Assembly: GCA_041651155.1 (NCBI GenBank)
Contig: JBAZJU010000002.1
Location: 21,467-85,466, forward strand
DNA from: Patescibacteria group bacterium
Lineage (GTDB): Bacteria; Patescibacteriota; Patescibacteriia; CAIXNZ01
Length of the DNA stretch: 64,000 bases
Reading direction: 5' to 3'
Part shown: positions 1 through 64,000 of the stretch, one piece after another
How positions within the stretch are numbered: position 1 is the first letter of the stretch
How the letters are laid out: each line of letters starts with the position of its first letter
Program-made: the position numbers and the translations under genes
Notes under the pieces: generated by a model
The model's input: only the letters and a program-made list of their open reading frames with translations
Told to the model about the DNA's origin: nothing
Databases searched by the model: none

Positions 1-44
1 TTCTTAAGATTTCCCATAATCTATTAGAAAAATCAATCGTATTC

Positions 45-473
45 TTGCTAATTTTAGCAATAATCTGGCAATTTGCCTTCCCAAGGCTAACTTCTGAGGC
101 TCAAACCTTAGATGCAAAATCACTTGCTGAGGTTAAACAAGCTGAATTTCAGCAAAAATTAGGCCAACTAGTCAGAACAGTAAATGTGCCAGTCACAGCT
201 TATAATAGTTTACCAGGTCAAACTGACTCAACTCCCTGTTTAACAGCTAATGACTTTGATTTATGCGCAAATAACCAACAAAATGTGATTGCTGCTAATT
301 TCTTGCCATTTGGCACAAAAGTTAGATTCCCTGATTATGATCCTAATACTATTTATACTGTCCAAGACAGAATGAATGCGCGCTATTCATATCGCGCTGA
401 TATCTGGATGAAAGACATAGCACTCGCAAGACAATTTGGTATAAAAACCTTAAAGATGGAAATTTACAAATAA
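45..473 (+). CDS. secreted 3D-domain-like (MltA/RlpA-like barrel) protein, paralog 1
   Basis: ORF track; C-terminal motif ANFLPFGTKVRFPDY..YTVQDRMNARY..DIWM shared with the next ORF and resembling 3D/DPBB domains. Confidence 0.4.
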   Translation: MLILAIIWQFAFPRLTSEAQTLDAKSLAEVKQAEFQQKLGQLVRTVNVPVTAYNSLPGQTDSTPCLTANDFDLCANNQQNVIAANFLPFGTKVRFPDYDPNTIYTVQDRMNARYSYRADIWMKDIALARQFGIKTLKMEIYK

Positions 474-502
474 CTCTGTCTCTGCTCTTAACAAAAAAAC
501 TC

Positions 503-536
503 CGCGTCATTAAATGAGCGGGTTTTTTTGTTGAAG
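503..536 (+). terminator. rho-independent terminator-like hairpin with T-run
   Basis: ctccgcgtcattaaatgagcggg followed by ttttttt after the stop of the 45..473 ORF. Confidence 0.4.
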
Positions 537-624
537 CTAAATGAATGTTTCCCCAGTTTTGACTTATTAACAGCTGATTTTTTGTTTTCGTGTTATAATT
601 AACTTAATAAATGATTAACAAATT

Positions 625-1125
625 ATGAAATTGATTAGCTTTAAGGTTTATTTGTTAACCAAAGCTTTTAAAGGAAAAAGTCTCTTGGTTTTAATTTTTG
701 CAATTTTTGTTGCAATTTTTTGTTTGCCTAAAATTTCATCCTGGGCATATTTTGATTTAAATACCAATGACTATTTCCGGCAAATCCAAAAAGTTGTTAG
801 TTTTGACACAAAAGATAAGCCTGAAATATTAAGGCTTTATGTTACTGCCTATGCGAGTGTGTCTGAACTGACTGATAACACGCCCTGCATCTCTGCCAGC
901 GGGTATGATTTATGCAAACATAATGTGGAAAATGTTGTAGCTGCTAATTTCTTGCCATTTGGCGCAAAAGTAAAATTTCCAGACCTGGATCCTGACAAAG
1001 TATATACTGTTGTTGATCGGATGCATGAACGCTATAATAGCCGCCTGGATATTTGGATGAACTCAATTGAAAAAGCTAAAAAATTCGGCTTAAAAAAATT
1101 AACAGTTGAGATTTATAAAGATTAA
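625..1125 (+). CDS. 3D-domain-like protein, paralog 2 (N-terminal TM/signal)
   Basis: ORF track; VVAANFLPFGAKVKFPDLDPDKVYTVVDRMHERYNSRLDIWM closely parallels ORF 45..473. Confidence 0.4.
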   Translation: MKLISFKVYLLTKAFKGKSLLVLIFAIFVAIFCLPKISSWAYFDLNTNDYFRQIQKVVSFDTKDKPEILRLYVTAYASVSELTDNTPCISASGYDLCKHNVENVVAANFLPFGAKVKFPDLDPDKVYTVVDRMHERYNSRLDIWMNSIEKAKKFGLKKLTVEIYKD

Positions 1126-1891
1126 ATTCATGACCTTAATTGACCGCCTCCTTACTAAAAGATATAACTCGTTAAAAATAATGGTTCTTGGAATCGTTAT
1201 TTTTTTTATAATTATAATTGATATCTTTACAGTATTTTATTTTCACAAATCAATCAGCAATGCGATTTTTGATGTTTTGGCAAGTTTAATTTTGACCAGC
1301 TTTCTGATGGCGTTAGTTTTTTACATTATAGACAAAAAAGAAAAACAGCAAACAGCCCAAATTGAACAGCTAACCGAAGCCTACCAGTATATTGGGCAAA
1401 TTAATAGAAAAATTGATGCCTTGTTAGAACTGGACATTGCTTCTTTGGATCAATCAGCCCACCGGCCCATTCATGAAACTGCTTCTGGCATTTTTAAACA
1501 ATTAATCACCCTGCTTGGAGCTAAAGCAGGTTTTTTACATCTTAATCCGCCGCTGGAATTTAAAATATATATAGATCAACAAAAAAATTCTGAGGTAAAA
1601 AACGCTTTGGAAATTTTAGCCCGCACTGGTGCTAAAGAATTTAGACATAGCCAGGGGGCAGCCAACGAATTATTTTTTAAGGAACTCGGCTTAACCGAAA
1701 ATCTGCTGAAAAAATATGATTTTGTCATTAAGCCGGTTTATATGCACAAGCGGGATATTGGCATTATGTTATTATTATTTAAAAAAAATCAGCCGTTGGA
1801 AGATCGCGATTTAAATATTATCCGCGTTTTTTCTTTTTATCTGGCTTTGAATGCCACTTTTAAGCCCGACTTTTCATCTTCTCAGACTTGA
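1106..1891 (+). CDS. hypothetical membrane protein
   Basis: ORF track; two N-terminal hydrophobic segments; no recognisable motif. Confidence 0.35.
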   Translation: MRFIKIKFMTLIDRLLTKRYNSLKIMVLGIVIFFIIIIDIFTVFYFHKSISNAIFDVLASLILTSFLMALVFYIIDKKEKQQTAQIEQLTEAYQYIGQINRKIDALLELDIASLDQSAHRPIHETASGIFKQLITLLGAKAGFLHLNPPLEFKIYIDQQKNSEVKNALEILARTGAKEFRHSQGAANELFFKELGLTENLLKKYDFVIKPVYMHKRDIGIMLLLFKKNQPLEDRDLNIIRVFSFYLALNATFKPDFSSSQT

Positions 1892-1950
1892 AAAAACTCT
1901 TTAAAAATGTTAAGCTAAAGAAAACTTACCCAGGGTAAGTTTTTATAATC

Positions 1951-2440
1951 TCGGCCAGATAGCTCGTCTCGGCTGGGCAGACAAGCTTTTCTGTTATTAT
2001 AAAATTACATCCGAGCCGAAGCCGGGTAAGGCAGAGGTCTGCCGGCCTCCGCAAATTAAAATTATGGCCTGATAGCCAAGTAGTAAGGCAAGGGTCTGCC
2101 TGCCTTCGCAAATTATGGTCTGGTAGCCAAGCAGTAAGGCAGAGGTCTGCAAAACCTCTATACATGGGTGCAATTCCCATCCAGACCTAAAGACGTTGTT
2201 TGCTACGGCAGGTCAAAATCTAAGGTCCTCCGTAGCTCTTAGAGCGTAGGAGGACAAAACCCTTATGCGTGGGTGCAACTCCCACTCAGGCCTCCATGTA
2301 AATTTGCTTCGGCCAGTCAATATCTATTTAGATCCTCCGAAGCTCCGTAGGAGCGAAGGCGGACAAAACCTCTATGCAGAGTGCCTGCCCTCCATAGTTT
2401 TAACGAAGGAGGGCAACTCCCACTCAGGCCTAAAGCGTTA
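1951..2440 (+). repeat. cluster of tRNA-Cys-derived partial copies (three 5' units, two 3'-half units) with hairpin insertions
   Basis: Repeated GGYCTGRTAGCCAAGYAGTAAGGCAGRGGTCTGC units and repeated ...GTGGGTGCAACTCCCACTCAGGCC units. The minus-strand ORF 1926..2180 shows the internal repeats expected of this DNA. Confidence 0.6.
2117..2188 (+). tRNA. tRNA-Cys(GCA)-like gene, the only complete copy in the cluster
   Basis: Acceptor GGTCTGG/CCAGACC; anticodon stem GAGGT/ACCTC with loop CTGCAAA (GCA); T-arm ATGGG-TGCAATT-CCCAT; discriminator T. The D-loop lacks GG and T-loop position 55 is G, so it is atypical. Confidence 0.55.
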
Positions 2441-2489
2441 AATATTTTTGGTAGCTCATCTGGGCTAAGATAACTTTTATAAAGTTATT

Positions 2490-3320
2490 ATGACGGAAAA
2501 ATTTGTTCTCAAAGAACAACCTCAAGAAAGCATTATTACCAGAGATAAAATTGAAGCCCCGCCTAATTTTGTCAGTGTTTTTCATGAGACAAAAATCGAA
2601 TTTCTGCCACCGATTAATCAAACCGGCTTAAAAGCCAGGATTGAATCAAAAGGCAAGGGCAGGAATGAAGAAATGAAGAAAAGGAATAAATTGATAGACC
2701 AGTATCTCCCGGAAAATTTAAAAAAACTAGGCCTAAGCCGCAATAATATCTACGCCTATCCCTTTTTGGAGCGTGGCCATGGCCTGCTTGGCGCAGATAG
2801 AAGATTTATAAAAAAAGGTGACTTTGCTATTGGACAGGAATTTACAGCTTTTTCAGAAGGTGCGCGATATATATTAAAAGAAATGGGCGTAAAAACACTG
2901 GCAGAATACAAAGCAAAAGTTAACGATCCTGTTTATCTAAAGAATAAATATCCGGGTGAAGTCCTGGAAATAAAAGTTGACCCGGAAAAATGCTATGTGG
3001 GTGACTTGGAGTATATTGTCAGAATACAAGACTTAATGGATCGCGGCTGGACCAGAGAAGATGCAGGAGAAGAGCAGGCTAAATATTACTGGCAGAAATT
3101 AATTACGCTCAAAGATTTTTTAAAATGGTACAGAGAACCTGAATGGGCTGAAGATAACAATAATATTAAAAATGCCGAAGATTTTAAAGAAGAGATTTAT
3201 TCTGCTTCAGATTACCATTTACTAAAAGGCGCGCCAGATAATTTGCCGGAAACAATCTATCATCCTGAGATTTTAATTCCCGCTGACATTCCCCAAAAAC
3301 ATATTAAATTAGTTCAATAA
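2490..3320 (+). CDS. hypothetical protein
   Basis: ORF track; no recognisable motif. Confidence 0.4.
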   Translation: MTEKFVLKEQPQESIITRDKIEAPPNFVSVFHETKIEFLPPINQTGLKARIESKGKGRNEEMKKRNKLIDQYLPENLKKLGLSRNNIYAYPFLERGHGLLGADRRFIKKGDFAIGQEFTAFSEGARYILKEMGVKTLAEYKAKVNDPVYLKNKYPGEVLEIKVDPEKCYVGDLEYIVRIQDLMDRGWTREDAGEEQAKYYWQKLITLKDFLKWYREPEWAEDNNNIKNAEDFKEEIYSASDYHLLKGAPDNLPETIYHPEILIPADIPQKHIKLVQ

Positions 3321-3351
3321 GCATGCGCCCAAAATTTATTTCTTAGAAATA

Positions 3352-3386
3352 AAAAAACGCCTAGATTTTTTTCTAGGCGTTTTTTA
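3352..3386. terminator. bidirectional rho-independent terminator
   Basis: aaaaaaacgcctagatttttttctaggcgtttttt, a perfect 8-bp stem with an A-run before and a T-run after. Confidence 0.75.
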
Positions 3387-3390
3387 AAAT

Positions 3391-4251
3391 TTAATTCATT
3401 TTTTTCACCTCTTTCATTAAAAAATTCCCAATATATTTATGGATTGGCACGCCCGTAACTCTTTCGTGTATAAATAAACTGCAGGCCGTATTAATTTCAT
3501 TTAAAATAAAATTGCCCCTTTTATCCTCAAAAAAATCAATAAAGTTAACTTGGGCTTTAAATGCTCTGGCTGTCTTTTCCGCCAGTTTTTTTAATTTATC
3601 GCTTTCGGGAATGTATTTTTTTATCTTAGGGTTAAGGCAAACACTGCATTTCCAGCTCTGATTTGGCATATCATAAGTATAAGCATTATCTAGTGCCTTA
3701 TAATCAATTACAATAACCCTGATTAACTTTGTGTATTCAATAAATTCCTGAACCTGGATATTCTCGCCAGGCACAATATTAACCTTTTCAAGCAATTCTT
3801 TTTCAGTAATATTAGAATCAATTTTTTGACAAAAAACACCTTGTCCCTGGCTATGGATTGGTTTTAAAACTAAAACTTTGTATTTGGCTAACAGCTTTTT
3901 TATTGTTTCTAAATCTTCTCTTTTGACCTTGCGCGTTCTGGCTGCGGGAATATTATTTTTTGCCGCCCAGGCATTAGCTTTATACTTATTACTAGTAAGT
4001 TCTAAAGTTTTAACAGAATTAATAATTTTAAAACCCATGGCTTCAATTTCAGCTAATTTTTTATTGGTAATCCTACCGGCTGTGCGGGAATGAATTAACG
4101 TATTGCCTGGCATTAAATTGTATTTTTTGATAACTTGCTTTAATTCCCCGCGACGGGCAATATAACAATTAAACCCCTGCCTTATTATATGCTCCTGAAT
4201 CTTGAACGCATATTTAAAACCCCTTTTTGTCCTGACAATAATTATATTCAT
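3391..4251 (-). CDS. ATP-grasp ligase, RimK/LysX-like
   Basis: Glycine-rich loop KPIHSQGQGVF and C-terminal FIDFFEDKRGNFILNEINT are typical of the ATP-grasp fold. Confidence 0.6.
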   Translation of the reverse strand: MNIIIVRTKRGFKYAFKIQEHIIRQGFNCYIARRGELKQVIKKYNLMPGNTLIHSRTAGRITNKKLAEIEAMGFKIINSVKTLELTSNKYKANAWAAKNNIPAARTRKVKREDLETIKKLLAKYKVLVLKPIHSQGQGVFCQKIDSNITEKELLEKVNIVPGENIQVQEFIEYTKLIRVIVIDYKALDNAYTYDMPNQSWKCSVCLNPKIKKYIPESDKLKKLAEKTARAFKAQVNFIDFFEDKRGNFILNEINTACSLFIHERVTGVPIHKYIGNFLMKEVKKMN

Positions 4252-4256
4252 GATTT

Positions 4257-5705
4257 TTAAAATAAATTTTTATAAATCGTCTTAACTATCTGCAAATATT
4301 TAGGCTTTAATTGCCCATTACTTTGTAAAATATTTCTCTTAAACAAAGCGTGCGTAATACGAGCCAAACGGCTCCATTTTTTTATTATAGTTTTCTTTTT
4401 AGGCACTCCATCAACTAAAATAAAATCATTATCGCTTTTTAAATCATCGTAAAAGATTGCCTCTTTTTTAAAAATAATCGTTTTATTTTTAGGGTTAAAA
4501 TTATAAACTCCGACTTCCAGTTCGTTTTTTACAATTAAATCGTAATCTTTGGTATTGGATAAAACAAGGTGACTGCCAGAAATTGGCTTTTGATACATTT
4601 TATTTAATTGGCTTACATTAATCTTATAAGGAATATCCAAAAATTCTAAAAAATGAAAAAAATCCATGGGAATAATTTTATATTTCAAATGAATCATGGA
4701 TAAAATGGGAAACGCCCCAGTATAACGCGCATTACATTCAACCAGATAAACTTTATTGGCTTTTTGATTAACAATCAAGTCAATGCCAAAAATTCCTTTA
4801 TAGCCTTGCTTGTACATATGCTTGCCCAATCCTTGAGCAATCACTTGTGATTGTTTAACAATTTTGGCATTTAATTCTGACCCAAAAACATGGCCGCAAA
4901 AAAGCCCGTTGCCTTTCTTGGGAGAAATCACTTGAGGTATATCAATAATCTGCCTTTGAATTTTAGAAACCAAAGTCCCGTACTTAGTAGCGCAACAAGC
5001 CACGCTACAGCTTAAACCAGTAATAAATCTTGTAACATTCACTAGAGTTAAAACCTTGCCATGGAATTTCCCTTCTTTAATCTGGGCTTTAAATTTTTTA
5101 AACTCTTTCTCATTTTTTATAAATAAAGTCCCTTTGCCGCCGCCTAGCATAAAATCTGGAAGTTGAATTACAAATTTAGGGCCATATTTTTTTCTGAAAA
5201 ATTTATAATCTTTACTATAAAATTCTGAGAATTCAAAAATATTGCCCGCAATCGGTTTTATTCCTACCTTATCCATAACTTTTCTAAAACTCGCCTTGTT
5301 TTCAAAAATTTTATTTACCTTTGACTTATTGGCGATTATTTCTACGCCTAACGGCCTGACAGCATTTTGGATATTATTATTAGATCTGTATAAAAATAAA
5401 ATTTTCTTTCCTTCAAAGTTAGCGATATAATTCCTCACTGTTTTATTGCGTAAAAGATTATTGGCGTTTGAAAACTTTAATTTTATATTGGGCTTTCTTT
5501 TTTTTAAACAAAAAATGTCAGCATATTTTTCCAGAACTTTATTATCCTTTGAATCTTTAAAAGTAATGACTTTAAAATTTTTTAAAAAAAGCCCAGGGAA
5601 AAAACGCATAAAGGCAGTCACGCCCACGCCAAAAACAGTCGCTTTGGGATTTAATTTTTTCTCTAAAAATCTGGAGAAATCTTGATAAGTTTTTATATTT
5701 AACAT
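4257..5705 (-). CDS. ATP-grasp domain protein with ~230-aa N-terminal extension
   Basis: FCGHVFG..GIFGIDLIVNQKANKVYLVECNAR ATP-grasp core; 5 nt downstream of the next gene start, same strand, so probably an operon. Confidence 0.55.
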   Translation of the reverse strand: MLNIKTYQDFSRFLEKKLNPKATVFGVGVTAFMRFFPGLFLKNFKVITFKDSKDNKVLEKYADIFCLKKRKPNIKLKFSNANNLLRNKTVRNYIANFEGKKILFLYRSNNNIQNAVRPLGVEIIANKSKVNKIFENKASFRKVMDKVGIKPIAGNIFEFSEFYSKDYKFFRKKYGPKFVIQLPDFMLGGGKGTLFIKNEKEFKKFKAQIKEGKFHGKVLTLVNVTRFITGLSCSVACCATKYGTLVSKIQRQIIDIPQVISPKKGNGLFCGHVFGSELNAKIVKQSQVIAQGLGKHMYKQGYKGIFGIDLIVNQKANKVYLVECNARYTGAFPILSMIHLKYKIIPMDFFHFLEFLDIPYKINVSQLNKMYQKPISGSHLVLSNTKDYDLIVKNELEVGVYNFNPKNKTIIFKKEAIFYDDLKSDNDFILVDGVPKKKTIIKKWSRLARITHALFKRNILQSNGQLKPKYLQIVKTIYKNLF

Positions 5706-5819
5706 GTCTTTATTTTAACAAAAAATATGCCTTTTTAAAAGCAGAAAAAAGTGATAGAATGAAGATGTTACAAATATACAAATCAAATACAAATTATTAC
5801 AAATATTAATAAGGGTATT

Positions 5820-6263
5820 ATGACAAATAAAGTGATTTATCCAGAATTATCTTATGAAATAGTGGGTGTTTTATTTGATGTTTATAATGAACTGGGTTAT
5901 GGTTACCAAGAAAAATATTATGACAGTGCTGTGGCAAAGGCCTTAGATTTGAAGCATATCAGATTTAAGCGGCAAGTGCCTTTTGATGTAAAATATAAAG
6001 ACAATAAAATTGGTAAAGGAATACTTGATTTTTTAATTGAAGATAAAATCGTATTAGAATTAAAAATCGGAAAATATTTTACTAAACAAAGTTTTAATCA
6101 GGTAAAAGGCTATCTTAAATCCACTAATAAAAAATTGGCAATCATGGCTATTTTTACTCCTAAAGGTGTTAGGTTTATTAGAATCTTAAATGAAAATAAT
6201 AAAATTAGTAAAAATGAAACAGAAATAAACCTTAATAAAGTTAGAGAATTATTCAAATATTAA
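5820..6263 (+). CDS. GxxExxY (PDDEXK_3) family protein
   Basis: N-terminus LSYEIVGVLFDVYNELGYGYQEKYY matches the GxxExxY signature. Confidence 0.7.
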   Translation: MTNKVIYPELSYEIVGVLFDVYNELGYGYQEKYYDSAVAKALDLKHIRFKRQVPFDVKYKDNKIGKGILDFLIEDKIVLELKIGKYFTKQSFNQVKGYLKSTNKKLAIMAIFTPKGVRFIRILNENNKISKNETEINLNKVRELFKY

Positions 6264-6303
6264 TTTGTAAATATTCGTCATAATATTTGCATATTTGTAT
6301 CAT

Positions 6304-9069
6304 ATGCCGAAGGCAAAACAAAAATTCATCCTCATCGACGGCAATGCCCTGGTCCACCGCGCTTTTCACGCCTTGCCGCCGCTCACCACAAAAACTGGCG
6401 AGCTGGTTAATGCTGTCTATGGTTTTATTACCATTTTCTTAAAAGCGCTCAAAGACATTAAACCAGAATACGTGGCAGTTACTTTTGATAAAGCAAAAAA
6501 AACTTTTCGTGATGAAATTTATAAAGAATATAAGGCCACACGTGTCAAAGCGCCTCAAGAACTTTATGACCAGATACCCAAAATTAAGGAAGTGCTTAAA
6601 TTATTTAAGGTACCAATTTATGAATTAGATGGCTTTGAGGCTGATGATGTGATTGGCACAATTGCTCACCATGCAGAAGTGAATAAGCCGGAAATTGAAA
6701 CCATTATTGTGACCGGCGACCTTGATACTTTGCAGTTAATTGATGACAACACTAAAGTCTATTCTTTAAAACGCGGCATTTCAGATACAATTATTTATGA
6801 TGAAAAAAATGTCATGCAAAGATACGATGGCTTAAAGCCAAATCAAATGATTGATTATAAAGCGCTTAAAGGCGATCCCTCTGATAATATCCCTGGAGTT
6901 AAAGGCATTGGCGAAAAAACAGCTATCCAACTTTTAACCCAATTTAAAACTTTGGACAATCTTTACAAAAATATCCAAAGCAAAAAATTCTCTGATTCTG
7001 TGCGCCAAAAATTAATTGATCATAAAGAAGAAGCATATTTAAGCCAGAAACTCGCCACTATTGTACTTAATGCCCCGATAGAATTTAAATTAGCCGATGC
7101 TAAAATAAAACCTTACGACAAACAGGGCCTGATCAATCTTTTTCAAAATTATCAATTTACCAGTTTGTTAAATAAACTGCCTGGAGAATCAGCGCCAGCC
7201 CCAGCTGATGGTTCGACTAGGCTTGCCCTGAGCAAAGCCGAAGGGCTCACCATGACAGCTGGGGTTAATTATCAGACAATTCAAACAGACAAAGATTTAG
7301 AAGTTTTCCTTACATCACTAAAAAAACAAAAAGAATTCTGCTTTGATACAGAGACAACCGGCCTGGATCCTTTTAATTCCAAGCTTATGGGCATTAGCTT
7401 TTGCTGGCAAGTAGGCTTAGCTTATTACTTACCAATTGCTGAAGTTAAAGGCGAAGGTTTATTTGAAGAAATAAAAATAAATCAGGCCTGGTTAAAAAAA
7501 TTATCACCCATTTTTGCTGATAAAAAAATTGCCAAGATCGGACATAATCTCAAATTTGATTCTGAAATGTTAATTAATCAAGGGCTGGAAGTTAATAATC
7601 TGGCCTTTGATACCATGATTGCTTCTTATGTTTTAAATCCTGGTTCACGCGCTCATAGTTTGGATAATCTTGCTTTTACAGAACTGGGACACCAGATGAT
7701 TTCCTTTGCTGATCTTACCAATAATAAAAAAACACCCATTACCCAAGTCCCCTTAGCCAAACTCTCTGAATATTCTTGTGAAGATGCTGATTTTACCTGG
7801 CGTCTGTATATTTTATTAAGTAAAAAGTTAGAAAGTGAAAAGTTTATCAAGTTATTTTCTGAAATTGAAATGCCTTTAATCCCGGTTTTAATTAGTATGG
7901 AACAGGATGGAATTAAAATAGATCCTCAATACTTAAAAATCTTTTCCAAAAAGATTCAAAAATCCATCGATGCTGTTTCTAAAAATATCTTTAAATTAGC
8001 AGGCCAGGAATTTAATATTTCTTCACCAATGCAACTCAAAGAAATTCTTTTTGATAAATTACAAATCTCAACTGCTGGCATTGGTAGAATTAAAACCGGC
8101 TTTTCTACTGATGCTGCTTCTTTGGAAAAACTCAAAGGCAGGCATAAAATTATTGATTTAATTTCAGATTACCGTGAATTAAGCAAATTAAAAAATACTT
8201 ATATTGATGCTTTGCCCCAATTGATTGAAAAATCTACTGGCAGAGTGCACACCAGCTTTAACCAAACAATCACTGCCACAGGCCGCTTGTCTTCTTCAGA
8301 ACCTAATTTACAAAATATACCTATTAAAACCGCCTTGGGCCGCGAAGTACGCAAAGCCTTTATTGCTGAAAAGGGTTATAAGTTAGTTGCTGCTGATTAT
8401 TCCCAGATTGAATTAAGAATTGTGGCTTCCTTATCAAATGACCAGAACATGATAAAAGCATTTAAAGAAGGCGAAGATATTCATACTATTACAGCTGCTA
8501 AAATTCATGGCTTAAAACCAGAAGAAGTGACCAAGGAAATCAGGCGCAGTGCCAAAGAAATTAATTTTGGGGTTATGTATGGCATGGGCGCTAATGGCGT
8601 GGCAGCCAGAACTGGAATTTCCCGTGAAGAAGCCCATGAATTTATTGATAAATATTTTGAGGCATTTCCTAATATAAAAAAATATATTGAAGAAACTAAA
8701 GATTTTGCCAGAGATAAAGGTTATGTGGAAACACTCTTTGGCCGCCGCAGGTACTTGCCTGACATCCATTCAGGTGTTCCCAACATTGCCGCTGCGGCGG
8801 AAAGAATGGCCATAAACATGCCTATCCAAGGCACTGCCGCTGATTTAATTAAAATGGCCATGATTAAAATTCACTCTAAACTCTCTCAAATATCCCCTAA
8901 ATCAAGAATGATTCTTCAAGTCCACGACGAACTAGTCTTTGAAGTTCCAGACAAAGAAACAGCCAAAGTCGCTGACTTTGTTAAAAAAGAGATGGAAGAT
9001 GTTTATAAATTCAAATGCCCAATCAAAGTAGATGTGGAAGTCGGCGATAATTGGGGTGAACTCAAATAA
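6304..9069 (+). CDS. polA: DNA polymerase I
   Basis: 5'-3' exonuclease N-terminus, 3'-5' exonuclease and polymerase motifs (RRSAKEINFGVMYG, VHDELVFE). ATG at 6304 preferred over the TTG at 6295. Confidence 0.95.
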   Translation: MPKAKQKFILIDGNALVHRAFHALPPLTTKTGELVNAVYGFITIFLKALKDIKPEYVAVTFDKAKKTFRDEIYKEYKATRVKAPQELYDQIPKIKEVLKLFKVPIYELDGFEADDVIGTIAHHAEVNKPEIETIIVTGDLDTLQLIDDNTKVYSLKRGISDTIIYDEKNVMQRYDGLKPNQMIDYKALKGDPSDNIPGVKGIGEKTAIQLLTQFKTLDNLYKNIQSKKFSDSVRQKLIDHKEEAYLSQKLATIVLNAPIEFKLADAKIKPYDKQGLINLFQNYQFTSLLNKLPGESAPAPADGSTRLALSKAEGLTMTAGVNYQTIQTDKDLEVFLTSLKKQKEFCFDTETTGLDPFNSKLMGISFCWQVGLAYYLPIAEVKGEGLFEEIKINQAWLKKLSPIFADKKIAKIGHNLKFDSEMLINQGLEVNNLAFDTMIASYVLNPGSRAHSLDNLAFTELGHQMISFADLTNNKKTPITQVPLAKLSEYSCEDADFTWRLYILLSKKLESEKFIKLFSEIEMPLIPVLISMEQDGIKIDPQYLKIFSKKIQKSIDAVSKNIFKLAGQEFNISSPMQLKEILFDKLQISTAGIGRIKTGFSTDAASLEKLKGRHKIIDLISDYRELSKLKNTYIDALPQLIEKSTGRVHTSFNQTITATGRLSSSEPNLQNIPIKTALGREVRKAFIAEKGYKLVAADYSQIELRIVASLSNDQNMIKAFKEGEDIHTITAAKIHGLKPEEVTKEIRRSAKEINFGVMYGMGANGVAARTGISREEAHEFIDKYFEAFPNIKKYIEETKDFARDKGYVETLFGRRRYLPDIHSGVPNIAAAAERMAINMPIQGTAADLIKMAMIKIHSKLSQISPKSRMILQVHDELVFEVPDKETAKVADFVKKEMEDVYKFKCPIKVDVEVGDNWGELK

Positions 9070-9075
9070 AATTGC

Positions 9076-9112
9076 TAGAGGTTCGGCCTCCAATTTGGAG
9101 GCCGAACCTCTA
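9076..9112. repeat. REP-like perfect palindrome (copy 1)
   Basis: tagaggttcggcctccaatttggaggccgaacctcta, 7 nt after the polA stop; second copy at 42252-42284. Confidence 0.7.
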
Positions 9113-9187
9113 CTCCTCCCCATTTGGCGCAAAAAAATCCCTAGTAAATATTATTTACTAGGGAAAGGATTGTACTTAATTTCCATA

Positions 9188-9538
9188 TTATATAGGATGG
9201 GAAAGGAAGTAAACTCCAGGCGAATCTGTCTTGGGATCAAAACTTTTGACTTGCTTTGCAAATAATTCAGCAGCTTTATCCAGAATTTTTTTCGACGCCA
9301 TGGGCAGAACATGCCAGGTTGTTGAACCATCTTCATTCGTCTTAAAAACGATATCACCAAGATATTTATAGGTGCCATTAACATTGCACCAGATGTAAAT
9401 ACCATGCCATGCTTCTGAATTCACAATTCCAGCAACCAATTTTTCGCCGATGCGGATTAATGTTTGATCCTGATTGGAAACTGATTCGATATCCATTTCT
9501 ACGAATTCACCACTGACGAGTTTTACTCTTTTAGACAT
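9188..9538 (-). CDS. hypothetical protein
   Basis: ORF with strong SD (aaaaaaggaggatcgaATG). Confidence 0.5.
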   Translation of the reverse strand: MSKRVKLVSGEFVEMDIESVSNQDQTLIRIGEKLVAGIVNSEAWHGIYIWCNVNGTYKYLGDIVFKTNEDGSTTWHVLPMASKKILDKAAELFAKQVKSFDPKTDSPGVYFLSHPI

Positions 9539-9863
9539 TCGATCCTCCTTTTTTAAAAATTACTTTGTACACTTAAGCTGTATTTTTGATTTGAGCGCAC
9601 TGGGAGGGAGTCTGACCCTCACGGACTCTTACCCTATAGGCAAGTTAGTCCACTAGGTTTGGAACCTAGCGCGTCTCAATTCCGCCACCAGTGCATAGAT
9701 TACTATTTATCATATTTTCTCAACCTTGTCAATCCCATTCGCGTCATTCGCATTCAAAATATTCGCATAAATTTAAAAAGCCGACAATTTAATGCCAGCT
9801 TATGCTTACCCACCGTAGCTCATAGGAGTCCAAATGGGTTGTTGTGTTTATGAAAGATAGAGC

Positions 9864-10412
9864 CTACTTACGCACACCGCCGAACCAAACTACATTTTCA
9901 AATGCACTATTGCTGCCAGCATAACTTCTTCTGACACTAACAATGCGACCGCAACCATCTTCATCTCTATAAAAAATGGCGTAGCCCCAATCTTGGTCTT
10001 GGATTTTCCAAAGAGCCATGTTAGGGAACTCATCCGCAAATTCGAGTTCATTCTCATTGACTGCTGCAACCGCATAAGGGTCATAGATCATCCCCCGATT
10101 TTTAAACTCTCTATCCAAATCTATAAAGGGGATATAATCCACTTTCCCATTGAAAAGAGTGAAAAATACGACTTCAACATTATCTTTTTTTTGGGTCTCG
10201 CATGCAGGCATAGTTCTTAATGCATCGGTTTCCACATATTCTTTCCGGTGAGTGAATGCTATTTCGGCCTTATCCCTATTTTTGATCTCGCATTCGGGTA
10301 TGGTCACTATCACAATGCTTTCCTTGGATATAACCCGACCAGTAGCATTAATTACTTCTTCAGGTGTACGCGTATAATCAACGGAAACGACCCGTCTGAT
10401 TCCGCTAAACAT
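9864..10412 (-). CDS. hypothetical protein
   Basis: ORF track only. Confidence 0.4.
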   Translation of the reverse strand: MFSGIRRVVSVDYTRTPEEVINATGRVISKESIVIVTIPECEIKNRDKAEIAFTHRKEYVETDALRTMPACETQKKDNVEVVFFTLFNGKVDYIPFIDLDREFKNRGMIYDPYAVAAVNENELEFADEFPNMALWKIQDQDWGYAIFYRDEDGCGRIVSVRRSYAGSNSAFENVVWFGGVRK

Positions 10413-10606
10413 GATAGCTGTACCTCATTCCTTTCTTCCGCTTTAAGCGGATATTAAAGCTCATTCTCTGATACCTCGTAAGGCATCGCTTCTATTTATT
10501 TAAAAGTTCAATCCGTTTTTCAGCTCATGAAAAAATTTCCTGGGCTAAAGACGAAAGGTGAGTCAGTTCCCATGAGAATATGGCTCACCTAAAATTTTTA
10601 TTTGAG

Positions 10607-10816
10607 TTACCGCAAGAGGTGCATAAAACGAATATCTGTAATCAAGGCAAAAATTGAAATTACCATAATACAGATATTAAGGAAGAAGGGTGAATCTGTT
10701 ACGTGACGGCTACTGAAGCACGAGATAAGTCCCAGGAACGAAAAAAGGATTCCAAACCCTACCACCACAAAAACAGATAACAAGATTATTTTCGCGAAGA
10801 AATCTAAAATGAACAT
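10607..10816 (-). CDS. small membrane protein (69 aa)
   Basis: SD aaggaggtagtaaaATG; two hydrophobic helices; downstream hairpin 10561-10593. Confidence 0.45.
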   Translation of the reverse strand: MFILDFFAKIILLSVFVVVGFGILFSFLGLISCFSSRHVTDSPFFLNICIMVISIFALITDIRFMHLLR

Positions 10817-10995
10817 TTTACTACCTCCTTAAATTGTTTTCAAAAAAACTTTATGCGCGGGAAAGGCACCTTTGCGCCCTCCCGCACACTATTGAAACCT
10901 CCAGATTTCAATAACTCTAATCTTAGCATATTTTGGAGGTTTTGTCAAGACTTACGGAAATTGCTGATTGTGCTAAAATAAAGCTACCGCTGAAA

Positions 10996-11092
10996 TAAGA
11001 AATAAGTAATATGTAATACGGAAAGGAATATAAATTATATTTAAATAATCTTCCCATCCGTATTTCTTATTACCTATTACGTATTACTGCAT
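10996..11092. repeat. palindromic AT-rich element (GTAATAYGTAATA arms), copy upstream of holA
   Basis: gtaatatgtaatacggaaaggaata...ccgtatttcttattacctattacgtattac. Related copies at 31181-31285 and flanking 43201-43572. Confidence 0.7.
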
Positions 11093-11108
11093 TTTCATAT
11101 ACAAACCT

Positions 11109-12080
11109 ATGATAATATTTTTATACGGTGAAGATACGTATAGATCAAATCAGAAACTCACCCAAATCAAAGCCAAGTTCCTCAAAGAAGTTGATAGTAC
11201 TTCTATGAACTTAACCACCTTAGACGGTGCCAAGCTTAAATTTGAAGAATTTAACCAGCAGGTCAAAGCCAGCCCGTTTTTAGCGCGCAAAAGAATGATT
11301 ATTATAAAAAATTTAATTTCTGAAAATAAATCCAAGGAAATCCAGAAAGAAGTGGTGGAACTTTTAAATTCAACTGACCAAAACGCTAAAGACGAAAATA
11401 TCCTGGTTTTCTGGGAAAGCGCCAGCCATTCCAAAACCAAGGGCAAAGACGCGCTTTGGACACGACTAGCCAAAGAAAAACTGGCTGAAGAATTTGAGCC
11501 CTTAAGACCGGCCCAACTTAATGCCTGGGTCAAAAAAGAAATTGAAACGCAAGGAGGCAAAATTGATAACCAGACCATTGCTTTATTAGCCGCCACTGTC
11601 GGCAATGACCTCTGGCAAATGGCCAATGAGATTACTAAGCTCACAAATTATTGCCAAACCAAGCCGATTACCGCTGCTGACATTGAAAATCTGGTCAAAG
11701 CCAAATTTGATGACAATATTTTTAATTTGGTTGATGCCTTAGGCAATAATAATAAAAAACTGGCTTTTAAATTAATGTCAGACCAATTTAATTTGGAAGC
11801 TGACGAAATGTATTTGCTTTCCATGCTAATTCGCCAGTTTAGAATTTTACTGGAAATTAAAGATTTAATAAATGAGCATCCTAAAATTACCAAAGATTTA
11901 ATTGCTAAAGATTTAAGCATTCATCCTTTTGTAGCTCAAAAAGCATTATGGCAGGTTAAAAATTTCACTTTTGCTAAGCTTAAACAAATTTACCAGCTCC
12001 TTTTAGACCTTGACTTTAAACTCAAAACCTCCCAATCAAAACCCAAGGTTCTTTTTGACCTCTTTATCGCCCAAATTTAA
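11109..12080 (+). CDS. holA: DNA polymerase III delta subunit
   Basis: LYGEDTY start and LWQMANEITKL, typical of HolA. Confidence 0.75.
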   Translation: MIIFLYGEDTYRSNQKLTQIKAKFLKEVDSTSMNLTTLDGAKLKFEEFNQQVKASPFLARKRMIIIKNLISENKSKEIQKEVVELLNSTDQNAKDENILVFWESASHSKTKGKDALWTRLAKEKLAEEFEPLRPAQLNAWVKKEIETQGGKIDNQTIALLAATVGNDLWQMANEITKLTNYCQTKPITAADIENLVKAKFDDNIFNLVDALGNNNKKLAFKLMSDQFNLEADEMYLLSMLIRQFRILLEIKDLINEHPKITKDLIAKDLSIHPFVAQKALWQVKNFTFAKLKQIYQLLLDLDFKLKTSQSKPKVLFDLFIAQI

Positions 12081-12090
12081 ATAAAAAAAA

Positions 12091-12115
12091 AGAGGCTGAA
12101 TTTTATCCAGCCTCT
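12091..12115. terminator. hairpin terminator between holA and the receiver gene
   Basis: agaggctgaattttatccagcctct flanked by A- and T-runs. Confidence 0.6.
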
Positions 12116-12450
12116 GTCAAAATTTTCTCCAGATCCACGATCTCAAACGGCTTTTTAAAAAACTTCACGTTTACCGGCAAATTATTAGGACGCTCATCGG
12201 AAATTAATACGACTTTAGCCGGGCATTTTGAACAAGACTCATGATTTCTAAGCGCATTAATCAAGTCAATGCCGTTCATCACAGGCATGTTAAAATCTAT
12301 GATCAGAGCGTCAAATGGGAATCGTCCGGCCATAAACATAGCCAGCTCAATGTCTTCTGTTGCAAAAACATCGTGACCCAAATCTTTTAAAAAATCTGGG
12401 ATAGAAATCCTCACCCCTTCATCATCATCAACAAATAGAATTTTCACCAT
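12103..12450 (-). CDS. single-domain response regulator (CheY-like receiver)
   Basis: VDDDEG...D(54)FNMPVMNG..K receiver signature. Confidence 0.75.
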   Translation of the reverse strand: MVKILFVDDDEGVRISIPDFLKDLGHDVFATEDIELAMFMAGRFPFDALIIDFNMPVMNGIDLINALRNHESCSKCPAKVVLISDERPNNLPVNVKFFKKPFEIVDLEKILTEAG

Positions 12451-12511
12451 TTCCTCCTTAGTTGATTGTGTAAATATAATATTACCACATTATAAGAAAA
12501 AAGAAAGAGGC

Positions 12512-12859
12512 TCATTGAGCCTCTTTTTTAACCATGTCTTTGAGTTTATCCAATTCGTTTTTATCGCAATAGTCAACTCCCTCCTGAAGTTTAAAAATTT
12601 CGCGTGGATGAGTTGACATCAGAATGATGCGCATTCCTGCAAATTGCGGATCTGCCAGCACATGTTTAATTAAGTTGAGCCCGTCCATAACGGGCATCTG
12701 ATAATCCGTGATCAGCAAATCAAATTTTTCCTGCTCTAATTTCTCTAAGGCTTGCTGACCATTTTCAGCCTCAACAATTTCAAAATCTTTCTTAGGCCGT
12801 AAAAGCCACTTGATTGCGTTGCGCATACGCTCTAAATCATCTACAAGCAATATTTTCAT
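12512..12859 (-). CDS. single-domain response regulator (CheY-like receiver)
   Basis: LLVDDLERMR..ITDYQMPVMDG receiver signature. Confidence 0.75.
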   Translation of the reverse strand: MKILLVDDLERMRNAIKWLLRPKKDFEIVEAENGQQALEKLEQEKFDLLITDYQMPVMDGLNLIKHVLADPQFAGMRIILMSTHPREIFKLQEGVDYCDKNELDKLKDMVKKEAQ

Positions 12860-12991
12860 ACTGCCTCCTTTGTAAAATTATCTACTAGTTTAGCATATCT
12901 AGGCGATTTTGTCAACCACGTCGCTAGCAAGCAGCGTGATTGACCTAGCACTAAACAAAAAAGAGCCTTACGAGCTCTATTTTTGTTTATT

Positions 12992-13291
12992 TTATTCTGA
13001 TTTTTTCTCTTCTTTTTTTGCAGCGCTTCCGCCTTTCTGATGATATTTAACCAAACGGGATAATTTTCTAGCTACCATGTTTTTCTTAAAAATCTTTTTT
13101 TGCGCTGCTTTATCCAGCTTTTTCTGCGCCTCTTTAATCATGGCCTCAACCTTGTCTTTGGCTTCATTTTTATCAATGGCCTTATGGATTTTTTTGAGCA
13201 GGGTTTTAATATCCTCGCGAATTGCCAAATTATGAGCTGATCTTTTTATACTTTGGCGCAAGGATTTCTTTGACTGTTGTTTAATTGGCAT
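12992..13291 (-). CDS. rpsT: 30S ribosomal protein S20
   Basis: MPIKQQSKKSLRQSIKRSAHN N-terminus; basic, ~99 aa. Confidence 0.85.
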   Translation of the reverse strand: MPIKQQSKKSLRQSIKRSAHNLAIREDIKTLLKKIHKAIDKNEAKDKVEAMIKEAQKKLDKAAQKKIFKKNMVARKLSRLVKYHQKGGSAAKKEEKKSE

Positions 13292-13446
13292 AGATGAATT
13301 CTGAATTATGAATTATGAACTATGAAATGAAATACAGATTACAGATAGTTACAGATATGCTGATTTAGTGATTTGTAAATCTGTATATATCTGTAATCTG
13401 TAGTATTAAAGAAATGGTATCAGATTATTATTATGAAGTCAAGGAT

Positions 13447-14478
13447 TTAAGTCTGCGGTTTATCAATTTCTAAAAGTTCAATTTTTGTTTCCTTGCCTGT
13501 AATTTTAGTTACATCCTTATCTATTTTTTTAAACTCTTTGGAGGCAGAATTGTACATATTGACTGTTGTGCCCAGATTGTTGCCTAATTTTTTCAGATAT
13601 TCATCATAAGCCAGTAAATGCTTTTGCAAGTCTTCAACTTTTTCCCTGATTTCCTGGGCTGATTTTTCAATTTGTAAAGCTTTTAAACCTTGCAAAACAG
13701 TCTGCAGATAAGCAAAAAATGAAGTTGGTGAAGTTATTATCACGTGTTTTTCTTTAAAAGCATATTCAATTAAATCGCGCGTATTAACTTTAATCGCCCC
13801 GACCTGGTTAATCAAAAGATCGTAGTAAATTCCTTCGGATGGAATGAACATAAAAGCAAAATCCATTGTTTTCTCACTTGGCCTGATATATTTGGAAGTT
13901 TCGTCAATCCTGTTTTTCAAATCCTGCTTAAAAAGTTTTTCTAATTTTTCGCGTTCTGCTGGATTTTTTTCTTCCACAATCTTATTATAATTTTCCAATG
14001 AAAATTTAGAGTCAATGGGAATAACCTTGTCTTTAACAAAAATTACCGCATCAACAATCTCCCCATTTTTAAATTTATATTGCATTTGGTAAGAAGCCGG
14101 CGGCAAAACATTTTTTAGCAATGTTTCCAGAAAATATTCGCCTAAAATACCGCGCTGTTTGGGATTGGTCAAAATATTTTCCAAACTCTGCAATTGCTCG
14201 GCAAAACCCATCACCTGTTTATTGGTTTCCGTAATCTTTGTTAATTGCTCTGTCACACCCTGAATTATTCTGGAACTTTGCGCGTGCTGTTCCTGAATTG
14301 TTTTGTGTGTATTATTTAACCCGTCTCCCAAGACTTTATTAAGTTCATTTATCTGATTTTGCAGCAAAACCAAAGACTGGTCATCTTTTTTCCCTTGACT
14401 TGTTTTGTTCAGCATAAAAAGAATGGCTGCAAAACCAGCTATAATGACTAGTAAAATTATGATTGAGAATAAATCCAT
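13447..14478 (-). CDS. rmuC: DNA recombination protein RmuC
   Basis: N-terminal TM, coiled coil, and C-terminal HVIITSPTSFFAYLQTV. Confidence 0.8.
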   Translation of the reverse strand: MDLFSIIILLVIIAGFAAILFMLNKTSQGKKDDQSLVLLQNQINELNKVLGDGLNNTHKTIQEQHAQSSRIIQGVTEQLTKITETNKQVMGFAEQLQSLENILTNPKQRGILGEYFLETLLKNVLPPASYQMQYKFKNGEIVDAVIFVKDKVIPIDSKFSLENYNKIVEEKNPAEREKLEKLFKQDLKNRIDETSKYIRPSEKTMDFAFMFIPSEGIYYDLLINQVGAIKVNTRDLIEYAFKEKHVIITSPTSFFAYLQTVLQGLKALQIEKSAQEIREKVEDLQKHLLAYDEYLKKLGNNLGTTVNMYNSASKEFKKIDKDVTKITGKETKIELLEIDKPQT

Positions 14479-14549
14479 AAATTTATATAATTATTCCTAT
14501 TTTATCAGCAAATGTCCAAAAGAGCAATCACCCCTTAGATCTTGACAAA

Positions 14550-14838
14550 CCAAAAATTTTTTGATAATCTAGACAATGCTCGGAAAACACCGGCGTACTG
14601 GGATTTTAAGCAAACCGGGTCTGAATCAATTATGAATCTGATCAGAGTAATTTATCCAAAAATTCTGGTCAAATTCCCTCCGGTTGGTTTGTGCCTCGTA
14701 AACTTAAAATTCTGTAGAGTTGGGCTCTACACCAGTGTTAAACCCAGTTGTAGTGTAACTCGTTTGGGTGCGAGTGGCTAGCAGCCGGACACTGCAATGG
14801 CTTCGAGCTAGGAGCGCATTAAATTGCGCTCCTTTTCA
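14550..14838 (+). ncRNA. unassigned small RNA candidate (~280 nt) with own promoter and terminator
   Basis: -35 TTGACA at 14550 with 17-nt spacer and TAATCT -10; many internal hairpins; terminator ggagcgcattaaattgcgctcctttt at 14812-14838; no ORF. Confidence 0.35.
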
Positions 14839-14884
14839 ATTAAAAAAAGAGGTTATAATAGCCTCTTTTTATGATAAATGGTCA

Positions 14885-15427
14885 TTATTCCAAAAATACT
14901 GCAGAAGAAATAACTGTTGTCCAAAGCCCGTCTTTATTGCCTTCAGCTGATTGTGTTATGCTTGATGTTCTAAAAATATAACCACTGGCTAAATACTCTT
15001 CTTTTCTTTCATCATAGGCTTTATCAGGATCAAATTGAATGCCTAAAGTTGTGGCTAACATGGTGGCGGCTAAATCTTCAGCATAATATCCGCACTTTTG
15101 GCATGTTTCTCCATGTGAATGATGCTCTGATAAATAACCATAATGTGTCCGATCTTTTGGAATTGCCAAGCCTATTGAAGCTGAAATCAAACGATTTGGT
15201 TCATTGGTTTCACTTTTTGCCATAACACAATATGTAATTTGTCCCGGATTTAATAACTCTTTACCTTTATCTTTAGTTATAGTTTGGCAATTTGGAGGGA
15301 AAATGCTGGAAACATAAACTAAATTACATTTTTCAATACCCGCATCGCGTAAAGCTAATTCAAAGGATGCTAATCGTTCTTTGTGCACTCCAACGCCTTT
15401 TGTAAAAAACATTTTACTTGGTACCAT
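14885..15427 (-). CDS. pdaD: pyruvoyl-dependent arginine decarboxylase
   Basis: [16 protein letters not shown]-terminus and overall PdaD-family similarity. Confidence 0.8.
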
Positions 15428-15546
15428 TTTTTTTAATTTTTTAAATTTAAATTAAAAGCTTTTTCAAGGCTCTAACTAAAATTATAAAATATAAAATATA
15501 AAAAAACAACAACCAGGGTCTGCCAGTTGTTGATAACTTCGCAAAT

Positions 15547-16121
15547 TTAAATAAAATATTTTTCCCTGCCTGATTTTAAAGTTTCGGCGCACCACTTTAA
15601 TTCTGTGAAAAATATTTTGCAACGTGCCAAATAACTTTTATCAATTAAATTTCCTTTTGAGTCAAAACAAGTTTTAACATTTGAAAAATATAAATCTTCA
15701 CGAATTGGCATCATGTGTAATTCAATTGAAACTAAGAGTAATTGTTCAACCATCCTAAGCCCGCCAAGACAGCTGCTTGATACGCCGCAAATTCCTAAGG
15801 CTTATGAAAGTATTCTGTGTATTGCAGATCAAGCATTATTTTTATTTCGCCATGATAACCATGATTATATTCTGGTGAAACAATAATTAAGCCATCATCG
15901 CATTTAATTATTTTGGCAAATTTTTGGCTTGGACAATTTTCCCTTCACGATTAGTCGCTGCAATTCTAAAATTTTTAACTTTAATCATTTTTTTTCAAAA
16001 CCAAAAGGCTTGCACTTGTTTCAGTTTGAATTTGGCGGTTTTTATAGATTCGCGACCTTGTTGTGCGGTTCCTAAAATTATTGGGATATACATAAATATC
16101 AGCTATCAAGCCTATTACTAA
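15547..16121 (-). pseudogene. frameshifted/truncated carbon-nitrogen hydrolase (nitrilase superfamily) remnant
   Basis: Minus-strand fragments MIKVKNFRIAATN..; GLIIVSPEYNHGYHGEIKIML (catalytic-Glu PE motif); SYLARCKIFFTELKWCAE (yrKiHLF motif); broken by stops across three frames. Confidence 0.45.
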
Positions 16122-16403
16122 TTATTTAATTAATTCTTCAACTTCGTTTTTCCCAGCTGTCAGTTCATCAACTTGTTCAGAATCTAATTTTAAAAGCATG
16201 GCCTGAAATTCGCCAACATGTGTTTTTTCCTCTTTAGCAATATCTTGTAAGATGGCTTTGATTTCAGAATTGTTGGTCATGGCAGCCATCTGTTCATAAA
16301 GATTAATTGCATCTAATTCGGCAATAATACCTGCTCTTAAAATTTCCTGATCAATTTCAATTTTATTAGATTTGTCTAAATTAATAGGAATTTGTGACAT
16401 CAT
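16122..16403 (-). CDS. small ferritin-like/rubrerythrin-family protein
   Basis: EL.AINLYEQMA and EEKTHVGEF di-iron-like motifs in a 93-aa helical protein. Confidence 0.5.
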   Translation of the reverse strand: MMSQIPINLDKSNKIEIDQEILRAGIIAELDAINLYEQMAAMTNNSEIKAILQDIAKEEKTHVGEFQAMLLKLDSEQVDELTAGKNEVEELIK

Positions 16404-16647
16404 AGACTTGTCTAAGTTAATAATAAATTATATGATTAGTATATCTTAATTTTATCATTTATTGGCTAACAAAGAAATATTCAAAAATCTCTTTTGTGAA
16501 TTTCTTAAATATTTTTTGTACATGCTTTTATTCATTAGATAGTAAATATATTATTGTAATGACAAAATTACCAAAATTATTACTTATTACGACACTTGTT
16601 TTTTCCTAAAATTACTTAAATTTTGCTAATAAGCTCAATTTTACATT

Positions 16648-16673
16648 AAAAATGTTTCACGTGAAACATTTTT
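16648..16673. promoter_or_regulatory. 26-bp perfect palindrome (operator or bidirectional terminator candidate)
   Basis: aaaaatgtttcacgtgaaacattttt in the divergent region between the ferritin-like gene and tRNA-Arg. Confidence 0.4.
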
Positions 16674-16728
16674 AAAATATAGGCTAATATTAGCAATAAA
16701 AGTGTTAATTTACTATAAATAAATAAGT

Positions 16729-16815
16729 CCCTGTAGTTTCCGCCCAAGGCGGATCAGCCTGTCTTGGCCAAGGCCAGGCCTCTGGCTGACAACGGATACA
16801 CTGACAATTAAATAA
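16729..16815 (+). repeat. 5' fragment duplicate of tRNA-Arg fused to a GC-rich hairpin element
   Basis: aaataagtccctgtagtt repeats the tRNA start and is followed by ccgcccaaggcggatcagcct...ggctgaca. Confidence 0.6.
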
Positions 16816-16887
16816 GTCCCCGTAGTTCAACGGATAGAACGAGAGACTCCTAAGCTCTAGATAGAGGTTCGATTCCTCTCGGGGACA
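16816..16887 (+). tRNA. tRNA-Arg(CCT)
   Basis: Acceptor GTCCCCG/CGGGGAC, D-arm GTTCAACGGATAGAAC, anticodon loop CTCCTAA, T-arm AGAGG-TTCGATT-CCTCT. Confidence 0.85.
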
Positions 16888-17001
16888 TATTTTGGCCTTA
16901 TAGCTCTGCCAGCCGGAGTACATTCAGAGTGGGAGAGCTAAAGGGCTCAAGTCCTTATGGTCAAAATATAAAATTTTGCTTTAAAATGAATATGCTAAAA
17001 T

Positions 17002-17250
17002 ATGCCAAATAAAGAGTCCTTGGAACAACAAAATTTACAATTTTATACATTTGCTGATGGAATTTTTAGTTTTTGGGAAGCAAAAATCAATGATAAGCAA
17101 AGCATTATATTTAGGGTAAGAAATGATAGTACTCCGGCAAAAAGGGCTCTGGAAAAGGGTATTTCTAATGGAATTTCATTATATCCAGCTAAAAAAGAAC
17201 CTGTTCAAAAATGGCTAAATTCTCATCCAGATTATCCAATTATTGAATAA
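17002..17250 (+). CDS. hypothetical small protein
   Basis: ORF track only. Confidence 0.3.
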   Translation: MPNKESLEQQNLQFYTFADGIFSFWEAKINDKQSIIFRVRNDSTPAKRALEKGISNGISLYPAKKEPVQKWLNSHPDYPIIE

Positions 17251-17289
17251 ATACGCCAGTAATAGAGCCACCTTCGGTAAAAATTACAA

Positions 17290-17580
17290 TAATATGGCTA
17301 TTTAGCTCCCACCTATGCACCTTTGGAGCTCCGGCTGGCAGGCAACCCTAAAATGACACCATTTGTGGATGTTTATCCTATTTTTACTAAGGGCAATTAG
17401 CTCCAGCCTAAAAGGGCCCCTTTGGGGCTGGTTAGAGCGTACGATTCACACCTGCCTGCCGTAGTATATAAATTCTAAAAATTATTAGCAAATATGGCCA
17501 TTTAGCTCACACCTACGCATACGCTTCGGCGGGCAGGCAGTTGGCTAGAGCGCTTCATTCACACCTGTCCGCCGAAATTA
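17290..17580 (+). repeat. three degenerate 5'-half copies of tRNA-Val with GC-rich hairpin insertions
   Basis: Each copy runs GGC(Y)ATTTAGCTC[insertion]..GTTAGAGCG..TTCACACC(TG) and stops just past the anticodon loop. Confidence 0.6.
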
Positions 17581-17581
17581 T

Positions 17582-17655
17582 GGGATTATAGCTCAGTTGG
17601 TCAGAGCGTACGGTTCACATCCGTAAGGTCAGAGGTTCAAGTCCTCTTAATCCCA
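17582..17655 (+). tRNA. tRNA-Val(CAC)
   Basis: GGGATTA..TAATCCC acceptor, anticodon loop TTCACAT, T-arm AGAGG-TTCAAGT-CCTCT. Confidence 0.85.
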
Positions 17656-17894
17656 ATACTTATGAAGGCGGATTGAAGAGGTCGCAGATTCAAGCCCTGC
17701 AATGGCCATACGAAGGCAGGTTCGTAAGGTCACTGGTTCAAACCCAGTATTGCCCACCTTTGTCCTACGAAGCTTTAGACGGTCGGTCTTCGGCCTTTAC
17801 AGACGGAAGTCGGCTACTGAGCCGACGAATGTCGTTAAGCACAGCCCACAAAACAACATTATTACTTATTACTAATTACTTATTACTAATTTAC

Positions 17895-18971
17895 ATGTCA
17901 TTATCCATTGCTATTGTTGGCCTACCCAATGTAGGCAAATCAACCATATTTAATGCCTTAACTCGCCAAAAGGTTGATGCTCAAAACTATCCATTTTGCA
18001 CCATTAATCCTAATATTGGGTGTGTTAAGGTACCTGATGACCGGCTTGATCAACTTGCTGTCATGTCAAATTCAGAAAAGATTATTTATTCTACCATTGA
18101 ATTTACAGATATTGCTGGATTGGTTAGAGGCGCACATAAAGGAGAAGGATTGGGCAACCAATTTTTATCTAACATTAGGGAATGTAATGTAATCTGTCAT
18201 ATTTTACGACACTTCAAAGATGAAAACGTTGTGCATGTTGAACAAAAAATTGACCCAAAATTAGATTTAGAGATTATAAACCTTGAGTTGGCCATGGCTG
18301 ATTTAGCCCAAATCCAGAAAAAATTAGATTCAATTAAAAATGACCTTGCTTTTAAAGATTTAACTATTCTCCTTAAAAAGCTGCAAGAAAATTTGAATAA
18401 TAATATCTTAATTAAAGATATTATATTTTCAGATGAAGAAAAAATTAGTATTAAAGAATATAATTTTTTAACTGCAAAACCATGTCTGTATATAATTAAC
18501 ATTGCTGAAACGGATTTAAAAAAAGAAGCGCCTGAAATTTTAAAAGAAATAAATTTAGATTTAAATCCTGATGAAGTTATTTTAGTTTGTGGTAAAATGG
18601 AAGCAGAATTATCAACTCTTAGTGAAAGTGAGGTCAAGGAATATTTAAATAACTTACAGATAAAACAAACCGGCTTGGAAAAAATGATAATTGCCGGTTA
18701 TAAACTATTGGATCTAATTTCTATGTTAACCACGGGACCAAAAGAAACAAGAGCCTGGACATTGACTCAAGGCACAAAAGCGCCACAGGCTGCTGGTAAA
18801 ATTCATACTGATTTTGAAAAAGGCTTTGCTAGAGTGGAAGTTATTTATTGGCAAGATCTGCTAAATATCGGCAACTGGATAAAAGCTAAAGAAAAAGGTC
18901 TTATCAGGATGGAGGGTAAAGACTATGTGATTAAAGATGGGGATACTGTTATTTTTCATTTTTCTAAATAG
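17895..18971 (+). CDS. ychF: ribosome-binding ATPase YchF
   Basis: MSLSIAIVGLPNVGKSTIFNALT P-loop and C-terminal TGS-like region. The ORF-track N-terminal extension runs through tRNA-like DNA and is rejected. Confidence 0.9.
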   Translation: MSLSIAIVGLPNVGKSTIFNALTRQKVDAQNYPFCTINPNIGCVKVPDDRLDQLAVMSNSEKIIYSTIEFTDIAGLVRGAHKGEGLGNQFLSNIRECNVICHILRHFKDENVVHVEQKIDPKLDLEIINLELAMADLAQIQKKLDSIKNDLAFKDLTILLKKLQENLNNNILIKDIIFSDEEKISIKEYNFLTAKPCLYIINIAETDLKKEAPEILKEINLDLNPDEVILVCGKMEAELSTLSESEVKEYLNNLQIKQTGLEKMIIAGYKLLDLISMLTTGPKETRAWTLTQGTKAPQAAGKIHTDFEKGFARVEVIYWQDLLNIGNWIKAKEKGLIRMEGKDYVIKDGDTVIFHFSK

Positions 18972-19345
18972 CTGTGGATAACCAAATTTATATTTTTTAT
19001 TGAAAATGCTAGAATTTAATTAAGAGAAAGGAGGCATGTCTTTGAGAGAACATTTTAAGTCTAGGGCGCTAATGTATCAAAGACGTAAGTTTCTGGCGAA
19101 ATTCACCAAAATAAAAAAATGGAGGAGGTAGCAAAAAGATGTACCACATCCGCCATCAAAGACACGAAGAACTGAAACTTATTATGCTGAATCGCTGAAA
19201 GGAGGTGATCTTATATCTAAGGGGAAACACCCCTCATCAGGTTTAGCTGGTTTCAAATAAACCTGATGTCCACAAGAAAGGAGGATTGCCTCTACCTTTG
19301 CAGAAAAAACACCGCTCCGGATTTATTCGGAGCGGTTTTAATTTT
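18972..19345 (+). other. sORF/leader-like region with three strong SD sequences, ending in a terminator
   Basis: agaaaggaggcATG (31-aa basic sORF MSLREHFKSRALMYQRRKFLAKFTKIKKWRR), aaaggaggtgatc, agaaaggaggattgcc; hairpin ccgctccggatttattcggagcgg plus T-run at 19303-19345. Confidence 0.4.
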
Positions 19346-19357
19346 GAATATATTATT

Positions 19358-20542
19358 TTAAATTTTTTCTAGAATAATTATATCCCGCCAAATTAATTGG
19401 TTGGCTCTAAAGTACATTAATTCTTCCTTATTTAATTTTTTAAATCCTATTTGTTCTATTTTATTTATAATATCAAGCTTTGTATTTACATTTCTAAGAT
19501 GAAATACTGGGAAAATAATCACTATTTTGCCTTGTTTTCTAAGGATTTCTTTAAGTTCCTTAAAAGCCTTTAAATACAGCGAATCTAACACCTTTATAAT
19601 TGTTTCAATTTGGCTTAAGCTTTCATTGCCTTTAATTGGCGGCCCTAAAAATGGCTCGGTAATAATTGCATCTATGGAATTTGGTTTTATTTTTTGAGTT
19701 AATTTCTCAACTGGCAGGCTAAAAACCTGAACATTATTGGTGTTCAGCTGATATTTTTCTTTAAGCCAGTTAAGATTTTCTTTCGTATCCTTAATCGCTT
19801 TTTCACTTTTATCACTGCCTATCAGATTTTTATACCCCAAAATTAAGGCCTCCTGCAAAATAGTGCCAGAGCCGCAAAAAGGATCTAAAATTTGCGCATC
19901 TTCTTTTATTTGCGCCAGATTAATCATTATCCTCGCTAGCTTAGGAGGCAACATGCCAGAGACCTGATCGCGGCCAGGCCTGGTAAAATCCCTGGCCCCG
20001 AATTCTTCAAACGCCTGGACAGCCAAAGTTTGCCCAACCAAAATTTCAGTATCCTTAATTAAAAAACAAATTTCCGCTCCATTCTGAAGTAATTTATTTT
20101 TTTTGACTATAACCGATGATAATTCCATTTCTTTAGAAACAACATATCTAGAATTAACATTTTTCTCTTCGCGTAAAATTCTTTTTATTTCCATTGCTAC
20201 CGGAATTAATTTCTTTTGTAGCTTTTGCAAAGACACTTTTTTGTCTAGCAAGTATAGGCTAAAGCCGAAAAATACTTTGCCTTCGCCAAATTTAATTAAA
20301 TCAAAAAACTTTTCTTCAAATTTTTCTAAAGAAGAAATCGTGTCTAAAATTTTCCCAATCTTAACTGTTCCTCCCAAACGGTTATTAAGCCAGTTGACAT
20401 CTAATTCCTTTTCTGTTTCAATAATCAAGACTTTTTCTCCAAATTCTATATTCTTAATTCTAAATTCTTCAAATTCCAAAACAGCTTCAATTTCCGCCTT
20501 GGAGAGGATTGGATTTTTGCCTAGGATAAAATAGTATTGCAT
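19358..20542 (-). CDS. THUMP-domain RNA methyltransferase (RlmL/Trm11-like)
   Basis: SAM-binding motif LDPFCGSGTILQEA; start set at the internal Met preceded by TATAAT. Confidence 0.7.
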   Translation of the reverse strand: MQYYFILGKNPILSKAEIEAVLEFEEFRIKNIEFGEKVLIIETEKELDVNWLNNRLGGTVKIGKILDTISSLEKFEEKFFDLIKFGEGKVFFGFSLYLLDKKVSLQKLQKKLIPVAMEIKRILREEKNVNSRYVVSKEMELSSVIVKKNKLLQNGAEICFLIKDTEILVGQTLAVQAFEEFGARDFTRPGRDQVSGMLPPKLARIMINLAQIKEDAQILDPFCGSGTILQEALILGYKNLIGSDKSEKAIKDTKENLNWLKEKYQLNTNNVQVFSLPVEKLTQKIKPNSIDAIITEPFLGPPIKGNESLSQIETIIKVLDSLYLKAFKELKEILRKQGKIVIIFPVFHLRNVNTKLDIINKIEQIGFKKLNKEELMYFRANQLIWRDIIILEKI

Positions 20543-20976
20543 ATAAATTATTATACCATATAAAGAAAAAAGACCGCCTGAATTGTATGGGACAGTCTTT
20601 TGTATCAACGGAGCGACCCGCATATTTCCCAGGTATGGAATGAACCTTTAGGAAAAACAGCGCTAGCTTTTAAAAAACGCCACTAACTTTGATTATTGGA
20701 AATTGCTTAATTCAAGCCCATGTAAACACCAGGCAAGGGGAGCCTTAAGTGTTATATAACGCCCAGAATTTAAGTATCTTCTTGCGTTATCACATATCCA
20801 TAAAGGATTGTGGGTCGTACCCCATTTGTCATGGCCATTGCCTAGGCAATTTCCGCAAAGATAGTTTTGTTTTTAAAAAGCGTCCCGCCAACCCCATTTC
20901 CGAAGAAACGAGCGCCAGCATTCCTTAATACAGCTCTTCCGTTGATATTTACAGGTTAAATTATCTGCCTAAAAAA

Positions 20977-20998
20977 GTCAAGAACTTGACGCATTTTT
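20977..20998. promoter_or_regulatory. palindromic promoter/operator-like motif GTCAAGAACTTGACGCATTTT (copy 1)
   Basis: Inverted repeat GTCAAG/CTTGAC containing a TTGAC -35 on each strand; second copy at 26270-26294. Confidence 0.45.
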
Positions 20999-21245
20999 AA
21001 ACATAACTAATTATGAGTAAAAAAGCTTCCCAAGTTGCATTTTTTATAATAAGATTAAAGTAATTCACTTATAACATATAACTCGTTTCTGATACTAAAT
21101 CAAGCATTAAAGATGAAGTGTGTGCGCATAGAAACGAGTTGTAAGAAATGCTGAAGGAAAAAAGGTGTCAGCACATCGCACAACACGGGCTATCTGGCTC
21201 CGCCAGAGGAAAAATTTCATTTACTATTTATCTTTTCTCTCTTTT

Positions 21246-21803
21246 ATGAATAAATTTGATTTTGTCTTAGAGGAAATTAAAACGCTTACTAAAAATGCAA
21301 CGGACAAAACTGAGTACGATCATTCGCAGTCGGTTTGGCAGTGGGTTCTAAAACTTAAACCAGATGCGGACATTGCACTTCAAATCGCCGCCCTAGGCCA
21401 TGATATCGATAGAAGTTTTGAAGACTACCGAAAAATGAAGGCAAAATTTTCGACTTATGATGAATATAAAAAAGAGCACGCCTTATTATCCGCCAAAATA
21501 ATGTGTGATATACTAAAAAAACATAATTTTGACGAAACCACGATAGACAAGGTTAGGCACTTGATTGAAAATCACGAAATTGGCGGCGAGGGCGATGTTG
21601 AAATATTAATGGAAGCTGACAGTATCACGTTTTTTAACGATTTGCCACATTATCGCCAGACACATACTCAAGAAGAGACGACAGACAAAATCAAATTTAT
21701 GTACGATAGATTGAACGACAAAGCAAAATCAATGGTTAATCAGATAGATTTCAAAAATGCAGAATCCGCAAAATTATTTAAGGAAGCGATAAATAGTAAA
21801 TGA
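21246..21803 (+). CDS. HD-domain phosphohydrolase
   Basis: ALGHDIDR HD motif; start moved to the internal Met because the ORF N-terminus runs through a GC palindrome. Confidence 0.65.
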   Translation: MNKFDFVLEEIKTLTKNATDKTEYDHSQSVWQWVLKLKPDADIALQIAALGHDIDRSFEDYRKMKAKFSTYDEYKKEHALLSAKIMCDILKKHNFDETTIDKVRHLIENHEIGGEGDVEILMEADSITFFNDLPHYRQTHTQEETTDKIKFMYDRLNDKAKSMVNQIDFKNAESAKLFKEAINSK

Positions 21804-22023
21804 TTTTTTTCTGTCAACGCCCAAATTTCACTTCATTTCATTCAGTGAAACTTCAGATAGCCCGAAACGTTATATGAAACATGCTTTTCTTTTTACGGCT
21901 AACCTGCCGGCAGGCAGGCAGGCGCCTAACAATTTTCTTTGCGCGAATCTTGCGCGAATCTTGCGCGAACCGCTATTTTGTGATATAATGCCAGCGTAGT
22001 CTAAAAAATCCATACTTCATAAT

Positions 22024-23079
22024 ATGTTCAATCCGCAGTACAAGCTAACAAATAAAATTTTAACGAATATTACTGCCATTGCCGAGGCCAAAGGTATTAT
22101 TGAACGTGCCAAAATTTTACCCCAAAAAGAAATAAAATTGCGCCGGCAAGCCATTATCCGCATGACCCACCACTCTACCGAGATTGAGGGCAATCAATTA
22201 AACATGGGGCAGGTAGAAGCGCTTTATGCTAAAAAAAAAGTAGATGCGCCGGATCGGGATGTTTATGAAGTTAAAAATTATTTAAACGCTCTAAAATACA
22301 TAGAAAAAATTGCAGCTGATAAAAAACCGATATCTGAAAAAGTGATTTTAAAAATTCATAAATTAGTAACGGATAAAACCTTGGCTCCGCAATTTTCCGG
22401 CCGCTACCGACCAGGGCCAATTTATGTGGTGCGACGGCAGTTCGGCGTACCGCAAGAAACCCTATATACCGGGCCGGAAGCCAAACAGGTGCCAAAACTC
22501 ATGGCTGATTTTACTGCTTGGCTTAAAGATAGCGAAGCAAAAGAAATAAATCCGGTGATTGTGGCCGGGATTGCCCATTTGGAACTGGCTGCTATTCATC
22601 CGTTTAATGATGGCAATGGCCGTACCGCTCGCGCCTTGGCCACGCTAATGCTTTATCAAAGAGGATATGACTTCCGTCGCTTATTTGCTTTGGAAGATTA
22701 TTATAATACCAATAGACAAGCGTATTATAAAGCCATTAACGTGGGAAAAACGTATGACGAGCGGCGCACGGATATTACTTCGTGGCTCGAATATTTTATC
22801 AAAGGATTTAAAAAGGAAATTGATGAGGTGAAAAATAGGATTTTGCCATTATCCAACCGTCATATTGATGGAAAAATCAAGTCGCAAATTTACCTTACCC
22901 CTGAACAACTAAAAATTATTGATTTTTTGGATCAAGTCGGCCGTATTGCCGTCAAGGATGTAGAGGATGTTTTATCCTGCCCGCGCAGATCGGCACAATT
23001 GCAATTACAAAAATTGAAAAAGATCAAGATGATTAAGGCAACAGGTAAAGGAAAAAATACTGCTTATATTGCCAATTAA
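22024..23079 (+). CDS. Fic family protein (class II, internal inhibitory motif) with C-terminal wHTH
   Basis: HPFNDGNGRTARA Fic motif and N-terminal STEIEGN inhibitory motif. Confidence 0.9.
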   Translation: MFNPQYKLTNKILTNITAIAEAKGIIERAKILPQKEIKLRRQAIIRMTHHSTEIEGNQLNMGQVEALYAKKKVDAPDRDVYEVKNYLNALKYIEKIAADKKPISEKVILKIHKLVTDKTLAPQFSGRYRPGPIYVVRRQFGVPQETLYTGPEAKQVPKLMADFTAWLKDSEAKEINPVIVAGIAHLELAAIHPFNDGNGRTARALATLMLYQRGYDFRRLFALEDYYNTNRQAYYKAINVGKTYDERRTDITSWLEYFIKGFKKEIDEVKNRILPLSNRHIDGKIKSQIYLTPEQLKIIDFLDQVGRIAVKDVEDVLSCPRRSAQLQLQKLKKIKMIKATGKGKNTAYIAN

Positions 23080-23385
23080 AAGCGATATGGCTACAGTTTG
23101 CATTTGCCCATTTAATTCCCCTCCGCCCTTCCCGCCAGAGGCGGACACAGCGTCCAACCTGCCTGCCGGCAGGCAGGAACGGAAAAAGAAAAGTATAGCT
23201 GGCTACCCCTTCGACTCCGCTTCGTTCCGCTCAGGGTCCGCCCATATTGTTCGTCTTAAGATAATCAAGATATACTATAAATAACTAATTCAAAACGAAC
23301 AACATCAGATATCCCGAAACGTTATCGGAAATTTTATTTGCCCTTAATTTTATTTTAATTTTACCCTTTTAATCTAAATTTTAAT

Positions 23386-24849
23386 ATGCTAATTAACATA
23401 CATTTAAATCCCAAAGTAGCTGAAATAAAAGACCAAGAAGAAAAGTTCGATACCCTTATTTCGCCATCAAGCACCGTGGCGACTTTGCTTAATATTGAAA
23501 AGGAATTAGGGCGAAATGACATCATTGGAATTGATGAAGCATTTCCTGGCGAAGCTGAAACAAAAAATAAAATCAGAAGATTAATCGAAAACGATATAAG
23601 TGAAGGGAAAATTACCGCTCTACTTTTCACTTTATTACTTTACAATTCTGAACGCACGCTAAAATATATTGAAGAATTAAAACATGTATTCGGCGAAAAG
23701 ATAAAAATTATAATCGGCGGGCAGCTCGTCCCATTGGCGCGCGAAGCATATTTGAAAAATAAAAATATTGATGCGGTTTGTGTGGGCGACGCCGAGAAAA
23801 TCCTGCCAGAATTATTAAGAGATTTAGAAGTTGGAAATTTAAAAGGAGAATATGCGGGCTGGGTTATGAATGAAAAAGAGAAAAAGTTTTCTGGCGTTTC
23901 ATTTGATCATTTTTGGCAAATAAAAGAACGAATGGAGACGCAAAAAAAGGAAGTTGGATTTTCTCAGCTTACTATTCAGGGGCCTGGTGGTCCAGGATGC
24001 GCTTGGGCAATTTCTAGCATGAAAGGGCCATGCTCATTTTGCTCTTTGCAAAATGTTGAGGTGAAAAGCGAAATGACAATTGAGGAATATTTGGAAAACG
24101 AGAGAGTTCTTGAGCAACAATTTCATCCCGACCGTTTTTATGATGTTGCCAATCAATTTATACCATCTGTAAGTCCACATGAAAAAGTTGAATGGCTCAA
24201 AAAATATATTGAAATAAGAAAAGCCAAAGGCATAAAAGCTGAAAAATATGCTTATCTAACAGTTCCATCGGTCGATGCTGAAGTTGCTGAATTATTAAAA
24301 GAAGCTGGAATTTCAGAAGTGTATTTGGGAATCGACCATTTTAGCGAAGAGGCATTAAAGCAAGAAAATAAGTCATTTCGCAAAAGAGAGACTTTGGAAA
24401 AATGTCTAAATGCGCTCAAATCAAATGGAATAAGTTTTAGAGCAGGAATTGTTTTAGGCTCTGCCGAAGAAAGCTTGGAAACTTTAGAATCTGTACGAAA
24501 TGGAGTAAGATGGATGACAGAAAACTATAGGGATATAATAAAAGCAGTTGGAATTTTTCCAATTGAAATGCTACCAGGCTCGAAAGATTTTGAAAAAATG
24601 CGAGAAGCTGGACTTTGTCCTGGATTATTTGTGAAATTTGATGAAAGTGGATACTTATCACGAGATGAGCAAAGAGAAATGACAAATAGCTGGATTGATA
24701 GCCATAGCAATGTTTCAGCAAAAGAAGTTAGAGAATTTGAAACAGAAATGTTTGATTATCTAAAAAGCGAAGGTGTGTTTGGTTATAGTGTAGACAGGAA
24801 ACCAGAGCAGGCCAATGAATTTAAAGGGGTTGAGGGAAAATTAAAATAA
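23386..24849 (+). CDS. B12-binding-domain / radical-SAM-like protein with degenerate Cys motif
   Basis: N-terminal IIIGGQLVPLAREAYLKNKNIDAVCVGDAEKILPELL cobalamin-binding-like fold; core has KGPCSFC rather than CxxxCxxC. Confidence 0.5.
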   Translation: MLINIHLNPKVAEIKDQEEKFDTLISPSSTVATLLNIEKELGRNDIIGIDEAFPGEAETKNKIRRLIENDISEGKITALLFTLLLYNSERTLKYIEELKHVFGEKIKIIIGGQLVPLAREAYLKNKNIDAVCVGDAEKILPELLRDLEVGNLKGEYAGWVMNEKEKKFSGVSFDHFWQIKERMETQKKEVGFSQLTIQGPGGPGCAWAISSMKGPCSFCSLQNVEVKSEMTIEEYLENERVLEQQFHPDRFYDVANQFIPSVSPHEKVEWLKKYIEIRKAKGIKAEKYAYLTVPSVDAEVAELLKEAGISEVYLGIDHFSEEALKQENKSFRKRETLEKCLNALKSNGISFRAGIVLGSAEESLETLESVRNGVRWMTENYRDIIKAVGIFPIEMLPGSKDFEKMREAGLCPGLFVKFDESGYLSRDEQREMTNSWIDSHSNVSAKEVREFETEMFDYLKSEGVFGYSVDRKPEQANEFKGVEGKLK

Positions 24850-25177
24850 AATTGCCCGAATAATACTTGCTATCGCTCGTGAATTAATTTACATCAGCTA
24901 ACACGGCGTATCTGGCTGCCAGATGACCTACAAAATGAAATATCCATTTTTGACAAAAGAAAAATTGGAAACGCTGAAGGGCTCACTACGAAAGAAGACA
25001 TTAAAGCAGCAGATCAGATAATTGATAAAGTTATAGCAGAATTGGAAAAAACTTGTTAGTTTATTCCTCCGCAAAATTAAAATATTTTCTAAATCACATA
25101 ACAACTTCATTTTAAAAATACAAACTTTTTTATCTTTTAATTAGTGCTCTTTTGAGATTTTTGGAAAGAAAAAGCGT

Positions 25178-25205
25178 CTCCTCATGGAGACGCAATTAGC
25201 GGTCT
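25178..25205 (-). terminator. terminator for gene 25256..25657
   Basis: gcgtctcctcatggagacgc hairpin followed by a T-run on the minus strand. Confidence 0.6.
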
Positions 25206-25255
25206 TGGATCGTGAACGTAGGACTGTTTCATTTATACTTTTCCCAGCAGTTGTG

Positions 25256-25657
25256 TTATTTAACATTTTCCCTCTCAAACTTTTCGAAAAACTCTTTGAT
25301 CTCTTGAAACTTTTCCTTTTCTTCTGACGAATCCGTCAGAACCTGACCGAGACGAACGAGTTTCATGAAGTCCCTGTCGCAATCCATTGTCCAGTGGTAT
25401 GCGACAAACGCCGTAAATTTCTTGTCCTTGGCTTGCTCCATGATGAAGTTGAAACCTCCAAGATGAAAAGCCATTATGCCTATCAACTGGCCCTTCCCCT
25501 CGTCATCAAGATTCTCGGTGACGATTTTTTTGAAAACATCATAGTCGGCACTGGTGCCGCTTCTGGATTTCCAAAGGGCATCCTTTGCTTTGATTCGAAA
25601 TTCTTGCCTTTTCTTGAACTCTTCACTTTTTCTTTTTTTTGGGTCTGTTTCATCCAT
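25256..25657 (-). CDS. hypothetical protein
   Basis: ORF; start at MDETDP with SD aaaggagtgagagcATG. Confidence 0.45.
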   Translation of the reverse strand: MDETDPKKRKSEEFKKRQEFRIKAKDALWKSRSGTSADYDVFKKIVTENLDDEGKGQLIGIMAFHLGGFNFIMEQAKDKKFTAFVAYHWTMDCDRDFMKLVRLGQVLTDSSEEKEKFQEIKEFFEKFERENVK

Positions 25658-25765
25658 TGCTCTCACTCCTTTCTGATTTCGATTATCTGCCTTTACTAAT
25701 ATATCAATAAGCAACTTGAGATTTTTGGGAAGAAAAATGCCAAAACTGCGTAAATAAGATTGTGT

Positions 25766-26212
25766 TTAGCAGACATGTTCCAGCGTTTTTTGTTGACAGT
25801 CAAGTACGCACGCCTCGCCTTTGCCGATCAGTTTAGAACGCAGTTGAACTCCCAATTCCTGAATGGCAAAATATGATGGGAACTCGTCAACATATTCGTA
25901 GTGAGTAACTAGAATAAGCACATCAGCCTCGTCTTTGCGAGAACGAACAAGCTTGAGCGTGCCAGGCAAGTCTTCCCGATGGTCGCATTCAGACCACAGA
26001 ATCTCGTGCTCTTCAAAACCAATGCCGAGAACTGTACCAAGAACTTCTGCGCTCTCTTTGGCGCGCCCAGCGATTGAGGTGAAAAGAAGCACGGACGATC
26101 CATTTATAATTGCCTGTAATTTCTCACCGAGCGCTTTCATTTGATTACGACCACAATCGCTGAGATGAGGACCATAATAGTCTCCATGTCTTACAATTAT
26201 AAGCGTTTTCAT
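25766..26212 (-). CDS. histidine phosphatase family protein (SixA-like)
   Basis: LIIVRHG..LS..G phosphohistidine-phosphatase motif; SD ggaggtaaataATG. Confidence 0.65.
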   Translation of the reverse strand: MKTLIIVRHGDYYGPHLSDCGRNQMKALGEKLQAIINGSSVLLFTSIAGRAKESAEVLGTVLGIGFEEHEILWSECDHREDLPGTLKLVRSRKDEADVLILVTHYEYVDEFPSYFAIQELGVQLRSKLIGKGEACVLDCQQKTLEHVC

Positions 26213-26457
26213 TATTTACCTCCTTATAAATTCAGATTTGCTATAATCTTTGCACTTTTATATAGTTTTGTCAAGAAGAACTTGACGCATTTTAAAGTCT
26301 TTGCTAAGATGTATTTACAATTTAAAACACCCTTCCTACGCCCTCCGTAGCTTTATGCGGAGGAGGGCCATGCCCTTGACTTTATTTGTTAAAGGGTAAT
26401 GAAACCCGATTCCGAGGTTTCAACGGTGCGATTTCTAGTAGCTCTTGCTATTATTTA

Positions 26458-26485
26458 TGAAGTCCCGCCGTCGGGATTTTTTTTA
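26458..26485 (+). terminator. terminator/attenuator-like hairpin in the rpsF leader
   Basis: tcccgccgtcgggatttttttt. Confidence 0.5.
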
Positions 26486-26596
26486 ACCACGGATTTTTGC
26501 TCACGGATTACACGGATAAATTGGAACTGACTCACTGCAACCTTATACAACCTCATAAAACTTAATATAACTTAACATAACCTAACAAACCAACTT

Positions 26597-27118
26597 ATGA
26601 CCGACGAACAACAAGACGAAAAACTTTCACCAAGACTAGATCATTATGAATTGCTTTACATTCTCCCCATGTCTTACACGGCTGAGGAATTAAAGCCGAT
26701 TGTAGAAAAAGTCGCCTCCTTGATCAAAGAAAATGAAGGCACCATTACCAAAGATGACGATTTAGGCAAGCAAAAATTATCTTACACCATAAAACACAAT
26801 AGCCATGCTTATTATCTGCTTTATGAATTTGATTTGCCTAAAGCAAACTTACAAAAACTTAACCGCGCGCTTAGTCTGAGCAACGAAGTTTTGAGATTTA
26901 TTATTGTTAAGAAAAAAATCAAAACAGAAGCGGAAATTATCAAAGAAAAAGAATCTCAGGAAAGATTAGCTAAGAGAAAAGAAAAAGAAATAGAAAAAAT
27001 GAAAGCTGCCAAAGAAGAGGTTAAAGAAAAACCAAAGAAAGAAACCGGCAAAGAAAAAATCAGCCTTGAAGACCTGGATAAAAAGCTTGATGAGATCCTT
27101 GACACAAATAAACTATAA
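26597..27118 (+). CDS. rpsF: 30S ribosomal protein S6 (Lys/Glu-rich C-terminal extension)
   Basis: YELLYILPMS..KQKLSYTIKHNSHAYY bS6 signature; gene order rpsF-ssb-rpsR. Confidence 0.85.
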   Translation: MTDEQQDEKLSPRLDHYELLYILPMSYTAEELKPIVEKVASLIKENEGTITKDDDLGKQKLSYTIKHNSHAYYLLYEFDLPKANLQKLNRALSLSNEVLRFIIVKKKIKTEAEIIKEKESQERLAKRKEKEIEKMKAAKEEVKEKPKKETGKEKISLEDLDKKLDEILDTNKL

Positions 27119-27212
27119 AACTAAACGACTTTACAACTTAACAACCTTACAACTTAACAACATTCCTAAATAATTTCATAATTCATATTTCATAATTCAT
27201 AATTTTACAACT

Positions 27213-27677
27213 ATGAACCTAAACAAAGCCATGATCATTGGCAATTTAACCAGAGATCCGGAAGTCAGAACAACTCCCAGCGGAGTTTCAGTCGCCAGCT
27301 TTGGCGTGGCCACAAATTTTGTCTGGAAAGACGCTAATGGCCAGAAACAAGAAAAAGCAGAATTCCATAACATTGTTGCCTGGCGAAAATTAGCTGATAT
27401 TATCGGCCAGTATTTAAAAAAGGGGAGCAAGGTCTATATTGAGGGCAGAATGCAGACACGCGACTGGACCGGCCAGGATGGAATAAAAAGATACAGGACT
27501 GAAATTATTGCTGATAATATGATTATGTTGGACAGCAAAGGCGCTGGCTCTGGCTCTAGCTTCCAGGCATCCAGCGCGCATTCTGATTTACCAACCATTG
27601 AAGAACCGGCTCCGGCCCCAAAAATTGAATCAGAATCTGACAGCGATGAAATTAAGCTGGAAGATATTCCTTTTTAA
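27213..27677 (+). CDS. ssb: single-stranded DNA-binding protein
   Basis: OB-fold N-terminus [19 protein letters not shown] and acidic tail ending DIPF. Confidence 0.9.
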
Positions 27678-27847
27678 AGCCAAAAAGCCACTAGCCATGA
27701 GGTATTTGCTATAGGTATTAAAAAATTCTTAGCACTAATGCCAAATGGCACTATGGCCTAATGGCTTTCAAATTTTATATTTCATAATTTCTGCCAAAGG
27801 CGGATCAGCCTCTGGCTGACATCACTCATAATTCATAATTCCACACT

Positions 27848-28078
27848 ATGCCTAAAGAAACCAACCCCTTAGAAAAACCAAGATATTGCTATTTTTGTGT
27901 TAATAGCATTAGAGATATTGACTATAAAGATGGACAGCTTTTACGTCGTTTTATTTCTTCATATTCCAAAATTGTTCCACGCAGAAGAAGCGGCGTCTGC
28001 ACCAAACATCAACGCAAATTATCAAATGCCATCAAACGAGCCAGATATATGGCGATTCTTCCTTATCTTCCAAAATAA
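27848..28078 (+). CDS. rpsR: 30S ribosomal protein S18
   Basis: YCYFC..IDYKD..LRRFIS...RRRSGVCTKHQRKLSNAIKRAR. Confidence 0.9.
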   Translation: MPKETNPLEKPRYCYFCVNSIRDIDYKDGQLLRRFISSYSKIVPRRRSGVCTKHQRKLSNAIKRARYMAILPYLPK

Positions 28079-28217
28079 AATTTAAAAATGGTTTTATAGG
28101 TTTTATAAGAAAATAGGTAAAAATGTTTTTTAAAAAATCCTTTTATCTCATGATCTTTTTCACATTTATACCTAAAAGCCTTTATAACCTCTAAAACCTT
28201 TTAAACCTATAAAAAAT

Positions 28218-28784
28218 ATGGCAACAATTTCTACCTTAAACGACATTAAAAAGGGACTCAATATTATCTATAATGGCGATCCTTACATTGTAATGGAGGC
28301 CAAATTTGTGCGCATGCAGCAAAGAAAACCTGTAATGCAAACAAAGCTTAAAAATTTAATTACTGGCAAAATTTTAGAATACTCATTTAAGCCAGGTGAA
28401 AGAGTTGAGGAGGCTGATATGGAAAAAGGCAAAGCTAATTATCTTTATAAAGACGATACAGCTGCTTATTTTATGGATAATAAATCCTTTGAACAATTTT
28501 CCATTCCGCTTGACCAAATCGGCAACAAGATCAAATTTTTAAAAGACGGGACTGATTGCGAAGTCTCATATTTTGACAGTAAACCAATTAATGTAAACGT
28601 GCCAATTAAAATGACTTTAAAAGTGACTTCCTCTCCTCCAGGCGTTAAAGGCGACAGCTCCTCAAATGTTTCCAAGCAAATCACTCTGGAAACCGGCGCT
28701 GTTATTAATGCCCCATTATTTGTCAAAGAAGGGGAAATGATTTTGGTAAATACTGATACCGAAGAATACGTCGGCCGAGCGTAA
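28218..28784 (+). CDS. efp: elongation factor P
   Basis: Three-domain EF-P similarity throughout. Confidence 0.85.
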   Translation: MATISTLNDIKKGLNIIYNGDPYIVMEAKFVRMQQRKPVMQTKLKNLITGKILEYSFKPGERVEEADMEKGKANYLYKDDTAAYFMDNKSFEQFSIPLDQIGNKIKFLKDGTDCEVSYFDSKPINVNVPIKMTLKVTSSPPGVKGDSSSNVSKQITLETGAVINAPLFVKEGEMILVNTDTEEYVGRA

Positions 28785-28786
28785 AA

Positions 28787-28843
28787 AATCGGTTTTGTCA
28801 TGGTGAGCATAGTCGAACCATCAAAACCGATTTTTTATTTACC
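28787..28843. terminator. bidirectional terminator after efp
   Basis: aaaaatcggttttg...caaaaccgatttttt long hairpin with A/T runs; a second hairpin plus T9 at 28851-28890. Confidence 0.65.
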
Positions 28844-28887
28844 AAATTTGAAAGGCGCCGGATTTCCGACGCCTTGGTTGTTTTTTT

Positions 28888-29826
28888 TTATGATATAACT
28901 AAATTTTTTTGCTTTGATGCAGTCACTGATTGAGAGAGAGGTTCAAGCTCTGGCACGCCATTCATGGCAAGCTCATGGAAAAGGCCATCCACGTCCTGTT
29001 TGGCCTTGAGCATAATGTCCAAGTCTTCAAGGACTTCGCTGATCTCTTTCTGGCCTTGATCAGTTGATTCTGCACTCATTATTAGGTCAAAACGAACACT
29101 CATATGGTCAAGTGAAGATAGAATATAAGCTATTCGCTTTTTAACATTTTCCTGACGTTGCAGCAGAATTTCCAGCCCTTTTTCAGATTCAGCCATTAGA
29201 GCTTCTTCGCCGTCGCAAATCCCATTATCTTTTTGTCGATTAATGGTTTTTTGTGCGTCAATGACCTCAACGCCAAGCTCAATGTTTAAATTTAGCAGTC
29301 TTGGCAGTTCTGCCTTGACCAGCTTGTCAATCTTTTTCAAGATTGGCTGAAGCTGCTTCTGTCGCTTTTTGTCTTTAATGATAGCTTTGAGCGCTTTTTG
29401 GTATTTCTGCGCTTCAGCCAGTTCTGCCGGTACACGCGACTGCCACCAATTTTTTGCCTTTTGCCAAATCCTACTAAAAGTTCCTCTTGGATAAAGCCAA
29501 TATCCCATTGCCACCGAAAAATACAGCCCCATACCTCCGATACAAAAAGGCCATAAGGCAAAATATCTAAGATTGCCTTGTAACAATATACCAAATGGAG
29601 CAATCCATGAGGCAAGCGCAAGAGGAATGCCGAAAAGCGCCCACAAAGCAGCCTCCTTGTCATATCTTATCGCCCATCCTTTAAAAAGGAAATGGTAAGG
29701 ATGTTTCTTTGCCCAGGCTATTAATTCTGAATCATCACATTCATCACCCCTTGTTGCTACGATAAGACTTCGTATTGCGGCAATCCCAAAGTAACCACAC
29801 AAAATTAAGGTAAAAGCCAATAACAT
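28888..29826 (-). CDS. hypothetical polytopic membrane protein
   Basis: ORF; start at MLLAFT with SD aaaggagggaaaaATG. Confidence 0.45.
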   Translation of the reverse strand: MLLAFTLILCGYFGIAAIRSLIVATRGDECDDSELIAWAKKHPYHFLFKGWAIRYDKEAALWALFGIPLALASWIAPFGILLQGNLRYFALWPFCIGGMGLYFSVAMGYWLYPRGTFSRIWQKAKNWWQSRVPAELAEAQKYQKALKAIIKDKKRQKQLQPILKKIDKLVKAELPRLLNLNIELGVEVIDAQKTINRQKDNGICDGEEALMAESEKGLEILLQRQENVKKRIAYILSSLDHMSVRFDLIMSAESTDQGQKEISEVLEDLDIMLKAKQDVDGLFHELAMNGVPELEPLSQSVTASKQKNLVIS

Positions 29827-29977
29827 TTTTCCCTCCTTTGGCACTTTGTGCCTCGGCACCATATGCCATTATTTTTAGGGTTTTATTCTTGAATTTGCAA
29901 AGTGCAAATTGTTTTCAAAGTATTAAATAGATTATCATAAAATTTTAATTATGTCAAGCCAAAATCGGCGATAGCAC

Positions 29978-30010
29978 ACAAAAAAAATCCCCGCGAAAAC
30001 GGAGATTTTT
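29978..30010. terminator. terminator downstream of recA
   Basis: aaaaaaaatccccgcgaaaacggagattttttt. Confidence 0.6.
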
Positions 30011-30126
30011 TTATATTATTTTTCCTATCCCTAATACTTATTTCTCGTCTCGGCTAAGTTTTCCTTCCGTGTTAATTTATCTAAAAGTTACAGAGCCGAA
30101 GCCGGACATATTTCTTATTTCCAATC

Positions 30127-31170
30127 TTATTCTTCCAAAGCTTCACCTTCTTCCACCTTATCCCAAATCTCTTTTTTTATAGCTTTTAAAATTTTGGGGT
30201 TATCTTTTAAAAATTCCTTAGCATTTTCCCGACCTACGCCTAATTTGATATCGCCGTCTTTTTTGTCTTCATAAACATAAGAATTGCCGGATTTTTTAAC
30301 TACACCCTTTTCCACGCCAAGATCCAAGGTATCACCACTGACTGAAATACCTTCGTTGTACATAATATCAAATTCGCAAGAACGAAACGGAGCCGCCACT
30401 TTATTTTTCACAATTTTGGCTTTAACCCGGTTGCCAATAAATTTATCACCCTGCTTAATCTGAGCGGCGCGGCGCACTTCAATTCTAATGGAAGCATAAA
30501 ATTTTAAGGCCATACCGCCTGTTGTTGTTTCTGGATTGCCAAAAAAGACGCCAATTTTTTGACGAGTCTGGTTTATAAAAATTAAAATTGTTCTAGATTT
30601 AGAAATTATACCAGCTAACTTTCTCAAAGCTTGGCTCATCAAACGCGCCTGCAAAGCCATGTGATGGTCTCCCATTTCACCTTCAATTTCTGCTTTTGGT
30701 GTTAACGCTGCCACAGAATCAACCACAATCACATCAACAGCATTAGAACGCACCAATGTTTCCACAATATCAAGAGCCTGTTCCCCAGTATCTGGCTGGG
30801 AAATTAAAAGACTATCAACATTAACCCCGATTTTTCGCGCATAATCAGGATCTAAGGCATGCTCAGCATCAACAAAAGCCGCGATTCCTCCGGCTTTTTG
30901 CACTTCGGATACAATGTGCTGAGCCAATGTTGTTTTGCCCGAAGCTTCTGGCCCGAAAATCTCAATTATCCTGCCGCGCGGCACTCCGCCAACGCCCAGG
31001 GCAATATCTAAAGACAAACAGCCGGTTGTAATTGCCTCTACTTGCATTGTTTTGGCTTCGCCAAATTTCATGATCGCACCTTCGCCAAACCTTTCTTTTA
31101 TCTGAGCGATGGCAATGTCTGCTGCTTTTTGTTTTTCTTGACTTTCCCCCTGGTCTTGTTGTTTTACCAT
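30127..31170 (-). CDS. recA: recombinase RecA
   Basis: GPEASGKTT Walker A and full RecA core similarity. Confidence 0.95.
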
Positions 31171-31180
31171 AAAATTTTGT

Positions 31181-31285
31181 AATAAGTAATAAGTAACATG
31201 TAATATGTAATACGGAAAGGAATATTAATTATAAATAAATAAAAATACCAATCCTTATTACCTATTACATATTTCCTATTCCCAA
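31181..31285. repeat. palindromic AT-rich element, copy in the recA 5' region
   Basis: aagtaataagtaacatgtaatatgtaatacggaaaggaata...ccaatccttattacctattacatatttcc. The right arm matches the reverse complement of 43170-43204 over a 33-nt exact run. Confidence 0.75.
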
Positions 31286-31915
31286 TCACTGCACCAGTAT
31301 CTGCCTATAAACCGTATTAGCTTTGCCCTGCTTTTTCACTGCACTTATTTTAATAACATTTAGTCCTTTTTGCAAATCCAAGGTTGCTTTAAAGCCTCCC
31401 TGGGAATCTAAAAATACTTCTTTTTCATTAATATAAACCCGCGCTTCTTTTTCTGTTTTACCTGTAACTTCAATAAATTTCTGTGAAGTAATTAAATTTT
31501 TTGTCGGCTGAAAAATTTCCAATTGCGGCGGTTGGTAAATTTGTTTTACCTGCAAGGCTAAATAACCGACTAGAGCTAAAATAATTAAGACAATTACAAT
31601 ATTTCTAGCTCTCTGGGGTGTTAAATAAATCTTCATTTTTTCAATTTTTTGCTGTTCAATTTTTTGGCCTGAAAAAATTTTTCTGCCTGCCTCGTACAAA
31701 TTTAATAATTTGTTAAAATCCAAGGCTAAATATTTGGCATAAGTTTTGATAATATTTCTCGTATACAAATCATCCGGCAAATTTTTATAATTATCTTCTT
31801 CAATCGCTAAAATCATGCGCCTGCTTATTTTTGTTGCCTTCTCTATCTGTTCAATTTTAATATTTTCAGCTTCTCTATATCTTTTAAAAACCCGACCCAA
31901 TGTTTCCTCTTTCAT
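31286..31915 (-). CDS. RodZ-like protein (HTH + TM + C-terminal domain)
   Basis: N-terminal XRE-type HTH, single TM (IVIVLIILALVGYLAL), C-terminal beta-rich domain. Confidence 0.55.
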   Translation of the reverse strand: MKEETLGRVFKRYREAENIKIEQIEKATKISRRMILAIEEDNYKNLPDDLYTRNIIKTYAKYLALDFNKLLNLYEAGRKIFSGQKIEQQKIEKMKIYLTPQRARNIVIVLIILALVGYLALQVKQIYQPPQLEIFQPTKNLITSQKFIEVTGKTEKEARVYINEKEVFLDSQGGFKATLDLQKGLNVIKISAVKKQGKANTVYRQILVQ

Positions 31916-31967
31916 AAATTTTAATTTCCTTTTTCTGATGCCTAATAGCTAATGGCCAATGGCTTAA

Positions 31968-34280
31968 TTAAAATTCATTATTTTTATCAATTTCTTCTGC
32001 TGCTTCTTCATCATCAACTTCGTCTTTATCTTCTTCAAGAATATCTTCCTTTTTTACTACTTCTTCGTCTTCTTCGGCTTCATCAGAATCAAAAGATGGT
32101 TCATCAACTTCTTTTTCAGTCACTAAAATTTCTCTTGGTTTTGCGCCTTCGCCTGGGCCGACAATTCCAGCTTCTTCCAATAAATCCATTAAACGCGCGG
32201 CTCGCGCATAACCGACTTTTAAGCGTCTTTGCAAGTATGAAGTTGAAGCCTTGCCAGCCTGCAAAATTATTTCTTTAGCTTCATCAAATAGTTCATCACC
32301 CTGGTCTGGATCTGAAAAATCAATTTCACCATCGCCATTAAGCTTGCTTTGTTTTTCAATTACCGCAGTATCATAATCAGGCTTTTCTCCGCTTTGTTTT
32401 AAATGTTCCACAACTCGAGTGACTTCAGCCTCAGAAACAAAAGCGCCTTGCAAACGTTTTGGCTTGGAAAGTTCAGCGCAAGTATAAAGCATATCGCCTC
32501 GTCCAATTAATTTTTCAGCGCCGGAATAATCCAAGATTGTGCGGGAGTCTGTAATAGAAGCTACGGCAAAAGCAATACGCGCCGGCACATTGGCTTTGAT
32601 TAAACCAGTAATAACTTCAACAGACGGCCTTTGGGTCGCTAAAATTAAATGAATGCCAACAGCGCGCGCCATCTGCGCTAATCTAATAATTAAGCCCTCA
32701 ACTTCATGGCCCATGCTGGACATTAAATCAGCCATTTCATCAACTACAAAAATAATATAGGGCAATTTTTCTTGTGAAATTTTATTAAAATCATCAATAT
32801 TGCGCTTACCCATCTTTTCTAAAAGCATGTAACGCTTATCCATTTCAGCGATTGTCCATTTCAAGGCATTAACTGTTTTTTTAACATCAGTAATCACGGG
32901 CGTTAAAAGATGGGGAATATTATTGTACGCAGGCATTTCCACGCGCTTAGGATCAACCATGATTAGTTTTAAAGTATCTGGCCCATTTTGATAAAGCAAA
33001 CTGACAATGACAGAATGCAAAGCCACTGATTTGCCTGAACCTGTTTGGCCAGCCACTAATAAATGGGGCATTTTGCCTAAATCCGCCACCCAGGTTTTGC
33101 CTGAGACATCACGGCCAATAGCCAAGGTTAAATTAGTCTTGCGCTGTTTAAATTCCTGGCTTTCTAAAAGCTCGCGCAAACGCACAATCGCCACTGACTG
33201 ATTTGGCACTTCAATCCCAACCAAAGATTTACCAGGGATAGGCGCTTCAATACGTAGAGGATGGGCAGCTAAAGACAAAGCTAGATCATCATTTAAGGCT
33301 GTTATTCGGGAAAGTTTAATACCCTCTGATGGCTTTAAGGTATATTGAGTTACTGTCGGTCCGACTGCAACTTCACCCATTTCAACGGGAATGCCAAAAC
33401 TTTCTAAAGTTTTTTGGATTATTAATTTATTTTGAGCAATATTGCCTGAAGTTGGCTTGCCGACCTTGCCATCCAATAAATCTAAGGGCATATCAATTTT
33501 ATGAAAAACCTTTCTTGTTTTTGGTTCATCCAGCTTATATTCCTCCTGTTCATTTTTCCCATTTTCTTTAGATTCAATTTTTTTACTGGCAAAAGTTATT
33601 TCCTTGTCTTCATGTTCTGAAGCTTCAGCTTGAGAAAGTTCTGCTTGAGGCGTAATATCTTCCTCATAAACATCTTCGTCATTTTTTGCTGATCTAAGTT
33701 TCAGATTATAATACCAGATCTGCAGTTTAACAATTATCCTGCCCAAAATTGAGCGTGATTCTTTTAAATCTTCAATTGAAGTATTCAAAATTAATAAAAT
33801 TGAAATTATAAAAATTGCCAGAATCGCAATTAAGCTGGCCCAAAATCCCATAATATTTAAAGCAAAATAACTTAAGAATAAGCCGATATAACCGCCGCCG
33901 CGACCCTGATCAACTGCTAAAATTGCTTCGCTAACCGGAACAAATAAATGTAAGAGGCCGGTAAAACTTAAAATAAATAAAAATAAGCCGAAATAATTTA
34001 TTGGTTTAATCTTATAATTTTTATTTAACAAAGCATACGCCCAAATAATCAAAACGATCGGAAAAATATATTTTCCCCAGCCTAAAAATAAGGATAAAGC
34101 TGAATCAATAAATACTCCGGCCCGGCCAGCTAAATTAAATAAGCCGAGCAGGCTGATAAAGGCCAGGGCAAACATAAAAATAATCACCACCCATCTTTTG
34201 GTTTCAGGATGGATTTCAGTCTTTAAAACCCCTTTTTTAAACCTTCTAAATTCACTGTCTTTTGTTTTGTTTTTAGCCAT
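31968..34280 (-). CDS. ftsK: DNA translocase FtsK/SpoIIIE with acidic C-terminal tail
   Basis: N-terminal TM helices; VAGQTGSGKSV Walker A; gamma-domain SYLQRRLKVGYARAARLMDLLE; roughly 50 extra acidic residues at the C-terminus. Confidence 0.9.
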   Translation of the reverse strand: MAKNKTKDSEFRRFKKGVLKTEIHPETKRWVVIIFMFALAFISLLGLFNLAGRAGVFIDSALSLFLGWGKYIFPIVLIIWAYALLNKNYKIKPINYFGLFLFILSFTGLLHLFVPVSEAILAVDQGRGGGYIGLFLSYFALNIMGFWASLIAILAIFIISILLILNTSIEDLKESRSILGRIIVKLQIWYYNLKLRSAKNDEDVYEEDITPQAELSQAEASEHEDKEITFASKKIESKENGKNEQEEYKLDEPKTRKVFHKIDMPLDLLDGKVGKPTSGNIAQNKLIIQKTLESFGIPVEMGEVAVGPTVTQYTLKPSEGIKLSRITALNDDLALSLAAHPLRIEAPIPGKSLVGIEVPNQSVAIVRLRELLESQEFKQRKTNLTLAIGRDVSGKTWVADLGKMPHLLVAGQTGSGKSVALHSVIVSLLYQNGPDTLKLIMVDPKRVEMPAYNNIPHLLTPVITDVKKTVNALKWTIAEMDKRYMLLEKMGKRNIDDFNKISQEKLPYIIFVVDEMADLMSSMGHEVEGLIIRLAQMARAVGIHLILATQRPSVEVITGLIKANVPARIAFAVASITDSRTILDYSGAEKLIGRGDMLYTCAELSKPKRLQGAFVSEAEVTRVVEHLKQSGEKPDYDTAVIEKQSKLNGDGEIDFSDPDQGDELFDEAKEIILQAGKASTSYLQRRLKVGYARAARLMDLLEEAGIVGPGEGAKPREILVTEKEVDEPSFDSDEAEEDEEVVKKEDILEEDKDEVDDEEAAEEIDKNNEF

Positions 34281-34439
34281 AATAATTTAAAAATTAAAGC
34301 GCAATTTAGCCCCTTTTGTTAATAGAATTTTAACATAAAAAATAAAGTTTAGCAAAAAAAGAGAGGCGATTTTTCGCCTCTAACTAGTATTGATTTGACA
34401 TCATCCATCAGCAAGATGATAATTGTGATGTTATTTAAC

Positions 34440-34706
34440 TTATTGTCTGCGCCGATTTTGATTTTTTCTAGTTCCTCTGAGTCCTCTCCAGATTCCAATG
34501 CCTAAGCTTCGGAAAGCAGTGCCGATCAACCTAAAAATCAAATCTACTATTCCTTCGGCTGCCTGGCCTAAAAGCCTTGCTAATCGTCGAGTTATTCTGC
34601 CATTCAAAAGGATCAAATCGGTCAGGATAATAGGCATAAGATATACCAGCAGAGTACAGCTCCAGCTGTAAACCAATATAAAGAGATTATGTCCAAACTG
34701 TTCCAT
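34440..34706 (-). CDS. small membrane protein, hypothetical
   Basis: ORF; downstream terminator agaggcgatttttcgcctct at 34363-34382. Confidence 0.35.
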   Translation of the reverse strand: MEQFGHNLFILVYSWSCTLLVYLMPIILTDLILLNGRITRRLARLLGQAAEGIVDLIFRLIGTAFRSLGIGIWRGLRGTRKNQNRRRQ

Positions 34707-34866
34707 CCCTTTCCTCCTTTTGCTAGGGAATAAGAGTTTATAAAAATGAAGACTAAAGGCTTTATGAATATAATATTAATCTATAATTTTGTAAATTTAT
34801 TGTGGCCACTCCAGCCTAAATAAAAAAACGGCATAGGAAATTTAAGGTTGTTTTTAAACCCGCACA

Positions 34867-34940
34867 AAGCGGGTGACCGGAATCGAACCGGCATCTCGAC
34901 CTTGGAAGGGTCGCATACTAACCATTGTACTACACCCGCC
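34867..34940 (-). tRNA. tRNA-Gly(TCC)
   Basis: Minus-strand GGCGGGT..anticodon arm CGACC-CTTCCAA-GGTCG..T-arm GCCGG-TTCGATT-CCGGT. Confidence 0.85.
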
Positions 34941-34983
34941 CAGATAAAAGTTTGTGCATTTAAAGCTTCAACCTTCTTTTATC

Positions 34984-35216
34984 TCAGCTAGAGAAAAAAT
35001 GGTTTAAACGAATCATCCATAAACTTTTATCTGGGCACGCAGTTATTTTATTTTCTTTTCCCGATTTATTTAAATATTCGGAAAGCATTGTCCTCAAAGT
35101 CGTTTTACCCTTGGTTGTCTTAAAATACTTTTCTCGTCTCAAGGCATCTGATTTATTTAAATATGCTTCGTAAAAAATCAAATCTAACGGCCGCCTATAT
35201 TTAGTTGAGGGACATC
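34984..35216 (-). pseudogene. N-terminally truncated GIY-YIG nuclease-family (UPF0213/YhbQ-like) remnant
   Basis: STKYRRPLDLIFYEAYLNKSDALRREKYFKTTKGK parallels the C-terminal half of ORF 36017..36283; in-frame stops remove the GIY half. Confidence 0.5.
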
Positions 35217-35420
35217 ACCATCATGATGTCTTTTTGTTCTTTCCGTGATGTTAGCGGTAAATCCAATATAAAAATTTTTATCTTTTTGAGATAACAAAAT
35301 GTATGTATAGTAAAACATATTCTGGGGTTAAGGCCATGCACCAGGCGGTGCACGACCATAAACCATTTACCTTACAGTAATGACGGACTCAAGACCCGCC
35401 ATAAACCGCATGGTTTATGG

Positions 35421-35494
35421 TCGGGCTGGTGGGACTTGAACCCACGATCTTCTGGTCCCAAACCAGACGCGATAGCCAACTTCGCTACAGCCCG
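35421..35494 (-). tRNA. tRNA-Pro(TGG)
   Basis: CGGGCTG..anticodon arm TCTGG-TTTGGGA-CCAGA..T-arm GTGGG-TTCAAGT-CCCAC..CAGCCCG-A; downstream hairpin ccataaaccgcatggtttatgg. Confidence 0.85.
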
Positions 35495-35639
35495 TAAATT
35501 ATTTTAAGATAGCCTCCGCCAGAGACTGGTCAGCCTTTGGCTGAAACTTCTCTACGGCCCGTTATTATTAATTACTAATCTTCAATAATTAATTTTCAAA
35601 AATTATAAATTGAAAATTGAGCATTGAAAATTCTAATTG

Positions 35640-35894
35640 TGCCTGGGGGCAGAATCGAACTGCCAACCTGCCTGCCGGCAGGCAGGCGCAAGGCTACGAA
35701 CCACTCACTTCGTTCGGGTGCATGGTAAATTTTTCAGCCTGCCCTGCACTAAAAATTTACTATTGCCGAAGGGCAGAATCGAACTGCCAACGCAAGGATT
35801 TTCAGTCCTTCGCTCTACCACTGAGCTACTTCGGCTCATTTGTATAATATTTTTTAGTGCAGGGTCCTTCGCTCTACCACTGAGCTACCCAGGC
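35640..35894 (-). pseudogene. disrupted tRNA-Phe-like gene split by nested insertions (outer gene)
   Basis: 5' half GCCTGGGTAGCTCAGTGGTAGAGCGAAGGAC at 35894-35864 and 3' part CCTTGCG[CCTGCCTGCCGGCAGGCAGG]TTGGCAGTTCGATTCTGCCCCCAGGCA at 35694-35641, interrupted by an intact tRNA-Phe flanked by 15-bp inverted repeats. Confidence 0.55.
35764..35835 (-). tRNA. tRNA-Phe(GAA), intact, nested inside the disrupted copy
   Basis: GCCGAAG-TA-GCTCAGTGGTAGAGC-G-AAGGA-CTGAAAA-TCCTT-GCGTT-GGCAG-TTCGATT-CTGCC-CTTCGGC-A. Confidence 0.85.
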
Positions 35895-36016
35895 CCGATA
35901 AAAGTCTGCGTATTTAATGGATAAACAATTATTTAACCGCTGATCAATTTAAAATGTTGAACCAAATAATACCTAAACTTTTATCGGGCCAGAGGCCTTT
36001 ATATTATATTTAGCCT

Positions 36017-36283
36017 CTACTTTTTTATAATATTTTGCAAAAAATTCTTTAATCTTTTTTTGAGATATCTTTTCCCCTGACCGCTTTTTAAAAACTTCTC
36101 ACGTTTTATTGCATCATATTTATTTACACAACATTCATAATAAATTAAACAAATTGGCAATCTATTTCTAGTTGAAGGTACTTTTCCTGCCAAATGTTCC
36201 TTGTGTCGCTTTTTTAAATCCGAAGTATACCCGGTATAAAAATTTAAATCTTTTTTGCTTAAATAGACATAAACAAAATACAT
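36017..36283 (-). CDS. GIY-YIG nuclease family protein (UPF0213/YhbQ-like, 88 aa)
   Basis: YFVYVYL...FYTGYTSDLKKRHKEH (GIY-YIG half), conserved R/E, and YDAIKREKFLK; no SD; starts 27 nt after tRNA-Ile. Confidence 0.7.
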   Translation of the reverse strand: MYFVYVYLSKKDLNFYTGYTSDLKKRHKEHLAGKVPSTRNRLPICLIYYECCVNKYDAIKREKFLKSGQGKRYLKKRLKNFLQNIIKK

Positions 36284-36310
36284 AATTTTATTTTTATTTT
36301 AATTTTTGTG

Positions 36311-36384
36311 TGGACGTAGATGGACTTGAACCATCGACCTCGTCATTATCAGTGACGCGCTCTAACCAACTGAGCTATACGTCC
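36311..36384 (-). tRNA. tRNA-Ile(GAT)
   Basis: GGACGTA-TA-GCTCAGTTGGTTAGAGC-G-CGTCA-CTGATAA-TGACG-AGGTC-GATGG-TTCAAGT-CCATC-TACGTCC-A, immediately 3' of the 16S. Confidence 0.85.
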
Positions 36385-36688
36385 CGATAAAAGTCTGCGT
36401 ATTTTATCATTATATGCGGACTTTATCTACAATAAACAAACTACATTTTTTCTAAATTTTACATAAACTTTTATCGGGACACGTCCTAAAAAAATTTTTA
36501 GCTTGATAAACCAATTTTATCAAAAAAGACTGGCTCAATCAAGATCTAAAAGTTGATATTAACTAAGCCAGTCTTTTTAAATTGAGCCTTAACGCCTAAA
36601 AAGTGATAGAATCGTCGTCTGCCTCAAGGTTGAGGCTCGACCGATAGAGTAAAGGGCCTTTACGGTCATTTTACTCAAATACTCCCTA

Positions 36689-38190
<1,502 letters not shown>

Positions 38191-38584
38191 ATGTGATATT
38201 AAAGTATATCACGGACTTATTGTAGAAGTTTTAAACTTCAAATGATTTGACGATTCTATCACTTTTTAGTTGTCAAAGCTTCGCCTTGAATTTCTAATTC
38301 TTGATTTTTGTAAATCTCGAGCGAAGTCCCGAGTCCCGCTACGCGGGACGAGGGATCCATTCCTTCTTTTTTTAAAGAAAGAAAAAAACAGGGAAATCCA
38401 TTGTCTTTTTAAATTATCCCGCTCCGCGGGATTTTTAATAGATTGAATTTGCCTGTTTTTTTCTCCTCCCTTCGACTCGCTCCGCTCGCTCAGGGCAAAG
38501 CCCTTGCCAATATTCTTGCGACCAAGGATATCATCGAAAAAATAAATTTTATTAAGAGTAATTGAAAATTTTAAAGGTTATTTT

Positions 38585-38620
38585 TAAGATATTACTAGTT
38601 TAATCTATTTTAAAAAAGTT
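38585..38620 (-). promoter_or_regulatory. candidate 16S promoter
   Basis: Minus-strand TTGACA, then a 17-nt spacer, then TAAACT. Confidence 0.4.
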
Positions 38621-39575
38621 GTCAAGGGGTTGTTATGGTTCAATACCTTTGCACCACCCTGTGGTAAGCTTGGGTATATGCCATACACTATGAATCCAAA
38701 ATTACCGCGTCTGCGCATGCAGACTGCGAAGCTCGTATTAAAACAAGGTTGGAGTACGCGACAAGCTGCCAGATATACAGGATTTGACCACAGCACTATT
38801 GTCCGTTGGGTTAAGAAAGCAAGGTTAAGTAACAAACGGATTATTCCCACTGAAAGTTCACGCCCTAATCATCATCCCTTAGCCATTTCACACAAAATTG
38901 TCAGTGCAATTTTAGGGCATCGGGACAAGTATCATCGGTGTGCTGAAGTTATCCATTATCAATTAAACAAAGACGGTATTGTTGTAAGTTTGTCTTCTGT
39001 TAAAAGAACGCTAAAACGTTATGGCCTAATTTACCCGAGCAAATGGAAAAAGTGGCATGTTTATCCGCCTCGTCCAATAGCTGAAAAACCTGGGGTTTTA
39101 GTTGAAATTGACTCAATGCAGGAAGGTTTGCCTGCAGAACATTTACACCTCTATGCCTTAATTGATACCTGTTCTCGCTGGGGATTTGCCAAGCCGGTAA
39201 AAATAGTTAATTCCTGGCAAAGCGCCAAGTTCTTTCTAGAGGCTAAGGATAAAGCATTATTTACTTTCCGTATGATCCAATCAGACAATGGAAGTGAATT
39301 CGCCAAGTGGTTTAACAAACAACTGTTGGCTTCGGGAATTGAACATCGCCATTCTCGGGTAAGAAGACCGACGGACAACGGGCACGTTGAAAGATTTATT
39401 CGGACCATACAGCAAGAGTGTTTAGCCCGAAATCCTAGAAGTTTTAAAGCTTGGCAAAAAGCTATTCCTGAATTTATTAATTATTACAATACCGAGCGTC
39501 CACACATGGGGATTAACATGAAAACACCCCTTGAAGTGGTGCGAAGCTATTGACCAGAAAACAGGGGTTTTTTGG
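38610..39575 (+). mobile_element. IS481-family insertion sequence (approximate ends)
   Basis: Transposase ORF with HTH and rve DDE core. Imperfect terminal inverted repeats TGTTATGGTTCAATACC (left) and GCTATTGACCAGAAAACA (right), the latter overlapping the stop codon. Confidence 0.7.
38678..39553 (+). CDS. IS481-family DDE transposase
   Basis: N-terminal HTH (STRQAARYTGFDHSTIVRW) and integrase core with D..D..E (VEIDSM...QSDNGSEF...ERFIRT). Confidence 0.8.
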   Translation: MPYTMNPKLPRLRMQTAKLVLKQGWSTRQAARYTGFDHSTIVRWVKKARLSNKRIIPTESSRPNHHPLAISHKIVSAILGHRDKYHRCAEVIHYQLNKDGIVVSLSSVKRTLKRYGLIYPSKWKKWHVYPPRPIAEKPGVLVEIDSMQEGLPAEHLHLYALIDTCSRWGFAKPVKIVNSWQSAKFFLEAKDKALFTFRMIQSDNGSEFAKWFNKQLLASGIEHRHSRVRRPTDNGHVERFIRTIQQECLARNPRSFKAWQKAIPEFINYYNTERPHMGINMKTPLEVVRSY

Positions 39576-39685
39576 GAAAGGGTAAAATGGGCAAAAAGGG
39601 AAAGAGGGGTAAGAAGGGATTATTAAATTTAAACATTTATAATTCAAAATCCACTTGGCCAATGCCTAATGGCTAATGGCTTTTT

Positions 39686-40441
39686 TTAAGGATTAAATCT
39701 ATCCCAAACCATATCATGAATTGAATTTAAACTTTCAGCAACTTCCTTATTTTTAATCAAAACCGCAAAAGGATTTTCTCTGGTCGTGTAGATCATAACC
39801 ATATCATCAAGCACTGCAAAAGAAGCTTTTATTGGATAAATATTGGGTGAAACCACAATAGATTTTCTTAATTCTTCTGCATCTTTTTTTAATACTTCTT
39901 TCATCGTTGGGGAATCGGGATTACCGGCAACAACCATTCTTCCTTTAATATTTTTTTGCACTCGTTTATTAATATAAGCTGACATCTGCGCTTTGCCATG
40001 TTGAGCCATAGTAGTTTCAACGTTTTCAAATGTTTTTCCGAGCTTTGTCTTAGCATTTTCCAACCAAATATCAGCGGCAATTTGGACACCTTCAATTCCT
40101 GAATAATATCTGATATCCAGCTTTTTTTCTGGCGCGCTGATATTTTTGGATAAATCAGAAATTATTTCATCCAAAGTAATATTTTTTCTGTCTAAAATAT
40201 AATGTAAATCTTTGGGACTAAGCGCCTGGTAATATTTACGTTTGCCAATTTTTATTATTGAAAGAAATCCCTGGCTTACTAAATTCTGAATCGGCTGGTA
40301 AGCGGCTGTTCGGGGTAATTTGGCTGTTTTGGCTAAATCAGATAAATTAGCTGACTCAAAATTCAAAGCCGCCAAATAGATTCTGGCCTCATAAGTATGA
40401 AGGTTGAAGACCATTTTTAATTGCTCAATTTGTTTTTCCAT
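39686..40441 (-). CDS. TrmB-family transcriptional regulator
   Basis: N-terminal wHTH YEARIYLAALNFESANLSDLAKTAKLPRTAAYQPIQNLVSQGFL plus a C-terminal sensor-like domain. Confidence 0.65.
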   Translation of the reverse strand: MEKQIEQLKMVFNLHTYEARIYLAALNFESANLSDLAKTAKLPRTAAYQPIQNLVSQGFLSIIKIGKRKYYQALSPKDLHYILDRKNITLDEIISDLSKNISAPEKKLDIRYYSGIEGVQIAADIWLENAKTKLGKTFENVETTMAQHGKAQMSAYINKRVQKNIKGRMVVAGNPDSPTMKEVLKKDAEELRKSIVVSPNIYPIKASFAVLDDMVMIYTTRENPFAVLIKNKEVAESLNSIHDMVWDRFNP

Positions 40442-40623
40442 AATTTTATTATAACAAATGACGCATATTTCGTCAAATTATTATAAATTAAATTGGCTAT
40501 AATTAGCTAAAATATTAATTATTACCAATATTTTTGTCAATAAAATTTGCAATAAATTAAGATGCTGATATATTAAAGCAAAAAGAAAGTTCTGAACCTT
40601 TAAAATTAAAAGGAGGTAAAAAA

Positions 40624-41727
40624 ATGAAAAAGGAACTTTGCCATACTAGTAGCAAACATTTAGAGGTAGTGGGTCCCTTTGCGGGCTCATTCGCATTTCT
40701 TGACAGGAAAGTGATGCAAAGTAATAATGCACCTTTTGGTGGCTCATTTTCCTGGCTAAACAGGAATCTTTGTGCGGAAAAAGCTAAAAAGCCCAAGACA
40801 ATTATTTCTTTGGCAATCAATGACATCTGCAATCTCGGCTGTCCGCACTGTATTGTAAAAAATTTCGCAACCCAACCTGAAAATGAATTGGTTTTAAACC
40901 AACGGCTCCGTGAACGCTTGAAAGAAATGGGCTGTCCTGGCACGCCACCTGATTTCATCAGCTTTGCCGGCAAAGAGCCGACCGAGACTCCTGAAAAACT
41001 GGTTTGGCTGGCAGAAGCAGTCAGACAATTTCCAGAAACAAAAACAATCTTGATGACTCATGCCTACAAGCTGACTCCGGAACTTCAGCATCAGCTTACT
41101 GGGCTGATTGACTATCTGGATCCATCCTTGGATGGCATTGGGAATGTAATTAAACCGGCTTTTGCTAATGGCAAAGAAACTTCTGCCTGGCAACACATCA
41201 AGTACGCGGTCAAAAACAAGCAATTCAAAAAAGTCGGAATTATCGTGACGCTTATGCCCGATACTTACAAGCGATTGCCCGAGCTGCTTAATCTTTTTGC
41301 CAAAGAATTCGGCAATGATGATAATGTCTCGGCCACAATCTGGTTTTACATTGGGCAAGCAGATGATCCTTTACTTCTCAACAAAAAGCAATTCCTGGAA
41401 GCAATTTCAATCGCGGACAATCATCCATGGCCCAATATCCAAATTGCTCTGCCTGGCCATTATATGTCTTACCTGCCTGACCTTGTCCAACAATTCAATA
41501 TTGATCAGGTAAGCCAAAAATTTTGTTCTCAAACGGGTATTGAATCTTACCTGATTAAAGACAAAATCTTAATTCTACCCACAAATCTCAATCTTTTAAG
41601 GATTGAATTTGATGGTAGGGCATACGCAGGTTGTGGACATTATCTCAACTTAGACGAAGCTCCACTGGGAAATATTGCCCAGGATACAATCGCAGAATTG
41701 TTTTCTCGCCTACCTAATTCAAACTAA
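40624..41727 (+). CDS. radical SAM protein with repeat-containing N-terminal extension
   Basis: CNLGCPHC (CxxxCxxC) with SD aaaaggaggtaaaaaaATG; N-terminus carries two copies of a PFxGSFxxLxR(K/N) motif; C-terminal Cys-rich region. Confidence 0.7.
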   Translation: MKKELCHTSSKHLEVVGPFAGSFAFLDRKVMQSNNAPFGGSFSWLNRNLCAEKAKKPKTIISLAINDICNLGCPHCIVKNFATQPENELVLNQRLRERLKEMGCPGTPPDFISFAGKEPTETPEKLVWLAEAVRQFPETKTILMTHAYKLTPELQHQLTGLIDYLDPSLDGIGNVIKPAFANGKETSAWQHIKYAVKNKQFKKVGIIVTLMPDTYKRLPELLNLFAKEFGNDDNVSATIWFYIGQADDPLLLNKKQFLEAISIADNHPWPNIQIALPGHYMSYLPDLVQQFNIDQVSQKFCSQTGIESYLIKDKILILPTNLNLLRIEFDGRAYAGCGHYLNLDEAPLGNIAQDTIAELFSRLPNSN

Positions 41728-41739
41728 AAAACTTTCTTG

Positions 41740-41775
41740 CAAAAACAAAAGCCCTGAACAATGTTCGGGGCTTTT
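41740..41775 (+). terminator. rho-independent terminator
   Basis: aaaagccctgaacaatgttcggggctttttt. Confidence 0.7.
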
Positions 41776-41982
41776 TTAATATAATTATTTTAAGTCCTAA
41801 TGCATTTTAACTACTCTATTAAATATTTCTCCATTTCTTTTTTCTTTTTCATAAATAAAGCGGTTTCTTCTGCTATTTTTTTATAATCCCGAACTTCGTC
41901 TAATATAATTTGTTTACTGCAAAGATTATTTTCTTTTATCCCTAAATAAGCGGGGTAACTGCACCATGGGTAATCAGCGGCA

Positions 41983-42498
41983 TTATCGGTTATTCCGTGA
42001 ATCTGGGCATTGGTGTTTTACATAGACGGAAAGCCAAAGCAAATGGTCAAAAGAAGTTATTTGAGTCGCTTTAAATTTACCTTGGAATAACACTCCGTTT
42101 CGATTATTTTTAGTATTGAAATACATAGTATAAGATGTCCCTAAACGCTGCATGAATTTTATAATACCGTTTTCTGCTAATTGCCTTACTATAAAATGAT
42201 AATGATTGGGATTTAAACAGTAACAGATAAATTCTACCAGGGGGTCGCTCAAAGGTTCGGCCTCCAAATTGGAGGCCGAACCTTGATCGCCTTGGTCGCC
42301 TACCTTAACTATTTCATTTATCGCTCTTTCCCTCAAAAACTTCCGATAAAACCCACCATCAACTTTGTTAGTATTGAATTCTGTCATGCTTTTTAAGAAT
42401 CTTAAATAATCGCCTTCGTCTAAAAAAACATCGCGTTTATCAACACCGCGATTATAGATATGGTAATATTCGTTATTATTGAAAATTATTTTTCGCAT
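41983..42498 (-). CDS. RAYT/IS200-like Y1 (HuH) transposase carrying an in-frame REP insertion
   Basis: YHIYNRG, HuH motif HYHFIV, GVLFQGKF and Tyr in SVYVKHQ; segment GDQGDQGSASNLEAEPLS is encoded by the palindrome at 42252-42284. Confidence 0.65.
   Translation of the reverse strand: MRKIIFNNNEYYHIYNRGVDKRDVFLDEGDYLRFLKSMTEFNTNKVDGGFYRKFLRERAINEIVKVGDQGDQGSASNLEAEPLSDPLVEFICYCLNPNHYHFIVRQLAENGIIKFMQRLGTSYTMYFNTKNNRNGVLFQGKFKATQITSFDHLLWLSVYVKHQCPDSRNNR
42252..42284. repeat. REP-like palindrome (copy 2), inside the RAYT-like gene
   Basis: aaggttcggcctccaaattggaggccgaacctt with adjacent direct repeats ccttgatcgc / cttggtcgcc. Confidence 0.7.
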
Positions 42499-42503
42499 AA
42501 ATA

Positions 42504-43166
42504 CTAAAAATGACTTTTCTTCTGTCTTTCTCTCCACTCCTTAATCTTGCCGTGATTCCCCGAAAGTAAAACCCCTGGAACTTTCCAGCTCTTAAACTTT
42601 TCCGGCTTAGTATATTGCGGATATTCTAATTCGGCTTGCCCCATTGGGGTTTCTTTGGAAAATGATTCATCTTTTGGCGATTCTAGATTACCTAAAACAC
42701 CAGGCAATAATCTGGTAATCCCATCAACCAAAACCATGGCTGGAATTTCACCGCCGGTTAAGACATAATTGCCAATAGAAATTTCTTCATCAGCCAAATG
42801 TTCAGCCACGCGATTATCAACTCCTTCGTAACGGCCGCAAATCATTATTAACTGGTCATATTTTTTCAAACGTCTCAATTCCTTTTGGGTTAAAGTTTTG
42901 CCCCGAGCAGAAAACAAAATTACCCGAACTTTCTTTTTCTTCTTTATTGACTTGAGCGCCTTATAAATCGGTTCAATTTTTAAAAGCATGCCCGCGCCTC
43001 CGCCATAGGGCGTGTCATCAACTGATTTGTATTTATTGCCCGCATACTGGCGTAAGTCAGTGATTTTAATATAAATTATTTTTTTCATTTGCGCGCGCTT
43101 AACCATGGCTGTGTTGAAATAGCTGTCAAAAATTTGGGGGAAGATGGTGATGATGTTGAAAGTCAT
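42504..43166 (-). CDS. trmD: tRNA (guanine37-N1)-methyltransferase
   Basis: TrmD-fold similarity throughout (ITIFPQ, GGGAGMLLKIEPIYKAL, YEGVDNRV). Confidence 0.9.
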   Translation of the reverse strand: MTFNIITIFPQIFDSYFNTAMVKRAQMKKIIYIKITDLRQYAGNKYKSVDDTPYGGGAGMLLKIEPIYKALKSIKKKKKVRVILFSARGKTLTQKELRRLKKYDQLIMICGRYEGVDNRVAEHLADEEISIGNYVLTGGEIPAMVLVDGITRLLPGVLGNLESPKDESFSKETPMGQAELEYPQYTKPEKFKSWKVPGVLLSGNHGKIKEWRERQKKSHF

Positions 43167-43204
43167 ATGAAATATGTAATAGGTAATAAGGATTGGTATT
43201 TCAT
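43167..43204. repeat. left arm of palindromic element flanking the four-helix-bundle gene
   Basis: gaaatatgtaataggtaataaggattggtattt, a 33-nt identical match to the reverse complement of the recA-copy right arm. Confidence 0.75.
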
Positions 43205-43572
43205 TTTTTATCCTTTGTCTGTTTGATTAAATTATTTAACTTAGCATTCAATAAATTTAATTTTTCTAAAAAATCTTGGTGATTAGATTTTTCGATAACT
43301 TTACGCTCCAGTAACAAATCATTCCAGTGCCTTGCCTCAAATAAAGATGCTCTTGCATTATAATAAAATTTAGCTTTATCTAAATAATGAAATCGGCCAT
43401 AGCCTTCTGCCACATTAGCAGCGATTGAATCTAAAGCTGTTATATATTGACGACCAAATATATAACGATTCTCTGAATTTAATTGCTCAAAATTAGCCCA
43501 ACCAATTCTAGATAATTCTCTGGCCAATTGATAAACTTCTAAATCTTCTAACTTTAAATATTCATTTCCCAT
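43201..43572 (-). CDS. four-helix-bundle protein (23S rRNA intervening-sequence protein family, TIGR02436-like)
   Basis: 123-aa helical protein, LEVYQLARELSRIGW...AANVAEGYGR family pattern. Confidence 0.75.
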   Translation of the reverse strand: MGNEYLKLEDLEVYQLARELSRIGWANFEQLNSENRYIFGRQYITALDSIAANVAEGYGRFHYLDKAKFYYNARASLFEARHWNDLLLERKVIEKSNHQDFLEKLNLLNAKLNNLIKQTKDKK

Positions 43573-43602
43573 ATTACATATTACGTATTACTTATTACCT
43601 TC
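43568..43602. repeat. right arm of palindromic element flanking the four-helix-bundle gene
   Basis: cccatattacatattacgtattacttattacc; its reverse complement matches the left arm of the recA and holA copies. Confidence 0.7.
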
Positions 43603-43660
43603 ATTATAACACAAACTCCGCGCTAAAAAACGCGGAGCTATGGTTTTTAATTCAGACGTT

Positions 43661-44419
43661 TTAGTACAATGGCTTACCAATCTTATAACTGTAAACAATT
43701 GAATCATCAAAATATAAAATTTTGCTTTGATAATCCGCGCCAGCATAAAAAGCTGCCTTGTCTGCAGTAATTGGCCTCAAGGTCAATGGAGCATCATACC
43801 TATTAACATAATATAAAGCCTGATCTGTTGCGCCTTGAACCACTTTCCCAACCAATTCTGAAATATCAGGCCTGTCTGTAAAAATAATTTTATTATTAAA
43901 CTCTTGATAATGATAAACTCGGCTAACAGCTTCAACATCTGAAATTGACAAAGCCCCATAATAATCAGTTGCTTTTATTTCTGTTTTTGTCTTCACAATA
44001 CTTTCATTGTTTGCGCAAATTGGTTTTATTCTGGCGCGATTCAGAGAATCATACCAGCCTTTGCCAAAAACTTCAGACCCTGCGCAAAAACGCGCGTCAA
44101 TTTCCGAATTTTGGGTCAAGCCATTCAGTTGAGTTGCATTGTCTGAAATTGATTCTTGGATATTTGTAATTTCTTCAGGCAAAATAAAAGGTTTATAAAA
44201 AATTAAATTAGTGGCTGGCTTTTGAAGATAACCGCTCAAAAAAGAAGGATCAGTGGGTATGTTAAAAAAATAAGTTTGTCCGGCTTCCAGGCCTTGGGCT
44301 GCACAATCCTCTTGGCAGATGTAAGCGCCATATTGGTCAACAGTTCCAGGCGATGCAAGGACAATTGCAGGAGAAAGTACCATTGATAAAATTGTAATGA
44401 TAAACAACAATCTGCGCAT
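43661..44419 (-). CDS. secreted hypothetical protein
   Basis: Signal peptide MRRLLFIITILSMVLSPAIVLA; no recognisable motif. Confidence 0.4.
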   Translation of the reverse strand: MRRLLFIITILSMVLSPAIVLASPGTVDQYGAYICQEDCAAQGLEAGQTYFFNIPTDPSFLSGYLQKPATNLIFYKPFILPEEITNIQESISDNATQLNGLTQNSEIDARFCAGSEVFGKGWYDSLNRARIKPICANNESIVKTKTEIKATDYYGALSISDVEAVSRVYHYQEFNNKIIFTDRPDISELVGKVVQGATDQALYYVNRYDAPLTLRPITADKAAFYAGADYQSKILYFDDSIVYSYKIGKPLY

Positions 44420-44551
44420 AAATTTAGCTTAAATAATTAAACTCTTAATTTGCTTAAAATTTAGCAAATATCTAAATTTAATGCAAGGGCTTGCCAAAAA
44501 CAAAACCGCCCGCGAAAAGCAGACGGTTTTGCCTATAAAATTCTTTATAAT

Positions 44552-44869
44552 TTATATTTTCAGATCATCAACAACATCAGTGTCAACTTCCTGAGTGCGT
44601 CTTGGAGGTCTTGAACCCTCTGGTTCAAAAATTTTCAAATTGACACGAGCATTGTTTTTGGCACCAACAATTTTTAAAAGGGTGCGGATTGAGCGGGCAG
44701 TATTACCCTGCTTGCCAATGACATAACCCATGTCGCTTTGATTGATGTGCAGGGTCAGTAAAACGCCCATTTCATCAACAGTTCTCTCCACTTTCACATC
44801 GTCAGGGTTGCCCACGATGGATTTAACAATGAATTCAACGAATTCCTTGTCTGCAAATTTCTCAGCCAT
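44552..44869 (-). CDS. khpA: KH-domain RNA-binding protein (KhpA/YlqC-like)
   Basis: VIGKQGNTARSIRTLL GxxG KH motif; sits between rpsP and trmD as in the canonical rpsP operon. Confidence 0.7.
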   Translation of the reverse strand: MAEKFADKEFVEFIVKSIVGNPDDVKVERTVDEMGVLLTLHINQSDMGYVIGKQGNTARSIRTLLKIVGAKNNARVNLKIFEPEGSRPPRRTQEVDTDVVDDLKI

Positions 44870-45043
44870 AGATTTTAAAATCCTTGACTCTTTTAATCAG
44901 TAAAACCAGATTAAAAGCTTAATTGTTAAAATCCGTTATAAAATACGGATAATATCATTATATCATATTGGCAGAAAAAGTCAACCCCAGTTGCTTTAAA
45001 AAACAAAAAAACAGGCTTTTAACCTGTTCTTTTTATGGAAATA

Positions 45044-45436
45044 TTAAGATTTTGGAGTCTCTTCCTTTGGTTCTTCTGCTTTTGCTTCAGGAGCTACTTC
45101 GGCTTTGGGAGCTGGAGCTGGGGTTGGTTCTTCTTTTTTCTTTGTTTCAGCTATTTTAACAGCGCGTCTTTTGGTAATTTTGGTGACTTTTTTCTTTTTG
45201 CCTTCAACAATTCCCTTGGTTACCAGCAAATTCCAGACAGTTTCTGATGGCTGAGCGCCTTTACTGATCCAATATTTAATCCGATCAGCTTTTAATTCAG
45301 CAACTTTGGTGCGAGGATTATAAACACCAAGATTTTCCAAATAACTGCCCCAAGGATCTTTGGTTTTTTCATTGATGATTATTCTGTAATTTGGCTGTTT
45401 GGTTTTGCCTGTGCGTGAAAATCTAATGACTAGCAT
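45044..45436 (-). CDS. rpsP: 30S ribosomal protein S16 with Lys/Pro/Ala-rich C-terminal extension
   Basis: MLVIRFSRTGKTKQPNYRIII...YNPRT..YW bS16 signature. Confidence 0.9.
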   Translation of the reverse strand: MLVIRFSRTGKTKQPNYRIIINEKTKDPWGSYLENLGVYNPRTKVAELKADRIKYWISKGAQPSETVWNLLVTKGIVEGKKKKVTKITKRRAVKIAETKKKEEPTPAPAPKAEVAPEAKAEEPKEETPKS

Positions 45437-45579
45437 AATATAAAAAAAATTAACTAATTAGCTTTAGTTATTTTGTACTTTTAATATTATAATAGAAACA
45501 AACAGAAGTCAAGAGTTTTGGCTAAAATTATTGACAATATTAAAATTTTGTGCTATAATCTGATGAAGCTCAAAATATT

Positions 45580-47637
45580 ATGTTTTTTACTAAAAAACCA
45601 ATTACAAAGAAATTTTTCTTGCTTTTTGTGGCTGTTTTATTTGCCGGCTTTTTATTTTTCCCTCAAAAAAGCCAAGCAGCTGAAAATGATACTTATCCAA
45701 AATTAGCAAATTATTTTACTGGCTGGGATTTGACCAATGCTGACATAGGCCAATTAGCCAAATGGGATTTAGTAATCTTAACTCCTCAAGCCGTAGAAAG
45801 ACAGCCGAAAATTTTAACGACATTAAGGCAAAAAAATCCGCGCATAAAAATCTTGGTCTATGTTTTGATGGAAGAAATTAATAATGAAATGCCGATTATT
45901 AATGCCTCGCCCTTTTATCAGCAAATTTACCAAAAAGTCAACCAAAATAATTGGTGGCTTAAGACTGCAGATGGCCAACACGTGGCCTGGTGGCCTAAAA
46001 CCTGGATGATTAATGTGACAAATTCAAATGCGAAAGAGGCCTGGAATGATTTTTTACCACAGCTTGTTTATAATAATTTCCTAACAAATAATGATTGGGA
46101 TGGCGTATTTTTTGATAATGTTTGGGATAACGTATCATGGCTGAATAAACCTATTGATACAAACAATGACAGCCTGGCGGATTCTCCTGCCTTAATGGAC
46201 CAAAGATGGCAAGAGGGAATAACTAAAGTATTAACCGCAATAAAAAAACTGGCGCCTGATAAAATAATTGTTATTAACGCAAATTCTAACAATTATAATA
46301 ATTTGCTTAATGGCCGCATGAAAGAAAATTTTCCAAACCAGAGTGAAGGCTATTGGACTGGCGCCATGAAAAATTATTTAACCAGCCAGGTCGGTTACCA
46401 ACCGCAATATTATATTATTAATTCAAACACCAAGAATACCGGATCCAAAGATGATTACCGCAATTTTCGCTTTGGCTTAACTTCAACTTTACTCGGCAAT
46501 GGCTATTATAGTTTTGACTATGGAGACCAAGGCCATACTAATGTCTGGTGGTTTGATGAATATAATTTCTTTTTGGGCAAAGGCGTAAGCGATCCCAAAA
46601 ACTTGCTGGCTGCCGACTCCAAGGAAGTCAAACCCGGAGTCTGGCAAAGGGATTTTCAAAATGCCTTAGTTATAGTTAATTCAACTGAACAGGCTCAAAA
46701 AATTAATTTTGATGAGGAATATGAAAAAATTAAAGGATCCCAGGATACTTCTACTAATAACGGCTCTATTGTTAAAAGCCTGACGCTCAAAGCTCATGAT
46801 GGTGTTATTCTCTTGCGCCGTATTGAAGAAATAAAAAACACACCTTATTATAATGGCTCTTTTGTACGCGCCTTTAACAAACTGGGCGATTCTGTCAGAA
46901 ACGGCTTTTTTATTTATGACAAACAATTTAAAGGCAATACTCTGGTTGCAAAAAAAGATATCAATAAAGATGGCCGGCTTGAAACTATCTCTGCTGACCT
47001 GGCAAAAATTTCCATTTTTGATGCTAATAATATTTTACTTGATTCTTTTTATCCTTATGGCCAAGCTTATAACAAGGGCCTGAATTTTGCCATTACAGAT
47101 TTTGAGAATGACGGCTTTTTTGAAATAGTCACTGGCACAATGCGCGGTTATGCTCCGCTGGTGAAAGTTTTTAATTATAAAGGCGAAGCTCAAGGTGAAG
47201 GTTTTTATGCTTACGCCAAAACTTATTTAGGCGGCGTTAATGTAGCAGCCGGAGATACTAATGGCAATGGCCAAAAAGAAATTGTTACCGGCGCTGGCTA
47301 TATGGGCGGACCGCAGGTCAGAATTTTTGATAAAAACGGCAAAATACTGTCTGGCGGTTTTTTTGCTTATAGCAAAGATTTTCGCGGCGGAGTTAATGTT
47401 GCCTGCGGTGATATTGATGGCAATGGCATTGATGAAATTGTTACTGGCGCTGGTTATGGCGGGAGTTCTCATGTTCGTTATTTTAACAGTAAATTCCAGC
47501 CGCTAAGCCCTGGTTTTTGGGCTTTTGGCAAGAATTCTAAAACTGGAGTGCGTGTTTTTCTTAATGATTTAGATGGTGATGGCAAGCAGGAAATTCTAGC
47601 CGCTTCACCTGATACTTTTACCACAGCTATTAAATAA
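45580..47637 (+). CDS. secreted protein: N-terminal glycoside-hydrolase-like domain + C-terminal FG-GAP/beta-propeller repeats
   Basis: Signal peptide; repeated GDTNGNGQKEIVTGAGY / GDIDGNGIDEIVTGAGY / DLDGDGKQEIL FG-GAP-like calcium-binding repeats. Confidence 0.5.
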   Translation: MFFTKKPITKKFFLLFVAVLFAGFLFFPQKSQAAENDTYPKLANYFTGWDLTNADIGQLAKWDLVILTPQAVERQPKILTTLRQKNPRIKILVYVLMEEINNEMPIINASPFYQQIYQKVNQNNWWLKTADGQHVAWWPKTWMINVTNSNAKEAWNDFLPQLVYNNFLTNNDWDGVFFDNVWDNVSWLNKPIDTNNDSLADSPALMDQRWQEGITKVLTAIKKLAPDKIIVINANSNNYNNLLNGRMKENFPNQSEGYWTGAMKNYLTSQVGYQPQYYIINSNTKNTGSKDDYRNFRFGLTSTLLGNGYYSFDYGDQGHTNVWWFDEYNFFLGKGVSDPKNLLAADSKEVKPGVWQRDFQNALVIVNSTEQAQKINFDEEYEKIKGSQDTSTNNGSIVKSLTLKAHDGVILLRRIEEIKNTPYYNGSFVRAFNKLGDSVRNGFFIYDKQFKGNTLVAKKDINKDGRLETISADLAKISIFDANNILLDSFYPYGQAYNKGLNFAITDFENDGFFEIVTGTMRGYAPLVKVFNYKGEAQGEGFYAYAKTYLGGVNVAAGDTNGNGQKEIVTGAGYMGGPQVRIFDKNGKILSGGFFAYSKDFRGGVNVACGDIDGNGIDEIVTGAGYGGSSHVRYFNSKFQPLSPGFWAFGKNSKTGVRVFLNDLDGDGKQEILAASPDTFTTAIK

Positions 47638-47671
47638 AGCATTTTTTACATTTATTTGCTAAACTTACTAT

Positions 47672-49564
47672 ATGAATGAGGAGCAACCAATAAAAAATTT
47701 ACCTGGTGATAATGAAGATAAAAGGATTGTAAAAGTTGAAGCGAAACCAGTGGAAATTCAAAAAAAAGAGACAAAAGCTGGCTTAACAAAAATCAGCAAT
47801 CTTAGAATTGATAAAATTGGCAGCCTGACTTTAAATATTATTGCCAAACCATTAAAAAATAGATATAACACTCATTATAAAAAAGAAAAACTATACCTGG
47901 TCATAGACATAATTTTGGCTGTAATTGTTTTGGTTTTGCTTGGCTCGCTCATTAATCTATGGTTATTTTCCAAAAATTCCCAGGTCCATCTAATGGATTT
48001 TAAAGTTACTGCTAATCCGACAAATCTAATTAATGGCCAGGCATCTGAATTTACCATAGACTATGCCAATAAAACAAATTCGGATTTATCTGATGTAATT
48101 CTAGTTTTAAAAATTCCCGACAGCTTAAAAAATCCTCAATATAATCTGCCTGATTTTAATTTAAAAACAAACACTTTGAATATCGGCAATTTGCCTGGCC
48201 ATGCCCATGGCCAGCTGAATATCAAAGGATTTTTACTAGGCAACTATAATGACAATCATGAATTTATTGCTGCCATAACTTACAAAAATAAATATGGGCA
48301 AAGCCGGCAAGAATTTTTCAACCAATCTTTTACATTGACTGACTCGGTTGTTAAAGCCCAAATTATTTTACCGCCAAAAATTATTGCCAGCGGCAAATTT
48401 ACAGCCAAAATAAATTTAAAAAATACTTCCAGCCTTGACTTTACAAATTTAAAAATAAAAATGCTCTGGCCTGATAATTTTTCATTCCTGAATTCTGACT
48501 TAGGCTCGCCATTATCCGCCGATCTTTGGCAAATAGAACAATTTAAAGCAAAGAGTGAAACCAGCTACAATTTTACTGGCAGGCTTTTTGGCCAAAAGCC
48601 CCAGGAAGAAAAATTTGAAGCTGAAATTTATGCTACTTCTGATCACACCGAGTATCTTTTAACCAAAGTGCAAAATTCTGCTCCTTTAGCATTTTCCAAA
48701 TTAGAGCTGACCTTCTTAAATCAAGAAAACAACCGCTATATTTCACCGGGCGGAGAAACAACTTATACTTTGCATTATAAAAATAATGAAACTTACGCTC
48801 TAACCAATGTTGAAATTAGTTTAGACTTAAGCGGAGAATATGCAGGCAGCCTTAATCCTCTTAATTTTAACCAAAACACCAATCCTCAATTGGCTAAAAT
48901 GGATCCAGGCGCTGAAGGCTCATTTGAAGTTCGAGCCAAAGCCAAGTCCATTATTAATTTTACTATTTACAAAGAAAATGGCTTTCAGCTGGAAGCGCGC
49001 ATCAGTGCCGATTATGATGACCTGATGCAAAATAATCGCATAAATATTGAGAGCGCGCCAATTTTTACTCAGGTTAATTCCCAATTAATCTTAAAAACAT
49101 TGGGTTTGTTTTATACCCAGCAAGGCGATCAAATCGGCGTTGGTTCAATACCGCCTAAAGTTGGCGAATATACTTCCTACTGGGCGATTATTCAGATTAA
49201 TAATACTACTAACAAAATAAAAGATCTTAAAGTTATTGCCAAACTGCCGGCCGGAGTGGATTTTACCAATATATATAATGTCACAGATGGCGACCAAATT
49301 TTTTATAATGACACTACCCGGACTTTAGAATGGTCAGTTGATTCCATTTCAGCCTTAGCTGGTTATTTTAATCCTGCGCCAGAAGCCAGAATCCAGCTGG
49401 CTATTACTCCCACAACCAATCAAGTTGGACAAAGCCCTGCTTTGCTTACCAATATCACTGCGACAGCCACTGATACTATTTCTAATGCCTTTTTATCAGC
49501 TACTGGTAAAAATATTTCCACTGCCATTTTCACTGACCAAAGCCAAAATAAAGTTACCCAATAA
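47672..49564 (+). CDS. large membrane-anchored surface protein, hypothetical
   Basis: Single TM at residues ~75-100 then ~530 aa of beta-rich repeats; terminator agaggcgg...ccgcctct at 49577-49605. Confidence 0.4.
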   Translation: MNEEQPIKNLPGDNEDKRIVKVEAKPVEIQKKETKAGLTKISNLRIDKIGSLTLNIIAKPLKNRYNTHYKKEKLYLVIDIILAVIVLVLLGSLINLWLFSKNSQVHLMDFKVTANPTNLINGQASEFTIDYANKTNSDLSDVILVLKIPDSLKNPQYNLPDFNLKTNTLNIGNLPGHAHGQLNIKGFLLGNYNDNHEFIAAITYKNKYGQSRQEFFNQSFTLTDSVVKAQIILPPKIIASGKFTAKINLKNTSSLDFTNLKIKMLWPDNFSFLNSDLGSPLSADLWQIEQFKAKSETSYNFTGRLFGQKPQEEKFEAEIYATSDHTEYLLTKVQNSAPLAFSKLELTFLNQENNRYISPGGETTYTLHYKNNETYALTNVEISLDLSGEYAGSLNPLNFNQNTNPQLAKMDPGAEGSFEVRAKAKSIINFTIYKENGFQLEARISADYDDLMQNNRINIESAPIFTQVNSQLILKTLGLFYTQQGDQIGVGSIPPKVGEYTSYWAIIQINNTTNKIKDLKVIAKLPAGVDFTNIYNVTDGDQIFYNDTTRTLEWSVDSISALAGYFNPAPEARIQLAITPTTNQVGQSPALLTNITATATDTISNAFLSATGKNISTAIFTDQSQNKVTQ

Positions 49565-49949
49565 AACATAAGTAAAGAGGCGGATTTCTACCCCGCCTCT
49601 TTTTAATTGACTAAACCAAAAAATTATATTATCCTTTTAGTATTGTTTTTTTTCGTTACAAATCTACGAATAACTACAAATGTTTACAAATAATTTTCAC
49701 GCTGAACTTATTAGTAGATTAGTAGTCAATTCGTAAATTAGTATCCATATGAAAAATTACTCGCGTAAAACCAATAAAAAGTTAACGCGTTACCGCACGC
49801 CTTCAACTTTTCGCGCTAATATTAAATTCAATAAACTAATTAAAAAATAAAATCAAAATTTATACCTGGCTTTAGCCAGTTTCTTAATGCCCACTTCCGC
49901 CGTCGCTACGCTATGGCGGACAGGAAAGTGGGGAATAAATTTTAAACTT

Positions 49950-51272
49950 ATGCAATACAAATACGACCTCAAAAAACTCCCCAAAAGCCAAGTAGAAATC
50001 TTGGTTACTATTTCGTTTGAAGAATTAAAGCCTTTTCTTGAAAAAGCCACCCAGCAGCTTTCTGAACAAACAAAAATTGACGGTTTCCGTCCTGGCAAAG
50101 TGCCTTTGGAAATTTTAAAGAAAAAAGTCGGTGAAATGAAAATCCTGGAAGAAGCGGCAGCACTGGCAGTGGAAAAATCTTATGTGGAAATCGCCACCAA
50201 AGAAAAGCTGGAGCCTTTGGGTTCGCCAAAAATTGATTTTGAAAAACTGGCTGCTGACAATGACTTTGTCTATAAAGCCACGGTTAATTTAATTCCTGAG
50301 ATTAAAGTCGGCGATTATAAATCAGTAAAAATAAAAGAAAAGGAAATAAATGTTTCTGACGAAGAAATTGATAAAATTATAAATGAGGTCAGAAACCAAA
50401 AAGCCACTGAAGTTTTGGAAAATAAACCAGTAGGAAAAGGGGACCGGGTAGAAATTGATTTTGATATTTTCCGCGATAATGTGCCGATTGAGGGCGGCGC
50501 GCAAAAAAAATATCCGCTGGTTATCGGCTCAGGCCAATTTATCCCGGGCTTTGAAGAACAGCTAATTGGTTTGCAAACTAATGAGGCCAAAGAATTTGAA
50601 ATAAAATTTCCTGAAAAATATCACAATGCCATGCTGGCCGGCAAACCTGCCAAGTTTAAAGTTAAAATGCTGGCAGTTTATAAAAGAACATTGCCGGAAT
50701 TAAATGATGAATTTGCCAAAAGCCTGGGCATTGAAACTTTAGATAAACTTAAAGAACAAATCCGCCATAATGTACTTCATGAAGAACATCACAAAGAAGA
50801 AGAAAGGGTTGAAATTGAGTTGCTGGAAAAATTAATTGATAAATCCCAGTTTGGCGAAATCCCAGATGTCCTGATTAATTCTGAAGTTAATAAAATGATT
50901 CAGGAACTGGAAGCGAATATCGCCAGACAAGGTTTAAAGTTTGAAGATTACTTGAAACATTTAAATAAAACTACCGAACAAATGAAACTTGAATTTGTGC
51001 CTCAGGCCATTAAACGCGTCAAAGGCGCACTTTTAACTCGCGCGATTTTCTTAGCTGAAAAAATGGAAATTCCTGAAAGTGAAATTGATCAGGAAATTGA
51101 GGCTACTGGTAAAATGTACCAGCAATATCCAGATATGCTAAAAAATCTACAAACTCGTGAATACCGCGACTATATTACAAATATGATCGGCAATCATAAA
51201 GTCATGGATTTTCTCAAAACCATTTGCGTGGAACGAAGCGAGAAGAATAAAGAAATTGAGCATAACCATTAA
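49950..51272 (+). CDS. tig: trigger factor
   Basis: N-terminal ribosome-binding domain (GFRPGKVP), PPIase-like middle and C-terminal arms; start at the internal Met because the ORF N-terminus runs through a GC palindrome. Confidence 0.85.
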   Translation: MQYKYDLKKLPKSQVEILVTISFEELKPFLEKATQQLSEQTKIDGFRPGKVPLEILKKKVGEMKILEEAAALAVEKSYVEIATKEKLEPLGSPKIDFEKLAADNDFVYKATVNLIPEIKVGDYKSVKIKEKEINVSDEEIDKIINEVRNQKATEVLENKPVGKGDRVEIDFDIFRDNVPIEGGAQKKYPLVIGSGQFIPGFEEQLIGLQTNEAKEFEIKFPEKYHNAMLAGKPAKFKVKMLAVYKRTLPELNDEFAKSLGIETLDKLKEQIRHNVLHEEHHKEEERVEIELLEKLIDKSQFGEIPDVLINSEVNKMIQELEANIARQGLKFEDYLKHLNKTTEQMKLEFVPQAIKRVKGALLTRAIFLAEKMEIPESEIDQEIEATGKMYQQYPDMLKNLQTREYRDYITNMIGNHKVMDFLKTICVERSEKNKEIEHNH

Positions 51273-51292
51273 TTTTCTAAAACATCTTTTTA

Positions 51293-51330
51293 CACAGAAG
51301 AAGCGATTTGCAAATCGCTTCTTCTGTTTT
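51293..51330 (+). terminator. rho-independent terminator after tig
   Basis: cagaagaagcgatttgcaaatcgcttcttctgtttt, a perfect palindrome with T-run. Confidence 0.8.
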
Positions 51331-51612
51331 ATGGGAGAAAATGTTTTATTTCCACATTTGTTGACGAAACGCCGGTGTTTCGCCAACGGCGTGATTAATA
51401 ATATAATCCAAAACATTTTCGCTTTATCTTATCCATGCCCCTGTACATTAAAAATACCTAAAATTAGCTCCAAAAGGGCCATTTTAGGGCCAAAATCATC
51501 ACCTAAATCCTTGACTTTTATTAGAATATATGCTACTATTAAATAATCCGAATTAAACCGTTTTTTAACAACAAAATCCTGCTTTGCGGGATAAAATTTG
51601 AGAGGAGAAAAA

Positions 51613-52116
51613 ATGAGAGGACAACAGATGGGTGGAGAAATCGGAAACTCAAAACTTGTCTACACGACCAAAGGTGGCGTAAAGAAAGAAACTCCTAATA
51701 CCGGCGGCTCGGATTATAAGACTCTTGAAACAGTTGAAGCAGTGCTCGTCAGAGTGCCGAAAAAAGACGGCCCATATTTCGTGAAACAAAGCGCGCACAG
51801 CTTCATTGCCAGTGGCAAAGATGTTGAAATACCCGAGCATTTTCGCCATGGCCTGAAAATCGGGAATGTGATTCTCAACCGTCTGTTCTTTGGGCTTATT
51901 GAAACAGACTTCGGCAGGATGATCGTCGCCAAGGTAGAGGTGGTAGAAAAAACCACTTCCTCTGGAGCAAAATACATTTTGCTCAACTTCCACAAAATCA
52001 AGAATGCCAAAGCGCCGCTGGAAATCAAAATATCCGATAAACTGTTATCAACAGAGGATATCAGAATCATCGGCACAAACCCCGCTCAATATATACACTT
52101 TAAAGCAGTTTGCTAA
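51613..52116 (+). CDS. hypothetical protein
   Basis: SD gagaggagaaaaaATG; promoter TTGACT-17-TACTAT at 51510-51538; terminator at 52145-52195. Confidence 0.45.
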   Translation: MRGQQMGGEIGNSKLVYTTKGGVKKETPNTGGSDYKTLETVEAVLVRVPKKDGPYFVKQSAHSFIASGKDVEIPEHFRHGLKIGNVILNRLFFGLIETDFGRMIVAKVEVVEKTTSSGAKYILLNFHKIKNAKAPLEIKISDKLLSTEDIRIIGTNPAQYIHFKAVC

Positions 52117-52355
52117 TAGCCCTGCTTAATAAAATGACCGACGACCCTTTTGGAGAAATCCAAGAGGGTCGTTTTATTTTGGGCGAAAATGTTTTGGCTT
52201 TTATTCCCCGACTTAGACTTAGCGCCTACTACGAAACCCCGATGTATAAAAAACATTTTCGCTTTTTTAAAAAAACACAAAATCTTGACTTTAAATATCT
52301 TATGTTATAAAACTAAATCAGTTAAAGGGCCTGCTCTTTAACAATAAATCCGGAG

Positions 52356-53000
52356 GTGAGAAGCATGCTTCTACCAAACAGGTTACTGAACACGGTTTTA
52401 AGGGGAATCAAAAACGATGGAATAACAGTTAACTTCGTGAATAACGATTGGATTGCAATTTTGGAGGAGATGAAAAACTGCCTCAAATCAAATCTTTCAA
52501 CCTTTGCGAATACTCCCTTGGGTCATGTCAGCTTATTTGGAGCAAAGGATCGCCAACCAATAAAAAAAGACCTCTTGGATGTTCCTAGCGATCCAAATAA
52601 TTTTTCTTTATCCACTCCCGGGTTTTGGGCTGAAAATTATTCTTTTTGTGCAAATGTAGTTTTGCCAAAAGAATCAAATATCGGCACAAGCACGTTTTGG
52701 GGAATTACAAAAAAGGGAAATTGGGCAATTGTAGAACTAAAAGTTCAAAAAATCATTTTAGGGCATACAAAAGGGCTTGAAACCTGCCGCTACAAAGCAC
52801 TGGAAATAAGTTGCGCCAGAGATTCAGACCTTCCCGAAATAGTCGCGCGATGCGAACGTTCTTACTTTAATGTCTGGGACAGCATAGTTGTGGCCGTACA
52901 TGGCTGGGCAAAAAGAAGGGAAGAACTGGCAAAAGAAGCTATGCGCGTTCATGAAAGCATAGAAGCGCTCAATCAGATTATTACGAATAATGACTGGTAA
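52356..53000 (+). CDS. hypothetical protein
   Basis: SD ccggaggtgagaagcATG; terminator aagggctcaaaaacgagccctt at 53018-53040. Confidence 0.45.
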   Translation: MRSMLLPNRLLNTVLRGIKNDGITVNFVNNDWIAILEEMKNCLKSNLSTFANTPLGHVSLFGAKDRQPIKKDLLDVPSDPNNFSLSTPGFWAENYSFCANVVLPKESNIGTSTFWGITKKGNWAIVELKVQKIILGHTKGLETCRYKALEISCARDSDLPEIVARCERSYFNVWDSIVVAVHGWAKRREELAKEAMRVHESIEALNQIITNNDW

Positions 53001-53140
53001 TTACCAATCAGCGACAAGGGCTCAAAAACGAGCCCTTTTTCTTTTCCCAAGAAAAAATGATAAGATTAAGTTATGGAGTAAAAAGTTCATCAAGTTCATA
53101 AAAAACTTTCTACTTTATATACTTTCAAACTTTACACTAT

Positions 53141-53220
53141 TATGTTAGTCGCCATTTTTTCCGACACCCATGATAACTGGCTCAATATTGCAAAAGCCCT
53201 TTATTATTTAACTAATTTTT
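53141..53220 (+). pseudogene. diverged duplicate of the 5' end of the metallophosphoesterase gene (coordinates approximate)
   Basis: Translation MLVAIFSDTHDNWLNIAKALYYLTNF versus MLIALFSDTHDNWPNIEKAIHYLNKH at 53967. Confidence 0.5.
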
Positions 53221-53964
53221 ATGTTAAATCCAAATGAACAACCAATTAAAGCCGCTCCCAATGAAGAAATTTTTAAAATTGCTAAAGGCAAGGAAAAAAA
53301 TTGCGCCTTTATGATTGGCAGTCTATTCCCAGAGATTAAAAATAAGGCTATCCAAGAACATTTAAATCTTATTGAAAAGGCACAGAATTATAAGGATTTT
53401 CTAAAATCTAAATCAAACGAAGAAATACTTTCAACTGCTTATAAAAAATTTGAGGAGCATATGAATGATAAAAAATATGAACTGGCTTATGGCATAGCAT
53501 GTACTTATCTAAAGCAAAATCAAATTGAAAATTCTGGCCAAAAATTGCTTGAAGAAATTTATGAAAAATTAAAAAAATCAAAAAATAAAAAAGAAATTGC
53601 TGAATTAGCCGAAAAGATACTTGAAAAAGATAGGTTCCCCTTTTTACCCGAAATAAATAGGTCAAGCGATATGGTAGAGGATTCTTTGAATTTGCTTAAT
53701 ATGGTAAGAGATAAGCGAAGTAAAATATCTGAAATCGCCTTTTATTTAGGGGAATTGAACCAAAAAATTCTGAATTGGCTAATGCCACCTTTAAAAAACC
53801 CTTTACTTTCTGAAGCTGCTCACCTTTGGGCACGCAAAGCCATTATTTCTTTAATAAACAATAAAAAAAGGGGGGAAACTAATGAATTGGCTAGCGAATG
53901 GGAAAAGAAAAAATTTTTAGACATTGAAAAAGACGCTGATATTTTTGAAGAATTAACAAAATAA
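53221..53964 (+). CDS. hypothetical helical protein, inserted between the duplicated phosphoesterase 5' ends
   Basis: ORF track; no recognisable motif. Confidence 0.4.
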   Translation: MLNPNEQPIKAAPNEEIFKIAKGKEKNCAFMIGSLFPEIKNKAIQEHLNLIEKAQNYKDFLKSKSNEEILSTAYKKFEEHMNDKKYELAYGIACTYLKQNQIENSGQKLLEEIYEKLKKSKNKKEIAELAEKILEKDRFPFLPEINRSSDMVEDSLNLLNMVRDKRSKISEIAFYLGELNQKILNWLMPPLKNPLLSEAAHLWARKAIISLINNKKRGETNELASEWEKKKFLDIEKDADIFEELTK

Positions 53965-53966
53965 TT

Positions 53967-54467
53967 ATGCTCATTGCCCTTTTCTCCGATACACACGACA
54001 ACTGGCCCAACATAGAGAAGGCCATTCATTATTTAAACAAACACAAAATCCGCACCATGATTCATTGCGGCGATATTTGCGCGCCTTTGACTCTTGAAGC
54101 CATGGCCAAACTTTTTAAAGGCAAAATCCATTTTGTCAAAGGCAATGTTGACGGTGATATTGAGGGCTTTAAGGAAAAAATCAGCCATCATAAAAATTTA
54201 AAGTATTACGGACAAACCGGGAAGATAGAAATAGGGGGACTAAAAATTGTATTTTGCCACATGCCGCTAGTTGCAAAAAAGATGGCTGCTTCTCAAAAAT
54301 ATGATTTTGTTTTTTACGGACATACGCACAAACCCTGGCAGGAAAAAATTGGCAAAACAACTTTAATTAATCCGGGAACTGTTGCGGGTTTATTTACAAA
54401 AGCTACTTTTGCCATTTTTGAGACTGAAACTAAAAAAGCGCAATTAATCATACTGGAAAAAATTTAA
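53967..54467 (+). CDS. metallophosphoesterase (YfcE-like)
   Basis: FSDTHDN...CGD...GNVDG...GHTH calcineurin-like phosphoesterase motifs. Confidence 0.75.
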   Translation: MLIALFSDTHDNWPNIEKAIHYLNKHKIRTMIHCGDICAPLTLEAMAKLFKGKIHFVKGNVDGDIEGFKEKISHHKNLKYYGQTGKIEIGGLKIVFCHMPLVAKKMAASQKYDFVFYGHTHKPWQEKIGKTTLINPGTVAGLFTKATFAIFETETKKAQLIILEKI

Positions 54468-55020
54468 ATCCTACGAAAATACAAAAATTTCCTTTAATGC
54501 TGACGTAAATTTGAATTATACTTTTTACTTTAAAATACAATAAAATATTTTTTAGCACTTATAACCAAATCCGTAGTTTCGTAGGCCAAAATTAAAGAGG
54601 GTACCAGTTTGGTACCCTCAAACGACGATAACCTCTTTAAGAGGCGGGGATTGGAACCCCACGATAGAATTTTATCGTGTCAGAACTTGATGCTTTTATT
54701 CTAGCAATTCTCTAATATTTGTCAATAGAAAAATCCCAATTTATTTATTTAAAAAAGTTAACTCTACAAAACTACAGTTCTCTATACAAATATAAAAAAT
54801 CTCCCCAGGCCATGACGTTTTGTGTTTTTTTGAGATACAACTCACAAAAAAGTGTACTTACTAGAATTATTCGTATTATTTGTAGCGTATTCGTAAATTA
54901 GTATCCATAAAAAAAGAGAGGGCACTGGGTGGTGTGTCCTCTGACTAAATGAGTGAAATTGTGGCGGGCGGGGGAAAAGTACTGTTTTTAATCCTGGAAG
55001 AGCCTCTTTGGGGCTATTTT

Positions 55021-55230
55021 TTATTTACTTCTTTTTTTTTGAGCAGTGATAACAACTCCCAAACCAAATGTTTTATGGCACTTTTTACATTCAATCCAAA
55101 TTGAATGAAGAATCCCCAACCGTCCACTACAAGATGGGCATTCCTTGGTCAAAGCCTTTTTTTGCATGGCCAGCAGAATTTTATAATAGAGCTGGTGCCT
55201 AAACAGTGGCTGGCAATTTAGACCTCCCAT
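55021..55230 (-). CDS. zinc-ribbon small protein
   Basis: CPSCSG...CKKCHKT Cys pairs; SD gaggaggattgaaATG. Confidence 0.5.
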   Translation of the reverse strand: MGGLNCQPLFRHQLYYKILLAMQKKALTKECPSCSGRLGILHSIWIECKKCHKTFGLGVVITAQKKRSK

Positions 55231-55351
55231 TTCAATCCTCCTCGCTTAATTAGTATGGTATACTATAAGTATAATTTATTAATATCCAATAATCAATGAT
55301 CAATTTTAAATTAAATTGGTTATTGAAAATTGGTAATCGGACATTAATCAT

Positions 55352-55786
55352 ATGTGGGACATTTTAATAATTGCGTCAAAGCTTTTTTTGGCTGTAATTC
55401 TAGGCTGGATAATCGGCATAGAAAGAGAAACACTGGGCAAACCAGCTGGCAGCAGAACATATGCTCTGATTGCCTTAGGCTCTGCCTTCTATACCATCCT
55501 GGCGGTTCAAGGTTTTAATCAAACCATAATGGCCGGACAAATTATTGTGGGCATTGGTTTTATTGGCGCCGGCATGATTATTTTTCATAAACAGCATATT
55601 GAGGGGCTAACCACGGCCTCTGCTCTTTGGGCTATTGCCGCAGTCGGCATGGCCATTGGGATCGGCTGGTATATTGTAGCAATATTTGCCAGTTTATTGA
55701 TTTTTCTTTTGCTTTTCATCGTCAGAAAAATTGAATTTTCTAAAAACAAAAAAAATACCTTATGGACACTATTCGACAAGAAATAA
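55352..55786 (+). CDS. MgtC/SapB family membrane protein
   Basis: ILGWIIGIERE..GSRTYALIALGSA MgtC signature. Confidence 0.75.
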   Translation: MWDILIIASKLFLAVILGWIIGIERETLGKPAGSRTYALIALGSAFYTILAVQGFNQTIMAGQIIVGIGFIGAGMIIFHKQHIEGLTTASALWAIAAVGMAIGIGWYIVAIFASLLIFLLLFIVRKIEFSKNKKNTLWTLFDKK

Positions 55787-56547
55787 AAAATGAACTGCCT
55801 GTGCTAATTAGAAAAGCAGGGCAGGAATTGCTTAAAATATTTCATCACAGTTCAAAAAACCATCTTAAATTTAAAAGCAAGCATGAAATCGTGACCAGCG
55901 CTGATTTTCTGTCTGAAAAGATAATTTTACAAAAGATTAAGGCCTTAACTCCTAACTGGCGGATAATTTCAGAGGAAAGAGGTGATAATAAAAAGGCCAG
56001 TGATTATCTGTGGTCAATTGATCCTCTGGATGGCACAACCAATTTTTATATGGGCAATCCTTTATTTGCCGTGCAAATAGCTTTGCTTTACAAAAATGAG
56101 CCTATTTTGGCGTGGATTTATGCACCCGCATTAAAAGAATATTATTTCGCGGCCAAAAATAAAGGCGCATATTTAAATAACAAAAAAATTAGTGTTTCAA
56201 ACCGGCCGCTAAAAAAAGCTCTTTTAACCTTTTGCCATGGCGATGACCAGGGTGATTTAAAAAGAGCGATTAAAATTTACGGCCATTTCAAATTGCACAG
56301 TTTTGACATTAGGCAATTAGGCTCAGCCGCCTTGGAATTTGGCTGGGTAGCCAAAGGCCGAACTGACTGCTATATTTCTCCTGGCCACAGGCTCTGGGAT
56401 ATTGCGCCCGGCATTCTCTTGGTTAAAGAAGCAGGCGGCAAGATTTATGACTTTCATGGCAAACCTTGGCGTCTTGGCGCCAAAAGCGTTTTTGCCAGCA
56501 ATGGTGTAATTGATAAAGATATTTTAAAATTTTTAAAAAAACTTTAA
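55762..56547 (+). CDS. inositol monophosphatase family protein (SuhB/CysQ-like)
   Basis: WSIDPLDGTTNF and WDIAPG motifs. Confidence 0.8.
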   Translation: MDTIRQEIKNELPVLIRKAGQELLKIFHHSSKNHLKFKSKHEIVTSADFLSEKIILQKIKALTPNWRIISEERGDNKKASDYLWSIDPLDGTTNFYMGNPLFAVQIALLYKNEPILAWIYAPALKEYYFAAKNKGAYLNNKKISVSNRPLKKALLTFCHGDDQGDLKRAIKIYGHFKLHSFDIRQLGSAALEFGWVAKGRTDCYISPGHRLWDIAPGILLVKEAGGKIYDFHGKPWRLGAKSVFASNGVIDKDILKFLKKL

Positions 56548-56626
56548 CCCTTTTTACGTGTCATCCAAAGCTTTAGCGTAGGATGACCCCTTTTACTCTT
56601 ATTACCCTTCTTACCCTTTAACTCTT

Positions 56627-57229
56627 ATGCTCCTCAAAATTAATTCCCAAAATCCTGAACCTGAAAAACTTGATCAAGTCGTTGAAGTTTTAAAAAATGG
56701 CGGCCTTATTGTTTATCCTACTGACACGATTTACGGCCTGGGCTGTGATATTTTCAATAAAAAAGCCATTGCTAAAATTTACCAGTTTAAAAAGCGCGAA
56801 ACCAAAAAACCTTTAAGTATAATCTGCCAGGACATAAAAGAAGCAGCTAAATATGCGATTATCCAGGATTCCGCCTTTGCCCTATTTAAAAAATATTTGC
56901 CTGGGTCTTTTACTTTTATTTTAAAAGCGCGAAGCCAAACTCCCAAAACAGTCTTGTCTAAAAATAAAACAGTCGGCATTAGAATCCCAGCTAATAATAT
57001 CTGCTTACAAATTGTTAAAATGCTTGGCAATCCCATAATAACTACTAGCCTAAATATCTCTGGACAGGAAGTTTTGACTAATCCAAATCAGCTGAGCAAG
57101 GAAATGCAAAATAAAATTGATTTAATCATTGATTCCGGCTCCTTGGGTCAAGAACCATCAACAATCGTTGACCTTAGCAATAACATCCCCCTTATCTTAA
57201 GAAACGGCAAAGGAAAATTAACTCTATGA
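56627..57229 (+). CDS. tsaC: L-threonylcarbamoyladenylate synthase (TsaC/YrdC)
   Basis: GGLIVYPTDTIYGLGCD YrdC signature. Confidence 0.8.
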   Translation: MLLKINSQNPEPEKLDQVVEVLKNGGLIVYPTDTIYGLGCDIFNKKAIAKIYQFKKRETKKPLSIICQDIKEAAKYAIIQDSAFALFKKYLPGSFTFILKARSQTPKTVLSKNKTVGIRIPANNICLQIVKMLGNPIITTSLNISGQEVLTNPNQLSKEMQNKIDLIIDSGSLGQEPSTIVDLSNNIPLILRNGKGKLTL

Positions 57230-57510
57230 AAAATGTAATAAAAACAATTTTAATAATTATTGTCTTTATTGTCCTGGCCATTGCTATTGCCATTGCCTTT
57301 ACTACTTTTTTAGCTCCCAAAGAAGAATTAACCAGATATAGCGATTGCATTTTACTTCAAAATAGCAAAACCGGTAAAATAGGCTGTTTTGGCTGCGCTA
57401 ATAATATCTGCAAAGATGCGAGCAAGGACTGGGTTACTTATAAAAAACCGGAAATAGGCATTCCCTATGCCTGCTTTAAATCTGACCAAGGCTGTGAATT
57501 AGCCCAATAA
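57226..57510 (+). CDS. small membrane-anchored Cys-rich protein
   Basis: ORF; one TM and six Cys. Confidence 0.35.
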   Translation: MKNVIKTILIIIVFIVLAIAIAIAFTTFLAPKEELTRYSDCILLQNSKTGKIGCFGCANNICKDASKDWVTYKKPEIGIPYACFKSDQGCELAQ

Positions 57511-57512
57511 TT

Positions 57513-57776
57513 GTGGGATTTAAGATTTATGATTTAAGATTAAAGTTTATGGGAAGTAAAATTATAAGCGTAAAAGTCATACCTAATTCAAAAATTAATA
57601 AAATTGTTGAACAAAAAGAAAATTTTTTGAAAATAAAATTAACTGCTCCAGCGCATGAAGGCAAGGCTAATAAAGCCTTAATAATTTTTCTAAGCCAGGA
57701 ACTTAAAATCCCTAAAAGTAAAATCAAAATTATTTCAGGTGAAAAATCCAGGGAGAAAAAAATTTTGATTTCTTAG
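57513..57776 (+). CDS. DUF167 (YggU-like) protein
   Basis: KVIPNSK...IKLTAPAHEGKANKALIIFLS pattern. Confidence 0.65.
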   Translation: MGFKIYDLRLKFMGSKIISVKVIPNSKINKIVEQKENFLKIKLTAPAHEGKANKALIIFLSQELKIPKSKIKIISGEKSREKKILIS

Positions 57777-57886
57777 TTATATTCTCAGCTCTAAAAAACT
57801 CAAATTTCTTGAGTTTTTTTATTTGACAAATTTTTTAGCAAGCACTAAACTCAAAAAAAAGGCACAAGGTGCCAAAAGGAGGAAAA

Positions 57887-58957
57887 ATGTCCCTTAAAAA
57901 ATATCAAAAGGCTTTGGCGTCATTAGCTTTTCAAACCGAAAATGTCCAACCCAGGCGCTATATTGATTACTACAGAAACTATTATGACGATGACGTTCAC
58001 TTTTTTGAAGTCCTGGATCCTTTTGAAATGGATGCGCACAAGATAATCAACAGCAAAGCTTTCCGCCGGCTGCAATATAAAACGCAGGTTTTCCCAACGC
58101 CAAATAATTCGCATATTCGCACCCGGTTATTGCATGTAAAAGAGGTTGAATCAACCGCCGTATTGCTCGCCACAATTCTGGGTCTAAATGTGCCGATGTG
58201 CAGGGCGATTGCCTTGGGACATGATATTGGCCATGCGCCTTTCGGCCATTTTGGTGAAAAATATTTGACCCAAAAGTCTGGGAAAATTTTTTCACACGCA
58301 ATTAACGGCGCTCTCATTGCCCAAAGAATAGAACGAAAAGGAGCCGGTCTTAATCTGTGCAAAGAAACACTGCAAGGCATTTGCCATCATTCGCGTACTC
58401 AAGATCCGAATCTGACACTTTCCCAAAACGTACCCGAAGAATTCAATGTAATAATGCTGGCGGATAAAATAGCTTACGTTTTCTCAGATTACAATGATGC
58501 AAAAAGAAATAATTCCATCAAAGAGCCAAACGACTCAAACATTGAATTTTTTGGAAAAAGACAAAGGCTCCGCGCTTATCACTGCATTGAAGCTTTAGTG
58601 GAAGAGAGCGCAGAACAGGGGAAAATTGCCTTTGCTCAATCACAGACAGCTAAAGAGTTCAAAATTCTGCGGCAATGGCTGCAAAAAAATGTCTACCAGC
58701 CAATCAAATTTGACATACAGGCCATTTACTTTGAAAGGCTGTTGGACTTCTTTAGCTCTGAAAAAGACTACCAAGACTGCGATCCTTATGTCTTGCTCTC
58801 CTTATTAACAGACAACGAGGTCTTCCAGTTTGGCGAGTATTGCAAAACTGCCAGAATCCCCACTAGCGAAAATTTGGCGAATTTCGGCATTAAGGAAATT
58901 GCTCCCTGGATTAAGGGGAAAAAACTGGATTTTTCTTCTCCTAAGCTGGATTGGTAA
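57887..58957 (+). CDS. dGTP triphosphohydrolase-like HD-domain protein
   Basis: HVKEVE...ALGHDIGHAPFGH HD motif; SD aaaaggaggaaaaATG. Confidence 0.75.
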   Translation: MSLKKYQKALASLAFQTENVQPRRYIDYYRNYYDDDVHFFEVLDPFEMDAHKIINSKAFRRLQYKTQVFPTPNNSHIRTRLLHVKEVESTAVLLATILGLNVPMCRAIALGHDIGHAPFGHFGEKYLTQKSGKIFSHAINGALIAQRIERKGAGLNLCKETLQGICHHSRTQDPNLTLSQNVPEEFNVIMLADKIAYVFSDYNDAKRNNSIKEPNDSNIEFFGKRQRLRAYHCIEALVEESAEQGKIAFAQSQTAKEFKILRQWLQKNVYQPIKFDIQAIYFERLLDFFSSEKDYQDCDPYVLLSLLTDNEVFQFGEYCKTARIPTSENLANFGIKEIAPWIKGKKLDFSSPKLDW

Positions 58958-59036
58958 AAATAAAAAAACGCTTCCCGTATCGCGGGAGGCGTTTATTTTT
59001 TTATCTAATTATCGCTACAAACTGCTGAATTCCTAT

Positions 59037-59300
59037 TCAAGGCACTGGATCATGACCGCCTGGAGAAAGAGGATGGCAACGTACAATTCTTTTAATGCCC
59101 AGCCAGCTGCCTTTAATTATGCCATATTTTGAAATTGCCTGATATGTGTATTCGCTGCACGAAGGATAGAATCTACAGCCTAAAAAAGGAAAAATTTTAG
59201 ACATAAAACCATGATCAAAGGATAAAGTTTTTTGATAAAGCCTTATAACCATTAAAACTACTATGCGCAGTTGGAAGCTAAACCATTTAGTAATTTTCAT
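59037..59300 (-). CDS. yidD: membrane protein insertion efficiency factor YidD
   Basis: [10 protein letters not shown] motif. Confidence 0.85.
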
Positions 59301-59671
59301 ACTAGCAATTTGGCCTTAAATAATGTCTGGGATAAAATCTCTCCCATTTTTTTATATTCTAAAACCTTGCCTTGCTTATTAATAATTTTGGGGGAGAGGA
59401 TAATGATAATATCATAACCGTTTTTGATGCTGGAGATATTTAAGCGGATGAGTTCGCTCAAGCGCCGCCTGATTAAATTCCTTTGAGTTGCCTTCTTGCT
59501 TACCTTTGTTGAAACAATTAAGCCAAAACGCGACATATTTAAATCATTCTTAACATACCTAATTAAAAAAACAGGGGCATAGGCTGTCTGGCCCTCTTGA
59601 CTGACTTTGGCAAAATCATTTTTTTTCCTTAAGCGATAAATTTTTTTTAGCATAAAATTGTCCTGATACAA
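59297..59671 (-). CDS. rnpA: ribonuclease P protein component
   Basis: [11 protein letters not shown]...[23 protein letters not shown] RnpA pattern; follows rpmH. Confidence 0.85.
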
Positions 59672-59712
59672 AATTAGACTCTCAAGCCATGCTCGTAGAG
59701 TCTAATAATAAT

Positions 59713-59874
59713 CTATTTTCTTAATCTTTTTTCATCAGAGACTGTTAATTTTTTTCTGCCCCTGCTGCGGCGTCGTTTTAGCACCAATCTCCCCTTTTTT
59801 GAGCTCATTCTTACTAAAAATCCATGGGTCTTGGCTCTTTTTCTTTTCTTAGGCTGGTATGTTCTTTTTGGCAT
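59713..59874 (-). CDS. rpmH: 50S ribosomal protein L34 (53 aa, missed by the >=60-aa ORF track)
   Basis: Minus-strand translation [53 protein letters not shown]. Confidence 0.85.
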
Positions 59875-60095
59875 AAACTAAAATTAAATTTATAAGGCTA
59901 AATTTTGGCTATCTCTACCTAATAGATTAGCACCTGTGGAAAAATTTGTCAAAAGGAAAAATATGTATTAAGCTGTATCCACAGTATATAAACAGCTTAT
60001 AAACTTTTATGTCTTGGCTTATATTTTTCTATATTTTCTTTTATGCTATTATTTCAATATAACATACTTCTCCTAAAAAATTCTTCAGGGGCCCT
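59875..60095. promoter_or_regulatory. oriC-associated region (DnaA-box-like sites) between rpmH and dnaA
   Basis: gtatccacag (TATCCACAG) and ctgtggaaa (box-like) plus AT-rich stretches; classic rpmH|dnaA position. Confidence 0.5.
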
Positions 60096-61490
60096 ATGAA
60101 TACTCAACAAATTTGGCAAGCTGTTTTAGGCGAATTAGAGCTCTCTTTGAGCAAAGCTAATTTTACTACCTGGTTTAAGGGTACTTTTATCTTAGAAATG
60201 GATGAGCTCACTGTTATTATTGGCGTACCAAATGCTTTTACTAAAAATTGGCTGGAAAAAAAATATAATACTGAAATTCTTAAAGCTCTGCGCGAATTAA
60301 GTGAGATTAATTTTAAAGAAATTTCCTTTAAAGTCGCCTCTAAAAAAAACCAAGCCTCCCAGGCACTGGCCGAAATTACCAAGCCAACCCAAAATTCTTT
60401 TTCTCCGGAAAGGCTAACTGTAGAAAAAAGCTATTCAGCTAATCCTAAAGATTTGCCGGGTCTTGCTTATGGCTTAAATCCCAAATATACTTTTTCCGCC
60501 TTTATTGTCGGCAAAGGCAATGAACTAGCCAGGGCAGCAGCTCAATCAGTTGCAGCCACTCCCGGAGAAACCTATAATCCTCTTTTTATTTATGGCGGCG
60601 CTGGCTTAGGCAAAACCCATCTTTTACAGGCGATCGGCCATGAAATAGCCAAAAATTACAGCAAGAAAAAAATACTTTACTTAACCTGTGAAAAATTCAC
60701 TAATGATTTTGTTAATTCTGTGGCTAATGGCAAAGCCTACAATTTTAAAGACCTTTATCGTTCCGTTGATGTCTTATTAATTGATGACATCCAGTTTTTA
60801 GCTGGCAAAGAAGGCACCCAGGAGGAATTTTTTCACACCTTCAATGCCTTACATCAAAACAATAAACAAATTGTTTTGTCTGCTGACCGTCCGCCAAAAT
60901 CTATTCCGGCCTTAGAGAATCGTTTATTGACCCGGTTTGAATGGGGCATGATCGCAGATATTTCTCTGCCTGATTATGAAACTAGGCTGGCAATTTTAGA
61001 AACAAAGGCTCTGGAAAAAAAATATGCTCTTGATCGTGCTATTCTTAATTATTTAGCGACAAATATTTCCAGCAATATCAGGGAATTAGAAGGGGCTTTA
61101 AATAGAATTATTGCCTTTCATCAATTAAATGCCATCCCGCCAACCCTGGAAAGCGTAAAAAAAATCCTGGTTGGAATTACCACCAATCTGCAAAAACGAT
61201 CTCTTATACCCAAAGATATTATTTTAGCTGTTTCTAATTTTTATGATGTAAAATTAGAAGATCTATTGGGCAAATGCCGAGAAAAAAAGCTCGTTAATCC
61301 CCGCCAAATTGCCATGTTTTTGCTCAGAGAAGAAATTAAAAGTTCATTTCCCACCATTGGCCAGGAATTGGGCGGACGAGACCACACCACGGCCATGCAC
61401 GCAATTCATAAGATACAAAATGATTATGATAATGATGAAAAAACGCGCCGGGAAATAGAGCAGATCAAACAACGCCTTTATACTATTTAA
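60096..61490 (+). CDS. dnaA: chromosomal replication initiator DnaA
   Basis: GGAGLGKTHLLQAIG Walker A and a DnaA domain IV helix. Confidence 0.95.
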   Translation: MNTQQIWQAVLGELELSLSKANFTTWFKGTFILEMDELTVIIGVPNAFTKNWLEKKYNTEILKALRELSEINFKEISFKVASKKNQASQALAEITKPTQNSFSPERLTVEKSYSANPKDLPGLAYGLNPKYTFSAFIVGKGNELARAAAQSVAATPGETYNPLFIYGGAGLGKTHLLQAIGHEIAKNYSKKKILYLTCEKFTNDFVNSVANGKAYNFKDLYRSVDVLLIDDIQFLAGKEGTQEEFFHTFNALHQNNKQIVLSADRPPKSIPALENRLLTRFEWGMIADISLPDYETRLAILETKALEKKYALDRAILNYLATNISSNIRELEGALNRIIAFHQLNAIPPTLESVKKILVGITTNLQKRSLIPKDIILAVSNFYDVKLEDLLGKCREKKLVNPRQIAMFLLREEIKSSFPTIGQELGGRDHTTAMHAIHKIQNDYDNDEKTRREIEQIKQRLYTI

Positions 61491-61785
61491 ATTTTTGTGT
61501 AAAACAAGTTGATAAACCACTGGATTTCTGAGGACAGACCCTTTAAAAGCTTGCGAAAAACTATTCACACTTTTAAGCCTTTGGTGGATAAAAAACTAGT
61601 TTAAATTTTATCTGTTTTTTTCTCCACAAGCCATACACAAATCTTACCTGGCATCCTAAACAAGTTATTAAACAGTTTTTTTAAAAAAACTCCTTTATAA
61701 CCGTTAAATTTTGAACTTTTCTCAACTTATCCACTTCCTTATTACTATTATTACTTTTATAAATTAATTATTTAATAATATAAAT
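61491..61785. promoter_or_regulatory. dnaA-dnaN intergenic region with DnaA boxes and AT-rich unwinding-element-like tract
   Basis: ggtggataa (TTATCCACC), cttatccact (TTATCCACT), ttctccaca, then ttattactattattacttttataaattaattatttaataatat. Confidence 0.55.
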
Positions 61786-62952
61786 ATGAAAATATCCTGT
61801 ACTCAAGAAAATTTAAACCAAGGTCTAAATATTGTTTCTCATATTGCCAGTAAAAATACATCCTTGCCGATTTTAAGCAATGTTTTAATAAAAGCTGAAA
61901 AAGGCGTCTTAAGTTTTATTACCACAAATTTAGAAATGGGGATTAATTGTTTGGTCAGGGGAAAAATTGAGCAAGACGGCAGCTATACTGTAAGTTCAAA
62001 ATTATTTAGTGACTATATAAATTTATTGCCAAATCAAAAGATTGAAATAGAGTTAAAAGATGATTTTCTACAAATAAAATCAGCTGATCAGGATACGAAA
62101 ATTAAAGGTAATGGCTCTGAAGAATTTCCCCTAATTCCTCAGGTTGAAAAGAAAAACCCTTTTTCTTGCAAGATTTCGGATTTACTTAAAGCTCTTTCCC
62201 AGGTTTTATTTGCAGTTTCTGTGTCAGAAACCAGGCCGGAAATATCAGGCGTGTATTTTAATTTTAGCGATAATTTTCTAACCCTGACTGCTACTGACAG
62301 CTATCGCTTGGCGGAAAAGAAAATTAGGCTGAAAGAAAAAGTTAAGGCTGACAAAGAAGTGATTATACCAGCCAGAACAATTGCTGAATTGTTCAGGATT
62401 TTATCAGGCTATTCTGCTGGCCAGGAAATGTCTGGCGAAGAGACGGCCGCTTCAGACCAGCTTCAAATTTACTTTGAAGACAACCAAGTTTTATTTGAAT
62501 TTGACAGCGTGGAATTAATTTCCAGAATAATTGAGGGCCAGTACCCGAATTATAAGCAGATAATTCCAGCCAGTCATAAAACCAGGGCAGTTGTCAGCAT
62601 TGCCGAATTTATTAAAGCAGCTAAAACAGCGGCCTTATTTTCCCGTACCGGCATTTATGATATTAATTTGGAGTTTAAAGCAGGTAAGCTGATTGTTTCT
62701 TCAACTAATAGCCAATTAGGCGAGAATCAGACAAAGATTGAAACTAAGGTAGAAGGCGAGGATAATAAAATCGTGGTTAATTTTCGTTATTTATTGGATG
62801 GCTTGCAAAACAGCGATTCCTCAGACATAATTTTTGAAATGACTGATAATAACAACCCCTGCGTTTTAAGGCCGGCTGAAAGTTTGAATGAAAAAAAAGA
62901 AGCGATCGCTTCTGAAGATTATCTTTATATTATCATGCCGATAAAGCAGTAA
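61786..62952 (+). CDS. dnaN: DNA polymerase III beta sliding clamp
   Basis: Three-domain beta-clamp similarity; follows dnaA. Confidence 0.9.
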   Translation: MKISCTQENLNQGLNIVSHIASKNTSLPILSNVLIKAEKGVLSFITTNLEMGINCLVRGKIEQDGSYTVSSKLFSDYINLLPNQKIEIELKDDFLQIKSADQDTKIKGNGSEEFPLIPQVEKKNPFSCKISDLLKALSQVLFAVSVSETRPEISGVYFNFSDNFLTLTATDSYRLAEKKIRLKEKVKADKEVIIPARTIAELFRILSGYSAGQEMSGEETAASDQLQIYFEDNQVLFEFDSVELISRIIEGQYPNYKQIIPASHKTRAVVSIAEFIKAAKTAALFSRTGIYDINLEFKAGKLIVSSTNSQLGENQTKIETKVEGEDNKIVVNFRYLLDGLQNSDSSDIIFEMTDNNNPCVLRPAESLNEKKEAIASEDYLYIIMPIKQ

Positions 62953-63225
62953 AAAGTTAAGAGAATCGCTATCCCTCTAATTCGTCAAAAATGCAGGTTG
63001 TGGTTAATTTACGAAATAAATTCGCATAGAAACGAGTTAAACGAAATAAAAATAGCTCTTTTCCACCCTCGATTTGAAGTACACACTTTTATATTATAGA
63101 ATAATGCAATTTCAAATTCAAAGAAAATCAAATCAAAAACCGAAGTAAAGAAAAGATTGGATTGGCTGAAAACAGAATTATAAAAATTGAAATAATAAAC
63201 CAAAATATTAACTTTAATTATAAAT

Positions 63226-63990
63226 ATGCCAAACCAAGAAAAAGAACCAAATCCAATGCAAAAACCTGAAGAATCTACAAAAGAAGGCGTAGAAGCACTA
63301 AGTCCTGATTTTTTTGATAAATTTAGCTTAGCAAGATCTATTAGTGGCGAAAGAGCTTCCGAAGAGGATGAGACCAAAAGAGATAAATTAAGACAAGAAT
63401 TTGATTCTCTTATTCAATATTTGGGAAAAGAGGTTAAGATGCATATTAAAACAGATAAACAAATATCTGATTTTATAGACCAAGTTTTAGAAAAATGCGA
63501 TTTTGATAACCTTGTAAAAAAAGACGGTAAAATTATAAAAATCCGCCATGACAACACTATTGATGATACGTGGAGGGATATTCATCGAATAGCTTTTCCA
63601 GATGCTTCATTAGACAAGCTTGCCCTAATAGATAAAAAATTTCATTATATTTCTAACTTTCTCCTTTTTGAGTTTTGGATGAAGGTGCGAGATAATTTTT
63701 CCGACGAAAGAACATGGAATATTTTAAAAGATAGATTACTGGATGGTTGTAATTATATTATGCTGGATATGAATAAAGATTATATGGATCAAGTAACTCC
63801 CGAAGTATATTTAAAATATTTAAAAATGATTAAGAACGTTATTTCAGAAAACCCCAAATTGGAGAAAGAGATATTAAAATGGTTATGGCTTTCTTCTGAA
63901 GCAAAAAAATATTTAATGAAAGAAAAGGAGGGCGCTGAACTGATTTCATATCTGGAAAACAGGAAAAAGGAAAGTGAAAAAGAAGATTAG
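63226..63990 (+). CDS. hypothetical acidic protein
   Basis: ORF track only. Confidence 0.35.
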   Translation: MPNQEKEPNPMQKPEESTKEGVEALSPDFFDKFSLARSISGERASEEDETKRDKLRQEFDSLIQYLGKEVKMHIKTDKQISDFIDQVLEKCDFDNLVKKDGKIIKIRHDNTIDDTWRDIHRIAFPDASLDKLALIDKKFHYISNFLLFEFWMKVRDNFSDERTWNILKDRLLDGCNYIMLDMNKDYMDQVTPEVYLKYLKMIKNVISENPKLEKEILKWLWLSSEAKKYLMKEKEGAELISYLENRKKESEKED

Positions 63991-64000
63991 TTTTTCAATA

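Follow-up and report, generated by a model that had tools for sequence, protein, structure and literature searches.

How does a bacterial gene for tRNA-Cys come to lie inside several broken copies of itself? The question is raised by positions 1953-2431 of the window (the whole 64,000-nt stretch analysed here). A sequence-only reading had described a cluster of three 5' units and two 3' halves derived from tRNA-Cys, in which only one copy, at 2117-2188, was complete; these points all stand, with the limits of the cluster slightly corrected. It had also taken the pieces for permuted or recombined tRNA fragments. This is not supported: the order is co-linear and strictly nested, and the breaks are filled by armed inserts that carry the next copy. 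We think it likely that replacement-tRNA cassettes inserted one after another to form the cluster, that Ssn-like GIY-YIG nucleases probably mobilised them, and that the outer shells are relics. The host is an ultra-small CPR bacterium, and the same scar is found at some of its other tRNAs and in its relatives.

The tRNA-Cys nest and its inner gene

Read from the outside in and then out again, the layers are 5' half 1, 5' half 2, the intact gene, 3' half 2 and 3' half 1 (Table 1). In each outer layer the break falls at anticodon position 34/35 and holds a small insert that has complementary arms and bears the next tRNA-Cys inward. In a repeat search the fragments form the direct-repeat families D1-D6 (64-88% identity), and a BLAST search of the tRNA against the whole window finds tRNA-Cys fragments in the cluster alone. 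The right arms of the two cassettes are homologous; the hairpin in that of cassette 2 is TCCTCC-GTA-GCTC-TTA-GAGC-GTA-GGAGGA.

It had been suggested that the orphan 3' halves match the upstream 5' units rather than their own flanks, and they do: the TCAGGCC-T ends of both pair at 7/7 positions with the GGCCTGA of unit 2 and at 6/7 with the GGCCAGA of unit 1. Over the stems, nested partners pair at 12/12 and 11/12 positions, against 11/12 and 10/12 for crossed partners. The minimum free energy (MFE) fold of 1954-2432 is a set of concentric cloverleaves (z = -5.6 relative to mononucleotide shuffles). When its insert is removed in silico, layer 2 is a perfect tRNA-Cys; layer 1, spliced in the same way, is unrecognisable as a tRNA, with an A5.A68 mismatch and a broken T-stem. 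The 3' half of layer 2 is identical at 39/39 positions to copies in a relative (L083), despite only 75% identity in the neighbouring protein, and such full conservation could reflect constraint rather than youth.

The locus is also identical in ENA contig L001 and Logan contig L002, which come from two more assemblies of this organism. Among the homologues of the downstream ORF, no empty site or simpler Cys allele was found. The contig of the closest relative by this ORF (L083) begins within similar Cys debris, and more distant relatives have a GIY-YIG gene and a tRNA-Ser in place of the Cys locus. A promoter and terminator scan of 1800-2600 gave sites no more numerous than in shuffles. A TATAAT lies just 5' of layer 1 (1944-1949), with a terminator-like hairpin upstream at 1921-1943.

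The innermost copy is called as tRNA-Cys GCA by ARAGORN and matches the Rfam tRNA model RF00005 with 62.4 bits (E = 4e-11; gathering threshold 29). It has the 7-bp acceptor stem, anticodon arm and T arm of a canonical cloverleaf. Its loops are atypical, as the sequence-only reading had pointed out: by Rfam alignment, the conserved elbow G18 G19 / U54 U55 C56 is replaced by A18 G19 and U54 G55 C56, and the T-loop reads UGCAAUU. That reading had left a choice between a non-canonical tRNA and a pseudogene. The T-loop G55 is common to all three Cys layers and to the L083 copies, and A18 G19 occurs in both Cys copies with an intact D-loop (the inner tRNA and layer 2); in another relative (L031) the tRNA-Cys is canonical. 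The Rfam score and the shared G55 favour a working, co-varying tRNA over a pseudogene, and this copy is presumably the only functional one of the nest. A second 'tRNA-Cys' called by ARAGORN, at 17666-17758, is spurious and is made of two orphan tRNA-Val 3' halves.

Table 1. Positions in the window of the nested tRNA loci, their parts and associated genes
Feature	Position	Strand	Description
Cys 5' unit 1, overall	1953-2041	+	interrupted in D-loop at 1964-2025
Cys layer 1 (outermost shell), 5' exon a	1953..1963	+	acceptor 5' strand GGCCAGA and start of D arm
62-nt hairpin element in D-loop of Cys layer 1	1964..2025	+	ends TCGTCTCGGCT ... GAGCCGAAGCCGG; related copies in L083
Cys layer 1, 5' exon b	2026..2041	+	D-stem 3' strand, anticodon stem GAGGT, CTG, break 34/35; repeat family D1
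Cys cassette 1, left arm	2042..2065	+	CCGGCCTCCGCAAATTAAAATTAT; pairs with 2300-2316; inverted repeat I1
Cys layer 2, 5' half (5' unit 2)	2066..2098	+	GGCCTGA ... AGGGT CTG; repeat family D3
Cys cassette 2, left arm	2099..2116	+	CCTGCCTTCGCAAATTAT; pairs with 2199-2212
Intact tRNA-Cys(GCA), innermost	2117..2188	+	ARAGORN and Rfam; atypical elbow A18, G55
Cys cassette 2, right arm	2189..2254	+	trailer, partner TTTGCTACGGCAGG (2199-2212), 13-nt linker, hairpin 2226-2254; I3
Cys layer 2, 3' half (3' half A)	2255..2293	+	CAAA ACCCT ... TCAGGCC T; repeat family D4
Cys layer 2, in-silico splice junction			...AAGGGTCTG joined to CAAAACCCTT...
Cys cassette 1, right arm	2294..2363	+	arm partner 2300-2316, linker, hairpin 2333-2363; D5, D6, I1
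Cys 3' half B, overall	2364-2431	+	interrupted by 30-nt hairpin 2384-2413
Cys layer 1, 3' exon a	2364..2383	+	CAAA ACCTC TATGC, then damaged T-stem strand
30-nt hairpin element in T arm of Cys layer 1	2384..2413	+	CCTGCCCTCC ... GGAGGG; I4
Cys layer 1, 3' exon b	2414..2431	+	CAACT CCCAC TCAGGCC T; repeat family D2
Displaced tRNA-Arg 5' fragment	16727..16798	+	two GC hairpins 16739-16753, 16754-16789
Intact tRNA-Arg	16816-16887	+	directly downstream of Arg 5' fragment
Further Val 5' fragment	start 17296
tRNA-Val(CAC) nest, two layers	17391..17756	+
Val shell ii	17391-17450 and 17721-17756	+
Val ii, in-silico splice junction			GATTCACA joined to TTCGTAAGG
Val shell iii	17496-17563 and 17673-17708	+
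Intact tRNA-Val	17582-17655	+
Val cassette arms	17451-17495, 17564-17581, 17656-17672, 17709-17720	+
Val D-loop inserts	17407-17427, 17510-17538	+
Second 62-nt hairpin element	30044..30105	+	intergenic, 3' of recA
Current tRNA-Gly	34867-34940
Frameshifted GIY-YIG pseudogene	35043..35318	-	between tRNA-Gly remnant and current tRNA-Gly
Decayed tRNA-Gly remnant	35375-35417
Intact tRNA-Pro	35418-35494	-	downstream of Pro 5' fragment
Displaced tRNA-Pro 5' fragment	35519..35561	-	hairpin TCAGCC-AAA-GGCTGA (35530-35544)
tRNA-Phe(GAA) nest	35640..35894	-
Phe nest, outer 3' part	35640-35737	-	inserts 35694-35730; 20-nt palindrome 35667-35686
Intact tRNA-Phe	35764-35835	-
Phe nest, arms	within 35836-35864 and 35738-35763	-	CCCTGCACTAAAAA / TTTTTAGTGCAGGG
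Phe nest, outer 5' part	35865-35894	-
Single-domain GIY-YIG nuclease gene, 88 aa	36017..36283	-	between tRNA-Ile and tRNA-Phe nest

Nests, cassettes and GIY-YIG genes in the window and in relatives

Nests are also present at further tRNAs and in further genomes; in the window and in independent assemblies alike, they always involve a single isoacceptor, and some of the shells have decayed. In the window there are nests of tRNA-Val and tRNA-Phe, and displaced 5' fragments of tRNA-Arg and tRNA-Pro; the sequence-only reading missed these, as it did the connection with GIY-YIG genes and with GC-rich hairpins described below. Nested partners of tRNA-Val pair at 12/12 stem positions and crossed partners at 7/12. 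Splicing in silico gives a flawless tRNA for Val shell ii, one with an A53.C61 mismatch for Val shell iii, and one that is a base short for the Phe shell. The D-stem of the Pro fragment differs from that of the intact copy by compensating changes.

Independent assemblies contain Ala(GGC) nested in Ala(GGC) (L025), with a shell that is flawless after splicing in silico, and Ala nested in Ala (L128), with a shell that lacks the anticodon loop. Another shell is truncated (L087), and in a further locus the 3' parts have decayed (L084). In relatives, intact tRNAs for Ser, Leu, His, Gln and Phe are each preceded by a fragment of their own 5' part, and most relatives have a truncated 5' fragment alone. 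Every shell or fragment found in the 64 kb, its flanks and the relatives has an intact copy of the same isoacceptor beside or inside it. Breaks that bear an inner tRNA are in loops or at loop edges (34/35, 37/38, 31/32, D-loop); hairpin inserts in displaced fragments also occur in stems. The contigs of two relatives (L003 and L083) end at such loci.

The cassettes of different tRNAs have sequence in common. In both the Cys and the Val cassettes, the left arm contains CCKGYC..CGMAAATTAT, directly adjoining the tRNA, and the right end GAAGGCRGG; arms of the CCCYGYACTAAAA type are common to the Phe cassette of the window and the Ala cassettes of L128 and L025. Helix-terminated CCYGCC..GGCRGG pairs number 20 in the window and 0-4 in shuffles. 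The 3x3 internal loops of the arms and hairpins (GAA/GAA, GTA/GTA) are conserved, a hint that the structure is recognised in RNA or ssDNA and that these are not plain terminal inverted repeats.

Hairpin elements are also found away from the nests. The insert of unit 1 had been noticed to recur 3' of recA, and it does, at corrected positions (1964-2025 and 30044-30105); the 12- and 13-nt ends of the two copies are identical and their interiors different. Because the second copy is in intergenic DNA, this 62-nt element is dispersed and not bound to tRNA. The 20-nt palindrome of the Phe nest occurs again at 23158-23177, with a variant at 21903-21922. Of 91 CCYGCC-type hairpins, 6 lie within 200 nt of tRNAs, in 1.7% of the sequence (p = 0.004), a weak association; most lie elsewhere, so these hairpins are not tRNA-specific.

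Related loci are associated with GIY-YIG genes flanked by inverted repeats. The window has one single-domain GIY-YIG nuclease gene (Pfam GIY-YIG, 5.5e-12) next to the Phe nest and one frameshifted pseudogene. PDB matches of the protein are annotated UPF0213; NCBIfam has no name for the nuclease and matches one GIY-YIG protein, below threshold, to 'group I intron endonuclease'. Homologues in relatives are 78-90 aa long and consist of the catalytic domain alone, and their genes are often directly upstream of an intact tRNA; the one in L084 is at 5428-5676. A same-strand tRNA starts within 30 nt of the stop codon in 12/80 metagenomic homologues, with a displaced fragment of the same tRNA upstream of such tRNA-adjacent genes. 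Inverted repeats of 12-20 nt bracket 38/74 metagenomic homologues; in shuffled controls they are mostly 10 nt or less and at most 12. There is no GIY-YIG gene inside or adjoining the Cys or Val cassettes, so we infer that these would have been mobilised in trans. Two GIY-YIG relatives were found in viral contigs, one of them followed by a hairpin and tRNA-Lys, which is too little to implicate phages.

At the tRNA-Gly locus, two states can be compared. The closest relative (L003) has Pro-8 nt-Gly, and the orthologous locus of the window has Pro-8 nt-Gly remnant-GIY-YIG pseudogene-new, different tRNA-Gly. As judged from this comparison of orthologous loci, it is a case of tRNA replacement.

The closest known counterpart of these proteins is the Ssn family of single-domain GIY-YIG site-specific ssDNA nucleases, which have an IS-like layout with flanking hairpin repeats (NTS/SRM) and cut ssDNA beside the repeats (Chenal et al. 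2025, PMC11893778). Proteins of the window type are likewise stand-alone GIY-YIG domains of roughly 90 aa, their genes are bracketed by inverted or hairpin repeats in the IS-like manner (in the 38/74 homologues above), and related hairpin repeats are dispersed in the genome. The window protein is only 31% identical to an SRM-flanked homologue, and SRM-flanked homologues are present among the sampled CPR loci (L039, L030, L065). Unlike the Ssn paper (PMC11893778), in which tRNA genes are unmentioned, we find a subfamily directly 5' of tRNA genes, with displaced fragments or whole nested shells, and its repeats are of the CCCCGTTAGAAA type and CCYGCC..GGCRGG rather than NTS/SRM.

Proposed insertion and rival explanations

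We propose that a tRNA-Cys gene was hit by two successive insertions, of which the cluster would be the record; insertion into the gene is deduced from the arrangement of the sequence. Each time, a cassette of ~150-320 bp with complementary arms, CCYGCC ... GGCRGG ends, its own complete tRNA-Cys and no obvious target duplication would have inserted between positions 34 and 35 in the anticodon loop of the resident gene. This would leave the resident gene as two shell pieces, one 5' and one 3', with its function assumed by the cargo tRNA. Layer 2 would then be a recently disabled shell, and layer 1 an older, decaying one that later gathered further hairpin elements. The cassettes may be part of, or non-autonomous derivatives of, IS-like elements with Ssn-type single-domain GIY-YIG nucleases. 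Insertion would take place at the DNA level, either by homing or break repair or by ssDNA cutting and ligation at exposed parts of folded tRNA genes, and an insertion would survive only if it brought a matching tRNA, since the gene it hits is essential and probably present as a single copy. Transcription probably yields a single precursor that covers the whole nest, which RNase P and 3' processing would then cut to free the inner tRNA; its cloverleaf would be undisturbed because the paired arms and shell halves would fold by themselves. A GIY-YIG nuclease can hydrolyse DNA but has no joining activity, which leaves the ligation or repair step without explanation in this model.

The shells could instead be dead as tRNAs and retained for their nested fold, as a processing or folding scaffold or a decoy, for example in maturation of the inner tRNA or in sequestering anticodon nucleases or the Ssn-type nucleases that attack incoming DNA. 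The strongly negative z of the predicted fold agrees with such a role, as do compensating changes in hairpin terminal pairs (Ea/Ea' and Eb/Eb' in L084), the recurrence of GC hairpins within displaced fragments at many independent loci, and the finding that Ssn/NTS repeats modulate transformation in Neisseria (PMC11893778). However, most tRNAs of related genomes have no shell (2-3/39 have one in a RecA-anchored sample), the content and completeness of shells vary widely, and conservation is limited to the tRNA-derived pieces and short arm ends. We therefore consider retention for the fold improbable.

A further possibility is that the inserts are true introns, or the outer halves split-tRNA pieces: after transcription of the nest and excision of the inner tRNA, the halves, paired by their arms, would be trimmed and ligated by a protein endonuclease and an RtcB-type ligase; each locus would then encode several tRNA-Cys or tRNA-Val isodecoders, as in Archaea. 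The perfect cloverleaves that Cys layer 2, Val ii and the L025 Ala shell give once their inserts are removed count against insertion and for this reading, and so does the position of the inner-tRNA breaks in loops or at loop edges, as expected of tolerated introns. An arm helix at or near the exon ends and the full conservation of the layer 2 3' half in L083 also fit. Yet no junction has a bulge-helix-bulge (a 3-nt bulge, a 4-bp helix and a 3-nt bulge at both exon-intron junctions); on inspection and in the MFE fold, the helices reach the exon ends without 3-nt bulges. Nor was a ribozyme detected: the group I P3-P9 core has no Rfam match in 1700-2700 (gathering score; E up to 10), and Rfam searches gave tRNAs only, both at the Cys locus and at eight related loci (there at E up to 0.1). 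Cys layer 1, Val iii and the Phe and L128 shells are defective, most relatives have no 3' partner for their truncated 5' fragment, and the same hairpin elements are also intergenic. An intact copy accompanies every shell, and an orphan T-arm scan of ~1.5 Mb of CPR DNA yielded shells beside intact copies and chance matches, with no standalone interrupted tRNA. Splicing of the intact-looking shells is thus unlikely, and we give introns or split pieces little credence as an account of the nests. The narrower claim that these are the first non-self-splicing bacterial tRNA introns, with Cys layer 2, Val ii and L025 Ala still expressed by excision, trimming and ligation, deserves slightly less.

Williams is said to have described, in 2002, partial tRNA genes that result from integrase-mediated integration of islands or prophages. 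Since integrating elements commonly leave such partial copies in prokaryotes (PMC9897764), the fragments might be att-site remnants of integration and excision at tRNA-Cys. The anatomy of the cluster contradicts this: an integration event leaves a single partial copy, at the distal end of an island of kb size, whereas here concentric 5' and 3' halves occupy at most 480 bp, and inner and outer copies differ by compensating changes instead of being identical att repeats. A Pfam search gives no integrase or recombinase within 10 kb of the locus, and we hold this origin to be very improbable. Least credible of all is an assembly artefact, in which collapsed or chained strain variants of tRNA-Cys would mimic a nest: these are metagenome-assembled contigs, and in relatives contig breaks are frequent at such loci (L003, L083), but three assemblies have an identical Cys locus, nests of the same architecture but with unique arms appear in unrelated projects (L025, L128), and variant chaining is not expected to produce arms, hairpins and nested complementarity.

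Related systems and significance

Several known systems resemble parts of the proposed insertion of replacement cassettes. Phage T4 SegB is a free-standing GIY-YIG homing endonuclease in a tRNA gene cluster, and by cutting the tRNA gene region it causes preferential inheritance of itself and the neighbouring tRNA genes (PMC2330249). Both cases have a GIY-YIG gene among tRNA genes; however, SegB is larger, cuts dsDNA and is phage-borne, and its effect is gene conversion between co-infecting phages, with no nested or displaced tRNA halves (PMC2330249). Unlike SegB and I-TevI, the GIY-YIG proteins here have no joined sequence-specific DNA-binding domain. Integrating islands and prophages also target a tRNA gene, restore its function with a partial copy carried by the element and leave a fragment (PMC9897764). 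Those elements are kb-sized, encode an integrase, restore only the 3' (rarely the 5') part and leave one fragment at the far end; the element described here is 0.1-0.3 kb long, brings in a complete tRNA and is flanked by the two halves of the old one.

Archaeal tRNA genes can be disrupted by multiple introns, split, tri-split or permuted (PMC3218864, PMC4033280, PMC2237900). As in the nests, the breaks are in the D-loop, anticodon loop and variable loop, complementary flanks can draw the halves together, and inserts behave as mobile sequences and are shared between different tRNAs. The archaeal genes need a bulge-helix-bulge and EndA, and it is the disrupted gene that functions; here the host is a bacterium, there is no bulge-helix-bulge, an intact copy is always inside and several shells are defective. 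In fungal mitochondria, free-standing endonuclease genes bring a duplicate of a host-gene end, as in Allomyces atp6, and double-hairpin elements occur. The GC clusters of yeast are mobile GC-rich hairpins in AT-rich mitochondrial genomes (PMC4478555). Likeness to these lies in GC-rich palindromic mini-elements gathered near endonuclease genes in an AT-rich genome, and in the displacement of part of a host gene with supply of a replacement; the mitochondrial cases differ in being organellar, with protein-coding hosts, and in replacing a gene end rather than nesting a whole gene in its predecessor. Group I introns self-splice in the anticodon loops of bacterial tRNAs (PMC3984707), sometimes with a homing endonuclease. 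The insertion site is similar, but the inserts here have no Rfam match and, without the carried tRNA, are too short for the ribozyme core.

Neither nests of one tRNA within another nor a linkage of GIY-YIG genes to tRNAs in CPR is described in the literature searched. If replacement-tRNA cassettes do insert serially, this would represent a distinct mode of persistence for selfish elements, in which an essential, probably single-copy gene is destroyed and its only working replacement supplied in the same step; loss of the cassette would therefore require precise reversal, and repeated insertions would leave concentric gene fossils. In practice, nests generate false tRNA calls, such as that at 17666-17758, and conceal real gene histories. 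If the shells were spliced after all, each locus would provide several isodecoders, a bacterial counterpart of archaeal split and intron-containing tRNAs and a living model for their origin. Insertion of cassettes would itself offer a DNA-level route from a tRNA gene to complementary split halves, which bears on the debate over the origin of split and intron-containing tRNAs, and it would tie Ssn-type GIY-YIG nucleases and their hairpin repeats to tRNA turnover and horizontal replacement in CPR bacteria.

The nested tRNA-Cys locus

We assign the window to the CPR/Patescibacteria because its RecA is 70-84% identical to those of Falkow-, Magasanik-, Buchanan- and Uhrbacteria MAGs. It also contains a full-length bacterial 16S rRNA gene (36690-38191), adjoined by an IS481-like DDE transposase gene (rve and HTH domains, 38630-39553) with ends unlike those of the cassettes described here. 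Small inserts with complementary arms (cassettes) split tRNA genes into outer copies (shells), and each insert contains a complete gene for the same isoacceptor. At the tRNA-Cys locus, 479 bases of tRNA-Cys origin follow a terminator-like hairpin (1921-1943) that belongs to the upstream gene, and precede the next ORF (2490).

Pieces of the tRNA-Cys nest in window coordinates; layer 1 is the outermost shell and layer 2 lies inside it
Feature	Position	Detail
Layer 1 5' part	1953-2041	D-loop holds 62-nt hairpin element 1964-2025
Arm between layer 1 and layer 2 5' parts	2042-2065	
Layer 2 5' half	2066-2098	
Arm before intact tRNA-Cys	2099-2116	
Intact tRNA-Cys(GCA)	2117-2188	
Arm after intact tRNA-Cys	2189-2254	
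Layer 2 3' half	2255-2293	
Arm between layer 2 and layer 1 3' parts	2294-2363	
Layer 1 3' part	2364-2431	T arm holds 30-nt hairpin 2384-2413

Both Cys shells are broken at the same site, CTG-insert-CAAA (anticodon-loop position 34/35). Taken alone, the stems are modest evidence for which halves belong together (12/12 and 11/12 matches for nested partners, 11/12 and 10/12 for crossed ones); the partners are settled by the order of the pieces and by the parallels with Val and Phe. The minimum free energy fold of the whole region consists of concentric cloverleaves linked through arm helices (-178 kcal/mol, z = -5.6 versus mononucleotide shuffles). Thus the cluster recognized in the sequence-only reading holds up, with all of its pieces located and the locus unchanged in two further assemblies of the same organism, but its fragments are co-linear and concentric rather than permuted as had been proposed. 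Arm helices and hairpins retain symmetric 3x3 internal loops with the pattern GNA/GNA (GTA/GTA, GAA/GAA) at 2226-2254, 2333-2363 and 17564-17581 with 17656-17672. These loops separate a GC-rich outer stem from an inner one, a hint that the structure may be read as RNA or ssDNA.

Against the Rfam tRNA model, the intact tRNA-Cys reaches 62.4 bits. Its D-loop reads A18 G19 and its T-loop U54 G55 C56, so that A18/G55 stands in for the usual G18/U55 elbow contact. G55 is common to all three Cys layers and to the Cys debris of one relative (L083), among the layers A18 G19 is seen where the D-loop is intact (layer 2 and the inner tRNA), and the tRNA-Cys of another relative (L031) is canonical. The sequence comparison suggests that this is a working tRNA in a lineage-specific variant form; of the two options raised earlier, a non-canonical tRNA or a pseudogene, the first is favoured over the second.

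Shells and displaced fragments at other tRNA genes

Nesting is the rule in this genome. The tRNA-Val(CAC) gene (17582-17655) is enclosed by two shells, Val ii and Val iii, both of which also carry a D-loop insert; their acceptor and anticodon stems match at 12/12 positions for nested partners versus 7/12 for crossed ones. ARAGORN reports a second, 93-nt ‘tRNA-Cys(GCA)’ at 17666-17758, but this is a false call that fuses two orphan tRNA-Val 3' halves, and it is absent from the Rfam results. The tRNA-Phe gene (35764-35835, minus strand) has one shell, with perfect 14-nt arms CCCTGCACTAAAAA and TTTTTAGTGCAGGG on the nest insert and two extra inserts in the shell, one of them the perfect palindrome CCTGCCTGCCGGCAGGCAGG. 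The acceptor stems of the Phe shell and inner gene differ at three positions per strand, and both are still paired (GCCTGGG/CCCAGGC versus GCCGAAG/CTTCGGC). The break site is fixed for each tRNA type: 34/35 twice in Cys, 37/38 twice in Val, and 31/32 in Phe, both in the window and in a relative (L006). The tRNA-Arg and tRNA-Pro genes are each preceded by their own displaced 5' fragment, containing GC hairpins of 15-36 nt. Just 3' of tRNA-Arg, 16894-16963 comprises an acceptor-like stem, a D-stem around a 28-nt insert and a T-arm-like hairpin; an anticodon arm is missing, and the sequence probably represents one more wrecked tRNA gene. In L006 (12143-12560), a perfect copy of the last 19 nt of tRNA-Pro follows the gene after 325 nt, with a structured GC-rich stretch between, apparently a different kind of insertion, at the T-loop or 3' end.

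When the inserts are cut out in silico and the shells submitted to ARAGORN, perfect tRNAs result for Cys layer 2 and Val ii but none for Cys layer 1: its D-loop is partly missing, its T-stem strand is AGAG in place of GTGGG, and A5.A68 is mismatched. Val iii has A53.C61 instead of the G53-C61 pair that is near-universal in tRNA, and the Phe shell has an anticodon arm one base short. Among relatives, the outer tRNA-Ala looks intact in L025 and lacks a recognisable anticodon loop in L128, the outer tRNA-Ser of L087 is truncated, and the 3' pieces in L084 are degenerate. Relics of different ages would look like this mixture of fresh and decayed shells. A scan for orphan T-arms in ~1.5 Mb of CPR sequence found no interrupted tRNA standing alone; an intact gene for the same isoacceptor lies inside or beside every shell. 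Disrupted tRNAs are known in Archaea (PMC3218864, PMC4033280, PMC2237900). Splicing of the three flawless shells (Cys layer 2, Val ii and L025 Ala) at the RNA level is unlikely: a bulge-helix-bulge motif and a ribozyme are both absent, some shells are defective, many 5' fragments have no partner, and the intact copy is constantly present.

A replacement can be followed at tRNA-Gly. The closest available relative, L003 (RecA 84% identical), has the order tRNA-Phe, tRNA-Pro, spacer TAAACCAT, tRNA-Gly. In the window, tRNA-Pro is followed by the same 8-nt spacer and then only by GCGG and a degenerate T-arm-like stretch; compared with L003 211-291, this segment (35375-35417, minus strand) is probably the ancestral tRNA-Gly in decayed form. 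Beyond it are a frameshifted GIY-YIG gene (35043-35318), an inverted-repeat module of ~100 nt and, 435 nt past the remnant and behind the pseudogene, the current tRNA-Gly, whose stems are quite different. The resident gene appears to have been displaced, with a foreign allele coming in alongside a nuclease gene.

GIY-YIG genes and hairpin elements

tRNA-Ile is separated from the Phe nest by an intact GIY-YIG gene encoding 88 aa. In more distant relatives, the ORF homologous to the one that follows the Cys locus is preceded by a GIY-YIG gene and tRNA-Ser, with a hairpin-studded, displaced tRNA-Ser 5' fragment upstream of the nuclease gene; the GIY-YIG stop codon abuts the tRNA in L084 and lies inside it in L150. 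The same hairpin pair forms direct repeats on either side of the L084 GIY-YIG and tRNA-Ser unit (5335-5412 and 5796-5872), with terminal pairs swapped in a compensating manner (TCCGCTCA..TGAGCGGA versus CCCGCTCA..TGAGCGGG; CCCGCCCA..TGGGCGGG versus TCCGCCCA..TGGGCGGA), so that pairing is maintained.

A metagenome search with four GIY-YIG proteins of this kind as queries yielded 80 loci. In 14 of the 80, a same-strand tRNA starts -3 to +260 nt after the ORF, in 12 of those within 30 nt (Phe, Val, His, Ser, Gln and Leu among them), and at most of these 14 loci the ORF is directly preceded by a 5' fragment of the same tRNA. Inverted repeats of 12-20 nt tightly bracket the ORF at 38 of 74 testable loci (shuffled controls mostly gave ≤10, never >12), with consensus CCCCGTTAGAAA, CCCGTACGAAAT or GCCTGTGAAATA. 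Just outside there is often a TGA or TGAA direct repeat (L124, L128, L165, L103 and others), which could be a target duplication or a stop-codon target preference. The tRNA-cassette arms resemble these bracketing repeats, for example CCCCGTACTAAAA (L128), CCCTGCACTAAAAA (window Phe) and CCTGYC..CGMAAATTAT (Cys, Val). A module of ~100 nt is present in three copies, immediately preceding tRNA-Ile, the outer tRNA-Phe and tRNA-Gly on the 5' side (36381-36480, 35892-35990 and 34938-35036, all minus strand); their inverted-repeat arms are (G)CCCGATAAAAGT ... ACTTTTATCGGG(C), the right arm overlapping the first bases of the tRNA, and they look related to the repeat-bracketed GIY-YIG elements but have no ORF.

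Ssn nucleases are single-domain GIY-YIG proteins whose site-specific cleavage of ssDNA occurs beside hairpin repeats; these repeats flank the gene of the nuclease itself and are also dispersed in the genome (PMC11893778). The bracketed loci share their IS-like repeat-gene-repeat layout; the Ssn paper does not mention tRNA (PMC11893778), whereas the subfamily here is tRNA-linked. SRM-like repeats GTCATTCC...GGAATGAC occur at some of the CPR homologues sampled (L039, L030, L065). The window protein shares 31% identity with one of these, and its relatives in the PDB carry the label UPF0213.

Hairpins are also dispersed. The 62-nt element of Cys layer 1 has an intergenic second copy at 30044-30105, confirming a recurrence already noticed near 30042-30105. 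The 20-nt palindrome CCTGCCTGCCGGCAGGCAGG is likewise intergenic at 23158-23177, with a variant at 21903-21922. The surrounding patches (23080-23250 and 21880-21970) are GC-rich in an AT-rich genome and hold other small hairpins; an 11-nt unit, CTTGCGCGAAT, is present in three tandem copies at ~21929-21962, and Rfam gave no match in 21700-23400 at E up to 1. GC hairpin clusters are known from AT-rich mitochondrial genomes (PMC4478555). A further hairpin of ~45 nt with conserved interior CACGCAAGACAAGCTTGCGAGGCGTTGCGG matches no Rfam family and recurs in distant metagenomes (L137 505-555, L170 412-461, L006, L161, L162), where it lies within displaced 5' fragments of tRNAs or separates a GIY-YIG gene from a tRNA, once on an IMG/VR ‘viral’ contig. 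The GC hairpins in displaced fragments might interrupt a direct repeat through which the nuclease gene could be lost, might serve as recognition repeats for the nuclease or, since the 62-nt element and the palindrome are also intergenic, might simply be dispersed mini-elements.

Origin of the nests

Interpretation of the Cys fragments as integrase att remnants (PMC9897764) does not fit a concentric structure within 480 bp with no integrase gene found nearby, and an assembly artefact is at odds with the identity of the locus in three assemblies and with independent examples from other projects. In the literature searched, we did not find a whole replacement tRNA nested in its predecessor, in two or three layers and for many isoacceptors, in CPR. 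Each ingredient has precedent, such as tRNA-targeting elements that restore the gene they hit, or Ssn elements with hairpin repeats; T4 SegB is a GIY-YIG gene in a tRNA cluster (PMC2330249).

We propose that a nuclease of the Ssn kind, encoded by the cassette or acting in trans, would cut the tRNA gene, perhaps while it is single-stranded and folded with its loops exposed. The break would be repaired from, or ligated to, a donor bearing the cassette; homing via flanking shell homology would fit the constant break site in each tRNA type. Only cassettes with a matching tRNA would survive, the target being an essential gene. In the transcript, arms and shell halves would pair, and the inner cloverleaf would form at their tip as a substrate for RNase P and 3' processing.

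Follow-up and report, generated by a model that had tools for sequence, protein, structure and literature searches.

The window, by which we mean the whole 64,000-nt stretch of Patescibacteria DNA that was analysed, contains tRNA genes lying between the separated halves of older genes for the same tRNA (Table 1). At the tRNA-Val locus an intact tRNA-Val(CAC), presumably the sole working Val copy of the nest, is enclosed by the halves of a second tRNA-Val, C, and these in turn by the halves of a third, B, resulting in the mirror order 5'B–5'C–[Val]–3'C–3'B, i.e. the three layers B[C[Val]]. The 5' halves of B and C both stop at TTCACA|CCTG. With the inserts taken out, B and C each form a perfect tRNA-Val(CAC), and ARAGORN recognizes the insert-free B, C, Cys outer 2 and Phe outer as tRNAs with the anticodon of the respective intact copy; the acceptor stems (7/7) and anticodon stems (5/5) of the rebuilt outer copies are fully complementary. 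The RNA fold of 17391-17756 consists of nested cloverleaves (z = -4.4). In the uncorrected sequence, ARAGORN reads the 3' halves of C and B as one false 93-nt 'tRNA-Cys' (17666-17758).

Table 1. Positions of the tRNA nests, their layers and the candidate mobilising genes in the window.
Feature	Position	Strand	Details and support
tRNA-Cys(GCA) nest, two layers around an intact copy	1953..2431	+	rebuilt outer 2 is tRNA-Cys(GCA)
Cys outer 1, 5' part	1953-2041	+	62-nt D-loop insert; arm 2042-2057 next
Cys outer 2, 5' part	2066-2098	+	arm 2099-2114 next
Intact tRNA-Cys	2117-2188	+	arm 2202-2212 and free hairpin 2225-2255 downstream
Cys outer 2, 3' part	2256-2293	+	arm region 2334-2363 downstream
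Cys outer 1, 3' part	2364-2431	+	30-nt T-loop insert
Older tRNA-Arg(CCT), 5' stump	16727..16805	+	positions 1-12 (16727-16738), GC hairpins (16739-16753, 16754-16789), positions 13-21 (16790-16798); score 19 against Arg, at most 10 against other tRNAs
Intact tRNA-Arg(CCT), inner and youngest copy	16816..16887	+	ARAGORN; Rfam 65.3 bits
tRNA-Ala(GGC) pseudogene	16894..16963	+	28-nt D-loop hairpin insert (16907-16934); intact Ala(GGC) at same position in relatives
Val-like orphan 5' fragment A	17296..17371	+	reverse-oriented hairpin element in D-loop (17310-17344)
Outer tRNA-Val(CAC) B, 5' half (positions 1-37)	17391..17450	+	24-nt hairpin insert in D-loop (17404-17427)
Cassette at 37|38 of B	17451..17720	+	left arm CCTG-CCTGCC-GTAGT (17451-17465), AT-rich spacer, tRNA-Val C (itself split), T, right arm ACGAA-GGCAGG (17710-17720); same cassette, C intact, in L027
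Middle tRNA-Val(CAC) C, 5' half	17496..17563	+	30-nt reverse-oriented hairpin element in D-loop (17510-17539)
Cassette at 37|38 of C	17564..17672	+	left arm CCTG-TCCGCC-GAAAT (17564-17578), TAT, intact tRNA-Val, spacer, right arm ATGAA-GGCGGA (17662-17672)
Innermost intact tRNA-Val(CAC)	17582..17655	+	ARAGORN; Rfam 73.5 bits
C, 3' half (positions 38-73)	17673..17708	+	rebuilt cloverleaf; compared with intact C of L014 and L027
B, 3' half (positions 38-73)	17721..17756	+	rebuilt cloverleaf
Degenerate reverse-oriented hairpin element	17757..17848	+	left arm is the 3' end of tRNA-Val B (GCCCACC...)
Frameshifted GIY-YIG copy	35065-35315		upstream of tRNA-Gly
tRNA-Phe(GAA) nest	35638..35894	-	outer 5' half 35864-35894, intact Phe 35763-35835, variable-loop palindrome 35667-35686; rebuilt outer is tRNA-Phe(GAA)
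Stand-alone GIY-YIG nuclease gene, 88 aa, UPF0213 type	36017..36283	-	Pfam GIY-YIG; PDB 1zg2, E=2e-6
RayT-like Y1/HUH transposase gene, frameshifted	41810..42497	-	Pfam Y1_Tnp; adjoins trmD

The first-pass annotation of this DNA had listed three degenerate Val copies in front of the intact gene, each with a GC-rich hairpin in the D-loop and each truncated at the anticodon loop. All three starts are found, and B and C carry D-loop inserts of 24-30 nt, but the first copy, fragment A, is weak (alignment score 7, without a clear anticodon part), its hairpin is reverse-oriented, and no 3' partner of it was found. The truncation does not hold, as the 3' halves of C and B follow downstream of tRNA-Val in mirror order. 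Units equivalent to fragment A lie 5' of Val in the relatives L002, L005 (twice) and L021. The hairpin element 3' of the nest is kept in L005, L014, L022 and L027 in the form CCCACC-GWAGY-[45-52]-GCGAA-GGTGGG.

The same build recurs at other tRNA genes of the window. As the first-pass annotation had proposed, it is found at the Cys cluster, and in one relative (L153) the Cys 3' halves are repeated. The Phe nest holds its intact gene between 13-nt inverted-repeat arms, CCTGCACTAAAAA and TTTTTAGTGCAGG, and further inserts interrupt the outer 3' part, one of them, in the variable loop, being the 20-nt palindrome CCTGCCTGCCGGCAGGCAGG. A 5' stump also precedes tRNA-Pro. The Arg pseudo-copy, earlier described as about 12 nt fused to one hairpin, is real and longer than that, with a first segment, two hairpins at the D-stem and loop, a second tRNA segment and then diverged sequence; the AAATAA leader upstream is duplicated as well, and the 3' remainder is lost in the window. 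The Arg stump also occurs in L011, L016 (twice), L017 and L026. Of these, L017 has kept the complete Arg nest, 3' part included, and as the inner tRNA of this nest lacks GC arms, the arms are not obligatory. The Ala pseudogene retains its 5' end, T arm and 3' end, while the anticodon arm is deleted. Relatives have the gene order Arg-Ala-Val-ychF, and the decayed Ala of the window, which the first-pass annotation lacks, likewise lies between Arg and Val; related Ala pseudogenes are found in L027 and L026. The resemblance of the pseudo-copies to tRNAs far exceeds chance, and their assignment to the adjacent tRNA is supported by the alignment scores of the Arg stump against Arg and other tRNAs (Table 1) and by B, C and Cys outer 2, which rebuild the same anticodon.

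Comparison with relatives gives the origin of the layers and their order. The three Val layers differ from one another at 14-18 of 74 nt, compensatory stem changes included, and each is only 2-6 nt away from an intact gene of another genome: B differs by 2 nt from the intact Val of L006 and L016, and C by 3-4 nt from that of L014 and L027. Val of type B is whole and uninterrupted in six relatives (L002, L006, L015, L016, L017 and L021). In L027, whose YchF is 96% identical over the first 55 residues, which are all that its contig holds, B is interrupted by an intact C. A time series is thereby obtained, from B alone through B[C] to B[C[Val]] in the window. In L011 and L004 a different Val type sits within B at the same nucleotide, in L011 with different, covarying arms (CCAGCC/GGCTGG). 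At least four Val(CAC) cargo lineages with different arms are located at one nucleotide of one locus among close relatives. Filled and empty sites are also seen in Ala: the inner Ala genes of L003 and L004 are near-identical and sit at 34|35, but the two outer alleles that enclose them are different, and the empty counterparts of these are found in L005/L018 and L006/L016; L004 and L006 form a closest pair (YchF 84%). Identical sites, Val 37|38 and Ala 34|35, are hence filled or empty depending on the genome. Decay is confined to the outer copies and comprises a G53>A change in the 3' half of C, which breaks the conserved 53-61 pair present in the intact C of L014 and L027, an A.A mismatch in Cys outer 1, extra loop inserts and deletions; L026 keeps only chimeric remnants. 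Every nest contains an intact cognate copy, and the cargo is cognate and co-oriented in all nests seen, i.e. those of Val, Ala, Cys, Phe, Arg and Ser in the 64 kb and about 30 related loci. An assembly artefact was rejected, as an independent ENA contig matches the region with 100% identity and many separate metagenomes also contain nests.

The inserted unit follows a common plan. A cassette of about 110-135 nt consists of a hairpin arm, a spacer, the cognate tRNA and a second hairpin arm; whole Val inserts measure 109-270 nt. The left arm reads CYTG, a 6-nt pyrimidine-rich stem and GWAGY, followed by an AT-rich spacer, and the right arm, after a short spacer 3' of the tRNA, reads RCGWA and the complementary stem. 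Insertion points are 37|38 in Val (with a 1-nt ambiguity), 34|35 in Ala and Cys and ~32|33 in Phe, and no target duplication was seen at any of them. A promoter scan of the cassette spacers was uninformative.

The arms are members of a family of GC-rich hairpins, 'empty' members of which, of about 30 bp, are also found in tRNA loops and in a protein gene. The strict hairpin motif occurs 21 times, against 0 in shuffled sequence. When tested in a non-circular way, 20 of the 45 core matches had flanks complementary at 5 or more of 6 positions, where 2.3 were expected; at least 14 distinct stem sequences are represented, the 5' flank ends in TG in 16/20, most frequently as CCTG, and both orientations occur. 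At one site of a methyltransferase gene the family accounts for an in-frame insertion of 10 aa in L002 and L003 and of 20 aa in L017 and L021, which is absent from the window and six other relatives. Judged by this patchy distribution, the empty hairpins are clearly mobile. The family is also present in at least 120 unrelated environmental virus-like contigs and may therefore have a wider importance. In cultured phage genomes it was not found by a blastn search with one 36-nt high-GC consensus, which gave two partial matches only. Several proposals for the origin of the hairpins or the cargo were dropped. Searches of IMG/VR for the exact type-C Val and for the Val/arm junction, as would point to a phage source of the cargo, were empty. 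At the tRNA ends of L105, L108 and L006 an arm equals the acceptor-stem sequence, but stems derived from the target are no general rule, because the anticodon-loop cassettes do not fit. The likeness of the arm motif RCGWAGG to the 3' anticodon stem of Val (TCGTAAGG) is too weak to use, and both an identity with cyanobacterial heptamer or SDR repeats and an archaeal source of the DNA were rejected since the 16S is bacterial and the relatives are labelled Parcubacteria.

These observations are probably best explained by very small cassettes that invaded tRNA genes one after another, each supplying the replacement tRNA itself. A cassette would enter the anticodon loop of the resident cognate gene, which would be split into two halves and die, and the cargo tRNA would replace its function, so that even essential tRNAs present in single copy, e.g. 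Cys and Phe, would tolerate the insertion. A subsequent cassette would strike the new gene at the same place and thus produce B[C[Val]], and the dead outer halves would gather empty hairpins of the family in their D, T and variable loops as well as point mutations and deletions. Orphan 5' stumps would remain where outer halves have decayed. The sequence comparison shows how the genes are nested, which sites are filled or empty, in what order the events took place, that the cargo lineages are independent and that the outer copies decay, and we infer that the movement took place at the DNA level. The pattern resembles a mobile element that displaces tRNA genes and itself restores their function.

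Of the other explanations, the one that survives best is that only the hairpins are mobile, as REP- or RPE-like junk, and that a tRNA within a tRNA arose as a single accident and then spread among relatives when DNA taken up by natural transformation underwent homologous recombination, the cassette itself having no dedicated mobility. The mobility of the empty hairpins agrees with this, conserved homology of about 35 nt is available in the outer halves at either side, and the window contains a recA gene. We nevertheless regard it as improbable, as the number of cargo Val lineages with different arms at the same nucleotide, the occurrence of nests in six tRNA species, which would be too many independent accidents, and the consistently cognate and co-oriented cargo all argue against it.

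Considerably less plausible is that the interrupted genes are functional and B and C still in use, with the inserts being introns or the halves split tRNAs that are handled at the RNA level. The Val break at the canonical 37/38 intron position, the complementary GC-rich arms, which lengthen the anticodon stem as in split tRNAs, and the nested cloverleaves that a long transcript would form are in line with this reading, and many insertions in CPR rRNA genes are removed from the transcripts (PMC11270868). The junctions, however, form an asymmetric ~7x4-nt internal loop followed by a 6-bp GC stem, with no bulge-helix-bulge and no 3-4-3 arrangement, and E-value searches with Rfam over 16600-17900 and 1900-2480 yielded nothing beyond tRNAs and noise, with no group I/II intron or other ribozyme. 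Furthermore, an intact cognate copy is present in every nest, the outer copies are disabled by the change at position 53, by D- and T-loop inserts or by the deleted anticodon arm, the break position varies with the tRNA species, and the hairpins occur in both orientations. No splicing endonuclease or ligase was seen among the ORFs scanned in the 64-kb window.

Local duplication, in which slippage, unequal crossing-over or template switching at palindromes would have copied a single tRNA gene in part, is very unlikely as the main cause. It does occur on top of the nests, as the Arg 5' stump unit of L016 is present in two identical tandem copies and the Ala locus of L018 shows a tandem rearrangement. 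Simple tandem slippage is contradicted by the divergence of the layers, each of which matches an intact gene elsewhere, and by the mirror nesting, the conserved arms and the exact loop positions that recur independently across tRNA species and genomes. Scarcely tenable is the first-pass reading of att-site scars, according to which phage-like or integrative elements moved in and out of the anticodon loops and lost their interior: tRNA fragments beside intact tRNAs are indeed the classic mark of integrative elements (PMC9897764) and the breakpoints do fall in anticodon loops, but each old gene is still represented by its two halves, arranged in mirror order, instead of a direct repeat of one part, the entire insert is made of the tRNA itself and is no large element, the layers are different tRNA lineages and not copies of an att core, and no tyrosine or serine recombinase was found by Pfam in the larger ORFs of the window or in the precomputed Pfam matches of the 10-kb flanks of the relatives. 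What stands of that account is the scars left in the anticodon loops by repeated site-specific insertion and the lack of a tyrosine or serine integrase in the window; excision is not needed because L027 shows the earlier stage with C intact, and no interior is missing, as the cargo is the intact tRNA.

For serial invasion by tRNA-bearing cassettes a mobilising enzyme has to be considered. The only mobile-type Pfam matches in the larger ORFs of the window are an IS481-type DDE transposase, the RayT-like Y1/HUH gene and the small GIY-YIG gene, which sits between tRNA-Ile and the outer Phe. Homologues of the latter with 43-50% identity are found within the tRNA-Ser nests of L154 and L156. In L154 the order is 5' Ser stump, hairpins, GIY-YIG ORF, intact tRNA-Ser, hairpins and 3' Ser remainder, and L156 is similar. 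The proteins have 82-94 aa and consist of the catalytic domain only, without an obvious DNA-recognition module. A universal link between the family and tRNAs was rejected, as other members (the L159 group and L169) are not beside tRNAs, and neither a nuclease nor a transposase is encoded inside the Val, Arg and Cys nests, nor is an endonuclease in those of Ala. Our preferred candidate, put forward tentatively, is the small stand-alone nuclease, which would drive a homing-type process; the ORF-less Val, Cys and Ala cassettes would then be degenerate or trans-mobilised forms. A more specific version, possible but rather doubtful, is a minimal, previously undescribed selfish 'cleave-and-rescue' tRNA cassette composed, when complete, of a stand-alone GIY-YIG gene and a nuclease-resistant copy of the targeted tRNA, which homes into the cognate anticodon loop. 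Repeated rounds of this would give Russian-doll tRNA genes and, if true, would drive the turnover of tRNA alleles across Patescibacteria.

The alternative driver is the RayT-like HUH transposase, which would transfer the hairpin element as a single strand by 'peel and paste'. Its target would be the single-stranded loops of folded tRNA DNA, and selection would remove non-cognate insertions. The protein has 2285 homologues, some of them named RayT by JGI, and a sequence search against the PDB gave no match. The gene is syntenic beside trmD in L151 and L152 and probably vertically inherited, but in the window it is frameshifted, and it is not flanked by family hairpins; only an unrelated palindrome lies within its ORF. 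We regard this route as somewhat less likely than homing.

Should the invasion by self-rescuing cassettes be confirmed, it would represent a new lifestyle for a mobile element in an essential single-copy gene, which brings a spare gene in place of a self-splicing ribozyme or a partial att copy, and a natural counterpart of synthetic cleave-and-rescue gene drives. tRNA genes of ultra-small genomes would be horizontally replaced at high frequency. The nests would also offer a testable bacterial model for late insertion as the source of tRNA introns and of tRNAs split at 37/38; if cleave-and-rescue applies, they would be a living bacterial case of 37/38 interruptions and GC-flanked split halves generated by late mobile insertion. 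In practice, tRNA finders miss or mis-call the nests, and outer copies may be mistaken for intron-containing genes, e.g. Ala of L003.

Among open-access papers we found none on nested tRNA genes or on interrupted tRNA genes in CPR bacteria. In CPR rRNA genes, stem-loops are interrupted at their tops or bases, and GIY-YIG or 23S_rRNA_IVP proteins are encoded by some of the inserts, according to a paper that is silent on tRNA (PMC11270868). The phylum, the interruption of structural RNA genes and the GIY-YIG proteins in some cases are shared with the nests, whereas the rRNA inserts are often group I/II introns with LAGLIDADG genes, are removed from the transcripts and bring no replacement gene. 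Archaeal tRNA genes have BHB introns at 37/38, split forms as in Nanoarchaeum, and multiple introns with D- and T-loop inserts, and in a tabulated overview of the tRNA gene types known, bacteria are represented by group I intron-containing genes alone (PMC4033280). The anticodon-loop break (37/38 in Val), the flanking complementary GC-rich sequence and the D- and T-loop inserts resemble the archaeal genes; here, however, the host is bacterial, the junctions lack a BHB motif, the interrupted copies decay and the 'intron' contains a complete cognate tRNA.

REP/REPIN sequences are imperfect palindromes, short and GC-rich, in which a conserved tetranucleotide precedes the stem on its 5' side and with which a RAYT is associated (PMC3116915, PMC5581495). 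The hairpins share with them the imperfect palindromes, covarying stems, the 5' tetranucleotide and a Y1 transposase homologue. REPs are extragenic and usually flank their RAYT gene, whereas the hairpins described here lie inside tRNA genes and a protein gene, some hold a whole tRNA gene in the loop, and the RayT-like gene is unflanked. Rickettsia palindromic elements (RPEs) are about 100-150 bp long and are not known to carry cargo. These small palindromic repeats of a reduced, AT-rich genome enter protein-coding regions in frame and also RNA genes (PMC1166351), to which the patchy in-frame methyltransferase insertion and the tRNA loop inserts are similar; the present elements differ in being about 30 bp when empty and able to carry a tRNA gene that rescues the target.

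In phages T4/T6 the gene of the free-standing GIY-YIG homing endonuclease SegB lies among tRNA genes, where SegB aids the inheritance or amplification of itself and the neighbouring tRNAs, and the association of SegB with tRNAs is widespread in phages (PMC2330249; PMC13096335). The GIY-YIG genes described here are likewise directly beside or within tRNA nests. SegB, however, has a DNA-binding part, acts between phage genomes, replaces or amplifies segments and does not nest a tRNA in its cognate gene, whereas the putative nuclease here is a catalytic domain alone and the nests of the window mostly have no ORF. Finally, tRNA-targeting integrative elements restore their target with an element-borne part and leave tRNA fragments (PMC9897764), so that damage to a tRNA target is compensated and fragments remain in both cases. 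Such elements bring an integrase, many genes and, of the tRNA, only the overlapping part, whereas the cassette described here consists essentially of a whole tRNA gene and two short arms.

Upstream of the intact tRNA-Val(CAC), three Val-like 5' units, A, B and C, are found. B and C carry a GC-rich D-loop insert of 24-30 nt and both extend to TTCACA in the anticodon loop, while unit A is without a recognisable anticodon part. The first-pass annotation had read these units as 5' pseudo-copies that end just past the anticodon loop, and the one preceding tRNA-Arg as a copy of its first ~12 nt fused to a GC-rich hairpin. This description is accurate for Arg, B and C and weaker for A, but it overlooked the matching 3' halves on the other side of tRNA-Val. 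The 3' half of C pairs with the acceptor GGCCATT and the anticodon stem CTTCA of its 5' half, and that of B with GGGCAAT and TACGA. As the 3' halves downstream of Val pair with C and then with B, the order is 5' B, 5' C, Val, 3' C, 3' B, i.e. a nest of three layers. With the D-loop and anticodon-loop inserts taken out, ARAGORN folds each of B and C into a perfect tRNA-Val(CAC) cloverleaf, and the minimum-energy fold of the natural sequence consists of nested cloverleaves (z = -4.4 relative to shuffles). The window copy of C carries G53A. A 93-nt 'tRNA-Cys' called by ARAGORN at 17666-17758 is a misread pair of the Val 3' halves.

Features of the tRNA nests and neighbouring elements in the window
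Feature	Position	Remarks
tRNA-Cys nest	1953-2431	intact gene and two outer layers
29-nt palindrome	9080-9108; 42254-42282	GGTTCGGCCTCCAATTTGGAGGCCGAACC; just past polA; in frame within the RayT-like gene
26-nt palindrome	16648-16673	AAAAATGTTTCACGTGAAACATTTTT; perfect; upstream of tRNA-Arg
Arg 5' stump	16727-16805	second copy of the AAATAA leader and of tRNA positions 1-21; two GC hairpins (16739-16789) after position 12
tRNA-Arg(CCT), intact	16816-16887	ARAGORN, Rfam
tRNA-Ala(GGC), decayed	16894-16963	between Arg and Val
Val 5' units A, B, C	starts 17296, 17391, 17496	each opens with GGNNATTTAGCTC
tRNA-Val(CAC), intact	17582-17655	ARAGORN, Rfam
3' half of C	17673-17708	TTGAAG...AATGGCCA
3' half of B	17721-17756	TTCGTA...ATTGCCCA
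AT-rich repeats	17860-17893	heptamer-like (TTATTAC/TAATTAC); immediately upstream of ychF
20-nt palindrome	23158-23177	CCTGCCTGCCGGCAGGCAGG; intergenic; 2-mismatch variant at 21903-21922
Short tandem repeat	21935-21965	GCGCGAATCTT x3; near the 20-nt palindrome variant
~100-nt elements	34938-35036; 35893-35989; 36381-36480 (minus strand)	terminal inverted repeats (G)CCCGATAAAAGT...ACTTTTATCGGG(C)
tRNA-Phe nest	35638-35894	minus strand; one outer layer
GIY-YIG protein, UPF0213 type	36017-36283	stand-alone, 88 aa; between tRNA-Ile and outer Phe

The same architecture, which had already been noticed at the Cys cluster, recurs in the Cys and Phe nests, and the outer copies were called Cys(GCA) and Phe(GAA) after rebuilding. 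The 3' part of the Arg nest is lost in the window; in the related locus L017 this nest is complete: hairpins sit in the D-loop of the 5' stump, the inner gene follows, and the same hairpins recur in the T-loop of the 3' remainder.

The Val layers differ pairwise at 14-18 of 74 nt, and each is close to an intact gene in related loci from other genomes or metagenomes (B 2 nt from L006/L016, C 3-4 nt from L014/L027, inner Val 6 nt from L004), and they are thus not local copies of each other. Judged from these distances, the layers are different tRNA-Val lineages that arrived successively. Type B Val is whole and uninterrupted in L002, L006, L015, L016, L017 and L021. In L027, whose YchF is 96% identical to that of the window (partial, first 55 residues), B is split at the same nucleotide as in the window and the type C tRNA of the cassette is intact; in the window C itself is split by a cassette holding the present Val. 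Another Val type lies within B in L011 and L004, with different arms in L011 (CCAGCC/GGCTGG), and still another within a decayed outer Val in L003. For Ala, a near-identical inner gene sits between positions 34 and 35 in L003 and L004 within two different outer alleles, whose uninterrupted forms occur in L005/L018 and L006/L016; L004 and L006 are mutual closest relatives. In L018 (3390-3620), an intact outer-type Ala precedes part of an inner Ala and the right arm, after which come another outer 3' half and a second instance of the downstream flank; this rearranged or partly reverted nest suggests that filled and empty alleles have recombined.

The ends of the Val, Ala and Cys cassettes are the two halves of one hairpin, with a left arm of C(C/T)TG, a 6-nt pyrimidine-rich stem and GWAGY, and a right arm of RCGWA and the complementary stem. 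Empty copies of this hairpin exist as well, most of them with a 4-nt loop. A strict search found 21 copies in ~200 kb of non-redundant related loci versus none in 20 shuffles, with loops of 4, 7-13, 45-52, 92-108 (tRNA cargo) and 244 nt (double nest). Among core-only matches, for which pairing was not presupposed, 20 of 45 had flanks complementary at 5 or more of 6 positions (2.3 expected), and their stems comprise at least 14 distinct sequences. Empty hairpins lie in D-loops (in reverse orientation without exception), T-loops, variable loops, at tRNA ends and within other hairpins. Overall, hairpins take either orientation relative to the tRNA, but in every nest seen the cargo tRNA points the same way as its host. 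At one site of a methyltransferase gene, the hairpin forms an in-frame insert of 10 amino acids (L002, L003) or a nested one of 20 (L017, L021); the window and six other relatives lack it. The insertions show no evident target duplication, and inserts and hairpins match no Rfam family, intron or ribozyme.

A hairpin of the form CCGCC-GWAGC-(3-12 nt)-GCGWA-GGCGG, likewise without an Rfam family, occurs in at least 120 environmental virus-like IMG/VR contigs (L031-L150), mostly of 55-70% GC, with the C(C/T)TG 5' flank and CUYG/UUUA-type loops. In a dozen lower-GC loci examined, the copies are mostly intergenic and co-oriented with adjacent genes, and 9 of 13 tRNAs lie <300 nt from a hairpin. Cultured phage genomes gave no copy with one high-GC consensus as query.

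Because filled and empty sites and an intermediate are observed, we have good confidence, at the level of sequence comparison, in a serial process: a small cassette with a cognate tRNA would enter the anticodon loop of the resident gene, its cargo would take over the function of that gene, and the insertion would recur while the dead halves decay. The outer copies have additional hairpins in the D, T and variable loops and deleted anticodon arms. L026 retains chimeric remnants only, and intact Val(CAC) is absent. Where UNN isoacceptors exist, wobble decoding makes the tRNAs Val(CAC), Ala(GGC) and Arg(CCU) dispensable; this would explain why they can be lost outright, whereas Cys and Phe nests always keep an intact inner copy.

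For the way the cassette moves we infer two options, homing or single-strand transposition, and lean towards the former. Cleavage by a GIY-YIG nuclease would be followed by homing, with the cargo allele immune. This would account for insertion into cognate genes at one and the same point, for the shared orientation of cargo and host, and for the existence of forms with and without an ORF, as homing genes usually follow a cycle of gain, decay and loss. Besides the stand-alone gene, the window has a frameshifted GIY-YIG copy upstream of tRNA-Gly. Homologues of the ORF that lies downstream of the Cys nest give the strongest lead to the enzyme: in other Parcubacteria, that position is taken by tRNA-Ser nests with a GIY-YIG gene, and the GIY-YIG proteins encoded there are 43-50% identical to that of the window. 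In L154, the 5' Ser stump and a double hairpin are followed by the GIY-YIG ORF, an intact tRNA-Ser(GGA), the same double hairpin and the 3' Ser remainder, and L156 is similar. A further homologue adjoins the tmRNA gene, and two others lie in unrelated contexts. SegB-type GIY-YIG homing endonucleases of phages are associated with tRNA genes (PMC2330249; PMC13096335).

Alternatively, a RayT-like enzyme could move a REP-like hairpin by single-strand transposition; the loops of folded tRNA DNA would be its targets, and selection would remove all insertions that are not rescued. A RayT-like Y1/HUH transposase gene beside trmD is frameshifted in the window and intact and syntenic in relatives; the family has 2285 homologues, the named members mostly from Parcubacteria/Patescibacteria. 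The 29-nt palindrome within this gene, also present in L151, is a member of a second family of palindromic repeats; L152 carries a palindrome of another sequence at that site. As to the integrase-driven insertion and excision at anticodon loops proposed earlier, insertion did happen, the mechanism was wrong, and Pfam scans of the larger ORFs found no integrase in the window, in line with the earlier statement.

Other repeats accompany the tRNAs. The ~100-nt elements, also found in L004 (5440-5540) and L006 (5690-5790), directly precede tRNA-Gly, outer tRNA-Phe and tRNA-Ile, and in relatives also tRNA-Ala, abutting the tRNA at its 5' end. Their right arm contributes the 2-5 nt with which the tRNA begins, and their left flank retains a brief duplicate of the tRNA start in direct orientation; the arrangement resembles an insertion into the acceptor stem after which the element restored that stem. 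The 20-nt palindrome is that of the outer Phe variable loop and also occurs in the outer Val T-loop of L011. The 26-nt palindrome, at the same place in L002, L011, L017, L018 and L027, may serve the tRNA operon as an operator or as a bidirectional terminator.

The window (GC ~36%) has ychF directly downstream of the Val nest, and the public genomes with YchF relatives carry the labels Uhrbacteria, Falkowbacteria, Buchananbacteria and Parcubacteria, which places the window within the Patescibacteria/CPR. AT-rich runs similar to those upstream of ychF occur at the same position in relatives. The order Arg(CCT)-Ala(GGC)-Val(CAC)-ychF is kept in 9 genome and 18 metagenome loci, and an independent ENA metagenome contig matches the Arg-Val region at 100% identity. 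The Arg-Val interval varies between loci (window 17002-17250, L002 5110-5645, L026 720-1100): most relatives have what we take, by eye, to be a CYTH-domain gene, the window an 82-aa ORF without family match, and L026 a different ORF. L010 has a large ORF between Ala and ychF, and Val is missing. A bacterial 16S gene is followed by tRNA-Ile and further tRNAs, with no 23S adjoining. Over the stretches 36927-38171 and 38630-39553, the window departs from an otherwise identical ENA contig: the 16S gene differs at 312 positions, and the contig continues into khpA/trmD where the window has an IS481-family transposase. The rRNA flank is therefore either strain-variable or a chimeric assembly join. 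Selfish-looking small genes among housekeeping genes (5820-6263, 43201-43572) encode a GxxExxY/PD-(D/E)XK protein and a four-helix-bundle '23S rRNA intervening sequence' protein, whose gene adjoins GIY-YIG genes in relatives (L159 group).

In a review's table of known tRNA gene types, bacteria are listed with group I intron-containing genes only (PMC4033280), and tRNA fragments are known to derive from integrative elements and CRISPR spacers (PMC9897764). CPR rRNA genes are full of insertions, some with GIY-YIG genes, in a survey that makes no mention of tRNA (PMC11270868). Full-text searches of open-access papers found no description of nested or interrupted tRNA genes in these bacteria. Hairpin repeats, GIY-YIG genes beside tRNAs and target-repairing tRNA elements are each of a known kind; what appears new is that a whole cognate tRNA is carried into the anticodon loop, repeated to three layers. 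Russian-doll tRNA genes built by self-rescuing cassettes are the best reading of the structure, and there is a substantial chance that these cassettes represent a distinct class of element.

Follow-up and report, generated by a model that had tools for sequence, protein, structure and literature searches.

The long hairpins that adjoin tRNA genes in the window, as we call the whole 64-kb stretch of DNA analyzed here, are probably copies of a tRNA-terminus-specific, MITE-like, non-coding palindromic repeat that is found at scattered sites in Patescibacteria genomes, transcribed within the pre-tRNA and removed by RNase P, with the neighboring GIY-YIG genes being separate from it. A mobile unit of tRNA ends is supported by the direct repeats at its junctions, its spread among non-homologous tRNAs, its presence at some sites and absence from their counterparts, and the occurrence of partial copies and of copies away from tRNAs.

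The tRNA cluster downstream of the 16S rRNA gene

The tRNA cluster lies downstream of the 16S rRNA gene on the same strand (Table 1), and the window holds no 23S gene, as the first-pass annotation, made from the letters alone, had already stated. The three tRNA-adjoining hairpins that it described on the minus (tRNA-sense) strand are real: they are near-perfect palindromes of 99-100 nt, they are the top-ranking short-range inverted repeats across the whole 64 kb, and folding each of them gives a long hairpin (z = -5.4 to -5.7). The arm motif occurs six times in the window against 0.41 expected, and the 22-nt arm reported as identical between the Ile and Phe copies is indeed so. The stem had been thought to terminate exactly at nucleotide +1 of the tRNA, but the palindrome reaches into the gene, its right tip being GGAC at Ile (tRNA nt 1-4), GCC at Phe (nt 1-3 of the outer gene) and GC at Gly (nt 1-2). 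Similarly, a hairpin does precede the tRNA-Phe nest, although it adjoins the broken 5' half of the outer tRNA-Phe and not the intact inner gene; the 3' part of that outer gene is itself broken by a 20-nt perfect palindrome, CCTGCCTGCCGGCAGGCAGG (35667-35686). Nested tRNA genes are also present elsewhere in the window. The Gly copy carries a compensatory A/T insertion in each arm (CCCAGAT/ATCTGGG). Hairpins are absent from tRNA-Pro of the same cluster and from all six of the other tRNA loci in ~82 kb of the genome. A gene for the RNase P protein is present in the window.

Table 1. Features of the tRNA cluster and the adjacent 16S rRNA gene, with positions in the window.
Feature	Position	Strand	Evidence or remark
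16S rRNA	36690..38191	minus	Rfam SSU_rRNA_bacteria, 1457 bits, model positions 1-1533
Left direct repeat GGACGTGT, Ile copy	36479..36486	minus	Equals tRNA-Ile nt 1-8 (GGACGTAT)
Palindromic element, Ile copy, 100 nt	36381..36480	minus	Covariance model, 82 bits
tRNA-Ile(GAT)	36311..36384	minus	ARAGORN and Rfam
Intact 88-aa GIY-YIG (UPF0213-type) ORF	36017..36283	minus	Pfam PF01541, E = 5.5e-12
Phe left flank GGCCTCT	35991..35997	minus	GGCCT = G at -1 plus outer tRNA-Phe nt 1-4, repeated
Palindromic element, Phe copy, 99 nt	35892..35990	minus	Covariance model, 89 bits
Disrupted outer tRNA-Phe, 5' half, 31 nt	35864..35894	minus	25-nt exact repeat of inner tRNA-Phe
Inner tRNA-Phe(GAA), intact	35764..35835	minus	Inside cassette with 14-nt inverted repeats 35851-35864 and 35742-35755
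Outer tRNA-Phe, 3' part	35640..35693	minus	Repeat analysis and sequence reading
tRNA-Pro(TGG), without hairpin	35418..35494	minus	tRNA/Rfam search and covariance-model scan
Second GIY-YIG paralog, full length, one frameshift	35040..35318	minus	ORF list, Pfam, comparison with intact copy
Palindromic element, Gly copy, 99 nt	34938..35036	minus	Covariance model, 83.5 bits
tRNA-Gly(TCC)	34868..34939	minus	Rfam coordinates; ARAGORN one base longer

Anatomy and covariation of the palindrome

The element measures 98-102 bp in all copies and encloses no ORF. Its conserved arms of ~21 nt (19-21 bp) follow the consensus G-N-CC-(A/C)-GATAAAAGTTTRTGT ... ACAYRRACTTTTATC-(T/G)-GG-N'-C and flank an AT-rich interior that is variable in sequence and constant in length, with a gap of 69-70 nt in every copy. 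The right arm ends within the tRNA, sharing its final 2-5 nt with the start of that gene, and the palindrome ends exactly 5 Watson-Crick pairs past GAT/ATC in 21 of 23 copies.

Covariation in the stem is pronounced. Across 23 copies and 19 pairs, 98.6% of cells are paired, compared with 48% at most in slid controls, and 36 double-change cells were observed against 9.2 ± 2.4 in shuffles (0/500). For instance, stem column 2/101 is occupied by CG, GC, UA and AU with zero broken pairs. The tRNA-sense strand provides the better fold in 18/23 copies (mean 2.1 kcal/mol, p = 0.016), and wobble (G-U) pairs in the stem are strand-specific; together, these asymmetries hint at a constraint acting on RNA or on single strands. 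Rfam 15 returned no match over the hairpins at the gathering threshold, only spurious miRNA-precursor matches with E ~0.01-0.6.

Junctions and flanking direct repeats

Immediately outside the left arm lies a direct copy of the 5' acceptor strand of the tRNA, 5-9 nt long, as in the Ile repeat of Table 1 (8/8), GCCCTCG at Arg (7/7 in three genomes) and GGGCTGTAG at Pro. The Ile repeat is 8/8 identical in two further loci (L001 and L018), and its final 2 nt double as nucleotides 1-2 of the palindrome. Over 12 independent loci, the mean length of the longest string common to left flank and right junction is 5.25 nt, versus 3.28 for mismatched pairs, and no derangement in the permutation test matched the observed mean. 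This repeat overlaps the palindrome tips, which is atypical of a MITE target-site duplication. In addition, the left tip is complementary to the first nucleotides of the target, and this counts against the mobile-element reading, since plain cut-and-paste with target-site duplication does not predict such complementarity.

A filled site can be compared directly with four empty tandem units, each with a single CAACGGC, at locus L025, where the element, on the opposite strand, adjoins the degenerate 5' end of a tRNA, with a repeat matching 7/7. None of the compared loci offered an empty site that was strictly orthologous, with both flanks identical.

Distribution across tRNA loci and genomes

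Exact-pattern scans and a covariance model recovered the element from other Patescibacteria, Parcubacteria and Falkowbacteria contigs. The element adjoins the 5' ends of Ile, Phe, Gly, Arg(CCT), Arg(GCG), Ala, Leu, Lys and Pro tRNA genes; at tRNA-Ser(TGA), it is located at the 3' end in an orientation antisense to the tRNA. Copies away from tRNAs were found at L021 (2241-2372, at an ORF end), L026 and L010-b, the last two without an adjoining structured RNA gene according to Rfam, and partial solo left arms occur upstream of full copies.

L021-Ile and L031-Lys come from one metagenome and share 90% identity in the variable interior, and L001-Phe is 84% identical to each of them; the orthologous pair L001-Ile and L021-Ile is not among the similar pairs. 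One subfamily is located at different tRNAs. Occupancy also varies between relatives: the Phe and Gly sites are filled in the window and L001 and empty in L018 and L021, the Arg(CCT) site is filled in L011, L016 and L017 and empty in the window, and the Ala site is filled in L011 and L016 and empty in L017. The 16S-tRNA-Ile spacer contains the element in 4/4 genomes that show this spacer, an occupancy that could reflect selection.

These comparisons rest on a small sample of loci, in which decayed copies are under-sampled because the retrieval pattern needed both arms. Pattern matches in Acetobacteraceae (L007, L009, L013, L015) belong to an unrelated palindromic repeat, and single matches at L006, L008, L012, L014, L023, L024, L027, L028 and L032 were attributed to chance; both groups were set aside. 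A phage origin was rejected, the arm pattern having no match in viral contigs. Our literature search returned nothing specific on a tRNA-end MITE or on nested tRNAs in CPR.

GIY-YIG genes beside the element

The first-pass annotation correctly placed an intact 88-aa GIY-YIG ORF 27 nt after tRNA-Ile, without a Shine-Dalgarno sequence. A 100% identical protein exists and is annotated as Patescibacteria. PF01541 scores 46-55 bits for both paralogs in the window, and the closest solved structures in the PDB are the UPF0213 proteins 1zg2 and 1ywl (BH0048 and EF2693). In agreement with the UPF0213 (YhbQ-like) family, the 88-aa product is a small protein consisting of the GIY-YIG catalytic domain alone (residues 1-71); TIGR01453 gives it 17.6 bits against a cut-off of 56. 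We rejected a homing endonuclease of the Seg or I-TevI type because such an enzyme needs a linker and a C-terminal DNA-binding domain, which this protein lacks. The second paralog, described earlier as truncated, proved to be full length (35318 to about 35040) with a single frameshift after ...HHDGDV, its N-terminal frame spanning 35318..35184 and its C-terminal frame starting at 35211. It shares 46% identity with the intact copy over 83 aa, and its open frame continues into the Gly hairpin, ending at 34984.

The intact ORF lies outside the element, its stop codon falling 19 nt before the Phe left repeat. The order GIY-YIG, direct repeat, hairpin, tRNA recurs at 4-5 independent loci (the Phe site of the window and L001, the Gly site of the window, Leu in L002/L022 and Pro in L047), with 1-95 nt between the GIY-YIG stop codon and the direct repeat, an adjacency more frequent than our chance expectation. 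In L047, the sole hairpin-bearing tRNA of four is the one preceded by a GIY-YIG gene. Hairpins without GIY-YIG were nevertheless found at the Ile copies, L001-Gly, L017, L019, L021 and L031, and GIY-YIG without hairpin at L018 (twice), L003 and L051 and at the six more distant loci L042, L043, L045, L033, L039 and L041. The suggestion that these genes might always be tRNA-adjacent in relatives held for only part of the close homologues: those of L042, L043, L045 and L051 lie away from tRNAs, as do ~60%-identity homologues in Amesbacteria, Celaenobacter and Marinimicrobia. The GIY-YIG genes are best read as separable from the palindrome, yet often directly upstream of it.

Alternative explanations

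The hairpin had been proposed as a shared promoter or processing module, with attention drawn to TATAAT-like hexamers in its AT-rich loop. TATAAT does occur in the Ile loop, but no -10-like hexamer is conserved across the aligned copies, and a portable promoter cassette driving each tRNA is highly improbable. A sigma-70-like match (TAGATA-17-TAAAAT) in the Ile copy, TTGAAA-(15/16)-TAATAC-like motifs read in the subfamily of L001-Phe, L021-Ile and L031-Lys, and the precedent of MITEs such as Correia that bear promoters (PMC10969869) would favor such a cassette; however, the Phe and Gly copies contain no such match, the Ile copy lies within an rRNA-operon spacer, and at L017 the conserved native promoter is upstream of the element, which separates it from tRNA-Arg +1. 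Promoter-like sequences in the region number 9 against 6.3 ± 2.7 in shuffles, and with scans at chance level, a promoter or terminator module was discarded. The processing half of the proposal is conceivable but not required by the data; the element has the folding potential of an RNase III processing stem. A leader hairpin selected by the host in the pre-tRNA or the rRNA-operon spacer would guide processing, for example as an RNase III site separating 16S from the tRNAs, or shield the 5' end of the tRNA before RNase P cleavage, and would spread and be homogenized across tRNA loci through gene conversion. Compensatory covariation, constant length and gap, inclusion of tRNA nucleotides +1 to +4 in the stem, the stabler sense strand with its strand-specific G-U pairs, and the consistently filled 16S-tRNA-Ile spacer all agree with host selection, as does the cutting of Correia element transcripts by RNase III (PMC10969869). 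We still consider this explanation unlikely, given that the hairpin can be missing from the orthologous Phe, Gly, Arg and Ala genes of relatives, sits antisense at the 3' end of tRNA-Ser, adjoins a broken tRNA half at the Phe site of the window and exists away from tRNAs; moreover, direct repeats and sequence-conserved arms are superfluous for a purely structural RNase III substrate.

The first-pass annotation alternatively envisaged the trace of a small mobile unit with tRNA 5' ends as its target and the GIY-YIG nuclease as its cargo. Targeting of tRNA ends is supported, but in every case the ORF is located outside both palindrome and direct repeat. A composite unit in which gene and palindrome belong together, the palindrome acting as a cruciform or hairpin that the nuclease recognizes, cleaves or homes to, and solo palindromes being non-autonomous derivatives, is a distinctly unlikely reading. 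The ordered arrangement at 4-5 independent loci and the single hairpin of L047 speak for it. So does enzymology, as GIY-YIG enzymes of the Slx1/URI type cleave branched and hairpin DNA, and phage T4 SegB, a GIY-YIG homing endonuclease located in a tRNA cluster, provides a precedent. The role of SegB in phage T6 is treated in PMC13096335. Against a composite unit stand the many hairpins without a neighboring GIY-YIG gene, the hairpin-less GIY-YIG loci listed above, a protein of 88 aa without a DNA-binding domain and with TIGR01453 below cut-off, and the fact that no near-identical pair of GIY-YIG and hairpin was seen at two different sites.

Proposed mechanism and significance

The tRNA-terminus-specific repeat shares with MITEs its terminal inverted repeats, small non-coding size, flanking direct repeat and dispersed polymorphic copies. 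Neither a cognate autonomous IS with matching ends in the window nor an ORF-enclosing arm pair in the examined loci was found, nor any transposase or recombinase with ends matching the element. The only transposase in the window, an IS481-like (rve) one beside the 16S gene at 38630-39553, has terminal repeats unrelated to the element.

We infer that the element, of the miniature inverted-repeat type or a palindrome resembling a recombination site, inserts at tRNA gene termini and duplicates acceptor-strand nucleotides in doing so, by which an intact tRNA would be regenerated. Positioned downstream of the promoter or preceding gene and ahead of tRNA +1, it would be transcribed within the precursor, where it may fold as a long hairpin that is discarded upon the RNase P cut at +1, perhaps following RNase III cleavage of the stem. 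Such removal would make the tRNA 5' leader a safe site for the element. The genes for small UPF0213-type GIY-YIG nucleases would have settled in tRNA clusters separately, in many cases directly upstream of the element.

A broader scheme, which we regard as quite unlikely, is that Patescibacteria harbor a mobilome centered on tRNA genes and guided by their structure, with palindrome, UPF0213 GIY-YIG and replacement-tRNA cassettes obeying one mechanism. The palindrome may recognize the acceptor-stem base, whether at the 5' or the 3' end, and rebuild the first nucleotides of the tRNA from its own tip; the adjacent 88-aa GIY-YIG protein may cut or mobilize the palindrome through structure-specific action on hairpin or cloverleaf DNA; and cassettes with a replacement tRNA gene may invade the anticodon loop or D-arm of a resident gene. 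Duplications that start at tRNA +1 in every case and stop at helix boundaries (nt 7-8, nt 12-13 or, in the anticodon loop, positions like 32 or 37/38) would be the signature of that mechanism.

If true, the tRNA-terminus-specific repeat would represent a tiny non-coding bacterial element that lands precisely at the tRNA 5' (sometimes 3') boundary and rebuilds the disturbed gene end. It would account for the 100-nt "leaders" that recur in tRNA and rRNA operons of CPR and are passed over by annotation pipelines, and would caution against taking such leaders for regulatory RNAs. Its conserved arms and defined junctions offer a tractable handle toward the responsible enzyme and the role of the small UPF0213 GIY-YIG proteins, which are ubiquitous. 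Combined with the window's nested tRNA genes, the element points to tRNA genes as a major site of selfish-DNA activity in these reduced genomes.

Comparison with known elements

Like prokaryotic MITEs and palindromic repeats such as Correia/NEMIS, ERIC and RPE, which are ~100-200 bp long, the element is non-coding, wholly foldable via terminal inverted repeats, flanked by short direct repeats, present in many dispersed, nested and partial copies, and apparently co-transcribed with its neighbors. Those MITEs target short generic sites (e.g. TA) in intergenic DNA, whereas this element is placed at tRNA termini with nucleotide precision and has a tip made of the tRNA's own first nucleotides; the lack of a cognate IS is a further difference. 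A 2024 review of MITEs contains zero occurrences of tRNA (PMC10969869).

Short, mobile-looking palindromes also flank tRNA genes in fungal mitochondria (GC clusters, PstI palindromes and double-hairpin elements), in genomes that likewise contain endonuclease ORFs (GIY-YIG or LAGLIDADG). According to PMC4478555, they were first regarded as processing signals and later as transposable-element-like (Yin et al. 1981 and others). They are GC-rich, ~40 nt, organellar and have an AG-type target, in contrast to the AT-rich, ~100-bp bacterial element, which overlaps tRNA +1 to +4 and has a 5-9-nt acceptor-strand repeat.

Integron attC sites resemble the element as imperfect palindromes of 60-140 bp with conserved ends, a variable center and strand asymmetry, often located after a small promoterless ORF. 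Another attC-like trait is that the right-end core recurs in direct orientation immediately left of a left end complementary to that core; right end, repeat and left end together form a perfect palindrome with a 2-5-nt center (e.g. ATCTGGAC-GT-GTCCAGAT). An attC identity was rejected, as R''/R' cores (RYYYAAC/GTTRRRY) are absent from the arm consensus and the loci read contain no integrase or cassette array; the tRNA-end location and an ORF outside the repeat-bounded unit differ as well. REP/BIME, REP/RAYT and IS200/IS605 derivatives, defined by a 20-40-nt palindrome with GTAG or by subterminal hairpins without inverted termini and target duplication, were likewise rejected, the element having inverted termini and a direct repeat and forming one palindrome of 100 bp.

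tRNA genes serve as safe, conserved landing sites for integrative elements (at tRNA 3' ends), Ty3 and Dictyostelium TRE, and integrative elements restore the tRNA by bringing a copy of its end. These tRNA-targeting elements span kilobases and code for an integrase or reverse transcriptase of their own, and the bacterial ones target the 3' part, unlike the 100-bp non-coding palindrome described here, which occurs mostly at the 5' end. The GIY-YIG genes of the window lie between tRNA genes, like segB in T4.

Structure of the palindromic repeat at tRNA gene ends

The ~100-bp palindrome that abuts tRNA genes in the window, which derives from a Patescibacteria (CPR) MAG, and on other contigs is best read as a MITE-like palindromic mobile element specific for tRNA gene termini. 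The loci studied are designated L001 to L051; L050 and L051 belong to the same genome as the window. The three hairpins reported by the first-pass annotation were confirmed: the 64 kb hold six occurrences of their arm motif, all within the three pairs, where 0.41 would be expected, and these pairs are the top short-range inverted repeats of the window. Each copy folds end-to-end as a hairpin (-30 to -36 kcal/mol, z ~ -5.5), and the Gly copy carries an insertion matched in both arms (CCCAGAT/ATCTGGG vs CCCGAT/ATCGGG in the other copies). The stem, previously described as ending at tRNA +1, takes in tRNA nucleotides 1-4 at Ile, 1-3 at Phe and 1-2 at Gly. No Rfam family matched the hairpins.

Among 23 curated copies, the consensus stem has 19 pairs, with 98.6% of cells paired and both-sided changes in seven pairs; there are 36 double-change cells, where shuffles gave 9.2 +/- 2.4 (0/500), and no slid control exceeded 48% paired. 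The palindrome reaches exactly five Watson-Crick pairs past GAT...ATC in 21 of the 23 and always terminates in a G:C pair, giving the end consensus G-N-CC-(A/C)-GAT ... ATC-(T/G)-GG-N'-C. All four pair types are present in the N:N' column and none is broken; since N' is tRNA nucleotide 2 or 3, the tRNA start itself forms the right tip of the palindrome. All 23 copies span 98-102 nt and have a variable interior; in the six copies measured, from the window and L001, 69-70 nt separate GATAAAAGTT and RACTTTTATC.

The nearest precedents are the bacterial MITEs Correia, ERIC and RPE; tRNA is not mentioned in a 2024 review of prokaryotic MITEs (PMC10969869). Palindromic GC clusters and PstI palindromes of fungal mitochondria, reported to flank tRNA genes (Yin et al. 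1981, as cited in PMC4478555), also come near, as do integron attC sites in formal structure. None of these shows exact placement at the tRNA end, a tip made of tRNA nucleotides or an acceptor-strand repeat.

Distribution of the element

Genome and metagenome collections were scanned with GATAAAAGTT-N60-80-RACTTTTATCNGG, a pattern that requires both arms, and a covariance model was built from the 23 curated copies. The sample comprises 23 canonical and three diverged copies from ~13 independent loci; the taxa named in the records are Parcubacteria, Falkowbacteria and “Patescibacteria group.” Copies at tRNA-Ser are oriented so that the antisense of the tRNA end resembles a 5' acceptor strand. 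Three copies have no recognizable adjoining tRNA: L026, a second copy in L010 that retains the left flank of the Ser site, and L021 2241-2372, located at the end of a protein gene and with its right arm broken by another small palindrome. The 1.3-kb metagenome contig L001, reached through the closest GIY-YIG homologue (82% identity), is syntenic with the window and reads spacer, hairpin, tRNA-Ile, GIY-YIG, hairpin, intact tRNA-Phe, tRNA-Pro, hairpin, tRNA-Gly, with no GIY-YIG ahead of the Gly hairpin.

The remaining pattern matches were chance or an unrelated Acetobacteraceae repeat. The latter, a ~87-bp palindrome GATAAAAGTTTTTGG...CCAAAAACTTTTATC recurrent in Komagataeibacter and Gluconobacter (L007, L009, L013, L015), entered the scan only because it has a 10-mer in common.

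Positions of the window tRNA cluster (in order along the minus strand), tRNA ends bearing the element, and solo left arms
Feature	Locus	Position	Remark
16S rRNA	window	38191..36690 (-)	followed by ~200-nt spacer
Palindrome, Ile copy	window	36480..36381 (-)	
tRNA-Ile(GAT)	window	36384..36311 (-)	
GIY-YIG ORF	window	36283..36017 (-)	
Palindrome, Phe copy	window	35990..35892 (-)	
Outer tRNA-Phe, 5' half	window	35894..35864 (-)	
Complete tRNA-Phe	window	35835..35764 (-)	inside cassette bounded by 14-nt inverted repeats
Outer tRNA-Phe, 3' part	window	35693..35640 (-)	interrupted by 20-nt perfect palindrome
tRNA-Pro	window	35494..35418 (-)	
Second GIY-YIG gene	window	35318..~35040 (-)	one frameshift
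Palindrome, Gly copy	window	35036..34938 (-)	
tRNA-Gly(TCC)	window	34939..34868 (-)	
Element at tRNA-Ile	window, L001, L018, L021	5' end	
Element at tRNA-Phe	window, L001	5' end	
Element at tRNA-Gly	window, L001	5' end	
Element at tRNA-Arg(CCT)	L011, L016, L017	5' end	
Element at tRNA-Ala(GGC)	L011, L016	5' end	
Element at tRNA-Leu(TAA)	L022, L002	5' end	diverged in L002
Element at tRNA-Arg(GCG)	L019, L029	5' end	
Element at tRNA-Lys	L031	5' end	
Element at tRNA-Pro	L047	5' end	diverged
Element at degenerate tRNA	L025	5' end	minus-strand reading
Element at tRNA-Ser(TGA)	L010, L019, L029	3' end	
Solo left arms	L001; L010; L011; L016; L019	694; 7366; 3673 and 3715; 5434; 7093 and 8127	

Direct repeat and junction

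A direct copy of the first nucleotides of the tRNA adjoins the left end of the palindrome. The repeat is exact at Ile (GGACGTGT, 8/8 in L001 and L018), Arg (GCCCTCG, 7/7 in three genomes), Arg(GCG) (GTCCTCG), Lys (GACTCG), Ser in antisense (GCGGAG), Pro (GGGCTGTAG) and in L025 (GCCGTTG; plus strand CAACGGC). It is inexact at Phe and Ala (1-nt insertion), Gly (2-nt deletion) and Leu, where only GGCC is in common. The longest shared string has a mean length of 5.25 nt over 12 independent loci and of 3.28 nt in mismatched pairs; no derangement attained the observed mean.

When the right end, repeat and left end are joined, they form a perfect palindrome with a 2-5-nt center, for example ATCTGGAC-GT-GTCCAGAT, the form that a circle junction or a recombinase core site would take. 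Two readings fit these data. Either a 6-8-bp target duplication corresponds to the acceptor 5' strand, with the left tip complementary to the target, or a 2-4-bp duplication lies inside the tRNA and the right tip of the element re-supplies tRNA nucleotides 1-4, in which case the left tip would stay complementary through templated correction of near-palindromes.

Mobile element or host signal

Several observations favor mobility over a fixed host signal, beginning with orthologous tRNA genes that carry the element in some genomes and lack it in others. In the closest relative, L018, tRNA-Ile alone carries the element, and GIY-YIG genes without hairpins precede Phe and Gly; the L021 cluster likewise has only the Ile copy, and lacks GIY-YIG. 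At tRNA-Arg(CCT) the element is absent from the window and present in L011, L016 and L017, and tRNA-Ala in L017 lacks it. An internal empty site is available in L025, where the filled site can be compared with four neighboring tandem units carrying a single target (CAACGGC, plus strand). A promoter region (TTTCACGTGAAACA ... GCTAATATTAG), also conserved in the window, precedes the left repeat in L017, which places the element between promoter and tRNA +1. Similarity in the variable interior follows groups that span loci, not orthology: L021-Ile and L031-Lys, which come from one metagenome, share 90% identity; L001-Phe matches each of them at 84% and L001-Gly at 76%; and the orthologous L001-Ile and L021-Ile are not among the similar pairs. 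At seven places a solo left arm, with a short repeat of its own after it, stands 30-45 nt upstream of a full copy, and the partial-copy search found no solo right arms; this stacking suggests repeated hits on the same tRNA end, with older copies lost directionally.

A leader hairpin selected by the host is an unlikely explanation that we nevertheless retain, because the tRNA-sense strand is the more stable in 18/23 copies, a modest bias (p = 0.016), and the G-U pairs of the stem are strand-specific, which may reflect an RNA-level or single-strand constraint. At four sites (window Phe, L016 Arg, L029 Arg, L031 Lys) only a 5' tRNA fragment adjoins the element, the complete gene lying further downstream past another insertion; a functional leader would not persist on such a relic, which counts for mobility. 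Copies should be transcribed, since they lie downstream of promoters or within the rRNA-operon spacer. Because the window encodes the RNase P protein (window ~59297-59671, L050 7512-7868), the expected fate of the hairpin is removal with the leader at tRNA +1, and RNase III cutting of the stem is plausible by analogy with Correia elements (PMC10969869).

As the enzyme mobilizing this element, a transposase or a site-specific recombinase would fit the data, in no order of preference; neither the window transposase ends nor the arm pairs in the loci studied yielded a candidate with ends matching the palindrome. An IS481/IS3-like transposase gene (rve, HTH_23; 38630-39553, plus strand) lies just upstream of the 16S promoter region, and was rejected as partner: its terminal repeats (38640-38657 / 39536-39553) are unrelated to the hairpin arms.

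GIY-YIG genes

Both window ORFs encode GIY-YIG domains whose nearest solved structures are UPF0213 proteins, so the earlier “YhbQ-like” label is fair. An NCBI entry annotated “Patescibacteria group bacterium” matches the 88-aa protein at 100% identity. The second gene, previously called truncated, aligns with the intact copy over 83 residues (46% identity) once one frameshift is repaired, and fits a decaying selfish gene. In L018 one GIY-YIG gene lies inside a broken tRNA-Phe followed by a replacement tRNA-Phe, which looks like homing-endonuclease behavior.

At several loci (twice in the window, and in L001, L002, L003 and L018) a GIY-YIG gene follows closely on the 3' end of a tRNA or tmRNA. 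That the nuclease and the palindrome are functionally linked is quite improbable: at 4-5 independent loci (the Phe site of the window and L001, window Gly, L002/L022 Leu, L047 Pro) a hairpin comes directly after the gene, and in L047 the one tRNA of four with a hairpin is that behind the GIY-YIG gene, but the gene is always outside the palindrome and its repeat, and each is found without the other. Nor are these genes always tRNA-adjacent, as the gene in L051 and distant homologues in Amesbacteria are not beside a tRNA. The former (6328-6573, ~3 kb left of the window; 81 aa) directly follows a DEAD-box helicase gene, with no adjoining tRNA and no hairpin nearby. The Amesbacteria homologues (L033-L038) lie beside PF05635 (23S rRNA intervening-sequence protein) genes, and one from another lineage (L045/L046) lies two genes from a weak Y1 (IS200/RAYT-like) transposase match; these loci have no tRNA within 1.5-2.5 kb.

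Other insertions and repeats

The ~82 kb read from the source genome contain nine intact tRNA genes, three hairpins and three GIY-YIG genes; as first noted, the window has no 23S gene. Russian-doll tRNA nests occur in the window (17394-17757 and 2000-2290, plus strand; 35640-35894, minus strand), L011 (3845-4065) and L021 (1121-1370). The native gene is split in the anticodon loop, at 37/38 (Val) or after ~nt 32 (Phe), by a cassette with short inverted-repeat ends (CCTGCC.../...GGCAGG; Phe, CCCTGCACTAAAAA/TTTTTAGTGCAGGG) holding a complete tRNA with the same anticodon and a different acceptor stem; the window tRNA-Val nest has three levels. ARAGORN and Rfam call inner genes only, and these resemble invading replacements because the intact L016 orthologue is almost identical to the outer halves. 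A 93-nt “tRNA-Cys” called by ARAGORN (17666-17758), overlapping the nested tRNA-Val 3' halves and lacking Rfam support, is probably an artefact of that nest.

A second insertion type (window 16728-16815; L016 5243-5318; L029 ~667-744; L031 3625-3748; L001 1209-1290) consists of a 12-13-nt tRNA 5' fragment (29 nt in L001), an insert beginning (T)CCGCC... or CCGCCTACGC..., and a complete tRNA copy; its duplication begins exactly at tRNA +1, like the repeat of the hairpin. The first 560 nt of L025 hold at least four tandem units of ~120 nt, each containing a tRNA 5' fragment whose D-loop holds a GC-rich palindromic insert (minus-strand reading), and the hairpin lies in the last unit.

The 20-nt perfect palindrome CCTGCCTGCCGGCAGGCAGG has four matches in the window against none expected. 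Its sites include 35667-35686 (in the outer tRNA-Phe variable region), 23158-23177, 21899-21922 and L018 ~11845-11865 (in the 16S-tRNA-Ile spacer), and it may be the empty form of the nested-tRNA cassettes, since its halves resemble their ends. After the tRNA-Pro 3' end (CCA encoded; 35345-35430, minus strand), CCATAAACC...GGTTTATGG occurs twice, and the arms (35350-35366 / 35410-35426), which include the last nucleotides of the tRNA, are 94% complementary; these repeats may be a trailer hairpin or terminator. Elsewhere, a perfect 16-18-nt palindrome, (TAG)AGGTTCGGCCTCCAA / TTGGAGGCCGAACCT(CTA), present at 9076-9112 and 42252-42284, could represent either a terminator common to both sites or a further family of small repeats.
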